Source: Patescibacteria group bacterium (GTDB lineage Bacteria > Patescibacteriota > Minisyncoccia > UBA6257 > UBA9933). From it: a stretch of 60,772 nucleotides of DNA. Location of the stretch: positions 1 through 60,772 of the forward strand of contig JASEIG010000003.1 in NCBI GenBank assembly GCA_030017615.1, given 5' to 3'. The notes beneath the pieces were generated by a model. That model was given only the letters and a program-made list of their open reading frames with translations, searched no databases and was not told where the DNA came from. Of this stretch, positions 1-60,772 are shown piece by piece. Each line of letters starts with the position of its first letter. The first letter of the stretch is position 1. The translations under genes and the position numbers were made by a program.

Positions 1-125
1 CTACGGCTCGGGCGTGGCGGAATTCCTCCCCCCAACCCCCTCCTTCCGTCACGCCCTCGCTCGAACTGCCCTTTTTTTCGGCGGAATTGGAGGCCGTGCC
101 AATTTCATTGGCGCGCCGCCTCAAA
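1..125 (+). repeat. GC-rich structured element, partial copy related to the 5' half of the element at 23262-23442
   Basis: GC-rich island in an AT-rich genome. cggcgg(79-84)...cgccgcc(114-120) encloses an inner hairpin ggc-cgt-gcc, the same architecture as gcggcg-gaatgt-ggcg-tgt-cgcc-...-cgccgc at 23299-23340. Also carries ggaattcct..ccccaaccc, which recurs at 5591-5625. Confidence 0.4.
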
Positions 126-128
126 ATT

Positions 129-1787
129 TTATAATTTTTTCTGCGAATTATCAAGACGCGAAAAAAGATGCGATAACAAACTTAAAGCGTCGAGACAGTC
201 TTTTTCCGTAAATAAACCAGAATCTCTCAAATCGGCAACCTCCTCGTGGTTCACGGAGTTTCTGCAACCGGAAACAACGCCCATGGATAAAAATTTTTGT
301 CCTTCTTCAATGTTGTTTATTGTGGTTGCTTGAAAATTACCACCATCGGGTTTTTTGAAGTTTTGCGCAACCTGCAACAATGTCGCGCTCGTTCCGTTGC
401 CGAAAACCTCGCCCATCATACTTGCTTCACTCGTGTTGACACTTCCCGATTTGGTCTTCACCGCATTGATATATCTTTTCGCCGCTTCTTGAAAAGCTCT
501 GTAATAATCACGCTTTTGATAATCCGCTTCCGAAGCCGTTTTTATTTCTTGGTGTAGATGTCTCCAATGATATTTTGGATATTCCGGCACGATCTCATGG
601 ATTTTTTTAACGGCTTCTTGATGTGTTTCTTCCGGCAATTCTGAATCTTTCATGATTGTTTTGATAACCGGCTCAATTTTTGTCCGGATATCTTCCGGCA
701 ACTTACTAAACCAATCTGGAATATTGATATCCGTAACCTCGCTTAATTTTTTCTCTCTCATCTCATCTCTTTTCTTGCGCCAATCCCTTTCAAGCCAATT
801 AATCAGGCCGCGCAAATGTGTCCGCAACTTTTGCATTTCTTCGTGCCCCCAATTTAAAGATTGTCTGTTGGTAGCGATGACATCATCATCGAGTTCGTCT
901 ATAAAATCAACTTCAAGCCACCCGGTTAGATAAGAGAAAAAGTGGCTTGATGTGCTGTCCGAGAAATATTCGGGCAAATTCACCAACTTTTTTCTTGAAA
1001 ACAAAATAATTCCGCGCATGTTGGTATTGGGCGGTATAGGTTTCTTTGCCGCCATCAAATGTCCGACGATTTGATTCGTCTTATCGTAGTCGTCGGAATA
1101 TTCGGAATCGTCGGGAATTTTCCATTCAACCTCTTTTTCCAAACCAGCGTATCGTCTTTCGTTGGAAACAATAATCGGCTTATCGGAATTATGTTTTACT
1201 AAAACTTCAAAACCGGAATCGATGATAAACATTTTTGAAAGATTGTTCGCAAGGTTTTCGGGAGAAAAATCGCTTTCTCTTTGTATTTTTTTTAAAATTA
1301 TTTTGGTCCCGTGTTCGTCCGCCGAACAATTTTTGTCTTTCTTGATAATTTGCGGTTTATAATCTTTCTTGCTCGTTTTTATGTCTTCCCATTTCATCGC
1401 AAACGAGTTTTCTTTTCCGTCTTTTTTTGTGGCAATTTCAATTTCATGAGCGATACCGAAAAACGACAATTTGCCCAATCCTTTTTTACCGATTATTTTT
1501 CTGCCCTTAAGCGTGGTTTCCAATTTGTCTTCGGCTCTGCGATTTCTTCCAATTCTGAGAAATTTGTCGTTGATCTCGTCAAACGACATGCCCATTCCGT
1601 CGTCCTCGATCATTATTTCCTTTTCGGTTGCCGAGTCGTTTAATGTCAAAACAACATGTTCCGCGTCAGCGTCGTGCGCATTGCCTATCAATTCCGTTAA
1701 TACCGGCGGCAAAGTCGAATACATGCGGACACCGAGGTGTTCTATCGTATTCGGGTCAAATGTCATTTTTAATTCTTTTTGCGGCAT
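129..1787 (-). CDS. GHKL (HATPase_c_3 / MORC-like) ATPase fused to a C-terminal Ymh/TIGR02391-type HEPN domain
   Basis: Bergerat-fold motifs ELIGNAHDA (N box), DDGMGM (G1) and GKKGLGKLSFFG (G2). The C-terminal ~120 aa end in GVVSGCRNSVNHEE (Rx4H HEPN motif) followed by a helical tail. Last gene of the R-M operon, 14 nt after the MTase gene. Confidence 0.75.
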   Translation of the reverse strand: MPQKELKMTFDPNTIEHLGVRMYSTLPPVLTELIGNAHDADAEHVVLTLNDSATEKEIMIEDDGMGMSFDEINDKFLRIGRNRRAEDKLETTLKGRKIIGKKGLGKLSFFGIAHEIEIATKKDGKENSFAMKWEDIKTSKKDYKPQIIKKDKNCSADEHGTKIILKKIQRESDFSPENLANNLSKMFIIDSGFEVLVKHNSDKPIIVSNERRYAGLEKEVEWKIPDDSEYSDDYDKTNQIVGHLMAAKKPIPPNTNMRGIILFSRKKLVNLPEYFSDSTSSHFFSYLTGWLEVDFIDELDDDVIATNRQSLNWGHEEMQKLRTHLRGLINWLERDWRKKRDEMREKKLSEVTDINIPDWFSKLPEDIRTKIEPVIKTIMKDSELPEETHQEAVKKIHEIVPEYPKYHWRHLHQEIKTASEADYQKRDYYRAFQEAAKRYINAVKTKSGSVNTSEASMMGEVFGNGTSATLLQVAQNFKKPDGGNFQATTINNIEEGQKFLSMGVVSGCRNSVNHEEVADLRDSGLFTEKDCLDALSLLSHLFSRLDNSQKKL

Positions 1788-1801
1788 AGTTAAAATTATA
1801 T

Positions 1802-2848
1802 TTATTTGGCGAACATTACTATTTGCTTGCCGATTATTTTGGCAAACTTCGGAGGCACAGCGTTTCCTATCATTTTTGCAATGGAGGCCACGCTCGTGCC
1901 GATAAATTCGTAATTTTCAGGAAAAGTTTGCAAAGTCGCTCCTTCTCGCAAAGAAATCGCCCTGTTTTCCTCTGGATGAGCAAAGCGCCCGTTACTAATG
2001 CTGAAAAATTTTGTGGTGATTGTCGGAGATGGTTTGTCCCACCACATGCGTCCGTAAGTATCATAAAATTTTTTCTCGCCGGAAGCGTAGCAGGCCAATT
2101 GAAGAGTTTTTCTATTTTGCCAGCTCGATCTGTTTCCGCCGTTTTTTTCAGTCATTTGCAACCGCTCCAAATTTTTTTTGCTTAAGTTCGAAGCGGTGTG
2201 CAAAAATTTCGTTTTATCTTTGACACCGGCTTTTATCTTTGGAAATCCGTTTTTTATTCCAAGCACATCTCTGACGGTAATTTTTTTACCGGTTGGTTCA
2301 GGCAAAGAAATCCCCGAAACACGCGAAGCCAACAATGTAAAACGTCTTCTCCTTTGAGGCACGCCGTATAAAGACATATCCGTAACGCCATGCGCTACAT
2401 TATATCCGAACGATTCCAGAGCAACGATGAAATTTCCCATTGGACTTTCTTTTTTTGAAGATATGCCGGGCACGTTTTCCACCACAACAAAGCCCGGCCT
2501 GAAATATTCGACAAACTTTTGAAAATCCAGAATCAAATTTTTTGTTTTCCTTGATTTTTCTTTGCTTGTTCGGATAATGCTCCAAAATTGACAGGGAGCG
2601 CAACCAGCAAAAATCATATTGTCGTCGTTTTTTTTGATATTCAAATCACGCTTCAAATCGTCTGGCGAATATTTTGTTATGTCTTTTTTTAGAAAAATCG
2701 CTCCTCTATTGTTTTTTTCAAAAGTTTCTTTGCACGAGCCGTCGTTATCAATGCCGACCAATACCGAAATACCGGCAGCCATAAGGCCGTTAGTAAGCCC
2801 GCCTGCACCGGAAAAAAAATCTATGGCTTTGAGACGATTTCTTATCAT
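1802..2848 (-). CDS. DNA (cytosine-5)-methyltransferase
   Basis: Motif I DFFSGAGGLTNG, motif IV GCAPCQFWS, motif VI ENV, motif VIII QRRRRF, motif X GNAVPP. Confidence 0.9.
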   Translation of the reverse strand: MIRNRLKAIDFFSGAGGLTNGLMAAGISVLVGIDNDGSCKETFEKNNRGAIFLKKDITKYSPDDLKRDLNIKKNDDNMIFAGCAPCQFWSIIRTSKEKSRKTKNLILDFQKFVEYFRPGFVVVENVPGISSKKESPMGNFIVALESFGYNVAHGVTDMSLYGVPQRRRRFTLLASRVSGISLPEPTGKKITVRDVLGIKNGFPKIKAGVKDKTKFLHTASNLSKKNLERLQMTEKNGGNRSSWQNRKTLQLACYASGEKKFYDTYGRMWWDKPSPTITTKFFSISNGRFAHPEENRAISLREGATLQTFPENYEFIGTSVASIAKMIGNAVPPKFAKIIGKQIVMFAK

Positions 2849-2858
2849 ATACTTTTTA

Positions 2859-3254
2859 TTATTTTATTCGTTGAAAATCAAATTTAAAATCTTTTTTCTT
2901 TAAGTCGTGTTCCCAAATTCTTATGATTTTCCAATTCATTTTTTTGTAATGTCGATTGACCAATTTGTCCCGCTGCTTATTACCATCTATTTTCGCTTTC
3001 CAAAACTTCTGTCTTGTCGCGGGGAAACGGCAATGTTTCTTGCAACCGTGCCAAAAACAGGAATCAATAAAAATTACAGTTTCATGTTTTTTCAAAACAA
3101 CATCCGGTTTGCCAAAATATTTTGTTGGATTTTTTCTGTACCTAAATCCTTTTTGCCACAACTCTTTCCTAAATGCGATTTCTATTTTTGTGTCTTTACT
3201 TCTAACGGCACTCATTATTTCGCTTCGTTTCTTTTTAGTAAAAACATCCGTCAT
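2859..3254 (-). CDS. vsr: Very short patch repair endonuclease (T:G mismatch endonuclease)
   Basis: KKKRSEIMSAVRSKDTKIE...GKPDVV...IFIDSCFWHGC...ATRQKFWKAKI..N..RD, collinear with the Vsr family. Lies between two C5-MTase genes. Confidence 0.85.
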   Translation of the reverse strand: MTDVFTKKKRSEIMSAVRSKDTKIEIAFRKELWQKGFRYRKNPTKYFGKPDVVLKKHETVIFIDSCFWHGCKKHCRFPATRQKFWKAKIDGNKQRDKLVNRHYKKMNWKIIRIWEHDLKKKDFKFDFQRIK

Positions 3255-3258
3255 AAGT

Positions 3259-4215
3259 TTAAAATTTCAATGATTGTTGAACGGTCGGCCCGTTGAAAGC
3301 AATCATTTTCCCGGATTGTTTATCGTTTGTATATTCCGCAATACATCTCGCAACGAATTCCGCTAATTTTACCGGCACGGCATTGCCGATCATTTGTTCT
3401 AAATCGGTCTTTTTGCCTTCCCAAACGAACTTTTTTGGAAATGTTTGCACCATTGCTCTTTCCATGGTGGTAAGAGGTCGAACTTTTCCATTGATTGGAG
3501 ACGAATCATTTGCATGTCCATTATAACCTTTTGGGATTGGTCTATTAACCCCCCTTATAGTCGGACTTGGTTCGTCTACGCTGAAAATCGCTCTACGACT
3601 ATAATTTCTTGGATGTCTGTAATAATGCTCGGTATCAAGGGTGTTGCCAAAATAATCCCTGACGGTCATAGGTTTTTCTGATTTATTTTTTTGAAAATAA
3701 TATTCTAAAATATGATCTTCGCCACCCAGCTCTCCGAACATAATAAATCTTTTTCTTGCTTGAGGAACACCGCAATAACTCGCTTCCAGTATTTGATAAG
3801 ATAATCCGTAGCCGGAATCTTTGAAAATTTTTACCGCCTCTTTCAATCTGCGACTTTTGACAATGCGGCCAACATTTTCCATTAAAAAAAACTTTGGCTT
3901 CACTTTTGATATTATTTGAGCATACGCCACAGTTAAATCAGCTCTTCCCAATTCCTCATTTCTTTTACCGGCACTTGAAAAATCTTGGCAAGGCGGCCCA
4001 CCAATGATTATGTCTGGTTTGTATTCGGCGATTTTTTTATGGCTTCTGATGTCGCTTAAGTCCAAATTGATAACATCGTGATCAAAATTTTTTTTGTAGA
4101 TATTTATAGTCGGTTCCCAATTATCAAAAGCTGCAACCACGGAATAACCCGCCTGCATAAAGCCGAGCGAAAGACCGCCGCAACCAGAAAATAAATCTAC
4201 AACTTTGTATTTCAT
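3259..4215 (-). CDS. DNA (cytosine-5)-methyltransferase (second copy, divergent)
   Basis: Motif I DLFSGCGGLSLG, motif IV GGPPCQDFSSAG, ENV, QARKRFI, GNAVPVKL. Confidence 0.9.
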   Translation of the reverse strand: MKYKVVDLFSGCGGLSLGFMQAGYSVVAAFDNWEPTINIYKKNFDHDVINLDLSDIRSHKKIAEYKPDIIIGGPPCQDFSSAGKRNEELGRADLTVAYAQIISKVKPKFFLMENVGRIVKSRRLKEAVKIFKDSGYGLSYQILEASYCGVPQARKRFIMFGELGGEDHILEYYFQKNKSEKPMTVRDYFGNTLDTEHYYRHPRNYSRRAIFSVDEPSPTIRGVNRPIPKGYNGHANDSSPINGKVRPLTTMERAMVQTFPKKFVWEGKKTDLEQMIGNAVPVKLAEFVARCIAEYTNDKQSGKMIAFNGPTVQQSLKF

Positions 4216-4223
4216 AAACTTAT

Positions 4224-5288
4224 TTAATCAAATAACCCTGGCGTGCCCAAAATTACGGAATCAAGTCGCCTTTCTGGGCTAAGCAGATTTTGGCCGCCGC
4301 CAAGAATAATGTTTTTGACCTCTTGTTTTTTAATCCTTGGCATCGTTAATTCTTTACATTTCATAAACGGATAAGACACTCGACCGCTGACAGCAAAGGC
4401 TTTATCATTTTTGGTATTATATGAAAGCTCGTCAATAACTTTTTTATGGTTGACTTTGCCGTCACTAGAGTGATCCAAAAGCATTTTGGCAAGCCAAACG
4501 ACGGATCTTGTTTGTCTGGTTATTTTGTCGTTATCTTTTCTAAGTTCGCCCTTAACAACTTTCAAGAATAATTGCGCGAAAGCAAAATCAGACCAAATAA
4601 AAACATCAAATGCGTTGTCGCTTAACATTTGCGATTTGCCGTTTGTTTTCCAAATAGGTTGTAAAATCAATGGAGTTTGTTTTTCCAATCTGTCGGACAA
4701 AATTTTATCTATCAGTTGGCCCATTAAAGGCAAATATGGAACGATATTTGCCCCGTGCGTCCAATCGGATATTTTGTTAAGCGGTTTTAAGATGTTTTTG
4801 AAAAATTTTCTGTCTTCTTCCAATGACAAGATAATACTCAAGGCCATATAAACTATGGTGTCGGGGCGAACAACGATTTCACAGCCAAATTTATCGTCGG
4901 TTAAACGGCAAGTTGAATTATCAGGCAAAGCAGTCAATTTTATTTCTATCCCTTTAAGACAATTTCCGTTTTTCGAGTTTATCGTTACCAAATCTATCCT
5001 GGGCAAATTATTTACAACAAGTTTTTGAAACGGCGAATAATCACTTTCAAACGAGAAAAATAAATTTGGATCGTCATATTTTAATCCCAGCAATTCATTT
5101 GGATCCAAATAATCATGCAACACTTCCGAGCTTCCGTTTAATTTAAGATATTTCAATTTCAGATTTCTGCTCGCCATATAACAAACAAGCGAAGCGGGAA
5201 AAGACGAATTAAATTGATTCTTTCCCCATGTTTCTTTTTGGGTAAAATCTCGGTTTGAATTTGTTATTCCAAATAAACTTGGTTTCAT
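4224..5288 (-). CDS. Putative type II restriction endonuclease (PD-(D/E)xK); family not identifiable by eye
   Basis: Sits between the C-protein-like HTH gene and the MTase genes. Candidate catalytic motif PRIDLV-x13-EIKL (D...ExK). No other recognisable domain. Confidence 0.5.
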   Translation of the reverse strand: MKPSLFGITNSNRDFTQKETWGKNQFNSSFPASLVCYMASRNLKLKYLKLNGSSEVLHDYLDPNELLGLKYDDPNLFFSFESDYSPFQKLVVNNLPRIDLVTINSKNGNCLKGIEIKLTALPDNSTCRLTDDKFGCEIVVRPDTIVYMALSIILSLEEDRKFFKNILKPLNKISDWTHGANIVPYLPLMGQLIDKILSDRLEKQTPLILQPIWKTNGKSQMLSDNAFDVFIWSDFAFAQLFLKVVKGELRKDNDKITRQTRSVVWLAKMLLDHSSDGKVNHKKVIDELSYNTKNDKAFAVSGRVSYPFMKCKELTMPRIKKQEVKNIILGGGQNLLSPERRLDSVILGTPGLFD

Positions 5289-5292
5289 AAAA

Positions 5293-5487
5293 TTATTTTA
5301 TTAAATCTTCAATGGGAACATTTAACGCCTTGGCGATTTTTTTAAGCGTATCGACTGTCGGGTTCTGCTGTTTGCCCGCCTCTATATTGATTATCGTATT
5401 ATTGGAAACATCGGCAAGCCGCGCCAGTTTTTCCTGCGACAAGCCCAGTTTTTCTCTTAATCGCTTTATTTTACTTGACTCTACCAT
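5293..5487 (-). CDS. XRE-family HTH protein (R-M controller / C-protein-like)
   Basis: 64 aa. LGLSQEKLARLADVSNNTIINIEAG is a classic HTH_3 pattern. First gene of the R-M operon, 4 nt upstream of the REase candidate. Confidence 0.75.
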   Translation of the reverse strand: MVESSKIKRLREKLGLSQEKLARLADVSNNTIINIEAGKQQNPTVDTLKKIAKALNVPIEDLIK

Positions 5488-5505
5488 ATTTGAATAGTAA
5501 TATTA

Positions 5506-5520
5506 AATTGTGGTATAATT
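5506..5520 (+). promoter_or_regulatory. Extended -10 promoter AATTGTGGTATAATT, half of an inverted repeat with 5542-5555
   Basis: 15-mer identical to the one 8 nt upstream of eno (49698-49712). ATTGTGGT (5507-5514) is mirrored by ACCACAAT (5542-5549), giving face-to-face promoter-like or operator-like sites between the two HTH genes. Confidence 0.4.
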
Positions 5521-5586
5521 AGTATATGTTCAAACTTCGCAACCACAATATAATATTACCAAAATATTTGGAAATAGTAAAGAAAA

Positions 5587-5654
5587 AAGGGAGTTCCTTG
5601 TCGTTGCCCTTGCCCCAACCCACCCGTGCGCGGGCAACGACAAGGAATTCCCTT
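5587..5654. repeat. 23-bp stem hairpin (1 mismatch, 22-nt GC-rich loop), related to the GC-rich repeat family
   Basis: aagggagttccttgtcgttgccc (5587-5609) pairs with gggcaacgacaaggaattccctt (5632-5654). The left arm cttgtcgttgccc resembles cttgccgttgcgc at 23277-23289. Confidence 0.6.
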
Positions 5655-5761
5655 TTGCTTGAATAAGTATTTTGAAATTTAGTATTATTGTAATTGATGA
5701 AAGGTAAAAGATACTTTTTAACCTATACAATATAGTATAATAGTATATCCTGTTATAGGCT

Positions 5762-5977
5762 ATGTCAAATAATAATCCCCAGTCAAAAATCGGAAAAAAC
5801 ATTAAGAAATTGCGCCAAGATGAGGGCATCTCACAAGATCGCTTGTCCAAGCTGGCTGATTTGTCGCTTAATACCGTTGTTGCGGTAGAATCGGGCGTAA
5901 ACCCAAATCCTACCATTAAAACACTGACCAAAATTGCCAAAGCGTTAGAAGTCGGCGTTGATGATTTGATCAAATAA
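5762..5977 (+). CDS. XRE-family HTH protein, paralogue of 5293-5487
   Basis: 71 aa, ISQDRLSKLADLSLNTVVAVESG. The C-terminal half aligns with the other HTH (NPT(V/I).TL.KIAKAL.V...DLIK). Stop codon lies 4 nt before the P-type ATPase start. Confidence 0.75.
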   Translation: MSNNNPQSKIGKNIKKLRQDEGISQDRLSKLADLSLNTVVAVESGVNPNPTIKTLTKIAKALEVGVDDLIK

Positions 5978-5981
5978 TTTT

Positions 5982-8666
5982 ATGATGCAACAACTTTTAT
6001 GGCACACCAAAACAATTCCAGAGATTCTCAATACGCTCCACTCGCATGAACACGGCTTAACTAAAAAAGAAGCGAAGTACCGCCTTAGAGAATACGGCCC
6101 CAATAAATTGCCGGAAGGCAAGGTAGACAGCTTGTCCATTATTTTTTTTCGCCAATTCCAAAGCCCGTTGATCTATATCCTTCTTGCGGCAAGCCTGATT
6201 GTTTTTGCGATGAAAGAAGTGATTGACGGCGGCATTATTCTTTTTGTTCTTTTATTCAACGCCGTTGTTGGGACGATTCAAGAAGGAAAAGCTCAAAACA
6301 CCCTTTTGGTGTTGAAGAAATTCGTGGAGACAAATGCCACCGTGCTTCGAGATGACAAAGAGCTTATCATCCCCGATTCAGAAGTGATACCGGGAGATGT
6401 TCTTGTATTACTGGAAGGCGATAAGGTGCCGGCTGACGGTAGAATCGTTATTTCTCATAATCTCAAGATAGATGAAGCGTCTTTGACCGGTGAATCTGAA
6501 CCGATGCATAAAATCGCCGAAGTTTTAAAACAACCTGATCTTCCGACTGCGGAGCAGAAAAACATGGTTTTCAAAGGCACGCATATTGTTGCCGGAAGCG
6601 GCAAAGCAGTTGTGGTGGGCACCGGGCTTAACACCACTGTCGGCAAGATCGCCAAAGAAATCGCGGCGATTGACACGGAAATACCGCTGAAAGCCAATAT
6701 CCGTTATCTCTCGCGTCTTATTATCGTCGCTGTCGCAAGTATCAGCGTCTTGCTCTTCTCGCTCGGCATTGTGCTTGGAAAATCTTTCAAGGAAATGTTT
6801 ACTACGGTGGTTTCCCTTTCAGTTTCTATTATTCCCGAAGGATTACCTATTGTAGTTACGCTTGTGCTCGCCACAGGTGTGTGGAGAATGTCAAAGCGCA
6901 ATGCGCTTGTGAAGAAATTGCAAGCGGTTGAAGCCTTGGGACAAGCGCGCGTAATTGCGGTGGACAAAACTGGAACTATTACCAAAAACGAACTCGTGAT
7001 TCAACGAGTATATGTTGACGGCAATTTTTTTGAAATAGGCGGTGTTGGCTATGAACCAAAAGGAGATATTCATCTTGGAGAGAACATTATTGATCCCCTC
7101 AATCATTCTGAACTTCTTTTTGCCGGCAAAATTGCCGCTTTCTGCGCCAATGCCCATGCCGCCTATTATCCAGAAAATAAAAAGTGGCAAGTATTTGGCG
7201 ATCCCACCGAAGCGGCGCTTGCGGTATTTTCCGAAAAAATAGGTTTTCGCAAAGATGACTTAGAGCGCGAATCTCCCAAAATAGCGGAAGTCCCGTTTGA
7301 TTACAAAACAAAATATCATGTAACCGCGCATAGCGTTGACGGACAAGTGTTACTCACTGTAGTCGGCGCGCCAGAAGGTGTGCTGGGATTATCTTCAAAA
7401 AGATGGGGACAAAATGCTCTTCATCAGCTTTCTAAAAAAGACAAAGAGAATCTGGAGTCCCTATTCTTGGAGATGTCGCAAGAAGGACTCCGCGTATTGG
7501 CTCTGGCAATTAAAGAGAACGCGCCAAAAATCATCGGCCAAGAAGACATTCGCGATCTTGCTTTTGTCGGGTTTGTGGGCATGAAAGACGCGCTCCGCCC
7601 GGAAGTTAAAGACGTAATGCAAAGAGCGGCTTCAGCCAGTATTCGTGTAGTTATGATTACCGGAGATCATAAACTTACCGCTCAAGCCATCGCCAAAGAA
7701 GCAGAAATATATCGCGACGGAGACGAAACGCTTACAGGTTTTGACATCGATTCGATTTCTGATGAAGAGCTGTCTCAAAAACTTGACAAGGTTTCTGTGT
7801 TCGCGAGGGTAACGCCGGAACATAAACTACGCATCATCAATGCCTACCGCAGACGGGGCGAGGTGGTGGCTATGACTGGAGACGGCGTGAATGACGCGCC
7901 GTCGCTTGTGGCGGCGGACCTCGGCGTGGCGATGGGAAAAATTGGCACCGAAGTCGCCAAAGAAGCCTCTGATATCGTGCTCTTGGATGATAACTTCGGA
8001 AACATTGTTTCAGCGGTGGAAGAAGGCCGAAGCATTTACAAAACGATCAAAAAAGTCATCCTCTACTTATTTTCAACGAGTGTTGGCGAAGTGCTCACTA
8101 TTGCCGGAGCATTGTTTCTTGGCTATCCACTCCCTATTTTGGCGGCGCAAATTATCTGGCTAAACTTTGTCACCGACGGATTCCTGGATGTGGCGCTTGC
8201 CATGGAGCCAAAAGAAGAAGGGTTGTTGCGAGGCAATTTTGAACGGCCGAAAAAGTATCTTGTTGACAAACTCATGGCGCAACGGATGTTTGTAATGGCT
8301 GTTCCGATGATGATCGGGACCCTATTCCTTTTCAAAGATTATTATGAAATCGATTTAGTAAAGGCTTGGACGATGTCGTTGACGACACTCGCGGTATTTC
8401 AGTGGTTTAACGCCTGGAACTGCCGGCATGAATCAAAATCCATATTCCAGATGAATCCATTTTCCAATAAATTCTTGGTCGGAGCGACCGCGATTATCGT
8501 CTTTTTGCAGATGCTTGCGATTTATAATCCCCTCATGCAAAAAATCCTCCATACCGCAGAGATTTCGCTCTCCGAATGGATGCTTATTATTCCCGTGGCG
8601 GCCTCCATTGTTCTTGTCGAGGAAATAAGAAAATTCTTTTATCGAAGAAAAGTTACGACATTATAA
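5982..8666 (+). CDS. Cation-transporting P-type ATPase (P2, Ca2+-ATPase-like)
   Basis: DKTGTITKN phosphorylation site, MITGDHKLTA, TGDGVNDAPSL hinge, N-terminal cation_ATPase_N-like segment, about 10 TM segments. Confidence 0.9.
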   Translation: MMQQLLWHTKTIPEILNTLHSHEHGLTKKEAKYRLREYGPNKLPEGKVDSLSIIFFRQFQSPLIYILLAASLIVFAMKEVIDGGIILFVLLFNAVVGTIQEGKAQNTLLVLKKFVETNATVLRDDKELIIPDSEVIPGDVLVLLEGDKVPADGRIVISHNLKIDEASLTGESEPMHKIAEVLKQPDLPTAEQKNMVFKGTHIVAGSGKAVVVGTGLNTTVGKIAKEIAAIDTEIPLKANIRYLSRLIIVAVASISVLLFSLGIVLGKSFKEMFTTVVSLSVSIIPEGLPIVVTLVLATGVWRMSKRNALVKKLQAVEALGQARVIAVDKTGTITKNELVIQRVYVDGNFFEIGGVGYEPKGDIHLGENIIDPLNHSELLFAGKIAAFCANAHAAYYPENKKWQVFGDPTEAALAVFSEKIGFRKDDLERESPKIAEVPFDYKTKYHVTAHSVDGQVLLTVVGAPEGVLGLSSKRWGQNALHQLSKKDKENLESLFLEMSQEGLRVLALAIKENAPKIIGQEDIRDLAFVGFVGMKDALRPEVKDVMQRAASASIRVVMITGDHKLTAQAIAKEAEIYRDGDETLTGFDIDSISDEELSQKLDKVSVFARVTPEHKLRIINAYRRRGEVVAMTGDGVNDAPSLVAADLGVAMGKIGTEVAKEASDIVLLDDNFGNIVSAVEEGRSIYKTIKKVILYLFSTSVGEVLTIAGALFLGYPLPILAAQIIWLNFVTDGFLDVALAMEPKEEGLLRGNFERPKKYLVDKLMAQRMFVMAVPMMIGTLFLFKDYYEIDLVKAWTMSLTTLAVFQWFNAWNCRHESKSIFQMNPFSNKFLVGATAIIVFLQMLAIYNPLMQKILHTAEISLSEWMLIIPVAASIVLVEEIRKFFYRRKVTTL

Positions 8667-8698
8667 AAAAGTTATTATTCAGGATACAATAAAATAAT

Positions 8699-9751
8699 AT
8701 GAACGACCGAAAACCACAATTGTATTTTTTGCTAGCCATTCTTGCGGGAACTTTTGTTCTGGTTTTTTTTATCTTTCGCCCCTTTTTCTATGCGCTCGCC
8801 TTAGCAATGGTTTTTGCGACCGTGTTGCAACCCGTCTATCAAAAAATAGTAGGGTTTACTCGCGGACGGCAAGGACTAGCGGCGCTAGCCACCATTTTCG
8901 TTGTTGTCGCCTTTATTTTCACCCCCCTTATATTTTTAGGAATACAAATCTTTCAAGAAGCCCAACAACTTTACTCTTTTCTCGCAGGAGGCGATGGGAA
9001 AAACACCGTTCTCAATGTTCTTAATATCCTCAATGATTTACTTAATAGCTTTCAAAATTACTTTCCCGCCACCCAAGAATTTTCCTTAAATATTGATCAA
9101 TATCTTAAACAGGGGCTAAATTGGCTACTCCAGCATCTCGGTTCTGTATTCGGGAGCTTTGCAAAAATGGCAATGAGTTCCTTTCTATTCCTTTTCACTC
9201 TTTATTATCTGCTAAAAGATGGGCAGAAATTAAAAGCGGCTATTATCGTCTTAAGCCCTCTCTCGGACGCTGATGACGAAATAATTTCTCAAAAACTAAG
9301 GATGGCGATTGACTCGGTTATGAAGGGAAATCTTTTAATCGCGCTCATTCAAGGAGTGTTGACCTCGGTGGGGTTTTCTATTTTCGGAGTTCCCAATGCG
9401 GCATTGTGGGGTAGCATTGCGACAATAGCCGCGCTAATCCCCGGTATTGGAACGATTTTAGTCCTCCTCCCGGCTATTCTATTCCTTTTCCTTAGCGGAA
9501 AAATGCTTTCTGCGGTCGGCCTTCTTTTTTGGGGAGTGACGGCGGTGGGGCTCATTGATAATTTTTTGGGCCCCAAGCTTGTTGGACGCGGCATGCAACT
9601 TCATCCTTTAATCATTCTACTATCGACCCTTGGCGGTATTGGATTTTTCGGTCCCATCGGTTTCTTGTTGGGACCGCTTACCATAAGCCTGCTTTTTGCC
9701 CTTTTGGGTATTTATTCCTCTTTGATAATAAAAGAAAAATCTGTAATGTAA
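8699..9751 (+). CDS. AI-2E family transporter (PerM/UPF0118)
   Basis: Polytopic membrane protein with the family-typical GLIDNFLGPKLVG segment. Confidence 0.75.
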   Translation: MNDRKPQLYFLLAILAGTFVLVFFIFRPFFYALALAMVFATVLQPVYQKIVGFTRGRQGLAALATIFVVVAFIFTPLIFLGIQIFQEAQQLYSFLAGGDGKNTVLNVLNILNDLLNSFQNYFPATQEFSLNIDQYLKQGLNWLLQHLGSVFGSFAKMAMSSFLFLFTLYYLLKDGQKLKAAIIVLSPLSDADDEIISQKLRMAIDSVMKGNLLIALIQGVLTSVGFSIFGVPNAALWGSIATIAALIPGIGTILVLLPAILFLFLSGKMLSAVGLLFWGVTAVGLIDNFLGPKLVGRGMQLHPLIILLSTLGGIGFFGPIGFLLGPLTISLLFALLGIYSSLIIKEKSVM

Positions 9752-9755
9752 ATCT

Positions 9756-9926
9756 ATGGTTAAAAAAACAATCGGCATTCTTTTAATCATTATCGGCCTG
9801 CTGGCTCTGGTTACGCCCTTTACGCCTGGTTCTTGGTTAATTTTCGTTGGCTTGGAATTTATTGGAATTCGAATACTATTTTGGGATAAAATAAAATTGT
9901 GGTTTCAAAAACATACTCCCCGATAA
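9756..9926 (+). CDS. Small membrane protein (PGPGW-like), below the ORF-track cutoff
   Basis: ATG at 9756, 56 aa: MVKKTIGILLIIIGLLALVTPFTPGSWLIFVGLEFIGIRILFWDKIKLWFQKHTPR. Two hydrophobic helices around a PGSW turn. Confidence 0.45.
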   Translation: MVKKTIGILLIIIGLLALVTPFTPGSWLIFVGLEFIGIRILFWDKIKLWFQKHTPR

Positions 9927-10140
9927 ACAAAGTAAAATCAAAAGAATTGTTTTTATCGCCGCCATTATTGTAAAAAACAGAAAATTCTTTTAAAATTCTC
10001 TTAATGCCCGGTAATATTGTCTTAATTTTATCGTCAAAGCGATAAGAGTCGCCGGGCAAGCTAACACTGTTAAAATAATTAATCCGCTTTAAACGGAAAT
10101 TAAGTTAAAATCTTAATTCATTAAAGCGATATTATCGGAA

Positions 10141-11154
10141 ATGGAAAGAAGGGGAATAGAAATTTCATGGACTTCGTTATGGCGGATTTTTTTAATCCTG
10201 ATTCTTGTAGTCGGTCTTTATTACACGCGATATATTTTAGTCGTTCTCGCTCTCGCCATAGTGATATCGTCTGCTCTTGACACGCCTTTAAATTTTCTTG
10301 AGAGAAAAAGAATTCCGAGATTGTTGGGAATCATTTTTATATTTATTGCGTTTATTTCCATATTGTTTTTCTTGTTATACACCGTGATTCCCATAACGAT
10401 TATTGAATTCAAGGACCTGTTTAATAATTTGGATAAAATTGAATCGTCTTTGGGAGGATTTTTTGGGATATCTAAAATCACCGAAAAAATTGAAATCAGC
10501 TTAAACGACGTAAGCAGTGCGATTTTCAGCGGCGAATTTTCCATCATAAATCTTTTGCCGAAAGTTTTTGAAAATGCCGTTTTGCTTGTTGCCACGATTG
10601 TAATTTCTTTTTATATGGCTCTGTATAGAAACGGAATTGAAAATTTTTTAAAAGCTATTTTGCCGCTTTCTTATGAACACCAATTTATTGATATATTTCA
10701 CAGGTCAAGAAGAAAAATAGGAAAATGGCTTGAGGGTCAGATATTGCTCAGTCTTATAATCGGCGTTGGAACCGCCATCGGGTTAAAATTATTGGGAGTG
10801 AATTACGGTCTTGTTCTCGGAGTGCTTGCGGGAATTTTTGAAATCATTCCGTTTATCGGACCTGTTGTGGCGGGAGGTCTGGCTTTCTTAGTCGCCGCTT
10901 CTCAATCTCTGATGTTGGGAGTTTACGTCATAATATTTTTTGTTGTTCTTCAACAAATTGAAGCCCACATACTTGTTCCGGTTGTTATGAAAAAAACCAC
11001 CGGAATCCATCCGGTTATTGTTGTTCTTTCTATTTTGGCGGGATCTCAAATAGCCGGATTTATTGGAGCTATTTTAGCAATACCTTTTGTGGTTGTTATC
11101 GGCGAATTTGTTGAAGATTACGCCGCCAGAAAATACCGCCAGCCAACCCTGTAA
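10141..11154 (+). CDS. AI-2E family transporter (second paralogue)
   Basis: Polytopic; VLQQIEAHILVPVVMKK matches the family signature region. Confidence 0.75.
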   Translation: MERRGIEISWTSLWRIFLILILVVGLYYTRYILVVLALAIVISSALDTPLNFLERKRIPRLLGIIFIFIAFISILFFLLYTVIPITIIEFKDLFNNLDKIESSLGGFFGISKITEKIEISLNDVSSAIFSGEFSIINLLPKVFENAVLLVATIVISFYMALYRNGIENFLKAILPLSYEHQFIDIFHRSRRKIGKWLEGQILLSLIIGVGTAIGLKLLGVNYGLVLGVLAGIFEIIPFIGPVVAGGLAFLVAASQSLMLGVYVIIFFVVLQQIEAHILVPVVMKKTTGIHPVIVVLSILAGSQIAGFIGAILAIPFVVVIGEFVEDYAARKYRQPTL

Positions 11155-11156
11155 AA

Positions 11157-12620
11157 ATGGATAAATCTTACATTACAACGTCAATCGCGTACGCGAACGC
11201 TTCGCCGCACATCGGTTTTGCTCTTGAAAGCGTGCAAGCTGATGTTGTTGCCAGATATCGCCGCCAAAAAAACGGCGAAGTGTTTTTTTTGACTGGAACC
11301 GATGAGCACGGAACGAAAATTTATCGGGCCGCGCACGAAAAAAATCTTCCGCCGCAAAAATTCGTTGATGAAATTGCGGACGAATTTAAAAATCTTAAAA
11401 ATATTTTAAATTTGGATTGGGATGGTTTCATTCGCACGACCGACAAAGAAAATCATTGGCCGGCTGTTGAAAAAATATGGAAAAAATTGCGGGAAAACGG
11501 CGACATAGAAAAAAGAATATTTAAAGGATTATATTGTGTCGGATGCGAAGATTTTATCACAGAAAAAGATTTAGTTGACGGAAAATGCCCCATTCACCAA
11601 AAAGAACCGGAAGTTATCGAAGAAGAAAATTATTTTTTCAAACTTTCTAAATACGCCGAAGAATTAAAATCGCGAATTAAAAAGGATAAATTAAAAATAA
11701 TTCCGGAAACAAGAAAAAATGAAACACTCGCTTTTTTAAAAGAAAGATTAAGGGATGTAAGCGTTTCGCGTTCAAGAGATAAACTGCCATGGGGGATTCC
11801 GGTCCCCGGAGACGAAAGTCAGGTTATTTATGTATGGATAGACGCGCTGATTAATTATTTATCGGGTCTTGGTTATCCCGAATCGGACAATTTTAAAAAA
11901 TTTTGGTCGGAAAATTCCGAAATCATGCACTTTATCGGAAAAGATATTTTTAGATTTCACACAATAATCTGGCCCGCGATACTTTTGTCGGTTAACCTTC
12001 CTTTGCCTAAAAAAATTTTCGTTCATGGATTTATAACCGTAAATGGGCAAAAGATATCCAAATCTGACGGTAATGTTGTTGATCCGAAAAATTTAGTCGG
12101 AAAATACGGAACCGATGCGGTTCGTTACTTCTTGCTTCGCGAAATTTCTCCTTTTGAAGACGGAGATTTCAGCAAGGAAAAATTCAGAGAAAGATATAAC
12201 GGCGAACTTGCCAATGGGTTGGGAAATTTTGCGGCTCGGGTGCTAACCCTCGCCTCGCGCAACGCTAATCTACAGATACATAACAATACTATAAATGAAG
12301 AAATAAAAGAAAAAATAGATTTTACGGAAAAAATAACAGAGCAGAAAATCAATGAATTTAAATTTAATGAAGCTCTTTCCGTAATTTGGGATTTGATTAA
12401 ATACGGAGACAATTATGTCAACCAAACCAAGCTCTGGGAAAATACTGAAAATAAATCAGCTGAAATCGCCAATCTGATCTTTCTTCTGCAAGCGGTCAGC
12501 CAGATGATATTGCCTTTTCTTCCGGAAACCTCAGAAAAAATATCAAAAAACATCAAAATTTCGGGAGATAATTTGGAAGTTTCCAAACCTGAAAATCTTT
12601 TCCCTCGTTTTAACGAATAG
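11157..12620 (+). CDS. metG: Methionine--tRNA ligase (short form)
   Basis: Class I motifs SPHIGF (HIGH) and KISKS (KMSKS), Zn-knuckle CVGCEDF...CPIH. Confidence 0.9.
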   Translation: MDKSYITTSIAYANASPHIGFALESVQADVVARYRRQKNGEVFFLTGTDEHGTKIYRAAHEKNLPPQKFVDEIADEFKNLKNILNLDWDGFIRTTDKENHWPAVEKIWKKLRENGDIEKRIFKGLYCVGCEDFITEKDLVDGKCPIHQKEPEVIEEENYFFKLSKYAEELKSRIKKDKLKIIPETRKNETLAFLKERLRDVSVSRSRDKLPWGIPVPGDESQVIYVWIDALINYLSGLGYPESDNFKKFWSENSEIMHFIGKDIFRFHTIIWPAILLSVNLPLPKKIFVHGFITVNGQKISKSDGNVVDPKNLVGKYGTDAVRYFLLREISPFEDGDFSKEKFRERYNGELANGLGNFAARVLTLASRNANLQIHNNTINEEIKEKIDFTEKITEQKINEFKFNEALSVIWDLIKYGDNYVNQTKLWENTENKSAEIANLIFLLQAVSQMILPFLPETSEKISKNIKISGDNLEVSKPENLFPRFNE

Positions 12621-12643
12621 TCAGGCCCATAATACTTACTATA

Positions 12644-13429
12644 ATGCCTAAATTGATTGACGCGCATATTCATGTTCAATTTCCGCAATTTAATAAAGAT
12701 CGCGATGAAATCATAAAAAGGGCTTTTGATAACGAAATTTGGATAATAAATGCCGGAGCTGACTATAAATCGTCCGTAAAAGCCGTTGAACTTTCTCAAA
12801 AATATCCAAACGGCGTTTTTGCTACTGTTGGCCGGCACCCGACGGCAAAAGAAACTTATGATTTCCAATATAACAAGTTTTTAAATTTGGCAGAAAATAA
12901 AAAAGTCGTGGCTATCGGCGAATGCGGTCTTGATTACTACTATAATCCGCAGACTAACGCTGAAAATATTGAAAATCAAAAAAGATTATTTATAGAACAT
13001 ATAAAATTGGCAAAAGAAGTAAAAAAACCTCTAATGATTCATTGCAGAGAAGCATTTCCCGATTTAATCAAAATCCTAATTGCTAATTACCAATTACTAA
13101 TTGCCGATCGTCCCGGTATTTTCCATTTTTTCACCGGCGCTTTAAATGATGCGAAGAAACTTTTAGAAATGGGATTTTATTTTACTTTTGGCGGTTTAAT
13201 CACTTTCAATCGTGAATTTGATGAAATAATAAAACATATTCCGATGGACAGGATTTTAACCGAAACCGACGCGCCTTATGTCGCGCCCGCTCCTTATCGG
13301 GGACAAAGAAACGAGCCGGCTTATGTGATTGAAGTTGCAAAAAAAATGGCAGAAATAAAAAACATTTCTTTTGAAGAAATTGCCAAAATCACCATTGAAA
13401 ACGCCAAGCGAATTTTTAATATTTTCTGA
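12644..13429 (+). CDS. TatD-family metal-dependent hydrolase
   Basis: DAHIHV start, GECGLDY, HCR, HFFTG and ETDAPY motifs. Confidence 0.85.
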   Translation: MPKLIDAHIHVQFPQFNKDRDEIIKRAFDNEIWIINAGADYKSSVKAVELSQKYPNGVFATVGRHPTAKETYDFQYNKFLNLAENKKVVAIGECGLDYYYNPQTNAENIENQKRLFIEHIKLAKEVKKPLMIHCREAFPDLIKILIANYQLLIADRPGIFHFFTGALNDAKKLLEMGFYFTFGGLITFNREFDEIIKHIPMDRILTETDAPYVAPAPYRGQRNEPAYVIEVAKKMAEIKNISFEEIAKITIENAKRIFNIF

Positions 13430-13468
13430 CAGGGTTCACAAAACGCATTTTATAAGCTAATATTTTTT

Positions 13469-13765
13469 ATGGCTTTAATAGACCAAAAAACTATCAAATA
13501 TCTTGCCGGTTTGGCTCGAATTGAAATCAAGCCCGAAGAAGAAACCAAACTTAAAAAAGATTTGGAGGAAATTTTGCGATATTTTGAACAGCTTGAAGAA
13601 GTTGATACCGAAGGAATTAAGCCGATGACCGGGGGAACTTTACAGAAAAATATTTTTCGGAACGATAAACTGTCTGTTAAACAAAAAAGTAATCCCGAAG
13701 AGCTTATAAAAGCTTTTCCTGATAAAGAAGGAAGATTTCTTAAAATACCGCCTGTTTTTGAATAA
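13469..13765 (+). CDS. gatC: Asp/Glu-tRNA(Asn/Gln) amidotransferase subunit C
   Basis: 98 aa; IKYLAGLARIEIKPEEE...LEEILRYFEQLEEVDT is the typical GatC pattern. Lies upstream of gatA. Confidence 0.85.
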   Translation: MALIDQKTIKYLAGLARIEIKPEEETKLKKDLEEILRYFEQLEEVDTEGIKPMTGGTLQKNIFRNDKLSVKQKSNPEELIKAFPDKEGRFLKIPPVFE

Positions 13766-13803
13766 TTTACTGAAAAATATAAAAATTTATTAATAACGAA
13801 CGG

Positions 13804-13840
13804 TTTTTGCATACTATCGCGCATGTATAGTATGCAAAAA
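13804..13840. other. Perfect 14-bp hairpin between gatC and gatA
   Basis: tttttgcatactat (13804-13817) and atagtatgcaaaaa (13827-13840), 9-nt GC-rich loop cgcgcatgt. No U-tract beyond the stem. Confidence 0.6.
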
Positions 13841-13886
13841 TATCCGAACAATACTCGTTTTTTATCAAAATAAACAAAATTAATTT

Positions 13887-15365
13887 ATGGAATTTATTCA
13901 TAATTTAACCATAAAAAAAATTCATCAAGGTTTAATAAACAGGGAATTTTCTGCCGTCCATATTGTAAATGAATTTTTCAATCATATTGAAAAAAAAGAC
14001 GAAAGCATCGGCGCTTACCTGTATCTCGCCAAAGATGACGCTTATAAGCAAGCAAGCAATGTTGATGCCGTTTTAGAGAATGGCGAAAATGTAAGTTTGT
14101 TGGCGGGGATTCCTTTGGCGATTAAAGACAATATCCTGATAAAAAATTTGCCGGCCACAGCCGCTTCTAAAATTTTGGAAAATTACAATGCGTCTTACGA
14201 TGCCGGTGTGATTTCCAAACTTAAAAAAGCCGGCGCGATTTTTTTAGGCAAAACGAATATGGACGAATTTGCGATGGGCTCGTCCACGGAAAATTCCGCG
14301 TTTAAAACCACAAAAAATCCTTATGATTTAGAAAAAGTTCCGGGCGGTTCATCGGGCGGTTCGGCGGCCGCAGTCGGAGCGAATATGGCGGCCGTGGCTT
14401 TAGGTTCTGACACTGGCGGTTCAATCAGGCAACCCGCCAGTTTTTGCGGAGTTGTCGGATTAAAGCCAACATATGGCGCGGTTTCAAGATCGGGATTAAT
14501 GTCTATGGCTTCCAGCTTGGATCAAATTGGGCCGCTTGCAAAAACAGTTGAAGACGCCGCTGTTTTGTTTCAAGTTATCGGGGGAAAAGACGAATTTGAT
14601 TCAACGAGCGTGGAAATTTTATACGGAGATGAAATCACGAATCCAAAACCGGATGAGATAAAAAAACTAAAAATCGGATTGCCAAAGGAATATTTTATTG
14701 AAGGTTTGGACGACCGCACTAAAACTGAAATCAATCTGGCAATTCAAAAATTAAAAAGCTTGGGGTTTGAAATAAGGGATATCAGTTTACCGCATACGAA
14801 ATATGCGTTATCCGCTTATTATATTATTATGACAGCCGAAGTAAGTTCCAATTTGGCAAGATATGACGGCGTTAGATATGCAAGAATAGCAAACAACAAC
14901 TCCGGCAGAATCGTCGGAACCGACAACTTATTGGATATTTACAAAAAACAAAAAGGAATGGGGTTTGGTCATGAAGCCAGAAGAAGAATTATTTTAGGAA
15001 CTTACGTTTTGTCCGCCGGATATTATGACGCATATTACGCGAAGGCGCAAAAAGTCAGGAATTTAATAAAACAAGATTTTGATAACTCTTTTAAAGAGGT
15101 TGACGTTGTTTTGACTCCCGTTTCTCCGACAACCGCTTTTAAAATTGGCGAAAAAACAAACGATCCTCTGCAAATGTATCTTTCCGATATTTTCACCATT
15201 CCCGTTAATCTTGCCGGCTTGCCGGGCATCTCTATTCCCGTTAGAAAATTTGGAGGATTTAAAGATCTCCCCGTCGGTTTTCAGCTGATCGGGAAACATT
15301 TCAAGGAAGCGGATATTTTAGGCATTGGACAATTATATGAACAACTGGATTCAAAAAATTATTGA
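13887..15365 (+). CDS. gatA: Asp/Glu-tRNA(Asn/Gln) amidotransferase subunit A
   Basis: Amidase signature GGSSGGSAAAV...GSDTGGSIRQPA. Confidence 0.9.
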   Translation: MEFIHNLTIKKIHQGLINREFSAVHIVNEFFNHIEKKDESIGAYLYLAKDDAYKQASNVDAVLENGENVSLLAGIPLAIKDNILIKNLPATAASKILENYNASYDAGVISKLKKAGAIFLGKTNMDEFAMGSSTENSAFKTTKNPYDLEKVPGGSSGGSAAAVGANMAAVALGSDTGGSIRQPASFCGVVGLKPTYGAVSRSGLMSMASSLDQIGPLAKTVEDAAVLFQVIGGKDEFDSTSVEILYGDEITNPKPDEIKKLKIGLPKEYFIEGLDDRTKTEINLAIQKLKSLGFEIRDISLPHTKYALSAYYIIMTAEVSSNLARYDGVRYARIANNNSGRIVGTDNLLDIYKKQKGMGFGHEARRRIILGTYVLSAGYYDAYYAKAQKVRNLIKQDFDNSFKEVDVVLTPVSPTTAFKIGEKTNDPLQMYLSDIFTIPVNLAGLPGISIPVRKFGGFKDLPVGFQLIGKHFKEADILGIGQLYEQLDSKNY

Positions 15366-15858
15366 AGATTGGAATTTAGGATTTGGATATTATTCCAATA
15401 TTCTTCCTGTTTTAAACGTTATAGCTCTGGTTATTTCAGGAATACTGCTTTGGTTTGTTGTTTACCTTTATATTAAACTGGATATTTTAGGAAAAAAAGT
15501 AAGAAAATACGAAGAATTGACGGGGGTGGATGTAATGAAAAAATTTTTAAGGAAAGCGTGGACGGATATCATTAAAAAAATTAACAGCGGCAATGATATT
15601 AAAGCCAAAAACGCTGTCCAAGATGCGGACAAAATTCTGAACGAAGTTTTAAAACTTAACGGATTTATGGGAAAAAATATAAATGAAAGACTTATTCAAT
15701 TAACTGAAAAAACACTTCCTAACTGCAGAGAAGTTATCCACGCGCACAGTTTGTGTGAAAAAGCCAAAGATGAAGATTTTACAGTAACGTCAAGCGAAGC
15801 AAAAAACATCTGTCTTATTTATCAAAAAGCTTTCAAGCATTTTGGTCTTCTAGATTAA
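15325..15858 (+). CDS. Hypothetical single-pass membrane protein
   Basis: One TM (ALVISGILLWFVVYLYI). Overlaps the gatA 3' end; the start may instead be the ATG at 15337. Confidence 0.4.
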   Translation: MDNYMNNWIQKIIEDWNLGFGYYSNILPVLNVIALVISGILLWFVVYLYIKLDILGKKVRKYEELTGVDVMKKFLRKAWTDIIKKINSGNDIKAKNAVQDADKILNEVLKLNGFMGKNINERLIQLTEKTLPNCREVIHAHSLCEKAKDEDFTVTSSEAKNICLIYQKAFKHFGLLD

Positions 15859-15877
15859 AAACGTTAAAAACTGCGAA

Positions 15878-16705
15878 TCAACCCGCATTTAAAAGCGCGA
15901 TATCCAACAAAACCATATCGTAGTCAATTTTCCCGGATTTTACAAGCGCGTCATAATCCGCCAATCTTGTAATTTGCTCAAAAGTTAAAAATTTTCCGCC
16001 TGCCATAATGTTAAAAATTTTTGCCGGTTCTTCGCGGTTTAAAAAAATCAGTTCCAAATCGTGCAATTTTTGCGCTAAACGTCCGGTTTTAAAAACATTA
16101 TTTATAAATCTGAAAATTTCCGTCGGTTCGGAATAAAAAAATATCTTTTCCAAGTCTTCTGCGTCAAATTTTTTGTCATCTTCTTTAAGAAATTGTATTT
16201 TATCCAGCTCGTTTATAATCTCCCAACTGCCTTCTTTTAAAGTTCGCGCCATGAATTTAATCGCTTTTTGTGTTAATTCAATATTTCTGTTTTTCGCTTC
16301 TTTTGTAATAAAAAATTCTCGTTTCGCGCTGTCCATATTTTTAAACTTCTGCGAAACAACTGATTTTCCCAAAAGAAAAGAAAATTTTTTCACCGGAACA
16401 TTCTCGTCGGAAATTATCAAAATATCATCGCTTGACTTTAAAACACTTTTTATAAGATTTGTTAAATCATCTATTTCATTTTCACACGCCGCCGAAATAT
16501 TTTTTAAAACCATCAATTTTTTCTGTGAAAACATAAACACCTGTGTAAACAATTCTTTCAGGCCGAAAAAATCATCCGGATTTTCCAAATCAAAAAATTT
16601 TTCCGAAAAAGCGGAATTTTTTTTCTGATACTCTAAAATAAGCTCCCGAAGCTTTTTTTGCCTCCTATAAGAATCAGCCCCGTAGAGAAAAATTACCATA
16701 TCCAT
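15878..16705 (-). CDS. holA: DNA polymerase III delta subunit-like
   Basis: N-terminal IFLYGADSYRRQKKL pattern and a length typical of short holA-like proteins. Assigned by overall pattern only. Confidence 0.5.
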   Translation of the reverse strand: MDMVIFLYGADSYRRQKKLRELILEYQKKNSAFSEKFFDLENPDDFFGLKELFTQVFMFSQKKLMVLKNISAACENEIDDLTNLIKSVLKSSDDILIISDENVPVKKFSFLLGKSVVSQKFKNMDSAKREFFITKEAKNRNIELTQKAIKFMARTLKEGSWEIINELDKIQFLKEDDKKFDAEDLEKIFFYSEPTEIFRFINNVFKTGRLAQKLHDLELIFLNREEPAKIFNIMAGGKFLTFEQITRLADYDALVKSGKIDYDMVLLDIALLNAG

Positions 16706-16734
16706 TATAATATCATTGCCAACTGCGAAATACT

Positions 16735-17493
16735 ATGAAAAAAAAGATTATTAAATTTGACGCCATTACAATTTTCCCCGAGGCTTTTAGTTCTTATTTA
16801 AATGTTTCTATTATCAGAAGAGCTATCAAAAACAAGTTAGTTTCAGTAAAATTTCACAATCTCAGAAAATTTGCCAAAGACAAACGCAAAAAAGTGGATG
16901 ACAGACCCTATGGCGGAGGACCGGGGATGGTGCTTAAAACCGAGCCGATTGTGCGCGCGGTTTTAAAAGCAAAAAGCAGAAGTAAAAAAGAAAAAATTGT
17001 AGTCGTTTTATTTTCGCCTGAAGGCAAGCAATTTAATAACAATCTTTCCGCTAAACTTTCTAAATATGATCGGGTTATTATGATCTGCGGCCATTATGAA
17101 GGAGTGGATAGGCGAGTAGAGCTTGTGCTTAAAAATTTAAAGATTAAAATTGAAAAAATTTCTGTCGGTCCGTATGTTTTAACCGGCGGAGAATTGGCGG
17201 CTATGATTTTAATTGACTCCGTTTCCCGTAAAATTCCTGGAGTGCTTGGCAAAGAAGAATCTTTAGAAGAAAAAAGACATGGTATTGGGGTTGAGACTTA
17301 TACCAGACCCAGCACTTTAAAATATAAAGGCAAAAAATATTCTGTTCCCAAAGTTTTAATTTCCGGCAATCATAAAAAAATAGAGGAATGGCGTGCTAAG
17401 AATAAGAAACTGACAACTCACAACTCCGACGCAAGGTCGGAGCTCCAACAGAATTGTCGGAGCCAACAACCTGCAATCAAAAAACCTGCATAA
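16735..17493 (+). CDS. trmD: tRNA (guanine37-N1)-methyltransferase
   Basis: FDAITIFPE...DDRPYGGGPGMVL...CGHYEGVD...GGE. Confidence 0.9.
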   Translation: MKKKIIKFDAITIFPEAFSSYLNVSIIRRAIKNKLVSVKFHNLRKFAKDKRKKVDDRPYGGGPGMVLKTEPIVRAVLKAKSRSKKEKIVVVLFSPEGKQFNNNLSAKLSKYDRVIMICGHYEGVDRRVELVLKNLKIKIEKISVGPYVLTGGELAAMILIDSVSRKIPGVLGKEESLEEKRHGIGVETYTRPSTLKYKGKKYSVPKVLISGNHKKIEEWRAKNKKLTTHNSDARSELQQNCRSQQPAIKKPA

Positions 17494-17554
17494 ATAAAAG
17501 GTTTTTTGAACGACATCTTGCAATTTTTTGCCATATCTGATAATATCCATTGAA

Positions 17555-17821
17555 ATGTTAACTAAGAGGAAAAAACAGACTATTATTAATGACCATGGAG
17601 TCCACAAATCCGATACCGGCTCTACCGAGGTCCAAATCGCGCTTTTAACCAAACAAATCACCGAACTCACAGGCCATCTTAAAAAGCATGCCAAGGACAA
17701 TCATTCCAGAAGAGGTTTATTAAAAATGGTGGGGAAAAGAAAAAAACTGCTTGATTATTTATCTAAAACCAACGTAAAAAGCTACGAAAAACTGATTAAG
17801 AAACTCGGACTAAAAAAATAA
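17555..17821 (+). CDS. rpsO: 30S ribosomal protein S15
   Basis: [27 protein letters not shown]. The ATG at 17555 gives an 88-aa protein; the track ORF starts at an upstream TTG. Confidence 0.9.
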
Positions 17822-17861
17822 CGCGATGTCAATATACGAATGCGTACTAATGATGCAAATA
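17820..17861. repeat. Left arm of a 42-bp inverted repeat enclosing the NYN gene
   Basis: aacgcgatgtcaatatacgaatgcgtactaatgatgcaaata is the reverse complement of 18525-18566 except at one position, which becomes a G-U pair in plus-strand RNA. Overlaps the rpsO stop codon. Confidence 0.85.
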
Positions 17862-17935
17862 GCAACGAATAAATCAATTCATATTTATTGGTATAATTCG
17901 TATAAATGTAAATTAGTATCGCAACAGCGTAAGTT

Positions 17936-18448
17936 ATGAGGCACAAAGACCAAAGAATAGGAATTTTTATAGACGTTCAAAATCTCTATCATTCCGCAAA
18001 AAATTTTTATCATGCAAAAATAAATTACCGTGAATTGGTAAAAGTTCTTATTGCTAATCGCCAACTTATCAGAGCATTAGGTTATGTCGTAAAAAGCGAA
18101 ACTTTAGGAAGCGAGGAAAAAGGAGAGCAATCTTTTTTTGGGGCCCTTGAAAAAGCGGGGATTGATTTAAGGATAAAAGACCTTCAAATTTTTCCGGGCG
18201 GAATGAAAAAAGCCGATTGGGATGTTGGAATGGCGGTTGACGCCATCAGAATGTCGGAATTTTTAGATGTTGTTATTCTTGTTACGGGAGACGGTGATTT
18301 TATGCCTCTTCTTGATTATTTGAAATGGGGGAAAGGCAGAATTGTTGAAGTCGCCGCTTTCGGAAGAAATACTTCCGCCAGACTTAAAGAATCCGCCGAT
18401 GTTTTTATAGATTTGGGAGAAATGCCAAGAATGTTGTTAAAAAAATAA
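17936..18448 (+). CDS. NYN-domain (LabA/DUF88-like, PIN-fold) putative ribonuclease
   Basis: IGIFIDVQNLYHSAK...DVGMAVDA...LVTGDGDF is the NYN acidic-residue pattern. Own extended -10 at TTGGTATAAT (17888-17897). Confidence 0.8.
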   Translation: MRHKDQRIGIFIDVQNLYHSAKNFYHAKINYRELVKVLIANRQLIRALGYVVKSETLGSEEKGEQSFFGALEKAGIDLRIKDLQIFPGGMKKADWDVGMAVDAIRMSEFLDVVILVTGDGDFMPLLDYLKWGKGRIVEVAAFGRNTSARLKESADVFIDLGEMPRMLLKK

Positions 18449-18524
18449 ATTATGCGATACTAAATATACTAATCCATACGAATTATGCTAATATATGCGA
18501 ATCAATTTTAATTTTATTCGCAGT

Positions 18525-18566
18525 TATTTGTATCATTAGTACGCATTCGTATATTGACATCGCGTT
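18525..18566. repeat. Right arm of the 42-bp inverted repeat enclosing the NYN gene
   Basis: tatttgtatcattagtacgcattcgtatattgacatcgcgtt. Ends 12 nt before the pnp ATG. Confidence 0.85.
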
Positions 18567-18578
18567 ATTTTGTCATTA

Positions 18579-20771
18579 ATGGATCTTAATAAAAAAGAGT
18601 TTCAAATAGAAATTGCGGGCAAACCGCTCACAATCACAGTCTCAAAATTAGCCGAACAGGCAAACGCCGCCGTTATCGCGCAATACGGAGACACCACCGT
18701 TTTAGCCACAACGGTAATGGGCGCGAAAGACAAAGAAAATATTGATTACCTTCCTCTGGTTGTTGACTATGAAGAAAGATTTTACGCCGCCGGGAAAATT
18801 ATCGGAAGCAGATTTATTCGCCGCGAAGGAAGGCCTTCTGAAGACGCGGTATTATCCGGCCGCCTTATAGACAGAACAATCAGACCTCTTTTTAACCATA
18901 GCATAAGAAGAGATATTCAGGTTGTCTTGACAGTTCTTTCTTACGACGAACAAAACGATCCGGATTTTGTGGCTCTTTTTGCCGCCTCAACGGCTTTAAT
19001 GATTTCCGACATTCCTTGGAATGGCCCCGTGTCCGGAATAAAAATGGCAAAAATGAAATCGGGTGAATTAATTTTAAATCCGGAAAACGAACAAATTATT
19101 GAAAAAGAAAAAATCGTTTTTGAAGCGTTCATTGGAGGGACCGAGAATAAAATAAACATGATTGAACTTTCCGGTTATGAAGCCCAAGAAAATGAAGTGG
19201 TTGAATCTTTTGCAACGGCGCATTCGGAAATTAAAAAAATGACTGAATTCCAAAAAGAAATTGTGAAAGAAATCGGCAAACCGAAAGCCGAAGTGAAATT
19301 AAAAGAAATTAATCCGGAACTTAAGAAAAAAGCGGCTGAATTTATAAATGGAAAATTAGAACCTGCTGTTTATACTAAACATAAAACTGAACAGCATAAA
19401 AAAATTGAAGAACTTAAAACAACCCTTAAAGAATATTTGGTTGAATCTGGCGCGGAAGATGTCTTGTGGATTGAAAATTTTTTTGAAGAGGAAATTGACG
19501 CGATTATCCATAAAAATATTTTAGAAAAAGAATTAAGGCCGGACGGCAGAAAACTTGACGAGGTCAGATCCTTGCACGCGCAAATAGGATTATTTAAACG
19601 CTTACATGGTTCAAGTTTATTTATCAGAGGAGGCACACAAGCGTTGGTTGTAACCACATTGGCCGCTCCCGGAGCCGAACAGCTGGTTGAAACTATGGAA
19701 GCGTCTTCCAAGAGAAGATTTATGCTCCATTATAATTTCCCGCCTTACTCAACGGGAGAAATAGGCAGAATGGGCGCTCCCGGAAGGCGTGAAATCGGGC
19801 ACGGCGCTTTAGCTGAAAAAGCTATTAAAGCTGTACTCCCGTCGCAAGAAGAATTCCCCTACACCATCAGGGTTGTTTCCGAAATCCTTGCTTCAAACGG
19901 TTCTTCTTCAATGGCCACAACTTGCGCCTCTTCTCTTTCGCTTATGGACGCCGGCGTCCCGCTTAAAAAACATGTTGCCGGAATCGCGATGGGAATAATT
20001 ACCGACCAACAACCGACCCCGCTTTCTTCGGGGCAGGCAACCGACCCCGCTTTCTTTGTGGCAGGCAACCGACAACCAAAACATAAGGTATTGACCGATA
20101 TCCAGGGGCCGGAAGACCATTACGGCGATATGGATTGCAAAGTTGCCGGGACTGATAGCGGAATCAATGCCATACAAATGGACGTGAAAATAAACGGGAT
20201 TACTTCTGAAATACTTAAGGAAGTTTTAATTCAGGCTAAAAAAGCCAGATTGGAAATTCTTGATGTTATGAACTCGGTCATTTCCAAACCTAAAGAAAAA
20301 GTTTCCGAATACGCGCCTGTGGTTGCGGTTTTTGAAATAAACCCCGAACAAATCGGGGAGGTTATCGGACCCGGCGGGAAAATAATAAACGGAATTATTA
20401 AAGATACGGGAGTTTTTTCAATTGACATAGAACAAAATGGAAAGATATTTATTGCTGGCTCCGATAGCGAAAAAGTCGGCAAAGCGTCCTCTTTTATCCA
20501 ATCTCTTACGAAAGAATTTAAAATAGGCGATATAGTTGAAGGAGAAGTTGTAAGAATTTTGGAATTCGGAGCGATAGTTGATATTGGCGGCGGAAAAGAC
20601 GGAATGATTCATGTTTCCGAACTAAAAAACGGATTTGTAAAAAAAGTTGAAGATGTCGTGAAAATTGGAGATTTTGTCAGGGCAAAAGTGATAAAAACAG
20701 ACAATGGAAAATTGGGGCTTTCAATAAAAGCGCTCTCCATTCCGGAAGAGGAAGAAAGTAACCGCGGATAA
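18579..20771 (+). CDS. pnp: Polyribonucleotide nucleotidyltransferase (PNPase)
   Basis: Two RNase PH domains, GDMDCKVAGT, C-terminal KH (GPGGKIINGI) and S1 (GDIVEGEVVRILEFGA). ATG at 18579 preferred over the TTG at 18570. Confidence 0.9.
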   Translation: MDLNKKEFQIEIAGKPLTITVSKLAEQANAAVIAQYGDTTVLATTVMGAKDKENIDYLPLVVDYEERFYAAGKIIGSRFIRREGRPSEDAVLSGRLIDRTIRPLFNHSIRRDIQVVLTVLSYDEQNDPDFVALFAASTALMISDIPWNGPVSGIKMAKMKSGELILNPENEQIIEKEKIVFEAFIGGTENKINMIELSGYEAQENEVVESFATAHSEIKKMTEFQKEIVKEIGKPKAEVKLKEINPELKKKAAEFINGKLEPAVYTKHKTEQHKKIEELKTTLKEYLVESGAEDVLWIENFFEEEIDAIIHKNILEKELRPDGRKLDEVRSLHAQIGLFKRLHGSSLFIRGGTQALVVTTLAAPGAEQLVETMEASSKRRFMLHYNFPPYSTGEIGRMGAPGRREIGHGALAEKAIKAVLPSQEEFPYTIRVVSEILASNGSSSMATTCASSLSLMDAGVPLKKHVAGIAMGIITDQQPTPLSSGQATDPAFFVAGNRQPKHKVLTDIQGPEDHYGDMDCKVAGTDSGINAIQMDVKINGITSEILKEVLIQAKKARLEILDVMNSVISKPKEKVSEYAPVVAVFEINPEQIGEVIGPGGKIINGIIKDTGVFSIDIEQNGKIFIAGSDSEKVGKASSFIQSLTKEFKIGDIVEGEVVRILEFGAIVDIGGGKDGMIHVSELKNGFVKKVEDVVKIGDFVRAKVIKTDNGKLGLSIKALSIPEEEESNRG
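20010..20077 (+). repeat. 28-bp direct tandem repeat (about 2.4 copies) inside pnp
   Basis: caaccgaccccgctttcttcggggcagg / caaccgaccccgctttctttgtggcagg / caaccgacaacc. The unit length is not a multiple of 3, so copies are read in different frames (QPTPLSSGQATDPAFFVAGNRQP). Confidence 0.85.
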
Positions 20772-20924
20772 CGTGAATTAAAATTAATTTGGTTAAATTT
20801 ATCTTCTGATTTCCATATCTTTGTCATTTTATATCACCTCTCTTTTGTTTAATTTACCACAAACACAAGCCCATAAGAGTTAGTTTGTAAAGAAAAAAAC
20901 AAAAACCCCTTTTAGGGATTTTTA

Positions 20925-21176
20925 TTACTTTACTATCTTGCTTAACTTTGACTTTAGGCGGCTCGCCTTATTCTTTTTAATCAGTTTTATTTTGGCTGAT
21001 TTATCAAGTTTTTTATAAACCTGCGAAAGGTATTTTTTAGCCTCTTCTTTATTTGAAACAACTAATTTTTTATAATGTTTTATCGCTCCTTTTAGCTCGG
21101 TTTTTTTCTTTACATTTATTGCTCGCCTTTTAATGCTTTGTCTGAGAGCTTTTTTAGCCGATTTAATTTTTGGCAT
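20925..21176 (-). CDS. rpsT: 30S ribosomal protein S20
   Basis: MPKIKSAKKALRQSIKRRAINVKKK. Confidence 0.9.
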   Translation of the reverse strand: MPKIKSAKKALRQSIKRRAINVKKKTELKGAIKHYKKLVVSNKEEAKKYLSQVYKKLDKSAKIKLIKKNKASRLKSKLSKIVK

Positions 21177-21318
21177 TTTATTTAAAAATCAAAACTTATT
21201 ATAACTTAATATTAATATATTGTATCTGAAAGATTGTGAAAGTCAAATTTTTCCCGCGTCTATAATTGTCCTTCTCTCCAAATTTCTCTATAATGTTCCT
21301 AACTAACTACTATCCCCA

Positions 21319-21888
21319 ATGATTTATTTTCTTTTCGGAAAACTTATTCTCAAAAAACCGCAATTTGCGGTTATTGACGTTAACGGTGTTGGTTATAAGG
21401 TTTTTATCCCGTCCAATATTGAACGAAAAATAAAAATTGGAGCAAAAATCAATCTGTTTTGTTCTTATCATATCCGTCAAGAAATGCCGGAAATCTACGG
21501 ATTTTTAAGCGAAAAGGAACTGGATATTTTTGAACTGCTTAATTCTATTAACGGCATTGGTCCGAAATCTGCTTTGAAAATCGTCAGCAATATTAAAATG
21601 GAAAAATTGACGGCCGCGATAAATAAAAATCGCGCCGATGTTTTGGCCGAAAACTGGGGTATCGGGAAGAAAAAAGCCGAAAAAATAATTTTTGAGCTTA
21701 AGGATAAAATCAAAAATAATTTATCGGAAGAAGAAATCGCCTTGCATGATTTGGATAAAGACATAAAATCGGCTTTGAAAAATTTAGGCTACAAACAAAG
21801 CGAAATCAACGAAGCGCTGAAAGAAATTCCGGTTAAATTGAAAAAAACCGAAGAAAGAATAAAATTTGCCATTAAAAGAATGAAATAA
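21319..21888 (+). CDS. ruvA: Holliday junction branch migration complex subunit RuvA
   Basis: MIYFLFGKL....AVIDVNGVGYKVFIP, then HhH region INGIGPKSALKI. Confidence 0.85.
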   Translation: MIYFLFGKLILKKPQFAVIDVNGVGYKVFIPSNIERKIKIGAKINLFCSYHIRQEMPEIYGFLSEKELDIFELLNSINGIGPKSALKIVSNIKMEKLTAAINKNRADVLAENWGIGKKKAEKIIFELKDKIKNNLSEEEIALHDLDKDIKSALKNLGYKQSEINEALKEIPVKLKKTEERIKFAIKRMK

Positions 21889-21911
21889 AATTATTAAATT
21901 CTAAATTCCGG

Positions 21912-23246
21912 ATGAAAAAAATACTTAGATTTTTTGAAAAATTTATTCCAAAACCGCTTTATCAAATCGGCCAGCCGATTTATCACTATATCTTGGCGTT
22001 CGCCGCCGTCTTATTTTACGGATTTCCCTCGCGGAAAATGACCGTTATCGGTGTAACCGGAACGAAAGGAAAAACCACTACCTGCAATTTAATCACGCAC
22101 ATTTTAAATTCCGCCGGATTTAAAACCGGAATGAGCACAACGGTTAATTTCAGAATTGGCGACAAAGAATGGAAAAACAATTTAAAACAAACAATGCCCG
22201 GCAGATTTCAACTGCAAAGTCTTTTATCAAAAATGGCAAAAGAAAAATGCCGATACGCGGTTATTGAAACATCCTCCGAAGGGATAGCGCAGTTTCGTCA
22301 CAGATTTATTGATTACGATATAGGAGTTTTTATTAATCTTACCCCCGAACATCTTGAAAGGCACAAAGGATTTGAAAATTACAGAAACGCCAAAGTAAGT
22401 CTTTTTAAACAAATTGCCGGAAAGAAACACGGCGTGGGAATTTATAATCTTGACGACGAAAATATTTCTTATTTTCTAAAACCGGCAGTCAAAAAAAAAT
22501 ATGGCTATACGATTGAATCAAAAGAAAATCTCGTTTCTGCGGTTTTAAAAGCCGATGAAATAGAGCTTGAATCAAATAAAACAAAATTTAAAATTGGCGA
22601 TGTGCAATACGAAACTTTGCTTATCGGAAAATTTAATATTATGAATTCTTTAGCCGCGATTACCGCCGCTGTTTCACAGGGAATTCCCGCCGATAAAATT
22701 AAATCGTCTCTCGCTTCTTTTAAGCCCGTTTCGGGCAGAATGGAAATTATCAACGAAGGACAAAATTTTTCGGTTATTGTTGATTACGCTCATGAACCGG
22801 CCAGTTTGGAAGCGGTTTATAGCGCAATTCAGGAAACTAATCTAAAAAGGAAAGACGCGAAAATGATTTGTCTGCTCGGAGCCGCCGGAGGTGGACGCGA
22901 CAGATGGAAAAGACCGGTTATGGGAGAGATTGCCGGGAAATATTGCAACGAAATCATTTTAACTAACGAGGACCCATACGACGAAAATCCGTTTGAAATA
23001 ATTTCTGATATTGAAAAAGGAATAACAAAAACATCTTTCTCTCCGAATAATTTTTATGAAATTATAAATAGAAGAGAAGCCATTGAAAAAGCCGTTTCTT
23101 TGGCTAAAAAAGGAGACGCTGTTGTGTTAACCGGCAAAGGAGGGGAAGTGTGGATGTGTGTGGAAGAAGGCAAGAAAATACCTTGGAACGAAAAAGAAAT
23201 TGCGGAAGAAATTATTGAAAACGCTTTAAAAAATTCTAAACATTAA
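21912..23246 (+). CDS. murE: Mur ligase family protein (MurE-like)
   Basis: P-loop VIGVTGTKGKTTT, Mur ligase middle and C-terminal domain pattern (DYAHEP, GAAGGGRD). Confidence 0.7.
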   Translation: MKKILRFFEKFIPKPLYQIGQPIYHYILAFAAVLFYGFPSRKMTVIGVTGTKGKTTTCNLITHILNSAGFKTGMSTTVNFRIGDKEWKNNLKQTMPGRFQLQSLLSKMAKEKCRYAVIETSSEGIAQFRHRFIDYDIGVFINLTPEHLERHKGFENYRNAKVSLFKQIAGKKHGVGIYNLDDENISYFLKPAVKKKYGYTIESKENLVSAVLKADEIELESNKTKFKIGDVQYETLLIGKFNIMNSLAAITAAVSQGIPADKIKSSLASFKPVSGRMEIINEGQNFSVIVDYAHEPASLEAVYSAIQETNLKRKDAKMICLLGAAGGGRDRWKRPVMGEIAGKYCNEIILTNEDPYDENPFEIISDIEKGITKTSFSPNNFYEIINRREAIEKAVSLAKKGDAVVLTGKGGEVWMCVEEGKKIPWNEKEIAEEIIENALKNSKH

Positions 23247-23261
23247 TTTTAATTATAAAAT

Positions 23262-23442
23262 GAAGCTCACATGGGTGCTTGCCGTTGCGCAACCAATGCG
23301 GCGGAATGTGGCGTGTCGCCATAGGCTATACTGACGCCGCGCGAAATCCGCCAAAGCGCTCCTCTACTTCTCGAACTTCGGAGGGCCGCTATGCACAGAC
23401 ATTCACAGCTTTACAGTCATAATCTTCTGCGAAGGCGGATAG
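23262..23442 (+). repeat. GC-rich structured repeat element, copy A (full length)
   Basis: The 3' ~105 nt align with 44536-44640 and 49548-49653. Shared blocks: GCGAAATCCG, AAGCG, CCGCTAT, CATTCA, TCTTCTGCGAAGGCGGATA. Two helices show compensatory changes between copies. Confidence 0.7.
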
Positions 23443-23451
23443 AAAAAAAAT

Positions 23452-23488
23452 CAGCCCCAGACATTTTAAATATTGGTGTCTGGGGCTG
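23452..23488 (-). terminator. Rho-independent terminator for the small Zn-ribbon ORF
   Basis: cagccccagaca/tgtctggggctg 12-bp stem, followed on the minus strand by T8 (23443-23450). Confidence 0.7.
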
Positions 23489-23639
23489 TGAGTATTTTTC
23501 TTCCCTCAAATTCTTTTGCTGTGTAAGTGGAATTTGGAGAAAGTTTAAACGGATTTTTATCGCAGTTCGGGCATTTCCCGGAAATCTGCATTCCGCTTGG
23601 GAACACATACCCGCATCCGGGCTGAATACATATCGTCAT
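23466..23639 (-). CDS. Small zinc-ribbon protein (57 aa), below the ORF-track cutoff
   Basis: GGAGGTGG Shine-Dalgarno 4 nt before the ATG (23639). MTICIQPGCGYVFPSGMQISGKCPNCDKNPF... has CxxC-x13-CxxC. The terminator overlaps the stop codon. Confidence 0.55.
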   Translation of the reverse strand: MTICIQPGCGYVFPSGMQISGKCPNCDKNPFKLSPNSTYTAKEFEGRKILTAPDTNI

Positions 23640-23787
23640 AAAACCACCTCCTTATTTTACGGCAAATTAACTAAATATGCTTTTTTAATTATACTACTTT
23701 GATAAATTTTGTCAACCTCGCGCAAAAGCCGGTGTTTACCCGCTCTTTAGCCGCTTTATACTGAATACTTTATACTTTATACTATTC

Positions 23788-24372
23788 TTGATGACTGAAT
23801 ATTACACCGAAGCAATTGTTTTGAAAAAAGAAAACTTCAATGATACGGACGGACTGGTTTATTTTTACACCGATGAATTGGGAAAAGTCGTCGCCAAAGC
23901 CAGAGGATTAAAAAAAATACTTTCCAAATCCAACCCCCATCTTGAACCGCTTAATTTTGTGAAATTGAGACTTGTATCCGGGAAAAACGGCTATCTGCAA
24001 ATTATTGACGCGCTTTCTTTTAATACAAAAATTACCAAAAAAATTAAAAATTCTCCCGAAAAATTACTTAAACTTCTGCGTCTGGCGGATTTTATAAAAG
24101 AAACCGCGCCTGAAATGCATCGCGATCAATACATCTGGCATGCCATTAAAAAAGTTGTCGCCAATAATTACGACGAACACATAATTTATCGGCTGTTTTT
24201 AAAAATTATGGGATTTGACGCGGAATACGCCAATTGTATTATTTGTTATGGCAAAAATCCGCATTATTTTTTTAAGGAAGACCAGTCTTTTATTTGTAAA
24301 TCGTGTGCTTTTTCCGCGATGACTTCCGCGCTTGAAAATGGAGAATTGATTAAATTAGCAAAAGAAGCGTGA
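23788..24372 (+). CDS. recO: DNA repair protein RecO
   Basis: N-terminal OB pattern EAIVLKKENFNDTDGLVYFYTDELGKVVAKARG; C-terminal Zn motif CxxC...CxxC. Confidence 0.8.
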   Translation: MMTEYYTEAIVLKKENFNDTDGLVYFYTDELGKVVAKARGLKKILSKSNPHLEPLNFVKLRLVSGKNGYLQIIDALSFNTKITKKIKNSPEKLLKLLRLADFIKETAPEMHRDQYIWHAIKKVVANNYDEHIIYRLFLKIMGFDAEYANCIICYGKNPHYFFKEDQSFICKSCAFSAMTSALENGELIKLAKEA

Positions 24373-24453
24373 ATATTATTTCAAAAAATCCAAAAAAAAG
24401 TTAAAATTAAAAATACTTTATAAAAATTTATTATATTCAGCGATTAAAAAATT

Positions 24454-25809
24454 ATGAAACTGACTTTTTATGGAGGAGCCAAAATGGTTACAGGCTCTAA
24501 TTATTTATTGGATACGGGGAAAACTCGCGTGCTTATTGATTGCGGCCTTTTTCAGGGAAGCCATTATGCCGACGATCTTAATTTTGAACCGTTCCCGTAT
24601 GATTTAAAAACTATTGACGCGGTGTTGGTTACTCACGCGCATATAGACCATACAGGCAGATTGCCAAAATTATACCGCGACGGATACAGGGGGAAGATTT
24701 ATTCAACGGCGCCGACAAAAGATTTTTCCGAACAACTGCTTCTGGATTCGGAACATATTCTTTTAAAAGAAGCGGAAAACAGAAAACTGCCTCCTCTTTA
24801 TGATATAGACGATGTTAACGAAGTGATGAAATTATGGGAAAAGCGGAGCTACCATGAAAAATTTCGCGTTAATGAAATAGAAGTGGAATTTTTTGACGCG
24901 GGACACATTTTGGGTTCGGCGTTTATACTTGTAAAAGCGGAGGGGAAAACAATAGTTTTTTCAGGCGATCTCGGAAATGTGCCGGCTCCGCTTGTAAAAG
25001 ACACGGAAATAATCAAAATGGCGGATTATGTTTTAATTGAATCCGCTTATGGCAATAGAATTCATGAAGACTTATTAAAAAGCAAGGGTATTTTTGAAGA
25101 TACAATTGAGGATACTATTAAATCAAACGGTGTGCTGATGATACCGGCGTTTGCTATGGAAAGAACGCAGGAGCTTTTGTATGAATTAAATGAACTGGTG
25201 GAATACGGGAGAATTCCGTCTGCGCCGGTTTTTATAGACAGTCCTTTAGCCATAAAAATTACCGCAATTTACCAAAAATATTCTCGGGACAAAAATTATT
25301 TTGATACGGAAGCGCTCGCAAAACTTAAAAAAGGAGACGCAATTTTTGATTTTCCAAGATTAAAATTAACATTGACATCCGAACAGTCAAAAGAAATAAA
25401 TGACATACCCGCGCCAAAAATAATTATTGCCGGATCGGGAATGTCGCAAGGCGGAAGGATTCTCCATCACGAAATGCGTTATCTTTCCGATCCAAACAGC
25501 ACGATTTTATTTGTCGGGTATCAATCAAAAGGGTCTTTAGGAAGATTTATTTTAGATGGCGCGAAAAACGTAAAAATTTTCGGAGTTGATATTTCGGTAA
25601 AATGCAAAATAATGTCCATTTCCGGATATTCCGCGCACGCTGACCAAAAAATGCTTTTGAATTGGCTGGCTCCGATGAAACATTCAATCAAAAAAATTTT
25701 TATCGTTCAGGGCGAAGACAACCAAATGCTTCCTTTTTCGGAAAAAGCGCGGGACGAACTTGCCATTGAAACGGAAATCCCGGAATACAATCAAACAATT
25801 AATTTATAG
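24454..25809 (+). CDS. MBL-fold beta-CASP ribonuclease family protein
   Basis: HAHIDHTG (HxHxDH), beta-CASP motifs, and the C-terminal SGHAD-type motif ISGYSAHAD. Confidence 0.8.
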   Translation: MKLTFYGGAKMVTGSNYLLDTGKTRVLIDCGLFQGSHYADDLNFEPFPYDLKTIDAVLVTHAHIDHTGRLPKLYRDGYRGKIYSTAPTKDFSEQLLLDSEHILLKEAENRKLPPLYDIDDVNEVMKLWEKRSYHEKFRVNEIEVEFFDAGHILGSAFILVKAEGKTIVFSGDLGNVPAPLVKDTEIIKMADYVLIESAYGNRIHEDLLKSKGIFEDTIEDTIKSNGVLMIPAFAMERTQELLYELNELVEYGRIPSAPVFIDSPLAIKITAIYQKYSRDKNYFDTEALAKLKKGDAIFDFPRLKLTLTSEQSKEINDIPAPKIIIAGSGMSQGGRILHHEMRYLSDPNSTILFVGYQSKGSLGRFILDGAKNVKIFGVDISVKCKIMSISGYSAHADQKMLLNWLAPMKHSIKKIFIVQGEDNQMLPFSEKARDELAIETEIPEYNQTINL

Positions 25810-25850
25810 CTTTTAGGTTTTAACTTTTAGGTTTATAATGTATTTAAATG

Positions 25851-25990
25851 CCCGGTAACATTACTTTAAAGTTTTCCAACTAAACTGGAAAAATTAATGA
25901 AGCTGGGTTTTAATTTGCGGGAAATATAAAACATTATCCGAACTCAAATAAATTTGTTAAAATTTATTCAGTTAAAGTAATGTTGCCGGG
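25851..25990 (+). repeat. ~140-nt element with ~20-bp terminal inverted repeats (copy 1)
   Basis: cccggtaacattactttaaag (25851-25871) pairs with gttaaagtaatgttgccggg (25971-25990). Its 3' ~45 nt are near-identical to 44209-44253. Confidence 0.65.
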
Positions 25991-25991
25991 T

Positions 25992-27005
25992 ATGATTAAT
26001 AAGGAAAATTTTTTATCTGAAAACATTTTTGAAAAAAATATCTCAACCGAGCCCTTAAGAGACGGTTTTGGGAGAGGTCTGTTAAAATTGGGGATGAAAA
26101 ATCCTGAAGTTGTTGTAATCTCGGCGGATTTAAAGGAATCAACCAGATGTCATTGGTTTGCGGAAAAATATCCCGAAAGATTTATTGAAACAGGCGTTGC
26201 CGAACAAAATATGGCGGCAATCGCCGCGGGCTTGGGAATTTCGGCGAAAATTCCTTTTATTTCTTCATACGCCGTGTTTTCTCCCGGCAGAAATTGGGAA
26301 CAAATAAGAACAACAATCGCGTACAATAATTCCAATGTAAAAATAGCCGGACATCATGCGGGAGTTTCCGCGGGGCCGGACGGAGCGACTCATCAGGCGA
26401 TTGAAGATATCGCCATAATGCGCGCGATGCCGAATATAAAAATAATCGCGCCTTGCGATTCTATTGAAGCGGAAAAAGCGACTATTGCTTCAATTAGTGT
26501 TTGGGGGCCGATGTATTTAAGATTCGCCCGCGAAAAAACTTCTGTTCTAACCGCTGAAAAAACAAATTTTACGCCCGGCAAAGCTTATATAATGTTTGAC
26601 ACCTCGTCTGGCTCAGCGCGGAAAGAGAAAAAACCCCAAGTTTTAATAATCGGAGCGGGACCGATTCTCTATAACGCGCTTCTGGCGGCCAAAGAACTGG
26701 AAGATGAAAAAATAGGAACCATTGTTTTAAACTCCCACACCATTAAGCCGATTGACGATAAAAAAATAATTGAACTGACAAAAAAATGCGGGGCGGTTGT
26801 AACCGTTGAAGAACATAATATACTGGGCGGGTTAGGAGGAGCCGTATCCGAAGTTTTGGCTAAAAATTATCCCGCGCCGATGGAATTTATCGGCATCAAA
26901 GATGTTTTTACGGAAAGCGGAAATTATGAACAACTTCCGGAGAAATACGGTCTGGGAGTGAAATCAATCATATCGGCGGTTAAAAAAGTTATTAAAAGAA
27001 AATAA
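25992..27005 (+). CDS. Transketolase, C-terminal (pyrimidine-binding) subunit
   Basis: GVAEQNM motif and transketolase C-terminal domain pattern. ATG at 25992 (MINKEN) preferred, because the track start at 25980 lies inside the repeat arm. Confidence 0.85.
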   Translation: MINKENFLSENIFEKNISTEPLRDGFGRGLLKLGMKNPEVVVISADLKESTRCHWFAEKYPERFIETGVAEQNMAAIAAGLGISAKIPFISSYAVFSPGRNWEQIRTTIAYNNSNVKIAGHHAGVSAGPDGATHQAIEDIAIMRAMPNIKIIAPCDSIEAEKATIASISVWGPMYLRFAREKTSVLTAEKTNFTPGKAYIMFDTSSGSARKEKKPQVLIIGAGPILYNALLAAKELEDEKIGTIVLNSHTIKPIDDKKIIELTKKCGAVVTVEEHNILGGLGGAVSEVLAKNYPAPMEFIGIKDVFTESGNYEQLPEKYGLGVKSIISAVKKVIKRK

Positions 27006-27030
27006 ACGATAATTCTTAAATTATAATTCA

Positions 27031-28077
27031 ATGCAATTTGACGTAATCACAATCGGAACGGCGACTAAAGATATTTTTGTGTCCAGTCCGCTTTTTAAAA
27101 TAATAAAAAACGAAGAGCATTTGAAAAAACTCGGTTTTGTGGCGGGCGAAGCTACCTGTTTCGCTTTGGGCGCCAAAATAGAAATTGAGAAACCAATCTT
27201 AACGTTTGGAGGAGGAGCCGCGAACAGCTCAATAACTTTTGCAAAACAAAATCTTAAATCCGCAACCGTGATAAAAATCGGCGATGATGAAACTGGACGA
27301 GAAATTACGGCAAAATTAAAGAAAGAAAAAATCACCCCGTTTTTTTCTTTGGACAATAAATTATCCACGGCGTATTCTATAATTCTTCTTTCTCCTACGG
27401 GCGAAAGAACAATTCTTGTCTACAGGGGAGCGGCGCAAAAAATGGGACTCCAAGACATCCCATTTAATAAATTAAAAGCGAAATGGGCGTATATTTCTCC
27501 GGGTAAAATAAATTTTAAAGTATTTAAAAAAATAATCAGCTCTTTTTATGATAAAAAAATTTTAGTTGCTCTAAATCCCTCAAAAGACATAATTAAGGCG
27601 GGAATAAAAAAATTACTGCCCATTTTTGGGAAAGTAAGAGTTTTGATAATGAATCGGGAAGAATCGGCTTATTTAACCGGCATTGATTATGGAAAAAAAG
27701 AAGAAATTTTTAAAAAAGTGGACGATGCGGTTGAAGGAATTTTTGTGATGACTGACGGAAGAAACGGAGCATGGATTTCAGATAACCAAAAAATTTACCA
27801 AGTGGGAAATTATAAAGCTAAAGTTGTTGATGAAACGGGCGCGGGCGACGCCTTTGGAAGCGGATTTGTCGCCGGCATAATTCATAAAAAAGAAGCGTGC
27901 AGGAAAGGAGTGTGTAATCTAAACAATATCCAATACGCAATAAGATTGGCATCGGCTAACGCGGCTTCCGTAGTGGAACATATCGGAGCGCAAAAAGGAA
28001 TTCTATCTTTGGAAGAATTTGAAAATAATAAAAGATGGAAAGAACTTCCGATTAAAATCGTAAAAAACGGAAATTAA
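27031..28077 (+). CDS. PfkB-family carbohydrate kinase
   Basis: GGGAANS and the C-terminal DETGAGDAFGSGF signature. Confidence 0.8.
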   Translation: MQFDVITIGTATKDIFVSSPLFKIIKNEEHLKKLGFVAGEATCFALGAKIEIEKPILTFGGGAANSSITFAKQNLKSATVIKIGDDETGREITAKLKKEKITPFFSLDNKLSTAYSIILLSPTGERTILVYRGAAQKMGLQDIPFNKLKAKWAYISPGKINFKVFKKIISSFYDKKILVALNPSKDIIKAGIKKLLPIFGKVRVLIMNREESAYLTGIDYGKKEEIFKKVDDAVEGIFVMTDGRNGAWISDNQKIYQVGNYKAKVVDETGAGDAFGSGFVAGIIHKKEACRKGVCNLNNIQYAIRLASANAASVVEHIGAQKGILSLEEFENNKRWKELPIKIVKNGN

Positions 28078-28125
28078 TTTTTATAGCACTTTGGCAACGA
28101 TCGCGCGTAAAGTGCTAAACATAAC

Positions 28126-28749
28126 ATGAACGGAGATAAAAACGTTTATAAAGAAATAAAATATAAAATTTGCGTTTCCGGAGCGGCGGAAACCGGACAT
28201 TGCGGGAAAGACGCTTTTAAAATGGGCGAGGAAATCGGCAGGGAAATAGTAAAACATCACGGAGCGTTGATAACGGGAGCCACAACAGGATTTCCTTTTT
28301 GGGCGGCAAAAGGCGCAAAAGAAGAAGGCGGAATAGTAATAGGGTTTTCTCCCGCCGCGACAGAAGGAGACCATATAAATCTTTTTCATTTGCCGACGGA
28401 TTACCACGATTTGATAATTTATACGGGACAGCATTACAGCGGAAGAAATTTGGTTTTAACAAGATCATCGGATGCCGTGATTGTCGGGTGCGGAAGAATG
28501 GGGACAATAAATGAATTCACGATTGCTTTTGAAGACAATAAACCGCTGGGGATATTGCAGGGGGAATGGGAAACTGATGAAGTTATTAAGCATATAATTG
28601 AAAAATCTCATCGCGCCGAGGAAAGATTGGGGAAAATTGTGTATGATTCCGACCCAAAAGCGCTGTTAGACAAACTTGTTAAAGTGATAGACAAGTCTAA
28701 AAAAGAAAATTTTGGCGCTTATTACGTCCCGAATATAATCAAAGAATAA
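28126..28749 (+). CDS. TIGR00725/LOG-like (SLOG-fold) protein
   Basis: ICVSGAA...ALITGATTG...SDAVIVGCGRMGTINEF, a Rossmann-like LOG/DprA-related pattern. Confidence 0.6.
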   Translation: MNGDKNVYKEIKYKICVSGAAETGHCGKDAFKMGEEIGREIVKHHGALITGATTGFPFWAAKGAKEEGGIVIGFSPAATEGDHINLFHLPTDYHDLIIYTGQHYSGRNLVLTRSSDAVIVGCGRMGTINEFTIAFEDNKPLGILQGEWETDEVIKHIIEKSHRAEERLGKIVYDSDPKALLDKLVKVIDKSKKENFGAYYVPNIIKE

Positions 28750-28753
28750 GACT

Positions 28754-29887
28754 ATGATAAAAAATGTCGCGATGCCGATGAGTTTATTAATAGGCACTAC
28801 CATCGGCGCCGGAATTTTTTCTTTGCCTTTTGTATTTAGTAAAGCGGGGATGGCAGTCGGTGTTGCCTACCTTATTTTATTCAGTTTTGTTTCTTTTTTA
28901 ACGCACTTAATGTACGCGGATATAATAGTTCGCACGAACAATAACCATTGTCGTTTTCCCGGTTATGCCAAAATATATTTAGGAGAAAAGGGAAGCTGGT
29001 TGGCAAACACAGTGGTGTTTACTGCTTTGTTTCTTACTCTGACTGTTTATTTAATAATTTCAGCGAGCTTTATAGGATTGATTTTTCCTTTAATTCCCGA
29101 AATTTTCAAAATACTTATTTTTTGGGTATTCGGGTCTTTGGCTATTTTTTTAGGAATCAAAAAAGCGGCTGTTTTTGAATCATTCACTACTTTAGTAACC
29201 TTATCGGCAATTTTTATAATTTTTGTATTAGGGATTGCGGTGTATTTTTATAAGTCGGCGCGATTTCCGTCATTTAATTTAAATTTTATACTTTTTCCTT
29301 TCGGGCCTGTGTTATTTTCATTATTCGGAGAAGCGGCCATTCCCGCAATTATAGTCTATTTTAAAAAAGAAAATATTGACGTTAAAACTGTGAGAAAAAC
29401 TATACTTTATAGTTCATTTATTACGGCGATATTTTATTTTCTTTTTGTTATCGGAATTTTAGGATTTTCAAACGTTGTTTCGGAAGACGCAATTTCCGGA
29501 TTAAAAGACGTTGCGCATCCGGCAGTATTGGCGCTTTTGGGAATTTTTGGTTTTATTTCACTTTGGGATTCTTACGCTACAATCGGAACGGATATTAAAA
29601 AAATACTTGAATATGAATCAAAAATTCCAAAACCAATTATTAATTTATCGCTGGTATTTTTACCTCTTCTTCTTTATTTTTTCGGTTTTCAAAATTTCCT
29701 TTCACTTATTGGAATTATAGGGGGAATATTTTTCAGCATATGGGGGATTATGATTGTTTTAATTTGGAAGAAAGCGTCCGCAATAAACACGGAAAATTCA
29801 ATAATTAAAAAGCCTATTTTTTTTATTCCGTATTTATTATTGGCTATTTTTATCGCGGGTATAATTCATCAATTTTTAATATTATAA
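28754..29887 (+). CDS. Amino-acid transporter-like polytopic membrane protein
   Basis: About 11 hydrophobic segments. The N-terminal GTTIGAGIFSLPF is typical of Aa_trans/APC-type permeases. Confidence 0.5.
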   Translation: MIKNVAMPMSLLIGTTIGAGIFSLPFVFSKAGMAVGVAYLILFSFVSFLTHLMYADIIVRTNNNHCRFPGYAKIYLGEKGSWLANTVVFTALFLTLTVYLIISASFIGLIFPLIPEIFKILIFWVFGSLAIFLGIKKAAVFESFTTLVTLSAIFIIFVLGIAVYFYKSARFPSFNLNFILFPFGPVLFSLFGEAAIPAIIVYFKKENIDVKTVRKTILYSSFITAIFYFLFVIGILGFSNVVSEDAISGLKDVAHPAVLALLGIFGFISLWDSYATIGTDIKKILEYESKIPKPIINLSLVFLPLLLYFFGFQNFLSLIGIIGGIFFSIWGIMIVLIWKKASAINTENSIIKKPIFFIPYLLLAIFIAGIIHQFLIL

Positions 29888-29939
29888 ACATCGTTATAAA
29901 AAGCTTGGATTATATGTTTTAAAGTAATATTATTAATAT

Positions 29940-30461
29940 ATGATTCAGAAAGGAAAAAAATACCAATATAATCCAAAAGTATTTAAAAAACGCGACGAGG
30001 AGCGCGAATTTCCGAAAGGAGCCAAAGGCATTTTAGTCTGTAAAATTTGCGGCGCGCTTTACCATAAAAAATCATGGAATCGCAGTATTTCAATAATAAA
30101 TAAAAACGATTTGGATAAAATACTAGTTCGTTCAACAATATGTCCGGCTTGCGCAATGATAAAAAATAAGGAATTTGAAGGCGAGTTGATTATTTCAAAC
30201 ATACCAAAAGAACATTCTAATAAAATTGCAAAAATTATAGAAGATGTTGGGACAAAGGGGCGTCAAAGGGATATTCAACACAGATTAATTGCGATTTATA
30301 AAAATAAAAATTCTTTACGCGCGATAACCACGGAAAATCAACTAACAGTGGAAATGGCAAGAAAAATAAAAGACGTGTTCAAAAATAAAATTAATGAAAA
30401 AATATCTTATTCTCCCAACCCAAGCGATGTGGTTTATGTCAGAGTGGAATTTAAAAATTAG
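29940..30461 (+). CDS. Hypothetical zinc-ribbon protein (possibly BCAM0308-like)
   Basis: CKICGALYHKKSW...CPACAM cysteine pairs. Family assignment is from memory of the pattern only. Confidence 0.35.
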   Translation: MIQKGKKYQYNPKVFKKRDEEREFPKGAKGILVCKICGALYHKKSWNRSISIINKNDLDKILVRSTICPACAMIKNKEFEGELIISNIPKEHSNKIAKIIEDVGTKGRQRDIQHRLIAIYKNKNSLRAITTENQLTVEMARKIKDVFKNKINEKISYSPNPSDVVYVRVEFKN

Positions 30462-30471
30462 GAAGATAATA

Positions 30472-31497
30472 TTAAAATAATATTTTAATATCTTTTATTG
30501 TTATCAAAATCATCAAAATTAAAAGTAAAGCCAGTCCGGCGGCGTTGGTATATTGCTCAAATTTACGGGGAAGCGGAGAACCTTTTATTTTTTCAATTGC
30601 TAAAAATAATAGTCTTCCTCCGTCAAGCGCGGGAAATGGAATAATATTAAAAGCGGCGAGATTAAGCGATATTAAAGCAAGCAGTTGAAATAAATAAACA
30701 ACCCCCAATTTACTTGCTTGCGCGGTGATTTTTACGATTCCAACCGGACCGCTTATCCCGCTCAAATCGGCTTGTCCGACTATAGCAAGTTTTATCAAAT
30801 GATAAATTCCAGAAAAAAACATCCCCAAAATTTTAATTGAATATTTCAAACCCTCCCAAACTCCTTTAAACAAGCTGGTTTTTTCTTGTCCCGCCTCCAC
30901 TAAAGCGACACCAAACGCGCCTTGATTTTTTGGGAGATTGGTTCTGACAGTTATTTTTTTTTCAATTTCCTGACCTAATCTGTCTATTTTAAGCGCAATC
31001 TCTTTTCCTTTATTGGCGTTTATGTAGCCGGTAAAATCTTCTATGGTGTTAAATCCGATTATTTTATCATTACGTTGTATATCCGCCGCTTGAGCCGGAG
31101 TGTCAGGTTGAACTTCCGCAATAAATATCGCGTTAGGAATGCCTGTTAAAAATACAACAGACAAAGCAAGCCATCCGAGCAAAAAATTCATTATCACTCC
31201 CCCGGAAAGAATTAAAGATCTTTCCCAAATTTTGAGATTATAAAAAATTTGATTTTTAGAAAGATGTTCAAGTCCCTCCTCGTTGTTTTCTCCGGCGATT
31301 TTAACAAATCCGCCAAAAGGCAAAGCATTGATGCTGTAAATTGTTTCCCCTATTTTTTTACCGTAAATTCTTGGAGGCAATCCTAATCCGAATTCTTCCA
31401 CAAAAATTCCAAACTTTTTAGCTAAAAGAAAATGCCCAAGTTCATGGACTAAAATCAAAACAGATAAAAAAATTATTATAATAATCGCCGTAAACAT
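30472..31497 (-). CDS. rseP: RIP metalloprotease RseP (site-2 protease, M50)
   Basis: HELGHFLLAKKFG (HExxH), internal PDZ-like region, C-terminal NLLPFPALDGG-type motif (NIIPFPALDGG). Confidence 0.85.
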   Translation of the reverse strand: MFTAIIIIIFLSVLILVHELGHFLLAKKFGIFVEEFGLGLPPRIYGKKIGETIYSINALPFGGFVKIAGENNEEGLEHLSKNQIFYNLKIWERSLILSGGVIMNFLLGWLALSVVFLTGIPNAIFIAEVQPDTPAQAADIQRNDKIIGFNTIEDFTGYINANKGKEIALKIDRLGQEIEKKITVRTNLPKNQGAFGVALVEAGQEKTSLFKGVWEGLKYSIKILGMFFSGIYHLIKLAIVGQADLSGISGPVGIVKITAQASKLGVVYLFQLLALISLNLAAFNIIPFPALDGGRLLFLAIEKIKGSPLPRKFEQYTNAAGLALLLILMILITIKDIKILF

Positions 31498-31606
31498 TTA
31501 CTAAATATAAAATAAAAATCCAAAACTGCAAAATTTTTAATTTTGCATTATTCTAATTCATCCGCCGACGGGCGAATTAAAATCATTTTGGTTTTTGCAT
31601 TTTGAA

Positions 31607-32155
31607 TTATTTTTCTATTTCTTCTGTTTTATTTTTAAGAATAATCTCAAGCTCTTTATTTGCTTCATCTACCACTTTCTGCGCTTGTTCTTTGAGTTTG
31701 AATTTGGCGTCTTCTGTAATATTGCCCTCTTCAAAATCGCGGACTATTTCTTTATTAATTTCGTCCCGGAAAGACCTGATTTTTATTTTAGTGTCTTCCA
31801 CTTCTCTTTTAACAATTTTAATCAGTTCCCTTCTTCGCTCATCCGACAGCGGAGGAAGATTTATTCTAATAACAACACCGTCTATATTCGCGTTAACGTT
31901 TAAATTGGACGATTCAATGGCTTTTGCCGCAGTATTAACGATTGATTTGTCCCAAACGGAAATTTGAATTTGAATAGGCGGGACAATACTGATTGCCCCA
32001 ATCTGTTTAATAGTCATTTTTTGTCCATAAACTTCCACGGGGATATCTTCTACCATTCGCGGGCTGGGACGGTTTGAACGCATCGCCATAAACTGTTGTT
32101 TTAATGCGTTGATAAAACCGTTAATTTTATTTTCCGCTTCTTTTATTTCAACCAT
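31607..32155 (-). CDS. frr: Ribosome recycling factor
   Basis: RSNRPSPRMVEDI.VEVYG....I.Q.....V.....I..WDKS; 182 aa. Confidence 0.9.
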   Translation of the reverse strand: MVEIKEAENKINGFINALKQQFMAMRSNRPSPRMVEDIPVEVYGQKMTIKQIGAISIVPPIQIQISVWDKSIVNTAAKAIESSNLNVNANIDGVVIRINLPPLSDERRRELIKIVKREVEDTKIKIRSFRDEINKEIVRDFEEGNITEDAKFKLKEQAQKVVDEANKELEIILKNKTEEIEK

Positions 32156-32464
32156 ATTTTTAATATATATAGGAATTCAACATTTTTATCAAATATTAAT
32201 TAAATAACCAAATTCAGTTCAAATTCAATAAAGCGTTTTTAATGTTTTTAAATCAATATGACGTTGATATATCCGGATATGCCACTAAAAATTCAGATAA
32301 TGCTTCTGACGCCTTTATAAATATAAGGGGGCAATAATAGCTTATATTTTGTAAAAGCCGTGCATCCACGAAGGGAGGCATATTTATTATATCAACTTTA
32401 AACTGCGTTAAAACGCTCCATAATAATACTGCCGTGCTCGTATAACAAAATCCACTCTTATTTT

Positions 32465-33145
32465 TTATGATTTTTTATCAGAATATGGTTTAACCGGCTT
32501 TGTTTTTAAAGTTATCCCGACGGTTCTGAGTTGAAGTTTTTTATTAAGGTTGAATTGTTTTATAAGCGTAAGCCTGTTTAAAATTTCTTTTATCATTGCG
32601 AAATTTTTTATCGGGTCTGATTTTAATTTTAATAATTCTGTTATAAGCAATTTTTCGGCATTTTCTTCAAGCTTGTTTTTAATGTTTTTTTCCAAGCTGG
32701 GAAAAAAAATCTTATGTATCCTTGATTTAATCGTTTCCATTAGATTTTCGTCGCTTTGGCATATTAAAATAATCAGCGAGTCTTTAGGCGGTTCCTCAAT
32801 AATTTTTAAAATCGCGCTCTGCGCTTCCGCGGTAAGACTGTCCGCTTTGTAAATTATCGCCGTTCTTTTTTTTGAAATAACGGGCTTTTGATAAAGAAAA
32901 TTGCGCAACTCGCGAATTTCATCAATGCCGATAGATAAAGTTTCTCTCGGTTCAATTTTAAAAAAATCATTTAAAAATCCGCTTGGCTTTTCAAAAATAT
33001 CTTTTTCCAAAAAATTTATCAGTTCTTCGGAAAATAAAAGGATATCATCAGGCGAACTGCCGAAAAATAAATAAGCATGAAACAAAGAATTGCCGCTTAT
33101 AAGACGGATAAAATCTTTTTTAATTTTTTGAAAATCAGCAGCCAT
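32465..33145 (-). CDS. holB: DNA polymerase III delta'-like clamp-loader subunit (degenerate P-loop)
   Basis: LFHAYLFFGSS...ILKIIEEPP pattern. ATG at 33145 (MAADFQK) preferred over the track start at 33211. Confidence 0.5.
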   Translation of the reverse strand: MAADFQKIKKDFIRLISGNSLFHAYLFFGSSPDDILLFSEELINFLEKDIFEKPSGFLNDFFKIEPRETLSIGIDEIRELRNFLYQKPVISKKRTAIIYKADSLTAEAQSAILKIIEEPPKDSLIILICQSDENLMETIKSRIHKIFFPSLEKNIKNKLEENAEKLLITELLKLKSDPIKNFAMIKEILNRLTLIKQFNLNKKLQLRTVGITLKTKPVKPYSDKKS

Positions 33146-33248
33146 TTTAAAATTTTTAAAATACAAATCACAAGTGCCAAATAACAAACAAACACAGTGC
33201 CGCAATATCAAATTGCAAAAAAATAATTTGAATTTTTTAATTTTGAAT

Positions 33249-33728
33249 TTATTTGGTGTCTGGAATTCGTTTTTTATAATTTATTGCGTCGCATATTTCT
33301 TTCCCGCTCACCGGTGTTCCTTTGGGACCGACTATTTTCAGCCCATTAAATTGCTTAGGGTTGTGCGAAGCGGTAATCATTATGCCTCCGGAAGCCTTAT
33401 GTTTATTCACCAGAAAGTAGAGCATAGGAGTAGTAATGAGACCCGCGGGTAGAATTATGAATGATGAATTATGAATTACGGTTTTTTTCTTATTTCTAAT
33501 TTCTAATTCATAATTCTTAATTCCCTTTATCACGAAGTAATAAAGCGCTGGAGAAGAAAGCCGCGCGTCGTAGCCTATGATAAATTTTAATTTTTTAGTT
33601 TTTAGTTTTAAATTATTGCGGAAAAATTTGATAATTTTAGGCGTTAATTCTGCGACAATTCGCTCGTTTATTTCAGAGGGATAAATCCCGCGAATATCGT
33701 AAGCCCGAAAAATAGCATCAGGTATCAT
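33249..33728 (-). CDS. Phosphoglucomutase/phosphomannomutase domain I only (truncated; possible gene remnant)
   Basis: FRAYDIRG...GYDARLSS...GGIMITASHNP (catalytic Ser loop), but the ORF stops after ~159 aa; domains II-IV are absent. Carries an in-frame repeat insertion. Confidence 0.6.
   Translation of the reverse strand: MIPDAIFRAYDIRGIYPSEINERIVAELTPKIIKFFRNNLKLKTKKLKFIIGYDARLSSPALYYFVIKGIKNYELEIRNKKKTVIHNSSFIILPAGLITTPMLYFLVNKHKASGGIMITASHNPKQFNGLKIVGPKGTPVSGKEICDAINYKKRIPDTK
33451..33524. repeat. Heptad-periodic imperfect palindrome inserted in frame in the PGM fragment
   Basis: agaattatgaatgatgaattatgaattacgg - t7 - cttatttctaatttctaattcataattcttaattcc. Units of 7 nt (gaattat / tttctaa). 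Encodes KNYELEIRNKKKTVIHNSSF, absent from canonical domain I. Confidence 0.7.
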
Positions 33729-33824
33729 ATATTAAGTATCAGGCAAAAAGAAAAATGGGGCAAGATTGATAAGTATCCTTAGCGCTAATAACCAAACAGC
33801 GCGTGAGAGTTCCCCTGCGCTGTT

Positions 33825-35159
33825 TTATTTTTCCAAATTATTTTTCATCCAATCTGTAAGATCGCTAATCTCCGCTCTCTCCTGTTTCATTGTATCTCTG
33901 TCTCTTACCGTAACAGTCCCATCTTTCAAAGTGTCGTAATCAACGGTAACGCAATACGGAGTTCCGATTTCGTCCTGATAGCGATAACGTTTCCCGATAT
34001 TCCCCCGGTCATCCCAGAAAACATTAAAATTCTTTTTTAAACCGCCGTAAATTTCACGAGCTTTGGAAACCAATTCTTCTCTATTGGAAACAAGCGGAAA
34101 CACCGCCGCTTTATACGGAGCCACACGCGAATTGAATTTCACAACAATTCTTGTCTCGCCATTCTCCAACCGCTCTTCGTTATAAGCTTCGGACATAATT
34201 GCCAAAAAAGTCCTGTCTACGCCGAAAGTCGGTTCAATCACATGAGGAATGTATTTTTTATTTTCCTTTTCGTCAAAATACTCCATTGATTCCCCCGAAT
34301 ATTTTTGATGTCTGCTTAAGTCATAATCAGTCCTGTAAGCAATCGCCCACAATTCTTCCTGCCCAAATGGAAATTGATATTCCATATCAATTGTTCTTTT
34401 TGAATAAAATGCTCTTTCTGTGTCGGGAATCTCGTGATTATACATTTTTTTTCTGTTCAAGCCGATTACATCCATAAAATTATGCATATAATTCACCCAG
34501 TCTTCAAAAATTTTATTCCAATCAGACACTGGATTTATGAAATATTCAATTTCCATCTGTTCAAATTCCAAAGTCCTGAAAATAAATTGTCCGGTTGTGA
34601 TTTCATTTCTGAAAGCTTTTCCGATTTGACCGATTCCAAAAGGAATTTTCATATTGGTGGAACTTAAAACATTCTTGTAATCGGCGAAAATTGTCTGGGC
34701 TGTTTCGGGCCTTAAATAAGCGACAAGTCCTTCTTCTTCAACGGGACCTATTATGGTTTTAAACATTCCGGAAAATGTTTTGGCGGGAGTAAATTCTCCT
34801 CCGCATTCGGGGCATTTGGCAGTGTCTCCTAACTTGTCGGGGCGAAATCTTTTATGGCACTTTTTGCACTCAATCAAAGCATCTTTAAAATTTTCAACAT
34901 GTCCGCTTGCTTCCCAAATTTTCGGGTTCAAAAGTATCCCTCCGTCAATGCCAACCATATCGTCTCTGTTTTGGATAAAGTATTTCCACCAAGCTTTTTT
35001 TATATTATTTTTAAGCTCTGTTCCAAGAGGCCCATAATCGTAAGTATTGGCGAGTCCTCCATAAATTTCGGACCCGGGATAAACAAAACCGCGTCTTTTG
35101 CAAAGAGAAATTATTTTCTCCATTATATTAGGAACATTTTCTTTTTCTTCTTTTTTCAT
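33825..35159 (-). CDS. glyQS: Glycine--tRNA ligase (alpha2 type)
   Basis: [25 protein letters not shown], class II motifs, C-terminal anticodon-binding domain. Confidence 0.9.
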
Positions 35160-35224
35160 ATTTTACTGAAATAAAACTATTTCTGTTAAAATTTCTGACG
35201 AAACATATTTTTTACTTTAATCCG

Positions 35225-37006
35225 TTACTGAAAAATTTTTAACTCCTCGTTTTTGCCGGAAAGCTGAATGCCTGTAAATTCATCCGTGGCGGATACGCGG
35301 CTTTCGCTTAAAATTTGGATAACTTGATTTCTCTGATTGATATTGGGCGTGATTTCTATTTCAAACGTGGCTTCAGTCGGTTTCCCAACAACTCCTTTAG
35401 TGGCCACTATTTTGCCGATCGTCCATATTATTTCTCCCGTGCGGTCATTGTACAATGGTATAGTATCCACATTACTTTTGACAATATTAAGCCATTTTAT
35501 GCCGGGTTGTGATACTGAAGAAATCTGCGCGTCTTTAATATCGGTGGAATAATTTTTTAACGTCCAGCGAACGGCATAAACTGATGATTGATTGGGCAAC
35601 GGGGGATTCGGTCCGCTTATATGTTCAATAGTTTCTGTTAAAACCGCATTCCCTGAAATTTTTGTTTCTATTTTTGCCAAGCCGGCTGTTTTATCGCTTG
35701 AAACATTGTACGGAACGGTGGGCGAATTTATTTCTGCCTGAACTTTTAACAAATAATTTTTGTCAAACATTCTTTTTATCGGGAAATTCGGCTTGGTTTT
35801 GATGCTAAAAGCAACCTTTCCCGTTTGTCCCTGCGCCAATAATTTAAGTTCGGGAGTTGTTGCCGCATTCCAAAGAATGGTGTTTGTTTTTGAATCAAAC
35901 GCCCCCTGTGTTTGCAAGGAACTGAAATCAAACATTTCTCCGGACATTTTTGCGGTAACCACCGCGTCGCTTAATCCGACATCGGTGTTATTTTTGTACG
36001 CTATTTCATAATTTACGGAATCATTGGCGGTCGCGATATAATTCGGGTTGCCGTTAACGATGATTCCTAATGAAAGTGGAGAAGAAGAAATGTTTAATGT
36101 GGAATTTTTTTCGCTGATTAAATAATCTTTGCCGCCAATGGACGCGAAAATGCGGCTTTTTAAATCATAAAATGACTGATCCGGCCCCTCTAACCATCCC
36201 TTTATAGCAACATTTTTTTGCGTGTCGGGTAAAAAATCGTTAAAAATCCAGATATTTTTTCCGGTGTTTGGCGAAGAACTCGCCTCTTTAAAAATAAAAC
36301 CAGACGGATAATCCAGCTGGACTCTGATACTGTCATACTTAATATCAGAAAGATTTCGGCAATTAAAAGACATTTCAAAAGTTTCATGATTAAAAACTTT
36401 TTGAGGCGTAGAGAGATTAAAAACAATTGCGGGCTGGTCCGCGGTTATTTCAATTATTTTGTTTTTTTCAAATCTGGTATTAAGATTAGGCGGTAAATAA
36501 GAAAAATTAACACCAAACTGTTTTATTGAAGATTCGTCTTTCAAAATAATCGCCTGATATTTTTTTTCAAGAACCGCTCCTTGTCCCAGATCGCCTAAAT
36601 TTTCTTCAATAAACTGCTTGTCGGAAGTTTTTGAAATAGAAAGCGCGCCGTCAGGGAATTTAATTAATATTTTCGGTTTTTTTAAATCGCTTTTTGACTT
36701 ATTTTCCAAATCAATAACAATATCAAACGGTTTTCCTATCATAACTTTGTCCGGCGCCTTAACGATAAATCTCAAATCTTTTGTTTTGTTGTATTGGATA
36801 AGATAATAAACTCCAAAACCTCCCGCTATAAAAAATACCACCGTAACAATCAAAAACATCCGTTTCATATAAGAGCCGAATTTATTTGCGGCGCCGCTTT
36901 TATCTGAGCGGATAATGATATTATTTTCATTAGAACTGCTCCAGTTAGTTTGCAAATCTGTTTTTTCTTCTTCGGTTTGAGATTTATTTTGATTTTCAAA
37001 AGACAT
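35225..37006 (-). CDS. Hypothetical N-terminally TM-anchored surface protein with repeated beta-sandwich-like modules
   Basis: TM MFLIVTVVFFIAGGFGVYYLI, then about four repeats of an N.S/T...D..I....P.G pattern (CARDB/DUF11-like by eye). Confidence 0.4.
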   Translation of the reverse strand: MSFENQNKSQTEEEKTDLQTNWSSSNENNIIIRSDKSGAANKFGSYMKRMFLIVTVVFFIAGGFGVYYLIQYNKTKDLRFIVKAPDKVMIGKPFDIVIDLENKSKSDLKKPKILIKFPDGALSISKTSDKQFIEENLGDLGQGAVLEKKYQAIILKDESSIKQFGVNFSYLPPNLNTRFEKNKIIEITADQPAIVFNLSTPQKVFNHETFEMSFNCRNLSDIKYDSIRVQLDYPSGFIFKEASSSPNTGKNIWIFNDFLPDTQKNVAIKGWLEGPDQSFYDLKSRIFASIGGKDYLISEKNSTLNISSSPLSLGIIVNGNPNYIATANDSVNYEIAYKNNTDVGLSDAVVTAKMSGEMFDFSSLQTQGAFDSKTNTILWNAATTPELKLLAQGQTGKVAFSIKTKPNFPIKRMFDKNYLLKVQAEINSPTVPYNVSSDKTAGLAKIETKISGNAVLTETIEHISGPNPPLPNQSSVYAVRWTLKNYSTDIKDAQISSVSQPGIKWLNIVKSNVDTIPLYNDRTGEIIWTIGKIVATKGVVGKPTEATFEIEITPNINQRNQVIQILSESRVSATDEFTGIQLSGKNEELKIFQ

Positions 37007-37084
37007 AAAATTAAATTTCTATAATTTTTAAATTGAAGAAGAATTAAGACAAATTAGGGCAAAACAGAAGTTTTTGGGGTGCTA

Positions 37085-37112
37085 TTGACAAAATTTTAAA
37101 AGCAGTTATAAT
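37085..37112 (+). promoter_or_regulatory. Near-consensus sigma70-type promoter with no downstream plus-strand CDS
   Basis: TTGACA (37085-37090), 16-nt spacer, TATAAT (37107-37112). Both flanking genes are on the minus strand. Confidence 0.5.
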
Positions 37113-37144
37113 ACATATAAAGACTCAAATAAGTCTTTTTATTT

Positions 37145-37298
37145 AAAAAACTTTTTGGTTCTGTGGGCTAACCTATGGAATTTCCTTTAGTTTACGGAAG
37201 ATTTGGCTTTGGCTGGGTCTCTCCTCGGGGGGATTCTGAATTTCTTACCCTGCGTAAGATTTTTTTAAACATTGACCCACAGAACCAAGAAGTTTTTT
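37145..37298 (+). ncRNA. Candidate small structured RNA (or MITE): 23-bp closing stem plus U-tract
   Basis: aaaaaactttttggttctgtggg (37145-37167) pairs with cccacagaaccaagaagtttttt (37276-37298) with 1 mismatch. The interior has a GC-rich hairpin tctcc-tcg-ggggga that needs U-G pairs, so it favours the plus strand. Lies ~30 nt downstream of the promoter. Confidence 0.35.
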
Positions 37299-37620
37299 GT
37301 CTTTATTCCGTATTTTATTTTAAGATACGGCGAGTATCTACTTAGATGTTATCAGAAATTTCTTTGCTTTAAAATGTGGATAACCATCTCTCAGAAATAT
37401 TTCTCGCTCGCGGCTTGCAGATTTTAAAATTCAGTTCGCTCATTGCGTAAATTTATTACCCCGCTTCCCTTCGTTGCGGGCACCCGATAAATTTACTATT
37501 CGCTTACGAATTTTTATAAAATCTTACGGCATACTCGCCACAAAATAATTCTTCGCTTTTTAAAAAATAGAGAAATTTTCTTTTCACTCATTTATTTAAC
37601 AACTAAAACCTAAAACCTGG

Positions 37621-39285
37621 TTAGAGCCACTCAATTGGTCCTGTAACCGTTTCCACCTCCTTAAATGTGGTGATTCCTTCTATTACTTTTAAAATTCCGT
37701 CTTGTTGAAGTGTTGTCATTCCTTGCGATTCGGCGAATTTTATAAATTCTGTTTCACCAGCTTGTTTTAAAATCAATTCTTCTATTTCCGGTCCGGCTAA
37801 AAGCAATTCATAAATCGCGATTCTTCCCCTATATCCCGCGTTGTTGCAAGCCGGACATCCTTTTGATTCGTATATTTCAATATCCTTATATTTTTCTTTA
37901 TTTATTCGCGACGGTAATTTTTCTAAAAACAAATGGATTTTATTTTTCAAATCATCTGATATTTGCGCCGGAATGCGGCATTTTAAGCATATTTTTCTCA
38001 CTAATCTTTGTCCGATTATTAAATTCAAAGCCGGCCCGATGCTTTGCGCTTTAACACCCAAATCTAGAAGACGGGGGATAGCTCCGCTTGCTGAATTGGC
38101 ATGCACTGTTGAAAAAACCAAATGTCCGGTTAACGCCGATTGCACACTGGTAATCGCCGTTTCCTGATCGCGAATTTCACCGATTAAAATTATGTCAGGG
38201 TCTTGTCTCATTAAAGATTTTAATCCGTCTGCGAATGTGTATTTTTTTGTTTCATCCACTTGTGTTTGTTCAATCCCCTCTATTCTGTATTCAATCGGAT
38301 CTTCAATCGTTATTATTTTTACTTCAGGAGTTTTTTTGTATTTTAAGAACGCGTAAAGTGTGGTTGTTTTTCCCGAACCGGTCGGGCCTGTGTTTAAAAT
38401 CATCCCATTCGGTTTTTTCAATTCTTTTTTGACTATTTCCAGATCGTCATCTCTGATTCCGAGCTCATGAAGATCTATATTAATTGCGGCGGGGTCAAGC
38501 AAGCGCATAACCGCGACTTCGCCGAATTGCGCCGGCGCCACCGCAACACGGACTTCTATTTCGTGATTTCCAAATTTAATCGTGAATCTTCCGTCCTGAG
38601 GTTCATTGGAAATATTTATTTTTAAGTTGGAAAGCAGTTTTATTTTTGAAATCAAATACGGATAAAATTCTTTGCTTATTTTAAAAACGTCGTGAAGCAA
38701 TCCGTCAATTCTGATTCGTAAATTTGCGCCTTTATCGGACGGCTCCAAATGGATATCGGAACCTCTGTTCGCTAAAGCTCCTTGAAGAATAATATCTAAA
38801 ATTTCTGCGGCCTTTCTTGGCGCGAACTCTTCTTCGCTTAAGACTTGCGCGATATTTTCCAGCGAATCTATTTTTTTCTCTTTTATTTCTTTGGATAATT
38901 TTTCTATGTCTATTTTTCCGGTGATACTTTCTTTTTCTTTTGAAACGAATTTATAAAAATCCAGAGCGTGGATAAAACTGCTTTGGGAAATTATAAATAC
39001 CGAAACATCAAAACCCTTTGATTTTAAATAATCAACAGCTTTTTTTGTTTCGGAGCTTGCAGAATCCACCGCGACCGCCGCGATTTTTTCGTTTTTCTTC
39101 TCAATTGCGGCTATCCGCCCCTTTCTCGCGAGTTCTTCCGGTAAAAGAGCCAACGCTTCAATATTAACGGGAGTTTTTGAAAGATTAATATACTTAGCGC
39201 CTAATTTTTCCGCGCGCCGTTCCGCCATTCTCTCTTCCGATTCTCGGCGAAGTTTTAATAATTTTTCGTCAAGTTTTTTGTTCAA
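37621..39285 (-). CDS. pilB: Type IV pilus assembly / type II secretion ATPase (GspE/PilB family)
   Basis: Walker A GPTGSGKTTT, Asp/His boxes, C-terminal tetracysteine CLKC...CPAC. Confidence 0.85.
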   Translation of the reverse strand: MNKKLDEKLLKLRRESEERMAERRAEKLGAKYINLSKTPVNIEALALLPEELARKGRIAAIEKKNEKIAAVAVDSASSETKKAVDYLKSKGFDVSVFIISQSSFIHALDFYKFVSKEKESITGKIDIEKLSKEIKEKKIDSLENIAQVLSEEEFAPRKAAEILDIILQGALANRGSDIHLEPSDKGANLRIRIDGLLHDVFKISKEFYPYLISKIKLLSNLKINISNEPQDGRFTIKFGNHEIEVRVAVAPAQFGEVAVMRLLDPAAINIDLHELGIRDDDLEIVKKELKKPNGMILNTGPTGSGKTTTLYAFLKYKKTPEVKIITIEDPIEYRIEGIEQTQVDETKKYTFADGLKSLMRQDPDIILIGEIRDQETAITSVQSALTGHLVFSTVHANSASGAIPRLLDLGVKAQSIGPALNLIIGQRLVRKICLKCRIPAQISDDLKNKIHLFLEKLPSRINKEKYKDIEIYESKGCPACNNAGYRGRIAIYELLLAGPEIEELILKQAGETEFIKFAESQGMTTLQQDGILKVIEGITTFKEVETVTGPIEWL

Positions 39286-39294
39286 TAAATTATT

Positions 39295-39348
39295 GAAAGA
39301 TTGTAAGATTATGAGATTGCAAACTCAATCCTAATCTCTTAATCAATC
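39295..39348. repeat. Periodic-unit hairpin (AGATTG / CAATCT units) in the pilB leader
   Basis: gaaagattgtaagattatgagattgcaa followed by ctcaatcctaatctcttaatcaatc. The arms are built from mutually complementary short units. Related units occur at 43800-43850 and 58999-59096. Confidence 0.55.
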
Positions 39349-39451
39349 AGACAATTACTTTTTCTAATTTTATAAAATAGCGGCTTAATAAGCAATTTTA
39401 TAAATTTAACATCTATTCAACATTTGTTTTTTGCCCAATATAAATTTCTTT

Positions 39452-39485
39452 AAAAAAAACAAAACATCCCTTTGCGGGATGTTTT
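39452..39485 (-). terminator. Rho-independent terminator after the KH-protein gene
   Basis: aaaacatccc-tttgc-gggatgtttt stem, followed on the minus strand by a T-run (39452-39460). Confidence 0.7.
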
Positions 39486-39494
39486 GGCGAACTG

Positions 39495-39779
39495 TTAATT
39501 ATTGTATTCTCTCGGGGCTCTTGTTGAATCTTCCGGCTCAACAATTTTAAAATTTATGCGGGCGTGATTTTTTACGCCGACAATTCTAAGCAATGATCTG
39601 ATAGATTTTGCGGTAGCGCCTTGTCTTCCCACAACTTGACCTATATCAAGGGGATTAACTTTTAATGAAAGGAGAACTCCCATCTCGTCCACTTTTCGTT
39701 CTACAACAACATCATCCGGATGGTCAACGATTGATTTGACGAGAAATTCAAGAAAATCCTTATCTTTTGCTTCTTCCAT
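39495..39779 (-). CDS. KH-domain RNA-binding protein (YlqC/UPF0109)
   Basis: VGRQGATAKSIRSLL (GxxG KH motif). Conserved position downstream of rpsP. Confidence 0.8.
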   Translation of the reverse strand: MEEAKDKDFLEFLVKSIVDHPDDVVVERKVDEMGVLLSLKVNPLDIGQVVGRQGATAKSIRSLLRIVGVKNHARINFKIVEPEDSTRAPREYNN

Positions 39780-39883
39780 AGTCTTTTCTAAATCTAAAAT
39801 GTATTTTCTCTTCCGACCTTTTTTTAAAACCTAATAATAATCCGAAATTTTATAAAAATCAATACTTTGTTTAAGTAAAAAAA

Positions 39884-40180
39884 TTAAGCCGATATCGGTG
39901 TTTCTGCCGGCTTCTTTGATTTTTTATGAACCGGCTTTTTAGTCCCTTTTATAATTTGGTTTTTTACCATAAGGTTGTAAACACTGTCAGTCGGCTGAGC
40001 GCCAGCTTTAATCCAATACGCGGACCTTTCTTTATTTATTGAAACTTTTTTATTGTTAGGATTCCAAAATCCGAGGTCTTCCACATACCTTCCGGCCATC
40101 TTTGATTTTTTTTCGGCAACAACTACGCGAAACGCCGCCTGGTGCTTTTTCCCTATTCTCTTTAATTTTATGGCTAACAT
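39884..40180 (-). CDS. rpsP: 30S ribosomal protein S16
   Basis: MLAIKLKRIGKKHQAAFRVVVAEKKSK. Confidence 0.9.
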   Translation of the reverse strand: MLAIKLKRIGKKHQAAFRVVVAEKKSKMAGRYVEDLGFWNPNNKKVSINKERSAYWIKAGAQPTDSVYNLMVKNQIIKGTKKPVHKKSKKPAETPISA

Positions 40181-40281
40181 CTTTAATTTAAAGTTATGAA
40201 TTACGAATTAAGGATAATAAATAAGGTTTGAAAAATCAAGACCAACAAAAAAAAATCTCAAAAATTTACCAATACTATCAT

Positions 40282-42435
40282 TTAATTTTCCAATTTCAAT
40301 GAAAGCAATTTTGAGGTGCCGTCGTCGTTCATAGTAACTCCGTAAAGCGCGTCGGCGGCTTCCATAACAGTTCTGTTGTGGGTAACTATGATAAATTGGA
40401 CTTTATGCGTGAATTCTTTTATTAAATTCGCAAAACGCCGGGAATTTTGTTCGTCCAATGGCGCGTCTATTTCATCAAGCACTAAAAACGGCGGGGGACT
40501 GACTGAAATTAAAGCGAACAAGGCGGCAATTGAAACTAAACTTTTTTCTCCACCCGATAAAATATCCAGACTGGTTATTCTTTTCTTCGGCAGATTCAAT
40601 TCAATCTCAATTCCCGCAGTCTTCTCCTGCTCTTCTTTTTTTGTATTACTCTCGCTTTCTCCTTTACTGTCGGTTATTAGTTGTCGGTCGTTGGTTTTTA
40701 GTTTCAACCTTGCATTTCCTCCCCCGAACATAATTTTGAAGAATTTATTAAACCCTTCGTTTATTTCTTTAAACGCATGGTTAAATTTTGAAGTAATATC
40801 AGTTTTAAGCTCTTCAATCAGTTTTTCCAAATCTTTTGAAGCTTTTCCCAAATCATCCGATTGTATGGAAAGATGGCTGTAATGCGCCTCAACTTCCTGC
40901 GCTTCTTTTATAAGCGATTCGTCAATTTCTCCGATACTGATAAGTTCTGCGCGAAACCTCATCATTTGCCGCTCCATTTCATCCGCTTGGCTTTGCGATA
41001 AAATTTTATCTGATTTCAATTTTTCAAATTCTTGCTCGTCTCTTTCATTTCTTATCCATTCGCGCTTCAATTCGGCAATTTTTGAATTTAACTTTTCAAT
41101 TTCAAAATTAAAATAACCTTTTTTATTTTCCAAATTCCTTATCTCTTCTCGCTTTTTTTCTTTTATTTCAAAAGACTTCTTAAATTCTTGATTAAAATTT
41201 TCCAGAGAAGCGGCTGTTGCGCTTTCTTGTTCTTTTATTTTTTTTATCTCTATTTCAATAAATTCCAAATTTTTCGCTAAATCATTCTTTTCCTTTTCCG
41301 CCTCCTTCAATTCTTTGCCGATTTCATTTTTTGGTTGATCAAAATAATCGTTTATTTTTTGAACCAGCGATTTAATTGAAAAAATTATTTTATTTAAATC
41401 GGTTTCTTTTAAATTTTTTTCCAATGATTCGCGGATGCTTTTTACGAGAGAAACCATCTTGTCTTTTTTTAGAACATCTCCGCCTTGGTCAACGGAAAGA
41501 AATTCTATCCTTGTTTCAATACGGCCCATTTCCCTTTGTATTCGCGATTGTTTTTCAATCAAGTCTTTTTCTTTGTTTTTAAACTCCAAATCATTATTTT
41601 TTATCTGTCCGCCGGCTTCAATTTTTTTTAATTCTTCCGACAAAACTTCCAACTTCTTTAATTTTTTGGAAATTTCCAAATTTAATTCCGCAACTTGTTC
41701 GTTATGTTTTTTTAACAAATTTTTAATTTCCGTTGTTTTAGAACCGAAATAAATATTTTCCGCATTTTTTAATTCCTCTTTTTTCTGGTCTCTTGTCTGG
41801 TATTTTGAAACTTGGCGTTTTAACATACGAAGTCGCGGAGCCACCTCTTCGGCCATTAATTTTATTTTTTCCAAATTTGAGTAAGTGGCTGACAACTTTC
41901 TTTCGGCTTCTGATTTTTTAAGTTGATATTCTTTAAGCCCCAAAACTTCTTCTATTATTATTCTTCTGTCATACGGCGAAACTCTCACAAACAAATCGCT
42001 TGAACCCTGATTTATAACCACGATACCTTTTGTGCCTAACCGCGCGCGAGCGAAAAAATCAACCGCGTCTTTTGCGCGGACCTCCGATTTATTAAGAAAA
42101 TATGTTGAATTGCCGTCACGGCTGATTTCTCGCGCGACAGTCATTTCGTTAAAGTCAATAGGAAAAAGTTTTACGTTGTTTTCAAATAAAATTTCAACTT
42201 TTGCCGTTCCCGCGCGCGGTTTTTTTACCGTTCCCGCGAATATTAAATCTTCGGTTTTTTCTCCGCGTAAATTTTTTGTCTCTCTTTCGCCCAGTATCCA
42301 GCGTATTGCGTCAATAATGTTTGATTTGCCCGAACCATTAGGACCGACAATAGCCGTAACGCCCTTTGGAAATTTTAAAACGGTTTTCTGCGCGAAAGAT
42401 TTAAACCCGATTAATTCCAATGATTTTAAAAACAT
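40282..42435 (-). CDS. smc: SMC-family ATPase, short (717 aa), no recognisable hinge domain
   Basis: Walker A GPNGSGKSN, signature LSGGEKS, Walker B LVLDEIDAPLD. The ~400 aa between the head halves is K/E-rich coiled coil without a globular hinge. Confidence 0.75.
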   Translation of the reverse strand: MFLKSLELIGFKSFAQKTVLKFPKGVTAIVGPNGSGKSNIIDAIRWILGERETKNLRGEKTEDLIFAGTVKKPRAGTAKVEILFENNVKLFPIDFNEMTVAREISRDGNSTYFLNKSEVRAKDAVDFFARARLGTKGIVVINQGSSDLFVRVSPYDRRIIIEEVLGLKEYQLKKSEAERKLSATYSNLEKIKLMAEEVAPRLRMLKRQVSKYQTRDQKKEELKNAENIYFGSKTTEIKNLLKKHNEQVAELNLEISKKLKKLEVLSEELKKIEAGGQIKNNDLEFKNKEKDLIEKQSRIQREMGRIETRIEFLSVDQGGDVLKKDKMVSLVKSIRESLEKNLKETDLNKIIFSIKSLVQKINDYFDQPKNEIGKELKEAEKEKNDLAKNLEFIEIEIKKIKEQESATAASLENFNQEFKKSFEIKEKKREEIRNLENKKGYFNFEIEKLNSKIAELKREWIRNERDEQEFEKLKSDKILSQSQADEMERQMMRFRAELISIGEIDESLIKEAQEVEAHYSHLSIQSDDLGKASKDLEKLIEELKTDITSKFNHAFKEINEGFNKFFKIMFGGGNARLKLKTNDRQLITDSKGESESNTKKEEQEKTAGIEIELNLPKKRITSLDILSGGEKSLVSIAALFALISVSPPPFLVLDEIDAPLDEQNSRRFANLIKEFTHKVQFIIVTHNRTVMEAADALYGVTMNDDGTSKLLSLKLEN

Positions 42436-42576
42436 ATTTTAAAAAAATTACAAACCCTCATCGTCAAAATTACAAACAATATCTAATAATAAAAATTCAA
42501 ATAATTAAATTCCAACGGATTTTATAAATTTGGAATTTATAATTTATTTGTTATTTAGAACTTGTGATTTATAAAT

Positions 42577-43272
42577 TCACAAATTAGGTTTTTCTAATAT
42601 GTGCAACGCGTCTTTTGCCGCCTCTATTTCCGCTTCTTGCTTTGAAAAACCCTTGCCTTGTCCGGCAAATTCATTTCCGAAATAAACTCCAACATTGAAT
42701 ATTTTTTGATGATCTGGTCCTTCTTCTTCCAATACTTCGTATCTCGGGGTTATCTTCATCCGTTCCTGGATAATTTCCTGCAAAAGACTTTTGGGGTCTT
42801 TGTATGTTTTATTTTTGATAATTTCGGGAAGCTGGCTTAATATGTTTTTCTTTATGAATTTGGCCGCGGTCTCATATTCCTTATCCAGATAAATTGCTCC
42901 GATAAGAGATTCAAAAGCGTTTGCTAAAATAACTTCTTTGGCGCGGTCGGTATCCCGCGCTTCGCCTTTTGAAAGAAAAATAAACTTGTCAAGTTTTATT
43001 TCTTTGGCAAGTTTTGCGAGTATCTGATAATTAACCAGAGCCGCTCTTATGTTTGTGAGCTCACCCTCCGGGTAATCGGGATATTGGCGAAAAAGATTTT
43101 CCGTAACAGCTAATTCTAAAACCGCGTCGCCTAAAAATTCCAGCCGCTCGTTGTGCGGAATTCCCCACGAAGGGTTTTCGTTGATATAAGACCTGTGCGT
43201 AAGAGCTTCTTTTAAAAGATTTTTATTTTTAAACTCTACGTCTATTCTGTTTTCCAGTATTGAAAAATCCAT
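42577..43272 (-). CDS. rnc: Ribonuclease III
   Basis: ERLEFLGDAVLEL signature plus a C-terminal dsRBD. Confidence 0.9.
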   Translation of the reverse strand: MDFSILENRIDVEFKNKNLLKEALTHRSYINENPSWGIPHNERLEFLGDAVLELAVTENLFRQYPDYPEGELTNIRAALVNYQILAKLAKEIKLDKFIFLSKGEARDTDRAKEVILANAFESLIGAIYLDKEYETAAKFIKKNILSQLPEIIKNKTYKDPKSLLQEIIQERMKITPRYEVLEEEGPDHQKIFNVGVYFGNEFAGQGKGFSKQEAEIEAAKDALHILEKPNL

Positions 43273-43285
43273 TTAGCACTAGAGT

Positions 43286-43361
43286 AATCGCGAATATACA
43301 AATAATTTTTAATATACAAATCAAATTCGTATATTTGCGTTTGATTCGTATATTCGTGAAT
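43286..43361. repeat. Cluster of ATTCGTATAT-type palindromic motifs immediately upstream of rnc
   Basis: aatcgcgaatatacaaat (43286-43303), attcgtatatttgcg (43325-43339), attcgtatattcgtgaat (43344-43361). Same core as the arms flanking the NYN gene and as 53949-53987 and 56421-56461. Confidence 0.65.
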
Positions 43362-43368
43362 ACTCCAA

Positions 43369-43797
43369 TTATTTTTCTATCTTTTCCAATTCTTTGTAAA
43401 CCGTTCCCAAAACCCCATTGACAAATTTTCCGGAATTTTCGCCGCCAAAATTTTTTGCAAGTTCAATCGCCTCGTTTATCGCCACTTTTTCGGGAACTTC
43501 ATTATGGTCGGCGTAAATCAATTCATAAAGCCCTATCCGTAAAACATTTCGATCCACAATCGGAATTTGCTCCAGTGGCCATTGCGGCGCCGCTTTTCTG
43601 ATGATGTCGTCAATTTCTTTTAGATGAGTGATTACGCCGTTTATTAATTTCCACGCAAATTCCGGTTCGTCAATGCCGAGACCAAACTCATTCAAATTTC
43701 TTTCTATCGTTTTAAAAAGGTCTTCTTGATGCTTGTAAAAATCCCATTCGTAAAGAGACTGGAGAATAATGGAACGTATTAAGTGTCTGGTAGCCAT
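43369..43797 (-). CDS. nusB: Transcription antitermination factor NusB
   Basis: [19 protein letters not shown]...; 142 aa all-helical NusB pattern. Confidence 0.85.
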
Positions 43798-43851
43798 TTA
43801 AGATTGCTGATTGCTAATTAAAAGATTTAAATTTTGCAATCTTGCAATTAA

Positions 43852-44007
43852 TTATTTATAGGTTCTGCAATTGGGGCAGGTCTTGTGCGGAAGAGTGGGA
43901 TAGGAACAACTCTTGCAAACGCTTACTTTTTTCGGCTTTAACGCCAAATGCGATCGCCTTCTTCCAGTTTTTGATTTTGTGTGTTTTTTCATTGGTACTC
44001 CGCCCAT
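43852..44007 (-). CDS. rpmF: 50S ribosomal protein L32
   Basis: MGGVPMKKHTKSKTGRRRSH...CKSC...CPNC. ATG at 44007 preferred over the track start at 44061. Confidence 0.85.
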   Translation of the reverse strand: MGGVPMKKHTKSKTGRRRSHLALKPKKVSVCKSCSYPTLPHKTCPNCRTYK

Positions 44008-44116
44008 AATTCTTATATTATGAAACTTAGAAACATAAAACTTAAATGTTTCACGTCTCAATTTTCATATTTTATAAATTTAAATCATTATATATTTTCA
44101 ATCTTTTAAAGTCAAT

Positions 44117-44253
44117 CCGATAATAATGCTTTAAAGTTTTTCAGCAAAAGCTGAAAAATAAATTAAAAACAAAGTATATGCAAAAATTAAAAATATCATC
44201 CAAATTCATGATAAATTTATTAAAATTTATTCAATTAAAGTAATGTTACCGGG
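44117..44253 (+). repeat. ~140-nt element with terminal inverted repeats (copy 2, degenerate left arm)
   Basis: ccgataataatgctttaaag ... aattaaagtaatgttaccggg. Internal cagcaaaagctg hairpin at the same position as ccaactaaactgg in copy 1. The 3' 45 nt match 25946-25990. Confidence 0.6.
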
Positions 44254-44275
44254 CTGTTTTCATTAATACTGTTTT

Positions 44276-44286
44276 TGCGGTATAAT
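44276..44286 (+). promoter_or_regulatory. Extended -10 promoter TGCGGTATAAT
   Basis: TGnnnTATAAT-type element ~45 nt upstream of the small ORF at 44333. Confidence 0.4.
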
Positions 44287-44332
44287 TTAACCAGAAAATT
44301 AATTCACTTATAAATTATTATGGGGGTGTGTT

Positions 44333-44494
44333 ATGAGAACCGGAAAAAAGAAGGTTATATGGCCCGGAGAAATATTCAGCATTAAAGACGAAGAAATGAG
44401 AGAGAATACAAAAAAAAGACGGGATTGCGTTAGAAACGTGGGGTGGGGAATAGTTGCGGTGGTAATCATATACTGCCTTATATTATTGATGTAA
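44333..44494 (+). CDS. Small C-terminally TM-anchored protein (53 aa), below the ORF-track cutoff
   Basis: MRTGKKKVIWPGEIFSIKDEEMRENTKKRRDCVRNVGWGIVAVVIIYCLILLM. Preceded by a G-rich SD-like tract and followed by a terminator. Confidence 0.4.
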   Translation: MRTGKKKVIWPGEIFSIKDEEMRENTKKRRDCVRNVGWGIVAVVIIYCLILLM

Positions 44495-44505
44495 AAAAAT
44501 TAATT

Positions 44506-44535
44506 GGAGGGCTTATGCCCTCTTTTTCCTTTTTT
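44506..44535 (+). terminator. Rho-independent terminator
   Basis: gagggc-ttat-gccctc followed by tttttcctttttt. Confidence 0.7.
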
Positions 44536-44640
44536 GGCGAAATTCGTCGAAGCGCTCCTCTGTAATTTTTGAGCTTCAGAGGGTCCGCTATTCGCATTAT
44601 TCACGGGCTGATGGCTGTGGTCTTCTGCGAAAGCAGATAA
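44536..44640 (+). repeat. GC-rich structured repeat element, copy B (3' half only)
   Basis: ggcgaaattcgtcgaagcgctcctctg...cagagggtccgctattcgcattattcacgg...tcttctgcgaaagcagataa. Collinear with the 3' halves of copies A and C. Confidence 0.7.
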
Positions 44641-44687
44641 ATAATAATTGCTTGTTTTGGAGTTTGAGTGTGATAGACTTTAAGCAA

Positions 44688-45707
44688 ATGAATAAAATCA
44701 AAAACAGAAAATTAAACGATAAAGAAGATACTTATTTAGAAACGCTTTTGCGTCCGAGTTCTTGGGATAAATATATTGGGCAAGACAGAATAAAGAACAA
44801 TTTAAAAATAATGATTGAGGCGGCCAAAAAAAGAAAGGATTTACCCGACCATTTGCTTTTTTACGGGCCGCAAGGATTAGGAAAAACCACTCTCGCGCAT
44901 TTAATTGCCAAAGAAATGAATGCCAATTTGCGTGTTACTTCCGGCGTGAATTTGGAAAAATCGGGAGATCTAATCGCCGTTTTGGCCAATTTAGAACCCG
45001 GGGACGTTCTTTTTATAGATGAAACTCACAGAATAAACAGAATGATTGAAGAAATTCTTTATCCGGCTATGGAAAATAGAAAAATACACATTACTGTCGG
45101 AAAAGGTCCGTCCGCCAGAATGCTTGCTTTGGATTTGCCGCCCTTTACTTTAATCGGTGCCACCATCAGAATCAATCTTTTATCAGCTCCTCTTCGCTCT
45201 CGTTTTGGAGCGATTTTTGGGGTTGATTACTACAACACTGACGAAATTCAAAAAATAATTGCGCAATCCGCGAAAATAATCGGAATGGAAATTTCCGACG
45301 ATGCTACCGCGATTTTGGCAATGGCCTCTCGTTTTACCCCGAGAAACGCCAACCGTCTTTTAAAAAGAGTGCGCGATGTTGCCGAAGTAAAAGGGAAAAA
45401 AGCGATTAAAGCGGAAGTTGTGAACGAAACTTTAAGATTGCTTGAAGTGGACAGCTTGGGTTTAGAAAAATGGGATAGAAGATTAATTGAAACTGTCATA
45501 CGAAAATTCAACGGCGGTCCTGTCGGACTTAACACACTTTCGGCTGTTTTGGGCGAAGACAGGGGAGTTATTGAAGAAATACACGAACCGTTCCTTATTA
45601 AAATGGGATTGCTTCAAAAAACTCCTTCTGGTAGAATAGCCACTGCGGATGCCTATGAGCATCTTGAAATTAAAAATGTAAAATCAAAGCGGAAAGCAGC
45701 AGCTTAA
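44688..45707 (+). CDS. ruvB: Holliday junction DNA helicase RuvB
   Basis: LRP..W..YIGQ, Walker A GPQGLGKTTLA, Walker B LFIDETHR. ATG at 44688 preferred over the TTG at 44652. Confidence 0.9.
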   Translation: MNKIKNRKLNDKEDTYLETLLRPSSWDKYIGQDRIKNNLKIMIEAAKKRKDLPDHLLFYGPQGLGKTTLAHLIAKEMNANLRVTSGVNLEKSGDLIAVLANLEPGDVLFIDETHRINRMIEEILYPAMENRKIHITVGKGPSARMLALDLPPFTLIGATIRINLLSAPLRSRFGAIFGVDYYNTDEIQKIIAQSAKIIGMEISDDATAILAMASRFTPRNANRLLKRVRDVAEVKGKKAIKAEVVNETLRLLEVDSLGLEKWDRRLIETVIRKFNGGPVGLNTLSAVLGEDRGVIEEIHEPFLIKMGLLQKTPSGRIATADAYEHLEIKNVKSKRKAAA

Positions 45708-45839
45708 ATTTCAAATTTTATAAATAATTTTCTAAATGTCTTAATTTTAAAAATTTGAAATTATGATTTATTTAAAAATTACAGAATTAAGAATTAAAAA
45801 TTATTTCCATATACATATTGATTTTTAAATTTTTCCAAC

Positions 45840-46535
45840 ATGTTTAATACTTACATTTATCAGCCCTTATTTAATTTTCTTGTTTATATTTACCAACATT
45901 TGTCATTTCACGATTTCGGAATCGCAATTATTGTTTTTACGGTTTTTATCAGAATAATTTTATATCCTCTTTTTTATAAAGGAGCCAAAGACCAGTCTAT
46001 TTTTCAGCAATTGGCACCGAAATTGAAAGAAATCCAGAATAAATACAAAGACGACAAAGAAAAACAAGTGCAGGAAACTATGGCGTTGTATAAAGAATAC
46101 AAAGTCAATCCTTTTTCCCCATTTTTTCTTATCATTATTCAATTGCCGATTTTAATAGCCTTATTTAAGGTTTTTTCAAACGGTATCAGTAAAATTCCGG
46201 AACTTAACCCGCTTTTTTTGGGCGTTGTTAATATAACGAATCCTAATTTTATTATAGTCGCTTTAGCGGCTTTAGCGCAGTATTACCAGTCAAAAATATC
46301 TTTGCCGAAAATAAACAAATCATATAAAAATCTTTCGCCGATGGAAAAAATGAACCGTCAAATGATTTTTTTGGGACCGATTATCACAATAGCGGTTTTA
46401 TTCAGGTTGCCGTCCGCTCTGGCGCTTTATTGGTTGACAACAACTGTTTTTTCGATTATTCAACAAATAATAATCAATAAACATCTGAAACTCAGCGAAA
46501 TTAAAAAAGAAGCTGAAAAGAAAAATAAACAATAA
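45840..46535 (+). CDS. yidC: Membrane protein insertase YidC/Oxa1 (short form)
   Basis: FGIAIIVFTVFIRIILYPL, the ...MALYKEYKVNPF region, five TM segments. Confidence 0.85.
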   Translation: MFNTYIYQPLFNFLVYIYQHLSFHDFGIAIIVFTVFIRIILYPLFYKGAKDQSIFQQLAPKLKEIQNKYKDDKEKQVQETMALYKEYKVNPFSPFFLIIIQLPILIALFKVFSNGISKIPELNPLFLGVVNITNPNFIIVALAALAQYYQSKISLPKINKSYKNLSPMEKMNRQMIFLGPIITIAVLFRLPSALALYWLTTTVFSIIQQIIINKHLKLSEIKKEAEKKNKQ

Positions 46536-46681
46536 ATTTTATGCCCTGTAGTGAAACTGCAATGGTTAGCATATAATCTCAACGGAGTCACTTTGGGCTA
46601 AATGATTGGAATAAATAAAAAATAATTAATTAAAGAGCATAGATTGCCAAAAAAATCGCAATCGCAGTTCTACCACAGAGT

Positions 46682-47110
46682 ATGGAACAACTGGAACAAA
46701 TCATAAAACAGCTGATTGAAAAAATGGGTTTCTCGGATTTTTCCGTCAGCTTTGATTCCGAAGGAAACAGATTCAGTATTTTAATAAACGACGGAGCTTT
46801 TTTGGAAAAATCAATTCCGGATTTTATCGTTGATTTTAACTATCTCATAAAACTGGTGGCTAAAAAATATGATTTAAATCTTGTCATTATTGATATTAAT
46901 AATTACAGGAAGCAAAGGCAGGAATTGATTTTGGAACTTGCCCGCGCCGCCGCCCGAAAAGCCGTTGCTAACAAAAAAGAAATAACCCTGCCCCCGATGA
47001 ACGCTTTTGAAAGAAGGTTGGTGCATATGGAACTTATAGGAAGGCCCGATATAAAAACGGAAAGTGCCGGCGAAGAAAAAGAACGGTGCGTGATAATCAA
47101 ACCGATATAA
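46682..47110 (+). CDS. jag: Jag-like KH/R3H RNA-binding protein
   Basis: R3H motif region PMNAFERRLVHMEL. Conserved position after yidC. Confidence 0.75.
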   Translation: MEQLEQIIKQLIEKMGFSDFSVSFDSEGNRFSILINDGAFLEKSIPDFIVDFNYLIKLVAKKYDLNLVIIDINNYRKQRQELILELARAAARKAVANKKEITLPPMNAFERRLVHMELIGRPDIKTESAGEEKERCVIIKPI

Positions 47111-47198
47111 TTCAACTTTTTAATGCGGATGTTTTTTAACAAACCATGAAAGTTTTGATTAGATTTTGGCAGCAATATAAGCAAATAAAAATATTTAG

Positions 47199-47236
47199 AA
47201 AAAGGCGGATATTTATCCGCCTTTTTTGTTTTTTTA
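47199..47236. terminator. Bidirectional rho-independent terminator (jag / polA convergent)
   Basis: aaaaa-ggcgga-tattta-tccgcc-ttttttgttttttt. Overlaps the polA stop codon. Confidence 0.8.
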
Positions 47237-49414
47237 CGCTTCGCTCCAATTATCGCCAATACGCGCGTTAATTTTTAGGGAAACCTCTAATTTATAAATA
47301 CTCTCCATAGTTTTACTTATAATATTAATGATTTCTTTCAGATTTTCATCGTCTCTAATTTCAAAAATCAATTCATCATGAATTGTTAAAAGCATTTTTG
47401 CGTTTTCTCCCCAAAAATTTTTCTTTTCCAATTCTTGTTTTACTTTTGCCATAGCCATTTTTATGATATCGGCCGCCAAACTTTGAATGGGAAAATTAAT
47501 TGCCATTCTTTCCGCTTCCGATTGAACTCTCGGATTAAACGACAAAATTTCCGGCAACGCCCTTGTTCTGCCGTTTAAATTTTCCACAAATCCTTTCTCT
47601 CTCGCGCGGGTTAAAATTATTTCCTGCCATTTTTTTATTTCCGGGAAATCCTTAAAATATTCTTTTATAAATTTTTTCGCTTCTTCTTGCGGCAATCCGC
47701 TTTGTCGGCCGAACGCTCTCGCGCCCATTCCGTACACAATCCCGAAATTAAGCGTTTTCGCCGTTTTTCTCATCTGCGAAGTAACATTTTCTTCTGAAAC
47801 GTTAAAAATATTGCTTGCCGTCATTTGATGGATATCCAAATCGTTTTCAAACGCGTCAAGCATTTTAGGAACCTGCGCGAGCGATGCCAAAATTCTCAAC
47901 TCTATTTGCGAATAATCAAAAGAAGCCAATTTATATCCTTTATCTGTCACAAAAATTTCGCGAATTGATTCCGGAATGTTTTGGAGATTCGGGTTCTCGC
48001 AGGTAATTCTTCCTGTTAACGCCTTATCTTGCACAAAAGTCGGATGAATTCGCCCGTCTTTTTGCGTCAGTTTTTTAAACGGCTCCAAGCAAGTTGATTT
48101 TAATTTGAATAATTCGCGGTATTTTAAAACGAGGTCGGCAAAAGGAATTTTCCCTCTTATAACAACTAATTTTTCAAAATTAGTTGACTTGATTTTTAAC
48201 CCGAATTTTTCTTTTAAAATTTCAAGGAGTTGTTTCGGCGAATTTATATTAAAAACAACATTGACTTCTTTGTGTATTTTTTTCGTCAATTCCGATAATT
48301 CGCCGTTTATTTTTAATTCCATTTTCTCCAAAACATTTAAATCAATTTTAATGCCCCATTCCTCCATTTCTTTTAAAATCGGCGTCAGCGGCTTTTCAAT
48401 CTCATCTGTGATTTTTTTAGAAGCAACCGGAAAGGAGATTTTAAAAAATGTTTGTTGTCCGCTTTTCTTTGTTTGTCCGTCGCCTGTTTGTCCGTTAAGC
48501 GGAGGTGTTTCTTTTGCGAGTTTTTGCGAAATCCTTTTAATTAGGCTTTGAAATCCCATTTTCGCGAAATAGGAAATCAAATTTTTTGTTGCAACACCCT
48601 CATATTTCAATTCGGAAATGTTTTTTATTTCAACCGGAGCGTCGCAATTAATTGTCGCTAAATGTTTGGAAAGTAAAACTTGTTCTTTATTTTCTAACAC
48701 TTTTAAAATAACATTTCTTTCTTTTTCTGGAATGGAACCCGATATTTCTTTTTCTTTGAATAATTCAAAAATTTTTTCAACACTTTCATATTTTTGAATT
48801 AACATAGTTGCGGTTTTGGGACCGATTCCCTTCACTCCTAAAATATTATCCGATGGATCGCCGACTAATCCTTTATAATCCGGGATTTGATTTGGAGAAA
48901 TCCCATATCTTTGCATAACCGCGTCTTCGTTGTAAATAATAGTTTCGCTCACGCCTTTTTTTAAAGTTTCAACCACAATCTTGTCGTCTTTTACCAGTTG
49001 AAGCGTGTCTAAGTCTCCGGTTAAAATTATTATTTTCAAATCTTTTTCATTTTCCAGTTTGCGCGCCATGACTCCTATTAAATCATCGGCTTCATATCCC
49101 GGCATTTCGTATTTTTTAACTCCGAAAATTTCAAATAAATTTCTGGCCTCAATAAGTTGAGCGACTAATTCGTCCGGCGCTTTCGGCCTGTGGATTTTAT
49201 AATCTTCGTATAATTTTTTTCTAAAAGTTGGTTCCGGCCGGTCAAAAAAAACCGCCGCGTAATCATGCGGGTTTTCTTTGAAAATTTTTAAGAGAATTAT
49301 TGAAAGCCCGTAAATCGCTCCGCTCGGCGCACCGTCTTTATTGGTTAAGTTCGGCAAAGCGTGGAAAGAACGGTGTATTAAAGCGTGCGCGTCTATAAGC
49401 AAAAGAGTTTTCAT
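47234..49414 (-). CDS. polA: DNA polymerase I (5' nuclease plus polymerase; no 3'-5' exonuclease domain)
   Basis: N-terminal 5'-3' exo (LIDAHALIHRSFHA, GIGPKTA). Pol motifs A DYSQIELR, B RKTAKTLNFGIVYG, C HDE. Only ~55 aa link the two modules. Confidence 0.9.
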   Translation of the reverse strand: MKTLLLIDAHALIHRSFHALPNLTNKDGAPSGAIYGLSIILLKIFKENPHDYAAVFFDRPEPTFRKKLYEDYKIHRPKAPDELVAQLIEARNLFEIFGVKKYEMPGYEADDLIGVMARKLENEKDLKIIILTGDLDTLQLVKDDKIVVETLKKGVSETIIYNEDAVMQRYGISPNQIPDYKGLVGDPSDNILGVKGIGPKTATMLIQKYESVEKIFELFKEKEISGSIPEKERNVILKVLENKEQVLLSKHLATINCDAPVEIKNISELKYEGVATKNLISYFAKMGFQSLIKRISQKLAKETPPLNGQTGDGQTKKSGQQTFFKISFPVASKKITDEIEKPLTPILKEMEEWGIKIDLNVLEKMELKINGELSELTKKIHKEVNVVFNINSPKQLLEILKEKFGLKIKSTNFEKLVVIRGKIPFADLVLKYRELFKLKSTCLEPFKKLTQKDGRIHPTFVQDKALTGRITCENPNLQNIPESIREIFVTDKGYKLASFDYSQIELRILASLAQVPKMLDAFENDLDIHQMTASNIFNVSEENVTSQMRKTAKTLNFGIVYGMGARAFGRQSGLPQEEAKKFIKEYFKDFPEIKKWQEIILTRAREKGFVENLNGRTRALPEILSFNPRVQSEAERMAINFPIQSLAADIIKMAMAKVKQELEKKNFWGENAKMLLTIHDELIFEIRDDENLKEIINIISKTMESIYKLEVSLKINARIGDNWSEA

Positions 49415-49435
49415 TGACGATATTATATCACAAAA

Positions 49436-49656
49436 CGAGGCCTTCGCAGGATTACCCCGTAAGTATGGAAGTCAATCTCACGGAGCTTGCTCGCTATTAT
49501 GTAGCCGCTATGGCGAAGCAGGCGCCCGTGGTGCCCCTCATTGCTTTGGCAAAATCCGCTGAAAGCGTCTTCATTTGCTTCCCGAGCTTTGGAAGTTCCA
49601 CTATTCGCATTCATTCATGACCTGACGGCCGCAATTTTCCGCAAAAGCAGATACGC
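49436..49656 (+). repeat. GC-rich structured repeat element, copy C (full length)
   Basis: ctcacggagcttgctcgc...ggcaaaatccgctgaaagcgtcttca...ggaagttccactattcgcattcattcatga...ttttccgcaaaagcagatacgc. Collinear with copy A over ~185 nt. Confidence 0.7.
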
Positions 49657-49697
49657 TGTATTATTTGAGTAATTTTAAATTTAACAGCGCGCGTTTT

Positions 49698-49712
49698 AAT
49701 TGTGGTATAATT
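49698..49712 (+). promoter_or_regulatory. Extended -10 promoter AATTGTGGTATAATT for eno
   Basis: Identical 15-mer at 5506-5520. TATAAT ends 8 nt before the eno ATG, implying a leaderless or near-leaderless mRNA. Confidence 0.45.
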
Positions 49713-49719
49713 TAATCTA

Positions 49720-50922
49720 ATGAAAATAGAAAATATTAATTTAAAAATAATTCCCGATTCGCGCAATCAGGATACTTTGGAAGCGGAAATTCAAACCGAA
49801 ACCGGAGTGTTTAAAGACAGTGTTCCAAGCGGCAAAAGCAAGGGATCGGCTGAAGCGTTTGTTTTGAATCCTGGGAAAGCTTTGGAAAAATTCAATGAGA
49901 TAAAATCCGAAATTTTATCAAAAGATTTTGAAATACAAAAAGAATTTGACGATTTTTTAATCGGTTTGGACGGGACGGATAATAAAAGTAATTTGGGCGG
50001 AAATTTAATTCTGGTATTATCGCTGGCGTTTGCCAGATTTAAAGCGCGAAGCGGGAATCTGGAATTATTTGAATATTTAACATCAATTGCCCAATTACCA
50101 ATTACCAATTACCAATTACCGTACCCTATTTTTAACGTCATAAACGGCGGGGCGCACGCGAAAAATAATCTGGAATTTCAGGAATTTCAGATTATTCCCC
50201 AAGTGAATGATTTTAAAATCGCTTACGATTTTGGGAAAGAATTTTATGAAAAACTCAAAGAGGTTTTGGAAGAAAAATTCGGAATTGAAAATATCTCTCT
50301 CGGCGATGAAGCCGGATTTTCCGCTCCTTTTAAAAACAACGAGGAAGCGCTGAACATTTTGGCGGAACTTATTTTAAAAAATAATTTTCCTTTGCGCATC
50401 GGACTTGATGTCGCCGCAAACGGTTTTTTTAAGGAAAATGCCTATGTTATCGGTGAAAAAAAATTATCCGAAGACGAATTGGCGAATTATTACAAAGAAT
50501 TGATAAAAAAATTCAATATCATTTCCATTGAAGACCCTTTTAATGAAAATGATTTCAACTCATTTGTTAAACTCACTGCAGATTTAAACAAAAGCAACGA
50601 ACTGATTATTACCGACGATTTAACTGCAACAAATCCGAAAAGATTGAAAAAAGCGATTGAAGAAAAATCAGGCAACACTATCTTAATCAAACCCAATCAA
50701 ATCGGAAGCGTTACCGAAACTTTGGAAGTGATAAAAATGGCTTATGAAAATAATTGGCAAACTGTTGTTTCGCACAGAAGCGGGGAAACAATGGATGATT
50801 TTATTTCCGATTTGGCGGCGGCTGTCGGCGCGTGGGGGATTAAAGCCGGCGCTCCCGGAAAACCCGAAAGAATCGCAAAATATGACAGACTTCTGAAAAT
50901 CCAATCCACTATCTCCTTTTGA
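49720..50922 (+). CDS. eno: Enolase (divergent)
   Basis: SVPSGKSKGS..A, NVINGGAHA, IGLDVAA, SHRSGET catalytic loop. Confidence 0.85.
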   Translation: MKIENINLKIIPDSRNQDTLEAEIQTETGVFKDSVPSGKSKGSAEAFVLNPGKALEKFNEIKSEILSKDFEIQKEFDDFLIGLDGTDNKSNLGGNLILVLSLAFARFKARSGNLELFEYLTSIAQLPITNYQLPYPIFNVINGGAHAKNNLEFQEFQIIPQVNDFKIAYDFGKEFYEKLKEVLEEKFGIENISLGDEAGFSAPFKNNEEALNILAELILKNNFPLRIGLDVAANGFFKENAYVIGEKKLSEDELANYYKELIKKFNIISIEDPFNENDFNSFVKLTADLNKSNELIITDDLTATNPKRLKKAIEEKSGNTILIKPNQIGSVTETLEVIKMAYENNWQTVVSHRSGETMDDFISDLAAAVGAWGIKAGAPGKPERIAKYDRLLKIQSTISF

Positions 50923-50973
50923 TAAAAGTTATCCACAATTCCCAATATAAACAAAAAATCGTATAATTTAAAC

Positions 50974-52275
50974 ATGAAAAAACCTCTTTCATCCGTTTCC
51001 GCATTCTCTCTCGTGGAGATGATTATATACACGGGGATTTTGGCCGTAGTCGCGGGATTGTTTGTCGGAATTCTCAGTAATGTTCTTAGAATAAATGTCC
51101 AAGAAAGTTCTGGAAATGAAATTACTTCTCAACTTAATTCTTCAATGAATCTTATTTCCAAATTAGTCAGAGAATCTTCAAATGTGGAAATTGATGTCGC
51201 GACAACCACTTCCATCCTAAAACTTCGGATGAAAGATTCTCAAAAAGACCCCACCTGCGTGTATATTTCAAACGGAATATTAAAGCTCGCTCAAGGACCC
51301 GATTCAATAAATCCTTCAAATTGTTCTTTAGACCCGTCCAAAATATCGGATATCACCACCTCCAAAGTTGTCGCGAACTCGGTTATTTTCAAAAAATTTA
51401 CTTTTTATCCTGGACATGATCAAGTTGCCATAGACCTTCAGATATCTTACAACTCCGACAATCCTCAAGCTAAAATATCCAGAATTCTGCATACCGCGGT
51501 TTCAAGAGTTTCCGCCGCCAACTTTGATTCCAACCTTCTTCCCGGTTCGGATAATATTTTCCAAATAGGATACCCAACCAATCAGCGATGGAAAGATTTA
51601 TATATTTCAAACTCCATAAATGATACGGTATATTTTTCTGGAACTAATATCGGTATTGGGACAAACAGTCCTACAGCAAAACTTCATATTGGAGGCACAG
51701 CAGGAACCGATGGTATTCGTTTTCCTGATGGAACGATGCAAACAACAGCAAGCGGCTCTCTTGTTGGTGAAATTAAGATTTATTCCAGCTCCACAGCTCC
51801 CGCTGGATGGTTGCTTTGTAATGGTTCGGCAGTATCCCGCATAACATATTCCGCATTATTTTCAGTAATCGGAGTTGCTTATGGAGTTGGTGACGGAAGC
51901 ATTACATTTAACCTGCCGGATTTAAGAGGAAGAACGGCAATTGGCGTTGGGCAAGGAACAGGACTCACAAACAGATCTTTGGGACAAAGCATAGGAGAAG
52001 AGTACCACACTCTTTCAGTTTCAGAAATGCCATCCCATAATCATGGAGTAAATGACCCCGGTCATAGACATTATTCCGTGGACGGTAACCCTATTGTTAC
52101 CCAAGTTGGCTACGAAAGCTGGGGACTTCAAAGCGGTGATTTTAAAGTTATAAATAATAACCCATCCTATGTTACACTTAACTACACCGGCATCTCCATT
52201 CAAAACAACGGCGGAGGCAGCGCTCATAATGTAACGCAACCGTCATTGGTTGTAAATTATATTATTAAATATTAA
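50974..52275 (+). CDS. Type IV pilin-like N-terminus fused to a tail-fibre-like segment and a phage tail collar domain
   Basis: Prepilin-type signal SAFSLVEMIIYTGILAVVAG. Mid-region NIGIGTNSPTAKLHIGG. C-terminal GEIKIYSSSTAPAGWLLCNGSAVSRITYSALFSVIG...FNLPDLRGR (collar/MdpB pattern). Confidence 0.65.
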   Translation: MKKPLSSVSAFSLVEMIIYTGILAVVAGLFVGILSNVLRINVQESSGNEITSQLNSSMNLISKLVRESSNVEIDVATTTSILKLRMKDSQKDPTCVYISNGILKLAQGPDSINPSNCSLDPSKISDITTSKVVANSVIFKKFTFYPGHDQVAIDLQISYNSDNPQAKISRILHTAVSRVSAANFDSNLLPGSDNIFQIGYPTNQRWKDLYISNSINDTVYFSGTNIGIGTNSPTAKLHIGGTAGTDGIRFPDGTMQTTASGSLVGEIKIYSSSTAPAGWLLCNGSAVSRITYSALFSVIGVAYGVGDGSITFNLPDLRGRTAIGVGQGTGLTNRSLGQSIGEEYHTLSVSEMPSHNHGVNDPGHRHYSVDGNPIVTQVGYESWGLQSGDFKVINNNPSYVTLNYTGISIQNNGGGSAHNVTQPSLVVNYIIKY

Positions 52276-52298
52276 TTATCAAATTTCGCATTAAAAAT

Positions 52299-53846
52299 TT
52301 ACAGCAATAAATTCAGCAGACTTTGCGCCGTCATTTCTTTCGGTTTTGCAATTCCCATCAATTCCAAAACAGTGGGCGATATGTCTGCCAACACTCCTAT
52401 CGGATTTTTTTCAGACCGTCTTATTTCTTCGGCGGTTTTTTTCCGTTTAAATTCATTTCCGACCAAGTATATCGGCACGGAACTTGCGTCGTGTTTTGTT
52501 TCCGGCATTCCGGTTTGCGGGTCAAGCAATCTTTCCGCGTTTCCGTGATCGGCGGTAATTATGAGATATGCGTCGCTGTCCAGAGCGGTTTTTGTTATTT
52601 TCCCGATTTGCTCATTCAACACCTCAATCGTTTTTTTCGTCGCTTCAAAATTTCCCGTGTGCGCGATTATGTCGGCGTTGGCAAAATTCGCCAGAATAAA
52701 ATCGTAAGCTTTTTCTTCAATCGCTTCTATTAATCGGCTGGCTATTTCTTCCGCGCGCATTTCCGGGTGTTCGTCGTGTTTGAAATTTGTTTGGGACGGA
52801 ATCAAAACCCTGTATTCATTTAAAAACGGCTGTTCTTTAAGGCCGTTAAAAAAATAAGTTATATGCGCGTATTTTTCCGTTTCCGCTATTCTCCATTGAA
52901 TCTTCCCTTTTTCGGACAAAACTTTTCCCAAACATCCGTCAATTTTTTCCCGGGGAAAAGCGATCGGCAGATTGAATTTGGAATCATAATTGACTAATGT
53001 TGTCGCGCGCAGATTTGAAAATTTTTTTGTTTTGAATTTATCAAATTCGGAATCAATAAAAGATTTTACAATCTGCTTCATTCTGTCTTCGCGGAAATTG
53101 AAAAAAATTATAGCGTCATTGTCTTTTACGGGATTTGCCGAACTGACAAACGCCGGCGCTATAAATTCGTCATTTAAATTTTTTGCGTAAGTTTTTTTAA
53201 TATGCGTTTCAATGTCGGTCATCGCGGGCGCGTCTCCGGTCATCGCTTTATACGCTTCCTCTGTTCTATCCCAGTGATTATCGCGATCCATCGCATAATA
53301 TCTTCCGGAAACGGAAGCAATCCGCTCAATATGCGAAATTTTTTTCAATAATGCTATAGCCGATTGCGGGGGACTGTCGCGCCCGTCGGTAATCAAATGA
53401 AGATTTAACTTTTCTTTCGGCAAACCCTCTTTTCCAAAAAACTGTATTAGCGCTTCCAAATGTTCAAATGACGCGTGCACATTGGCTTCTGTCAGAAGCC
53501 CGATTAAATTAACACTGGAATTATTTTTTTTCGCGTGAACGAAAGCGTCTTTTATCGCTTTATTTTCAAAAAAAGTTTTGTCGCGTATGGCCAAAGTGAT
53601 TTTCGGATAATTTTGGTAAATTATTTTCCCCGCTCCCATATTCAAATGTCCCACTTCGCTGTTTCCCTCTTCTCCCCACGGCAAACCGACCGAAATCCCC
53701 GAAGCCTGCAACGCCCCGCTTGGAAAATTTTCTTTTAAATAATTGATATTTTTCGGATTTACAATGTGTATTGGATTGGAAAAATCGGGGTTGCCAATTC
53801 CCCAGCCGTCCAAAATTATAAGAATAACCGTGTGATTTTTTCTCAT
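52299..53846 (-). CDS. gpmI: 2,3-bisphosphoglycerate-independent phosphoglycerate mutase
   Basis: ILDGWG, SEVGHLN, ITADHGNAE motifs; 515 aa. Confidence 0.9.
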   Translation of the reverse strand: MRKNHTVILIILDGWGIGNPDFSNPIHIVNPKNINYLKENFPSGALQASGISVGLPWGEEGNSEVGHLNMGAGKIIYQNYPKITLAIRDKTFFENKAIKDAFVHAKKNNSSVNLIGLLTEANVHASFEHLEALIQFFGKEGLPKEKLNLHLITDGRDSPPQSAIALLKKISHIERIASVSGRYYAMDRDNHWDRTEEAYKAMTGDAPAMTDIETHIKKTYAKNLNDEFIAPAFVSSANPVKDNDAIIFFNFREDRMKQIVKSFIDSEFDKFKTKKFSNLRATTLVNYDSKFNLPIAFPREKIDGCLGKVLSEKGKIQWRIAETEKYAHITYFFNGLKEQPFLNEYRVLIPSQTNFKHDEHPEMRAEEIASRLIEAIEEKAYDFILANFANADIIAHTGNFEATKKTIEVLNEQIGKITKTALDSDAYLIITADHGNAERLLDPQTGMPETKHDASSVPIYLVGNEFKRKKTAEEIRRSEKNPIGVLADISPTVLELMGIAKPKEMTAQSLLNLLL

Positions 53847-53948
53847 TTACCAATTCTATCATAATCTAAAATAGTATTGAAAGAAGTATTTGCGAATAAC
53901 ATTTGCCTGCCGGCAGACAGGCAAATCAAAAACAAATATGCTAGTGTC

Positions 53949-53987
53949 CGAATTCGCGTTATTAAAATTAATTCGTATATTCGCGAT
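53949..53987. repeat. ~40-nt repeat cgaattcgcgttattaaaattaattcgtatattcgcgat (pair with 56421-56461)
   Basis: About 37/40 identity with 56421-56461. Contains the ATTCGTATAT core. Lies in the divergent gpmI / 54054 intergenic region. Confidence 0.7.
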
Positions 53988-54053
53988 TACTTCTTTGATT
54001 TTGTGTTCAAAAATTTGTATTATTAACTTAATTACAAACTTAATGGACGAATT

Positions 54054-55442
54054 ATGAAAAAAATCAAAGTCATAGACATTATTCCGAAAAAGAGTCAGGT
54101 TGAATTAAAAACTTTTTCCAAAAAAGAAATTTTCGTTCCTTCGGAAAAGAAAATTAAAATTGAGCCGATTGATGAAGAAAAAGGAAAAATTTTGGAAGGA
54201 ATGATTAAAAAAGAAGAAAAAAACGAAAGAGAAGAAACGCGCTTGCATCGCGCTCGCGACCACCGCCATTCAGAATTGCGCCAAAAATCCAAATCCAAAT
54301 TAAATTTAACGATATTTATCGGATTGGCAGCTATTCTTTTTGGCTCTTTGGGATATTTGGCGGTTAACATTCTCCCGCGCGCGGACATAAAAATCGTTTC
54401 CAAAAAAAGCAATTGGGAATACGGCAACTCCATCGTGATAAATCCGAAAATCGCCGACATTGATTCGCTTACCAGACAAATTCCCGCCGCTGTTTTTTAT
54501 GAAAAAAGAAACGCCGTTATTCCTTTCCCCGCGACGGGGAAAAAATACGGCGATAAATATGCGGACGGCGCGATAATTATTTATAATAACTACGGGACAA
54601 ATCCGCAGACGCTTGTTGCCGGAACCAGATTTCAGGCTCCGGACGGAAAGATTTTCAAACTGAAAGAAAAAACCGTCGCTCCGGGCGCTAAAAACGGAAA
54701 CGGAAAATTAACCCCGTCTTCGGTGGAAGCAAATATTATCGCGGAAAAACCGGGCTCAGCTTACAATATCCCCGCGGTGAAAAAATTCACGATTCCCGGA
54801 TTTATCGGCTCGGACAAGTTTGAAAAATTCTACGGCGAATCAAAAACGCCGATGACGGGAGGAACAAACGGAGAGCTTGCTTATCCGACCGACGACGATA
54901 TTGATAAAGCCAAACAAAACGCCGAATCGCAGATTAAAGACATTGTAAATTCTTTTATTTATTCGCAGATTCCCGAGAACGAGTTCAAAATTATTGACAG
55001 CGGGAAGCAGTTTAAAATTTTAAAGGAAATCGTCAATAAAAACACCGATGAAAACGGCAATTTTTCCGTGTTTATTGAAGCGGAAGGAACGGCGCAGGCA
55101 TTTAAAGAATCCCAACTTGTCAGCTTAATGAATGCTTTAGGACAACAAGCTATTGGGCAAGATTTTGAATTAAAAGACAAAGAATACACAATTGAATACG
55201 GCGCGATTCAAACCGACCCAAAAACAAAAATTATGACTTTACCGGTGAATTTTAAAGGAACTTTTTGGAAGCCGTTTAATATTGACGATTTCAAAACGAA
55301 AATAGCGGGTAAATCGGAAACCGACTTAAAATCGCTTATCTTTTCTTTTTCCAATATTGAAAAAGCAAACATTTCTTTTTGGCCATTCTGGGTTTCCGAA
55401 GTTCCCGATGACGCGAAGCGGATAAAAATTTCTCTGGACTAA
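54054..55442 (+). CDS. Hypothetical TM-anchored extracytoplasmic protein (possibly baseplate-J-like)
   Basis: Charged N-terminus, one TM (IFIGLAAILFGSLGYLAVNIL). GTRFQAPDGKIFKLKE...GSAYNIPA resembles baseplate J/gp47-type proteins by eye only. Confidence 0.3.
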   Translation: MKKIKVIDIIPKKSQVELKTFSKKEIFVPSEKKIKIEPIDEEKGKILEGMIKKEEKNEREETRLHRARDHRHSELRQKSKSKLNLTIFIGLAAILFGSLGYLAVNILPRADIKIVSKKSNWEYGNSIVINPKIADIDSLTRQIPAAVFYEKRNAVIPFPATGKKYGDKYADGAIIIYNNYGTNPQTLVAGTRFQAPDGKIFKLKEKTVAPGAKNGNGKLTPSSVEANIIAEKPGSAYNIPAVKKFTIPGFIGSDKFEKFYGESKTPMTGGTNGELAYPTDDDIDKAKQNAESQIKDIVNSFIYSQIPENEFKIIDSGKQFKILKEIVNKNTDENGNFSVFIEAEGTAQAFKESQLVSLMNALGQQAIGQDFELKDKEYTIEYGAIQTDPKTKIMTLPVNFKGTFWKPFNIDDFKTKIAGKSETDLKSLIFSFSNIEKANISFWPFWVSEVPDDAKRIKISLD

Positions 55443-55527
55443 AATCATCAAGAATGGACGAGTAAACACTTGACGATTAAAATTTTCTAATTTACCATGT
55501 AATAATCCCGTTGGGGAATTTTTAAAT

Positions 55528-55743
55528 ATGTCGCCAAAAGAATTCAAGCAACTGTTCAAAGGTATGGTTACGGAATCGTTACCGGCGACCACCTTTCGCG
55601 TTAAACTTGAAAGCGGAGAAGAGATTTTGGCGTATTTATCGGGTAAAATGAGAATGCATTATATTAAAATAATGCCCGGCGATAATGTGCTTCTTGAACT
55701 TAGTCCGGACGGTAAAAGAGGCAGAATCACCCGAAGATTATAA
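55528..55743 (+). CDS. infA: Translation initiation factor IF-1
   Basis: G.V.E.LP...[32 protein letters not shown]-like pattern. Confidence 0.9.
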
Positions 55744-55802
55744 ACTTGTAACCCATAACCTGTAACTCAAAGCAAGCTACAAGCTACAAATTACAAGCTG
55801 TA
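55743..55802 (+). repeat. Heptad-periodic intergenic spacer/hairpin R1 (infA-rpmJ)
   Basis: cttgtaa|cccataa|cctgtaa|ctcaaag|caagcta|caagcta|caaatta|caagctg. The 5' 28 nt are near-identical in R2 and R3. TAA recurs every 7 nt. Confidence 0.75.
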
Positions 55803-55808
55803 AAAAAA

Positions 55809-55925
55809 TTGAAAGTGCGAGCATCTGTCAAAAAAATATGTAAAAATTGCAAAAGTGTCAGAAGAAAAGGACGCATTTTTATTATTTGCAAAAAAAGCCC
55901 GAAGCATAAACAGAGACAGGGATAG
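55809..55925 (+). CDS. rpmJ: 50S ribosomal protein L36 (TTG start), below the ORF-track cutoff
   Basis: (M)[37 protein letters not shown]; 38 codons. Confidence 0.85.
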
Positions 55926-55932
55926 ATAATAG

Positions 55933-55995
55933 AACTTGTAACCCATAGCTTGTAACTCAAAAATGAGCTACAAGCTACAAGCTACAAACTACAAG
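55933..55995 (+). repeat. Heptad-periodic intergenic spacer/hairpin R2 (rpmJ-rpsM)
   Basis: aacttgtaacccatagcttgtaactcaaaaatgagctacaagctacaagctacaaactacaag. cttgtaa units face ttacaag/ctacaag units. Confidence 0.75.
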
Positions 55996-55998
55996 AAA

Positions 55999-56382
55999 AT
56001 GCGACTAATAGGAATCAACATCCCGGATAATAAAAGAGTGGAAACGGCTTTGACCTATGTTTTTGGCATTGGGCCGACTTCCGCCAAAAAAATTGTGAAA
56101 TCAGCTCAAATTGATTCAGCTAAAAGAGTTAAAAATTTAACTCCCGATGAAGTTAAAAAAATTACCGACCTCATCGGAAAAAATTACAAAGTTGAAGGCG
56201 AATTAAGACAGGTTATTAAAACAAATATAAGCAGATTGAAAGATATCCAAACATACCGAGGCGTTAGACATATAAAAAGACTTCCCGTCAGGGGTCAGAG
56301 AACCAAAACCAATTCCAGAACCATACGAGGAAACGTCAGAAAAACCGCTGTCAGCGGAAAGAGAAAAGTTGAATTAAAGTAA
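55999..56382 (+). CDS. rpsM: 30S ribosomal protein S13
   Basis: MRLIGINIPDNKRVETALTYVFGIGPTSAKKI. The track start at 55963 lies in the repeat and is rejected. Confidence 0.9.
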   Translation: MRLIGINIPDNKRVETALTYVFGIGPTSAKKIVKSAQIDSAKRVKNLTPDEVKKITDLIGKNYKVEGELRQVIKTNISRLKDIQTYRGVRHIKRLPVRGQRTKTNSRTIRGNVRKTAVSGKRKVELK

Positions 56383-56420
56383 TCACCAACACACAAATCA
56401 AACGCAAATACACAAATATA

Positions 56421-56461
56421 CGAATTCGCGTTATTAAATAAAAATTCGTATATTCGCGAAT
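56421..56461. repeat. ~40-nt repeat cgaattcgcgttattaaataaaaattcgtatattcgcgaat (pair with 53949-53987)
   Basis: Together with the upstream atatacgaat (56416-56425) it forms a 10-bp hairpin with attcgtatat (56444-56453). Ends 3 nt before the rpsK ATG. Confidence 0.7.
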
Positions 56462-56464
56462 GCT

Positions 56465-56920
56465 ATGGGAAAAAAGAAAATTATACAAAAAACTGACGCA
56501 GAGGTAATCAAGGAAAGCAGTAATCTTGAAAAAAATATAGCCGAGGCGTCTATAAAAGTAAGCGCGTCTAAAAAAATTGAAAACGGAAAAATTTTTATAA
56601 ACGCCACTTACAACAATACCATTATCACCGCTACTAATAAAAACGGAGATGTTTTGGCTTGGGTTACCGCCGGAGGATTGGGATTCTCCGGCCCCAAAAA
56701 AGCCACTCCTTTTGCCGCTTCCAAAGCTGTCGCGGCGATTGCTGAAAAATTAAAGAAAATCGGCTTGGCTAATGTAGAAGTTATCGTAAAAGGAGTCGGT
56801 TCCGGCAGGGATTCGGCAATCAGGTCGCTTGCCAATCAGGGGTTTAATATTGTGTCATTAAAAGATATGACTCCGATTCCGCATAACGGACCCAAACCCC
56901 CGAAGGCGAGAAGAATATAA
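56465..56920 (+). CDS. rpsK: 30S ribosomal protein S11
   Basis: G.IFINATYNNTIITATNKNGDVLAW.TAG..GF.G.KK.TPFAA. Confidence 0.9.
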   Translation: MGKKKIIQKTDAEVIKESSNLEKNIAEASIKVSASKKIENGKIFINATYNNTIITATNKNGDVLAWVTAGGLGFSGPKKATPFAASKAVAAIAEKLKKIGLANVEVIVKGVGSGRDSAIRSLANQGFNIVSLKDMTPIPHNGPKPPKARRI

Positions 56921-56928
56921 AATCATAA

Positions 56929-56993
56929 AACTTGTAACCCATAACCTGTAACTCAAGAGTGAGCTGCAAGTTATAAGTTATAAGCTATAAGAC
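56929..56993 (+). repeat. Heptad-periodic intergenic spacer/hairpin R3 (rpsK-rpsD)
   Basis: aacttgtaacccataacctgtaactcaagagtgagctgcaagttataagttataagctataagac. Confidence 0.75.
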
Positions 56994-56995
56994 AA

Positions 56996-57610
56996 ATGCT
57001 TGGCGCAAAAGAAAAAAAAGAAAGATCATTGGGAATAAAACTTGGACTTAAAGCGGAGCGTTGCAGTTCCCCAAAATGTGCCATGACACGGCGTCCTTAT
57101 AGACCCGGTATGCATGGAAAATCAAGACGAGGCGCGCTTTCCGAATACGGCCAACAGCTTTTAGAGAAGCAAAAAATCAGAATTACTTATGGTTTGCGAG
57201 AGGCTCAGATGAGAAAAGTTTTTATGTCGGCCGCCAAAAAACATGAAGCGGTTACCGACGCGATTATCAATATTTTAGAAAGAAGATTGGATAACGTGAT
57301 TTTTAGATTGGGGTTTGCTCCGTCAAGAATAATGGCAAAACAATTTGTGAATCACGGGCATATTTTGGTAAATGGCAAAAAAATTAACATTCCTTCTTAT
57401 CAGGTAAAAGTCGGAGATATTATTAAAATAAAACAAAAATCGCTGAATAACTTGATTTTTAAAAATTTTTTAAGTAATATCAAGAAACATGAAACGCCTT
57501 TATGGCTGTCGGTTGACGCCGAAACGCTTGAAGGTAAAGTAAAATCTCTGCCGCATGATGTTGAAATTCCTTTTGATATTAACTTAGTCGTTGATTTTTA
57601 TTCAAAATAA
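56996..57610 (+). CDS. rpsD: 30S ribosomal protein S4
   Basis: RPYRPGMHGKSRR...SEYG.QL.EKQK, C-terminal S4 domain RLDNVIFRLGFA. Confidence 0.9.
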   Translation: MLGAKEKKERSLGIKLGLKAERCSSPKCAMTRRPYRPGMHGKSRRGALSEYGQQLLEKQKIRITYGLREAQMRKVFMSAAKKHEAVTDAIINILERRLDNVIFRLGFAPSRIMAKQFVNHGHILVNGKKINIPSYQVKVGDIIKIKQKSLNNLIFKNFLSNIKKHETPLWLSVDAETLEGKVKSLPHDVEIPFDINLVVDFYSK

Positions 57611-57669
57611 CCAACAACTAACGACAAAGTAATTCTTCGTTGTAAGTCGTAAGCTGTAAGTTATAAGTC
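57611..57669 (+). repeat. Heptad-periodic intergenic spacer R4 (rpsD-rpoA)
   Basis: ccaacaa|ctaacga|caaagta|attcttc|gttgtaa|gtcgtaa|gctgtaa|gttataa|gtc. Four TAA at 7-nt spacing. ctaacgacaaag/cttcgttgtaag can pair (10/12). Confidence 0.7.
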
Positions 57670-57675
57670 AATTTT

Positions 57676-58437
57676 ATGGAATACGCAAAATTAAGCGAAA
57701 CAGTAAAAATTAAAAAAATATCTGAAACCGAAAATGAAGGCGTTTTTGAAATAGAAGGACTTTTTACCGGTTACGGATTGACTGTCGGGAATGCGTTGCG
57801 GCGCGCTCTTTTATCGTCTTTGCCGGGCGCCGCCATTACTCAAGTTAAAATTAATAATACCAAACATGAATTTTCCACCATCAGCGGAGTTTTGGAAGAT
57901 ATAATTGAAATCACTTTGAATTTGAAAAAAATCAGGTTTAAGTTTTATGCCGACGAGCCGCAAATTTTAACTTTAAACGTCAAAGGAGAAAAAGAAGTTT
58001 CTGCGGCTGACATTAAAACCAATTCGCAGATTGAAATAGTGAACCCGGAAGCTCATATCGCGACCATTACTGATAAAAAGACGGAATTAAAAATGGAAAT
58101 TACCGTTGAAAAGGGGCTTGGGTTTGTTCCGGCTGAAGTTAGGAAATTTGAAAAACTTCCCATAGGAGTTATTGCGATTGACGCGATTTTCACTCCGGTT
58201 ACCAATGTTAATTTCACTATTGAAAATATGCGTGTCGGCGAAAAAACAGATTTCAATAAACTTAAACTTTTTATTGCGACCGATAAAACAATCAGCCCGT
58301 CAAAAGCTTTGCATAAATCGGCGAATATTTTAAAAGACCATTTTGAAAAAATTTCCGCAGTTGAAGTTGACGGAACAGAAACTTTAAAAATTTTTGCGGA
58401 AAAACCGAAGAAAAAGAAAACCGCCAAAAAATCATAA
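57676..58437 (+). CDS. rpoA: DNA-directed RNA polymerase alpha subunit, N-terminal domain only (253 aa)
   Basis: GYGLTVGNALRRALLSSLPGAAIT and the dimerisation/beta-binding NTD pattern. The ORF ends in a short Lys-rich tail with no alpha-CTD. Confidence 0.85.
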   Translation: MEYAKLSETVKIKKISETENEGVFEIEGLFTGYGLTVGNALRRALLSSLPGAAITQVKINNTKHEFSTISGVLEDIIEITLNLKKIRFKFYADEPQILTLNVKGEKEVSAADIKTNSQIEIVNPEAHIATITDKKTELKMEITVEKGLGFVPAEVRKFEKLPIGVIAIDAIFTPVTNVNFTIENMRVGEKTDFNKLKLFIATDKTISPSKALHKSANILKDHFEKISAVEVDGTETLKIFAEKPKKKKTAKKS

Positions 58438-58508
58438 AACCCGGAACATAAAATCTGAAGCATAAGAACTCTTATGTTCCGTGCTGTGCGTTATATACTT
58501 CATAAAAA

Positions 58509-58859
58509 ATGAGACATCTTAAAAAAGGAAGAAAATTTCATAGAAAAGCGGGACAAAGAAAATCTCTTTTAAAAGGTTTGGCTCATAATTTAATTTTAGA
58601 GGGCAAAATCACCACTACCGAAGCGAAAGCGAAAGAATTAAAAGTTAAAGCTGAAAAATTAATAACTTTGGCAAAAAAACAAAATTTGGCGAGCCTGCGG
58701 CTTCTTATCGCAAGATTGCCTAAAAAATCGGCGGAAAAGCTCTACTACGAAATAGCTCAAAAATATATGGAAAAAAGAGGAGGATACCTGAGAGTTATTA
58801 AAGAAACTGCGGTAAGAAAAAGAGACGCGAGCAAAATGGCGACAGTGGAATTCGTATAA
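58509..58859 (+). CDS. rplQ: 50S ribosomal protein L17
   Basis: MRHLKKGRKFHRKAGQRKSLLKGLAHNLI..G.I.TT..KAKEL. Confidence 0.9.
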   Translation: MRHLKKGRKFHRKAGQRKSLLKGLAHNLILEGKITTTEAKAKELKVKAEKLITLAKKQNLASLRLLIARLPKKSAEKLYYEIAQKYMEKRGGYLRVIKETAVRKRDASKMATVEFV

Positions 58860-58862
58860 ATT

Positions 58863-58947
58863 AACCAACAACCGACAACTAACAACTAACAACAAAAACA
58901 TTATTTTCGTCGCAAATCGCAGGTCGCAGGCTGTAGGCTATGAGTCG
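58863..58947 (+). repeat. Heptad-periodic spacer R5 downstream of rplQ
   Basis: ccaacaa|ccgacaa|ctaacaa|ctaacaa|caaaaac ... aaatcgc|aggtcgc|aggctgt|aggctat|gagtcga. gacaactaacaact matches gacaactcacaact in the trmD 3' end (17412-17425). Confidence 0.7.
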
Positions 58948-58998
58948 ATTTGACGAAACAATAATAAAAATATAATATACAAAAGTCGAGAATAAATT

Positions 58999-59096
58999 GA
59001 ATTGCAAGATTGGGAGATTGCAAGATTGAAAAATTAAACGAGATTAAACAGAAAAATTAATCTTTGAATCTTTCAATTAGCAATCTGGCAATTATT
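58999..59096 (+). repeat. Long imperfect hairpin of AGATTGC/GCAATCT units upstream of tuf
   Basis: gaattgcaagattgggagattgcaagattga ... tctttgaatctttcaattagcaatctggcaatt. Outer 12 bp and inner ~10 bp are complementary. Ends 9 nt before the tuf ATG. Confidence 0.6.
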
Positions 59097-59104
59097 TAAT
59101 AACT

Positions 59105-60304
59105 ATGGCAGAAAAAGAAAAATTTGAACGAAGCAAGCCGCACGTAAATGTCGGGACTATTGGACACGTTGATCATGGGAAAACCACTTTAACCGCGGCC
59201 ATTACCCACATTCTTTTTTTAAAAGGCCTAATTAAAAAAGAAGAAAAAGTTGACCAAATAGACAACGCGCCCGAAGAAAAAGCCCGAGGCATTACCATCG
59301 CGCTTCACCACTCGGAATATGAGTCGGAAAAAAGGCATTATGCTCACGTTGACGCTCCCGGACACGCCGATTACATTAAAAATATGATTACCGGCGCCGC
59401 CCAAATGGACGGAGCTATATTGGTTGTTTCCGCCACTGACGGGCCGATGCCCCAGACGCGAGAACACATTCTTTTGGCAAAGCAGGTAGGCGTGCCGAAT
59501 ATAATCGTTTTCCTTAATAAAGTTGATATGGTCAACGACCCTGAACTTATTGATTTGGTTGAGGCTGAAGTAAGGGAATTATTAAAGAAACATAAATTCC
59601 CCGGAGATGAAACTCCGATTATTAAAGGTTCGGCCCTAAAAGCTTTAGAGGCGAAATCAGCGGACGAGGAAGCCGCTAAGCCGATTTTAGACCTTATTAA
59701 AGCTTTAGATGAATTTATACCGGAACCCTCAAGAGAAACCGATAAACCCTTTTTAATGCCCGTGGAAGACATTTTTTCAATTGAAGGACGCGGCACTGTT
59801 GTTACTGGCCGCATTGAAAGAGGAATTGTCAAGGTAAATGAAGAAATTGAAATTATCGGCTTAAAACCGCCTATGAAAACTACGGTTACCGGCATTGAAA
59901 TGTTTAATAAATTATTGGATGAGGGTCGCGCTGGCGACAATGTGGGGGTTCTTTTAAGAGGACTTAAAAAAGAAGACGTTGAAAGAGGACAAGTTTTGGC
60001 CAAATCGGGGTCGGTCACTCCGCACACCGATTTTGAAGCTGAAGTTTATATTTTAACCAAAGAAGAAGGCGGAAGACACACTCCTTTCTTTAAGGGATAT
60101 AAGCCGCAATTTTACATCAGAACCACCGATGTTACCGGAGAAGTTGAGCTTCCGTCGGGAATGGAGATGGTTATGCCCGGCGATACTGTTAATTTAAACA
60201 TTAAGCTGATAGCGCCGGTCGCGCTGGAAGAAAAACAAAGATTTGCCATCCGCGAAGGAGGCAAAACTGTCGGCGCCGGAGTTGTCGTAAAGATTCAAAA
60301 ATAA
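59105..60304 (+). CDS. tuf: Elongation factor Tu
   Basis: [25 protein letters not shown] motifs; 399 aa. Confidence 0.95.
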
Positions 60305-60375
60305 TCGCGGATATGCCGATTAATTCAAATTAGCGAAAATAGGACGCACCTTGTCATTTTTATCATTTAGAATTT

Positions 60376-60705
60376 ATGGCTAAAAAGAAAGAAGAAGAAC
60401 AATCAAAACTGCGTTTAAGAGTCAGGTCATATGACCATAAATTGATTGACAGTTCCATTAAGCAAATTATTGAAACTGCGATTAGGAATGGCGCCGAAAT
60501 TGTCGGGCCCGTTCCTTTGCCGACGGAATTTAAGCGCTATACCGTTAATCGTTCCACGTTTGTTCATAAGAACGCGCGAGAGCAATTTGAGATGAGAGTT
60601 CATAACCGTATGATAGACATAATGAATCCGAGTCAAAAAATTATTGAATCTTTAAGCAATCTTAATCTTCCCTCAGGAGTGGACATTGAGATAAAAATGA
60701 AATAA
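60376..60705 (+). CDS. rpsJ: 30S ribosomal protein S10
   Basis: KLRLRVRSYDHKLIDSS...IVGPVPLPT....YTV.RS.FV.K.AREQFEMR.H.R.I. Confidence 0.9.
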   Translation: MAKKKEEEQSKLRLRVRSYDHKLIDSSIKQIIETAIRNGAEIVGPVPLPTEFKRYTVNRSTFVHKNAREQFEMRVHNRMIDIMNPSQKIIESLSNLNLPSGVDIEIKMK

Positions 60706-60716
60706 AAATTGCAAAA

Positions 60717-60743
60717 ACTCCCCAAAAGGGGAGTTTTTGTTTC
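60717..60743 (+). terminator. Rho-independent terminator after rpsJ
   Basis: actcccc-aaaa-ggggagt followed by ttttgttt. Confidence 0.75.
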
Positions 60744-60772
60744 TAATCTATTTTTAACTATTTAAAATTAAG

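Follow-up and report, generated by a model that had tools for sequence, protein, structure and literature searches.

Analysis of a 60,772-nucleotide stretch of a patescibacterial genome (the window) identified three GC-rich intergenic stretches that are probably non-autonomous, gene-less derivatives of IS200/IS605 elements, resembling palindrome-associated transposable elements (PATEs) and now decayed in this genome. The layout is assigned to IS200/IS605 because the family has two different ends, a hairpin of the same orientation at each, and neither terminal inverted repeats nor target duplications. The copies in the window are regarded as relics, since the genome has no such transposase and their helices are broken. 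On this reading the family is widespread and apparently undescribed, new within a known kind of element, and not a new class of RNA.

Copies of the element in the window

The three related stretches (copies A, B and C) share a collinear core of about 105 nt with a mean column identity of 64% in a three-way alignment, and copies A and C have further 5' sequence in common beyond the core. Across the entire 566-kb genome (25 contigs, 37% GC), a profile built from the three copies (nhmmer) recovered no others: the three gave E-values of 1e-28 to 1e-31, and the rest were weak fragments. GC content was found to be 0.55 for copy A, 0.47-0.49 for copy B and 0.52 for copy C, compared with 0.373 for the window, where GC skew follows gene direction only. 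Consistent with the first-pass annotation, which had described three collinear, GC-enriched copies between genes on one strand, all three are intergenic and lie on the plus strand in the orientation used there. According to homology with the end of a transposase-bearing IS200 in a relative (genome G075, described below), this plus strand corresponds to the bottom strand of the IS and the window minus strand to its top strand, and the copies are therefore assigned to the minus strand.

Copy A (23260-23442, minus strand), flanked by a Mur ligase gene (murE-like) and recO, is the most complete copy, scoring 116 bits with the three-copy covariance model (R1) and reading ATGAAGC ... GAAGGCGGATAG on the plus strand. 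It contains an additional GC-rich internal module at about 23296-23338. Its left-end-type domain (23384-23443, minus strand; 58.2 bits with the 3'-domain model, R2) keeps the outer helix CCGCU.../...GGCGG, and its subterminal hairpin (hairpin 2) has decayed to CACAGCTTTACAGTCATAA. Copy B (44503-44641, minus strand; core 44536-44641) is located upstream of ruvB, with nusB further upstream, and scores 134 bits with the three-copy model and 64.5 bits with R2. Its outer helix has one mismatch and most of its 5' module is lost; judging from the layout, a T-run and a probable remnant of the first (right-end) hairpin, GAGGGC-TTAT-GCCCTC (about 44507-44522), precede the core and probably extend the copy to about 44503. 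Copy C (49465-49654, minus strand; 115.7 bits with the three-copy model and 54.5 bits with R2), between polA and eno, belongs to a subfamily with an expanded first hairpin, like loci L014 and L019. It has two outer-helix mismatches, and its UGCGA strand has become CGCAA. The places of the copies thus stand as first annotated, with corrected boundaries for copies A and B and a start of copy C at 49465 instead of 49436.

The window copies are degraded and locally close to relics, hairpin 2 being broken in copy A and the outer helix mismatched in copies B and C. They score 54-65 bits with R2, compared with 66-82 bits for young copies. As single sequences they fold no better than shuffled controls on either strand (z -2.0 to +0.7). 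No Rfam family matched the window at gathering score, and no relevant match was found for copy A (E up to 10) or for five good relatives (E up to 1); ARAGORN found neither a tRNA nor a tmRNA in the window. The first-pass annotation had likewise found no match to RNase P, tmRNA, SRP, 6S or common ribozyme cores.

Several neighboring features were observed in the window. A perfect 12-bp hairpin, CAGCCCCAGACA...TGTCTGGGGCTG, lies directly beyond copy A (23449-23486, no strand assigned), preceded by an A-run and followed by T-rich sequence. Located between the Mur ligase gene and recO, it is a likely two-way terminator, lies outside the element, and gave only spurious miRNA-type hairpin matches in the Rfam search. 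Just 5' of copy C, GAGGCCTTCGCAGGATTACC (49436-49464) resembles the left-end tail of the family, CCGCCTTCGCAGAAGA, in opposite orientation and may be a piece of another copy, lying in inverse orientation beside the start of polA. The contig starts with a GC-rich stretch (1-120) containing a nested hairpin, GGCGGAATTGG...CCAATT...GCGCGCCGCC, which may be a different repeat that ended the contig. The partial copy proposed earlier at 79-120 could not be retained, as it gave no match to the family model (best E 1.1).

Distribution of the family

A covariance model built from the three window copies alone, the kind of scan proposed in the first-pass annotation, recovered the family in other genomes: 24 further matches were found in 5 of 60 relatives (6 of 61 in another count), at 2-11 per genome and with E-values down to 7e-15. 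This recovery shows that the similarity among the three copies is not due to chance. Within the same order, the R2 model detected the family in 56 of 401 genomes (14%), in many taxonomic families, with 1 to 11 or more copies each. Several to many of the R2 matches sit at contig ends, and partial matches revealed solitary hairpin copies.

An invariant 18-mer, TTCTGCGAAGGCGGATAA, occurs on more than 120 contigs among the matches listed, across many phyla. According to the labels of the metagenome-assembled genomes (MAGs), the hosts include Desulfobacterales, Omnitrophota, Planctomycetota (including Scalindua), Saccharibacteria, Binatia, Elusimicrobiota, Neomarinimicrobiota and Anaerolineae, among others. 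Several of these contigs often come from one MAG, and the subfamilies are lineage-specific. No family matches were found in the IMG/VR, phage and plasmid collections, and literature searches with sequence strings and through recent preprints on intergenic features gave nothing on the family.

Architecture and covariation of the element

Loci of relatives revealed that the element is longer and that its ends are constant, 5' (A/G)TGAAGC and 3' GCGAAGGCGGATAA(A). In the plus orientation, the terminal ATGAAG at the 5' end pairs with CTTCAT around hairpin 1 (CCACGGGC-UUAC-GCCCGUGG). This is followed by the hairpin CUUCGGCGG-AAU-CCGCCGAAG, an optional helix CCCUCC...GGAGGG (P3) and the 3' domain UCCGCC-UCGCA-UUCAU-(hairpin 2)-UCUUC-UGCGA-A-GGCGGAU. 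Hairpins 1 and 2 (CCACGGGC-loop-GCCCGTGG) are imperfect and lie in the same orientation near the two ends of full-length copies, and the ends themselves (ATGAAGC... and ...GGCGGATAA) are not inverted repeats. Read in the IS sense, on the window minus strand, the order is TTAY / CCGCC-TTC-GCAGAAGA - hairpin - internal GC-rich hairpins - hairpin - GGAGCTTCAT /, where the slashes mark the element ends; the left tail is TTAY / CCGCCTTCGCAGAAGA-hairpin, or TTATCCGCCTTCGCAGAA as a string. Size forms of 47-50, about 130, about 150 and 180-240 nt were found. The shortest forms consist of the two termini around a single hairpin, the forms of about 130 nt have no middle, and the longer ones have added hairpins.

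Covariation was found to be real for the hairpins, for P3 and for one long-range helix. P3 is the helix that the first-pass annotation had recognized from CCUC/GAGG and CUUC/GAAG in the window, and reading by eye gave CCCGCC/GGCGGG and AUCCUUC/GAAGGAU in relatives as well, so that it is a genuine helix of the family. The 3' domain is 83% paired in 18 CPR copies, compared with 33-42% when partners are slid. Double changes in hairpin 2 occur at five of its eight pairs in these copies; among 97 distinct sequences from many phyla they occur at seven of eight, with 91% pairing. Three compensated versions of the outer helix were found (AUCCGCC/GGCGGAU, ACCCUCC/GGAGGGU and AUUCUCC/GGAGAAU), the helix next to it changes from GCA/UGC to GCC/GGC in relatives, and the base beside the outer helix (AT or GT) covaries with the TTAT or TTAC tetranucleotide abutting the left end. 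The internal loops GAA/GAA and UUCAU/UCUUC are conserved. One motif occurs in three copies, two direct and one inverted, which change in concert and give two mutually exclusive foldings; the 3' strand has two alternative pairing partners.

The covariation earlier read into a 3' hairpin, UCUGC-GAAR-GCRGA, was not borne out. No compensatory change was found in 18 family members, its 93% pairing being due to near-invariant sequence, and its bases take part instead in long-range helices that covary. Neither does this hairpin favor the plus strand, as had been argued, since the variant in copy A favors the plus strand and that in copy C the minus strand. In hairpin 2, the best-supported hairpin, A.C and C.A mismatches (36) exceed G.U and U.G pairs (20), the reverse of the pattern expected under selection on a plus-strand RNA, and thus show no sign of such selection.

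Mobility of the family

Near-identical copies were found between unrelated genes within three genomes (G040, G009 and G041). Comparison of G041 and G351, which belong to the same genus, revealed copies that are 93-97% identical, with flanking genes at 78-88%; one copy is orthologous and all others are at different loci. The orthologous site of one G041 copy (L003) has no copy in the same-genus relative. Near-identical independent insertions have neither terminal inverted repeats nor a target duplication, and their flanks share only A-richness. Among 27 loci, 10 copies are co-directional with the neighboring genes, seven antisense to both, five convergent and five divergent; the fixed strand noted earlier is therefore a property of the three window copies only. 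A plain MITE had earlier been associated with copies in both orientations together with target-site duplications; the orientation is indeed mixed, and duplications and inverted terminal repeats are absent.

TTAT or TTAC always abuts the left end. In G259 (contig C2; L041, 1329-1733), a 134-amino-acid ORF with no Pfam match reads through a complete element in reverse sense, and the element adds about 50 residues (YPLSQKATGVSPWMNAKCGPSEARRTKEGALADSAEEIKDITAVSPWGLH) midway in an otherwise roughly 85-amino-acid protein. Removal of either 147 or 150 nt keeps the frame, and an insert of 147 nt fits a boundary after TTAT. The whole gene pair at this locus is absent from the orthologous place in G387. 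Two same-genus comparisons gave no clean empty site: the copy is absent at the orthologous place, and the intergenic DNA is too diverged for a base-exact junction. A TTAY target is consequently inseparable from the element itself. A single look-up of an identical flanking protein gave no result.

No transposase or recurrent protein family was found near about 150 copies, and no Y1 transposase within several kilobases, which indicates that the copies are non-autonomous. Other repeats were also observed. Two short sequences at L003 (250-530 and 3009-3100; G041:C4) recur dozens of times (65-97% identity) on contigs of G351, which points to further abundant repeat families in these small genomes. 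At L015 (1730-1800; G040:C13), one family copy is followed at a distance of about 140 nt by a tRNA gene (66 bits), and no general link of family copies to tRNA genes was seen.

Relationship to IS200 and Y1 transposases

IS200-type members of the IS200/IS605 family carry tnpA only. Comparison of the coordinates of hairpin matches with those of Y1-transposase matches revealed one coincidence, on contig C1 of G075, where a gene for a Y1 transposase of 142 amino acids (PF01797, 98.8 bits) lies between two identical hairpins, CCACGGCCGTAAGGCCGTGG. The reverse complement of the right end of this IS200, ATGAAACTCCACGGCCTTACGGCCGTGGTTTCTTCAT, is identical to the 5' module of the family at 32 of 33 positions in L042 and at 33 of 37 in L010. 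The left end has in common with the family the hairpin, its flanking GAATCC and GGTTTT, and the layout of an outer helix around it (here 7 bp, ATATGCC/GGCATAT); its 20-nt tail differs from the family tail. An autonomous element with the exact left-end tail of the family (TTATCCGCCTTCGCAGAAGA) was not found among the IS200 loci examined. Seven further full-length IS200 tnpA loci with flanks read, of ten fetched, have unrelated ends, including one in the genus with the youngest copies. In G075, short two-hairpin units, CCCCGCCC-loop-GGGCGGGG beside the right-end hairpin of the IS200, were observed at L212 (520-600) and L211 (490-580); they look like miniature, gene-less derivatives of the intact IS200 in their own genome.

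PF01797 had no match in 32 of the 56 element-bearing genomes, including the genome of the window and the copy-rich G040 (11 copies) and G351 (eight copies); G041 gave no match either. Absence of a Y1 transposase from the host fits dead copies and bears on their activity, not on their origin. Overall, PF01797 is present in 112 of the 401 genomes of the order, 24 of the 56 element-bearing and 88 of the 345 others. This enrichment is modest, and most of the genes are RAYT-like, 220-256 amino acids long, with different palindromes. The six RAYT-like genes examined have palindromes such as AATCTATCGACNNNNNNGTCGATAGATT, unrelated to CCACGGGC..GCCCGTGG, and no family copy adjacent. These six RAYT-like Y1 genes (L227-L232: G009:C33, G050:C1, G377:C14, G220:C28, G250:C14 and G167:C14; 220-256 amino acids) share the motif MPNH(Y/F)HLL, and several are bounded on both sides by short palindromes of their own, e.g. 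AATCTATCGAC...GTCGATAGATT. They constitute a separate REP/RAYT-type system common in this order.

Other partners were considered and rejected. Reverse transcriptase is uncorrelated with the element. PF07282 (TnpB) is absent from all 61 relatives while control genomes match, and no nuclease gene is near the copies; a role as scaffold of a TnpB/IscB guide RNA (omega RNA) is not supported.

Proposed mechanism and alternative explanations

From the end structure and the match to G075 we infer the following course. A Y1 (HUH) transposase, supplied in trans, would bind single-stranded DNA at the two subterminal hairpins, which share one orientation. Its left cut would fall directly after TTAY, about 16 nt 5' of the left hairpin, and its right cut after TCAT, about 8 nt 3' of the right hairpin. 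The element would then leave as a single-stranded circle and re-insert 3' of another TTAY without target duplication. The conserved helices and their compensatory changes would represent DNA folds and end-pairings used for transposition and not an RNA gene, and the element would once have moved as single-stranded DNA and now be decaying in this genome. Several findings stand against this reading, among them the missing autonomous element with the exact left tail, the 32 of 56 element-bearing genomes without a PF01797 match and the modest enrichment of Y1 genes. Many copies have a single hairpin (47-50 nt), a form that an IS608-type transposase dimer should not move; we read these as products of deletion. 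Known PATEs also need nothing as elaborate as the internal modules and the alternative pairings of the 3' strand with two partners. A simple deletion derivative would not need conserved hairpins between its ends or three motif copies that change in concert, and a small probability of an added function is therefore kept.

The first-pass annotation had argued for a functional RNA or an RNA-guided or mobile element. The mobile alternative is favored by copies that are multiple, patchy in distribution and variable in position, with IS200/IS605 end architecture and a match to the right end of an intact IS200, and the RNA-guided one is not supported, TnpB being absent from all 61 relatives. A family of functional structured RNAs, either small RNAs of their own or parts of neighboring mRNAs (stabilizer, processing site or switch) for which mobility is secondary, appears unlikely. 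On this view the helices would form in RNA, and the 3' strand would act as a conformational switch between its two pairing partners. Several features would suit such an RNA: helices that covary, one of them long-range; conserved internal loops; three motif copies that change together; and several plus-strand loops of the form C(UUCG)G. So would the strong hairpin found within 50 nt downstream of half of the CPR copies, compared with 34% of controls, but this excess is absent in the cross-phylum set. The family also has no Rfam match and no conserved upstream promoter, its orientation to neighboring genes is mixed, A.C mismatches are not depleted relative to G.U in hairpin 2, and copies occur inside ORFs in opposite sense. 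Hairpin loops are GNRA or CUUG on the other strand only, and the window copies fold no better than shuffled sequences. It is also improbable in our view that the family is a self-contained single-stranded DNA or RNA device, kept in genomes without a transposase, which either chooses its own targets by base pairing or acts as a transcribed regulatory RNA. The IS200 leader in Salmonella acts as a transcribed regulatory RNA, and target choice by base pairing is conceivable because the outer helix reaches into the TTAY tetranucleotide. The 18-mer that is invariant across phyla, the conserved internal loops and the concerted three-way motif change are the features behind this proposal, and transposon ends leave them unexplained.

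Two further explanations accept mobility and differ in the enzyme. In the first, the hairpins would be repetitive extragenic palindromes that owe their spread and maintenance to a domesticated, single-copy host Y1 protein (RAYT) and not to an IS. Such genes are common in the order and somewhat enriched in element-bearing genomes, and solitary hairpin copies occur; however, the six genes examined have unrelated palindromes of their own and are not beside family copies, and four genomes (G040, G351, G041 and G000) carry copies without a Y1 gene. The family, in contrast to REPs of 20-40 nt, has two different ends and a defined internal structure of about 150 nt, and is very unlikely to be of this kind. 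Movement of a hairpin element by a non-HUH mechanism, through an unrecognized nuclease or recombinase in trans or through replication slippage or template switching at hairpins, is also unlikely. The resemblance to the IS200 end would then be convergent or limited to the shared hairpin, but convergence would hardly produce a 32/33 match with the right end of an IS200 that encodes a transposase, a match that takes in the terminal ATGAA and its pairing partner TTCAT, and no alternative enzyme recurs near the roughly 150 copies. This mechanism would account for the lack of any Y1 gene in most host genomes, the missing autonomous partner with the exact left end and the frequency of single-hairpin forms in many phyla, and it agrees with the results for reverse transcriptase and TnpB.

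Three further roles were rejected. A small protein gene is contradicted by copies that differ by indels of 1-2 nt and by short forms that stop after 14 codons, and stop-codon depletion is weak. A cis-regulatory leader or 3' UTR element does not agree with orientation and neighbors that are not conserved; the ruvB neighbor common to copy B and L018 is within chance expectation. Targeting of terminators was discarded, as the downstream-hairpin excess is weak in CPR copies and absent elsewhere.

Significance

For the window, the results remove a candidate new RNA and leave three GC-rich islands that are transposon relics and can be masked as repeats. The structure of the family is read as being under selection, and the degraded copies found here are locally close to relics. 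One IS200-derived, gene-less family seems to explain many GC-rich structured intergenic repeats in Patescibacteria, and it is also present in Desulfobacterota, Omnitrophota, Planctomycetota and other phyla. It breaks assemblies at contig ends, makes spurious ORFs and can sit in frame in genes, and a named model would therefore improve the annotation of uncultured genomes. An outer helix that is compensated and touches the target tetranucleotide would constitute a natural test of the IS608 rule relating guide and cleavage site.

Comparison with known systems

Rickettsia palindromic elements (RPE) and pneumococcal BOX elements are structured, modular, gene-less repeats; RPE are sometimes found in frame in genes, and BOX elements are built from exchangeable modules. 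Neither is known to have a link to an IS family. The family described here is similarly structured, modular and gene-less, has no sequence relation to them, and matches an IS200 end.

REPs are single palindromes of 20-40 nt with a conserved 5' GTAG, arranged as inverted doublets around a single-copy RAYT (PMC8266576, PMC3479197). Like REPs, BIMEs and REPINs, the family consists of GC-rich, intergenic, multi-copy hairpins with a link to HUH Y1 enzymes, whose substrate is single-stranded DNA; unlike them, it has two different ends and no adjacent RAYT. PATEs are ends-only derivatives of IS200/IS605 elements (PMC7290912). The family likewise consists of short, protein-less, palindrome-bearing IS200/IS605 ends, presumably moved in trans. 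It is far wider in distribution, occurring in many phyla and, within one CPR order, in 14% of genomes, and it is modular, with internal helices conserved through compensatory changes, whereas described PATEs are usually simple deletion derivatives in a single genome.

The closest comparison is with the IS200/IS605 elements themselves. In IS608, the left cut follows TTAC, 19 nt from the foot of the hairpin, and the right end is TCAA, 10 nt from the foot of the hairpin (PMC3201880). The family likewise has TTAY at the presumed left cut, 16 nt from the hairpin foot, and a tetranucleotide, TCAT, at the right end within 8 nt of the hairpin foot. Common to both are asymmetric ends with subterminal hairpins in the same orientation, without inverted terminal repeats or target duplication, and the intact relative in G075 shares the hairpin and a 33-nt right-end module with the family. 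The pairing of CTTCAT with ATGAAG just 5' of the right hairpin recalls the pairing of guide and cleavage site in IS608; in the family it is plain Watson-Crick pairing. The family differs from IS200/IS605 elements in having no transposase gene in any of about 150 copies, and none in this genome, and in conserved GC-rich hairpins that occupy the space between the ends. It also differs in a left end wrapped in an outer helix of 7-9 bp that reaches into the presumed target tetranucleotide.
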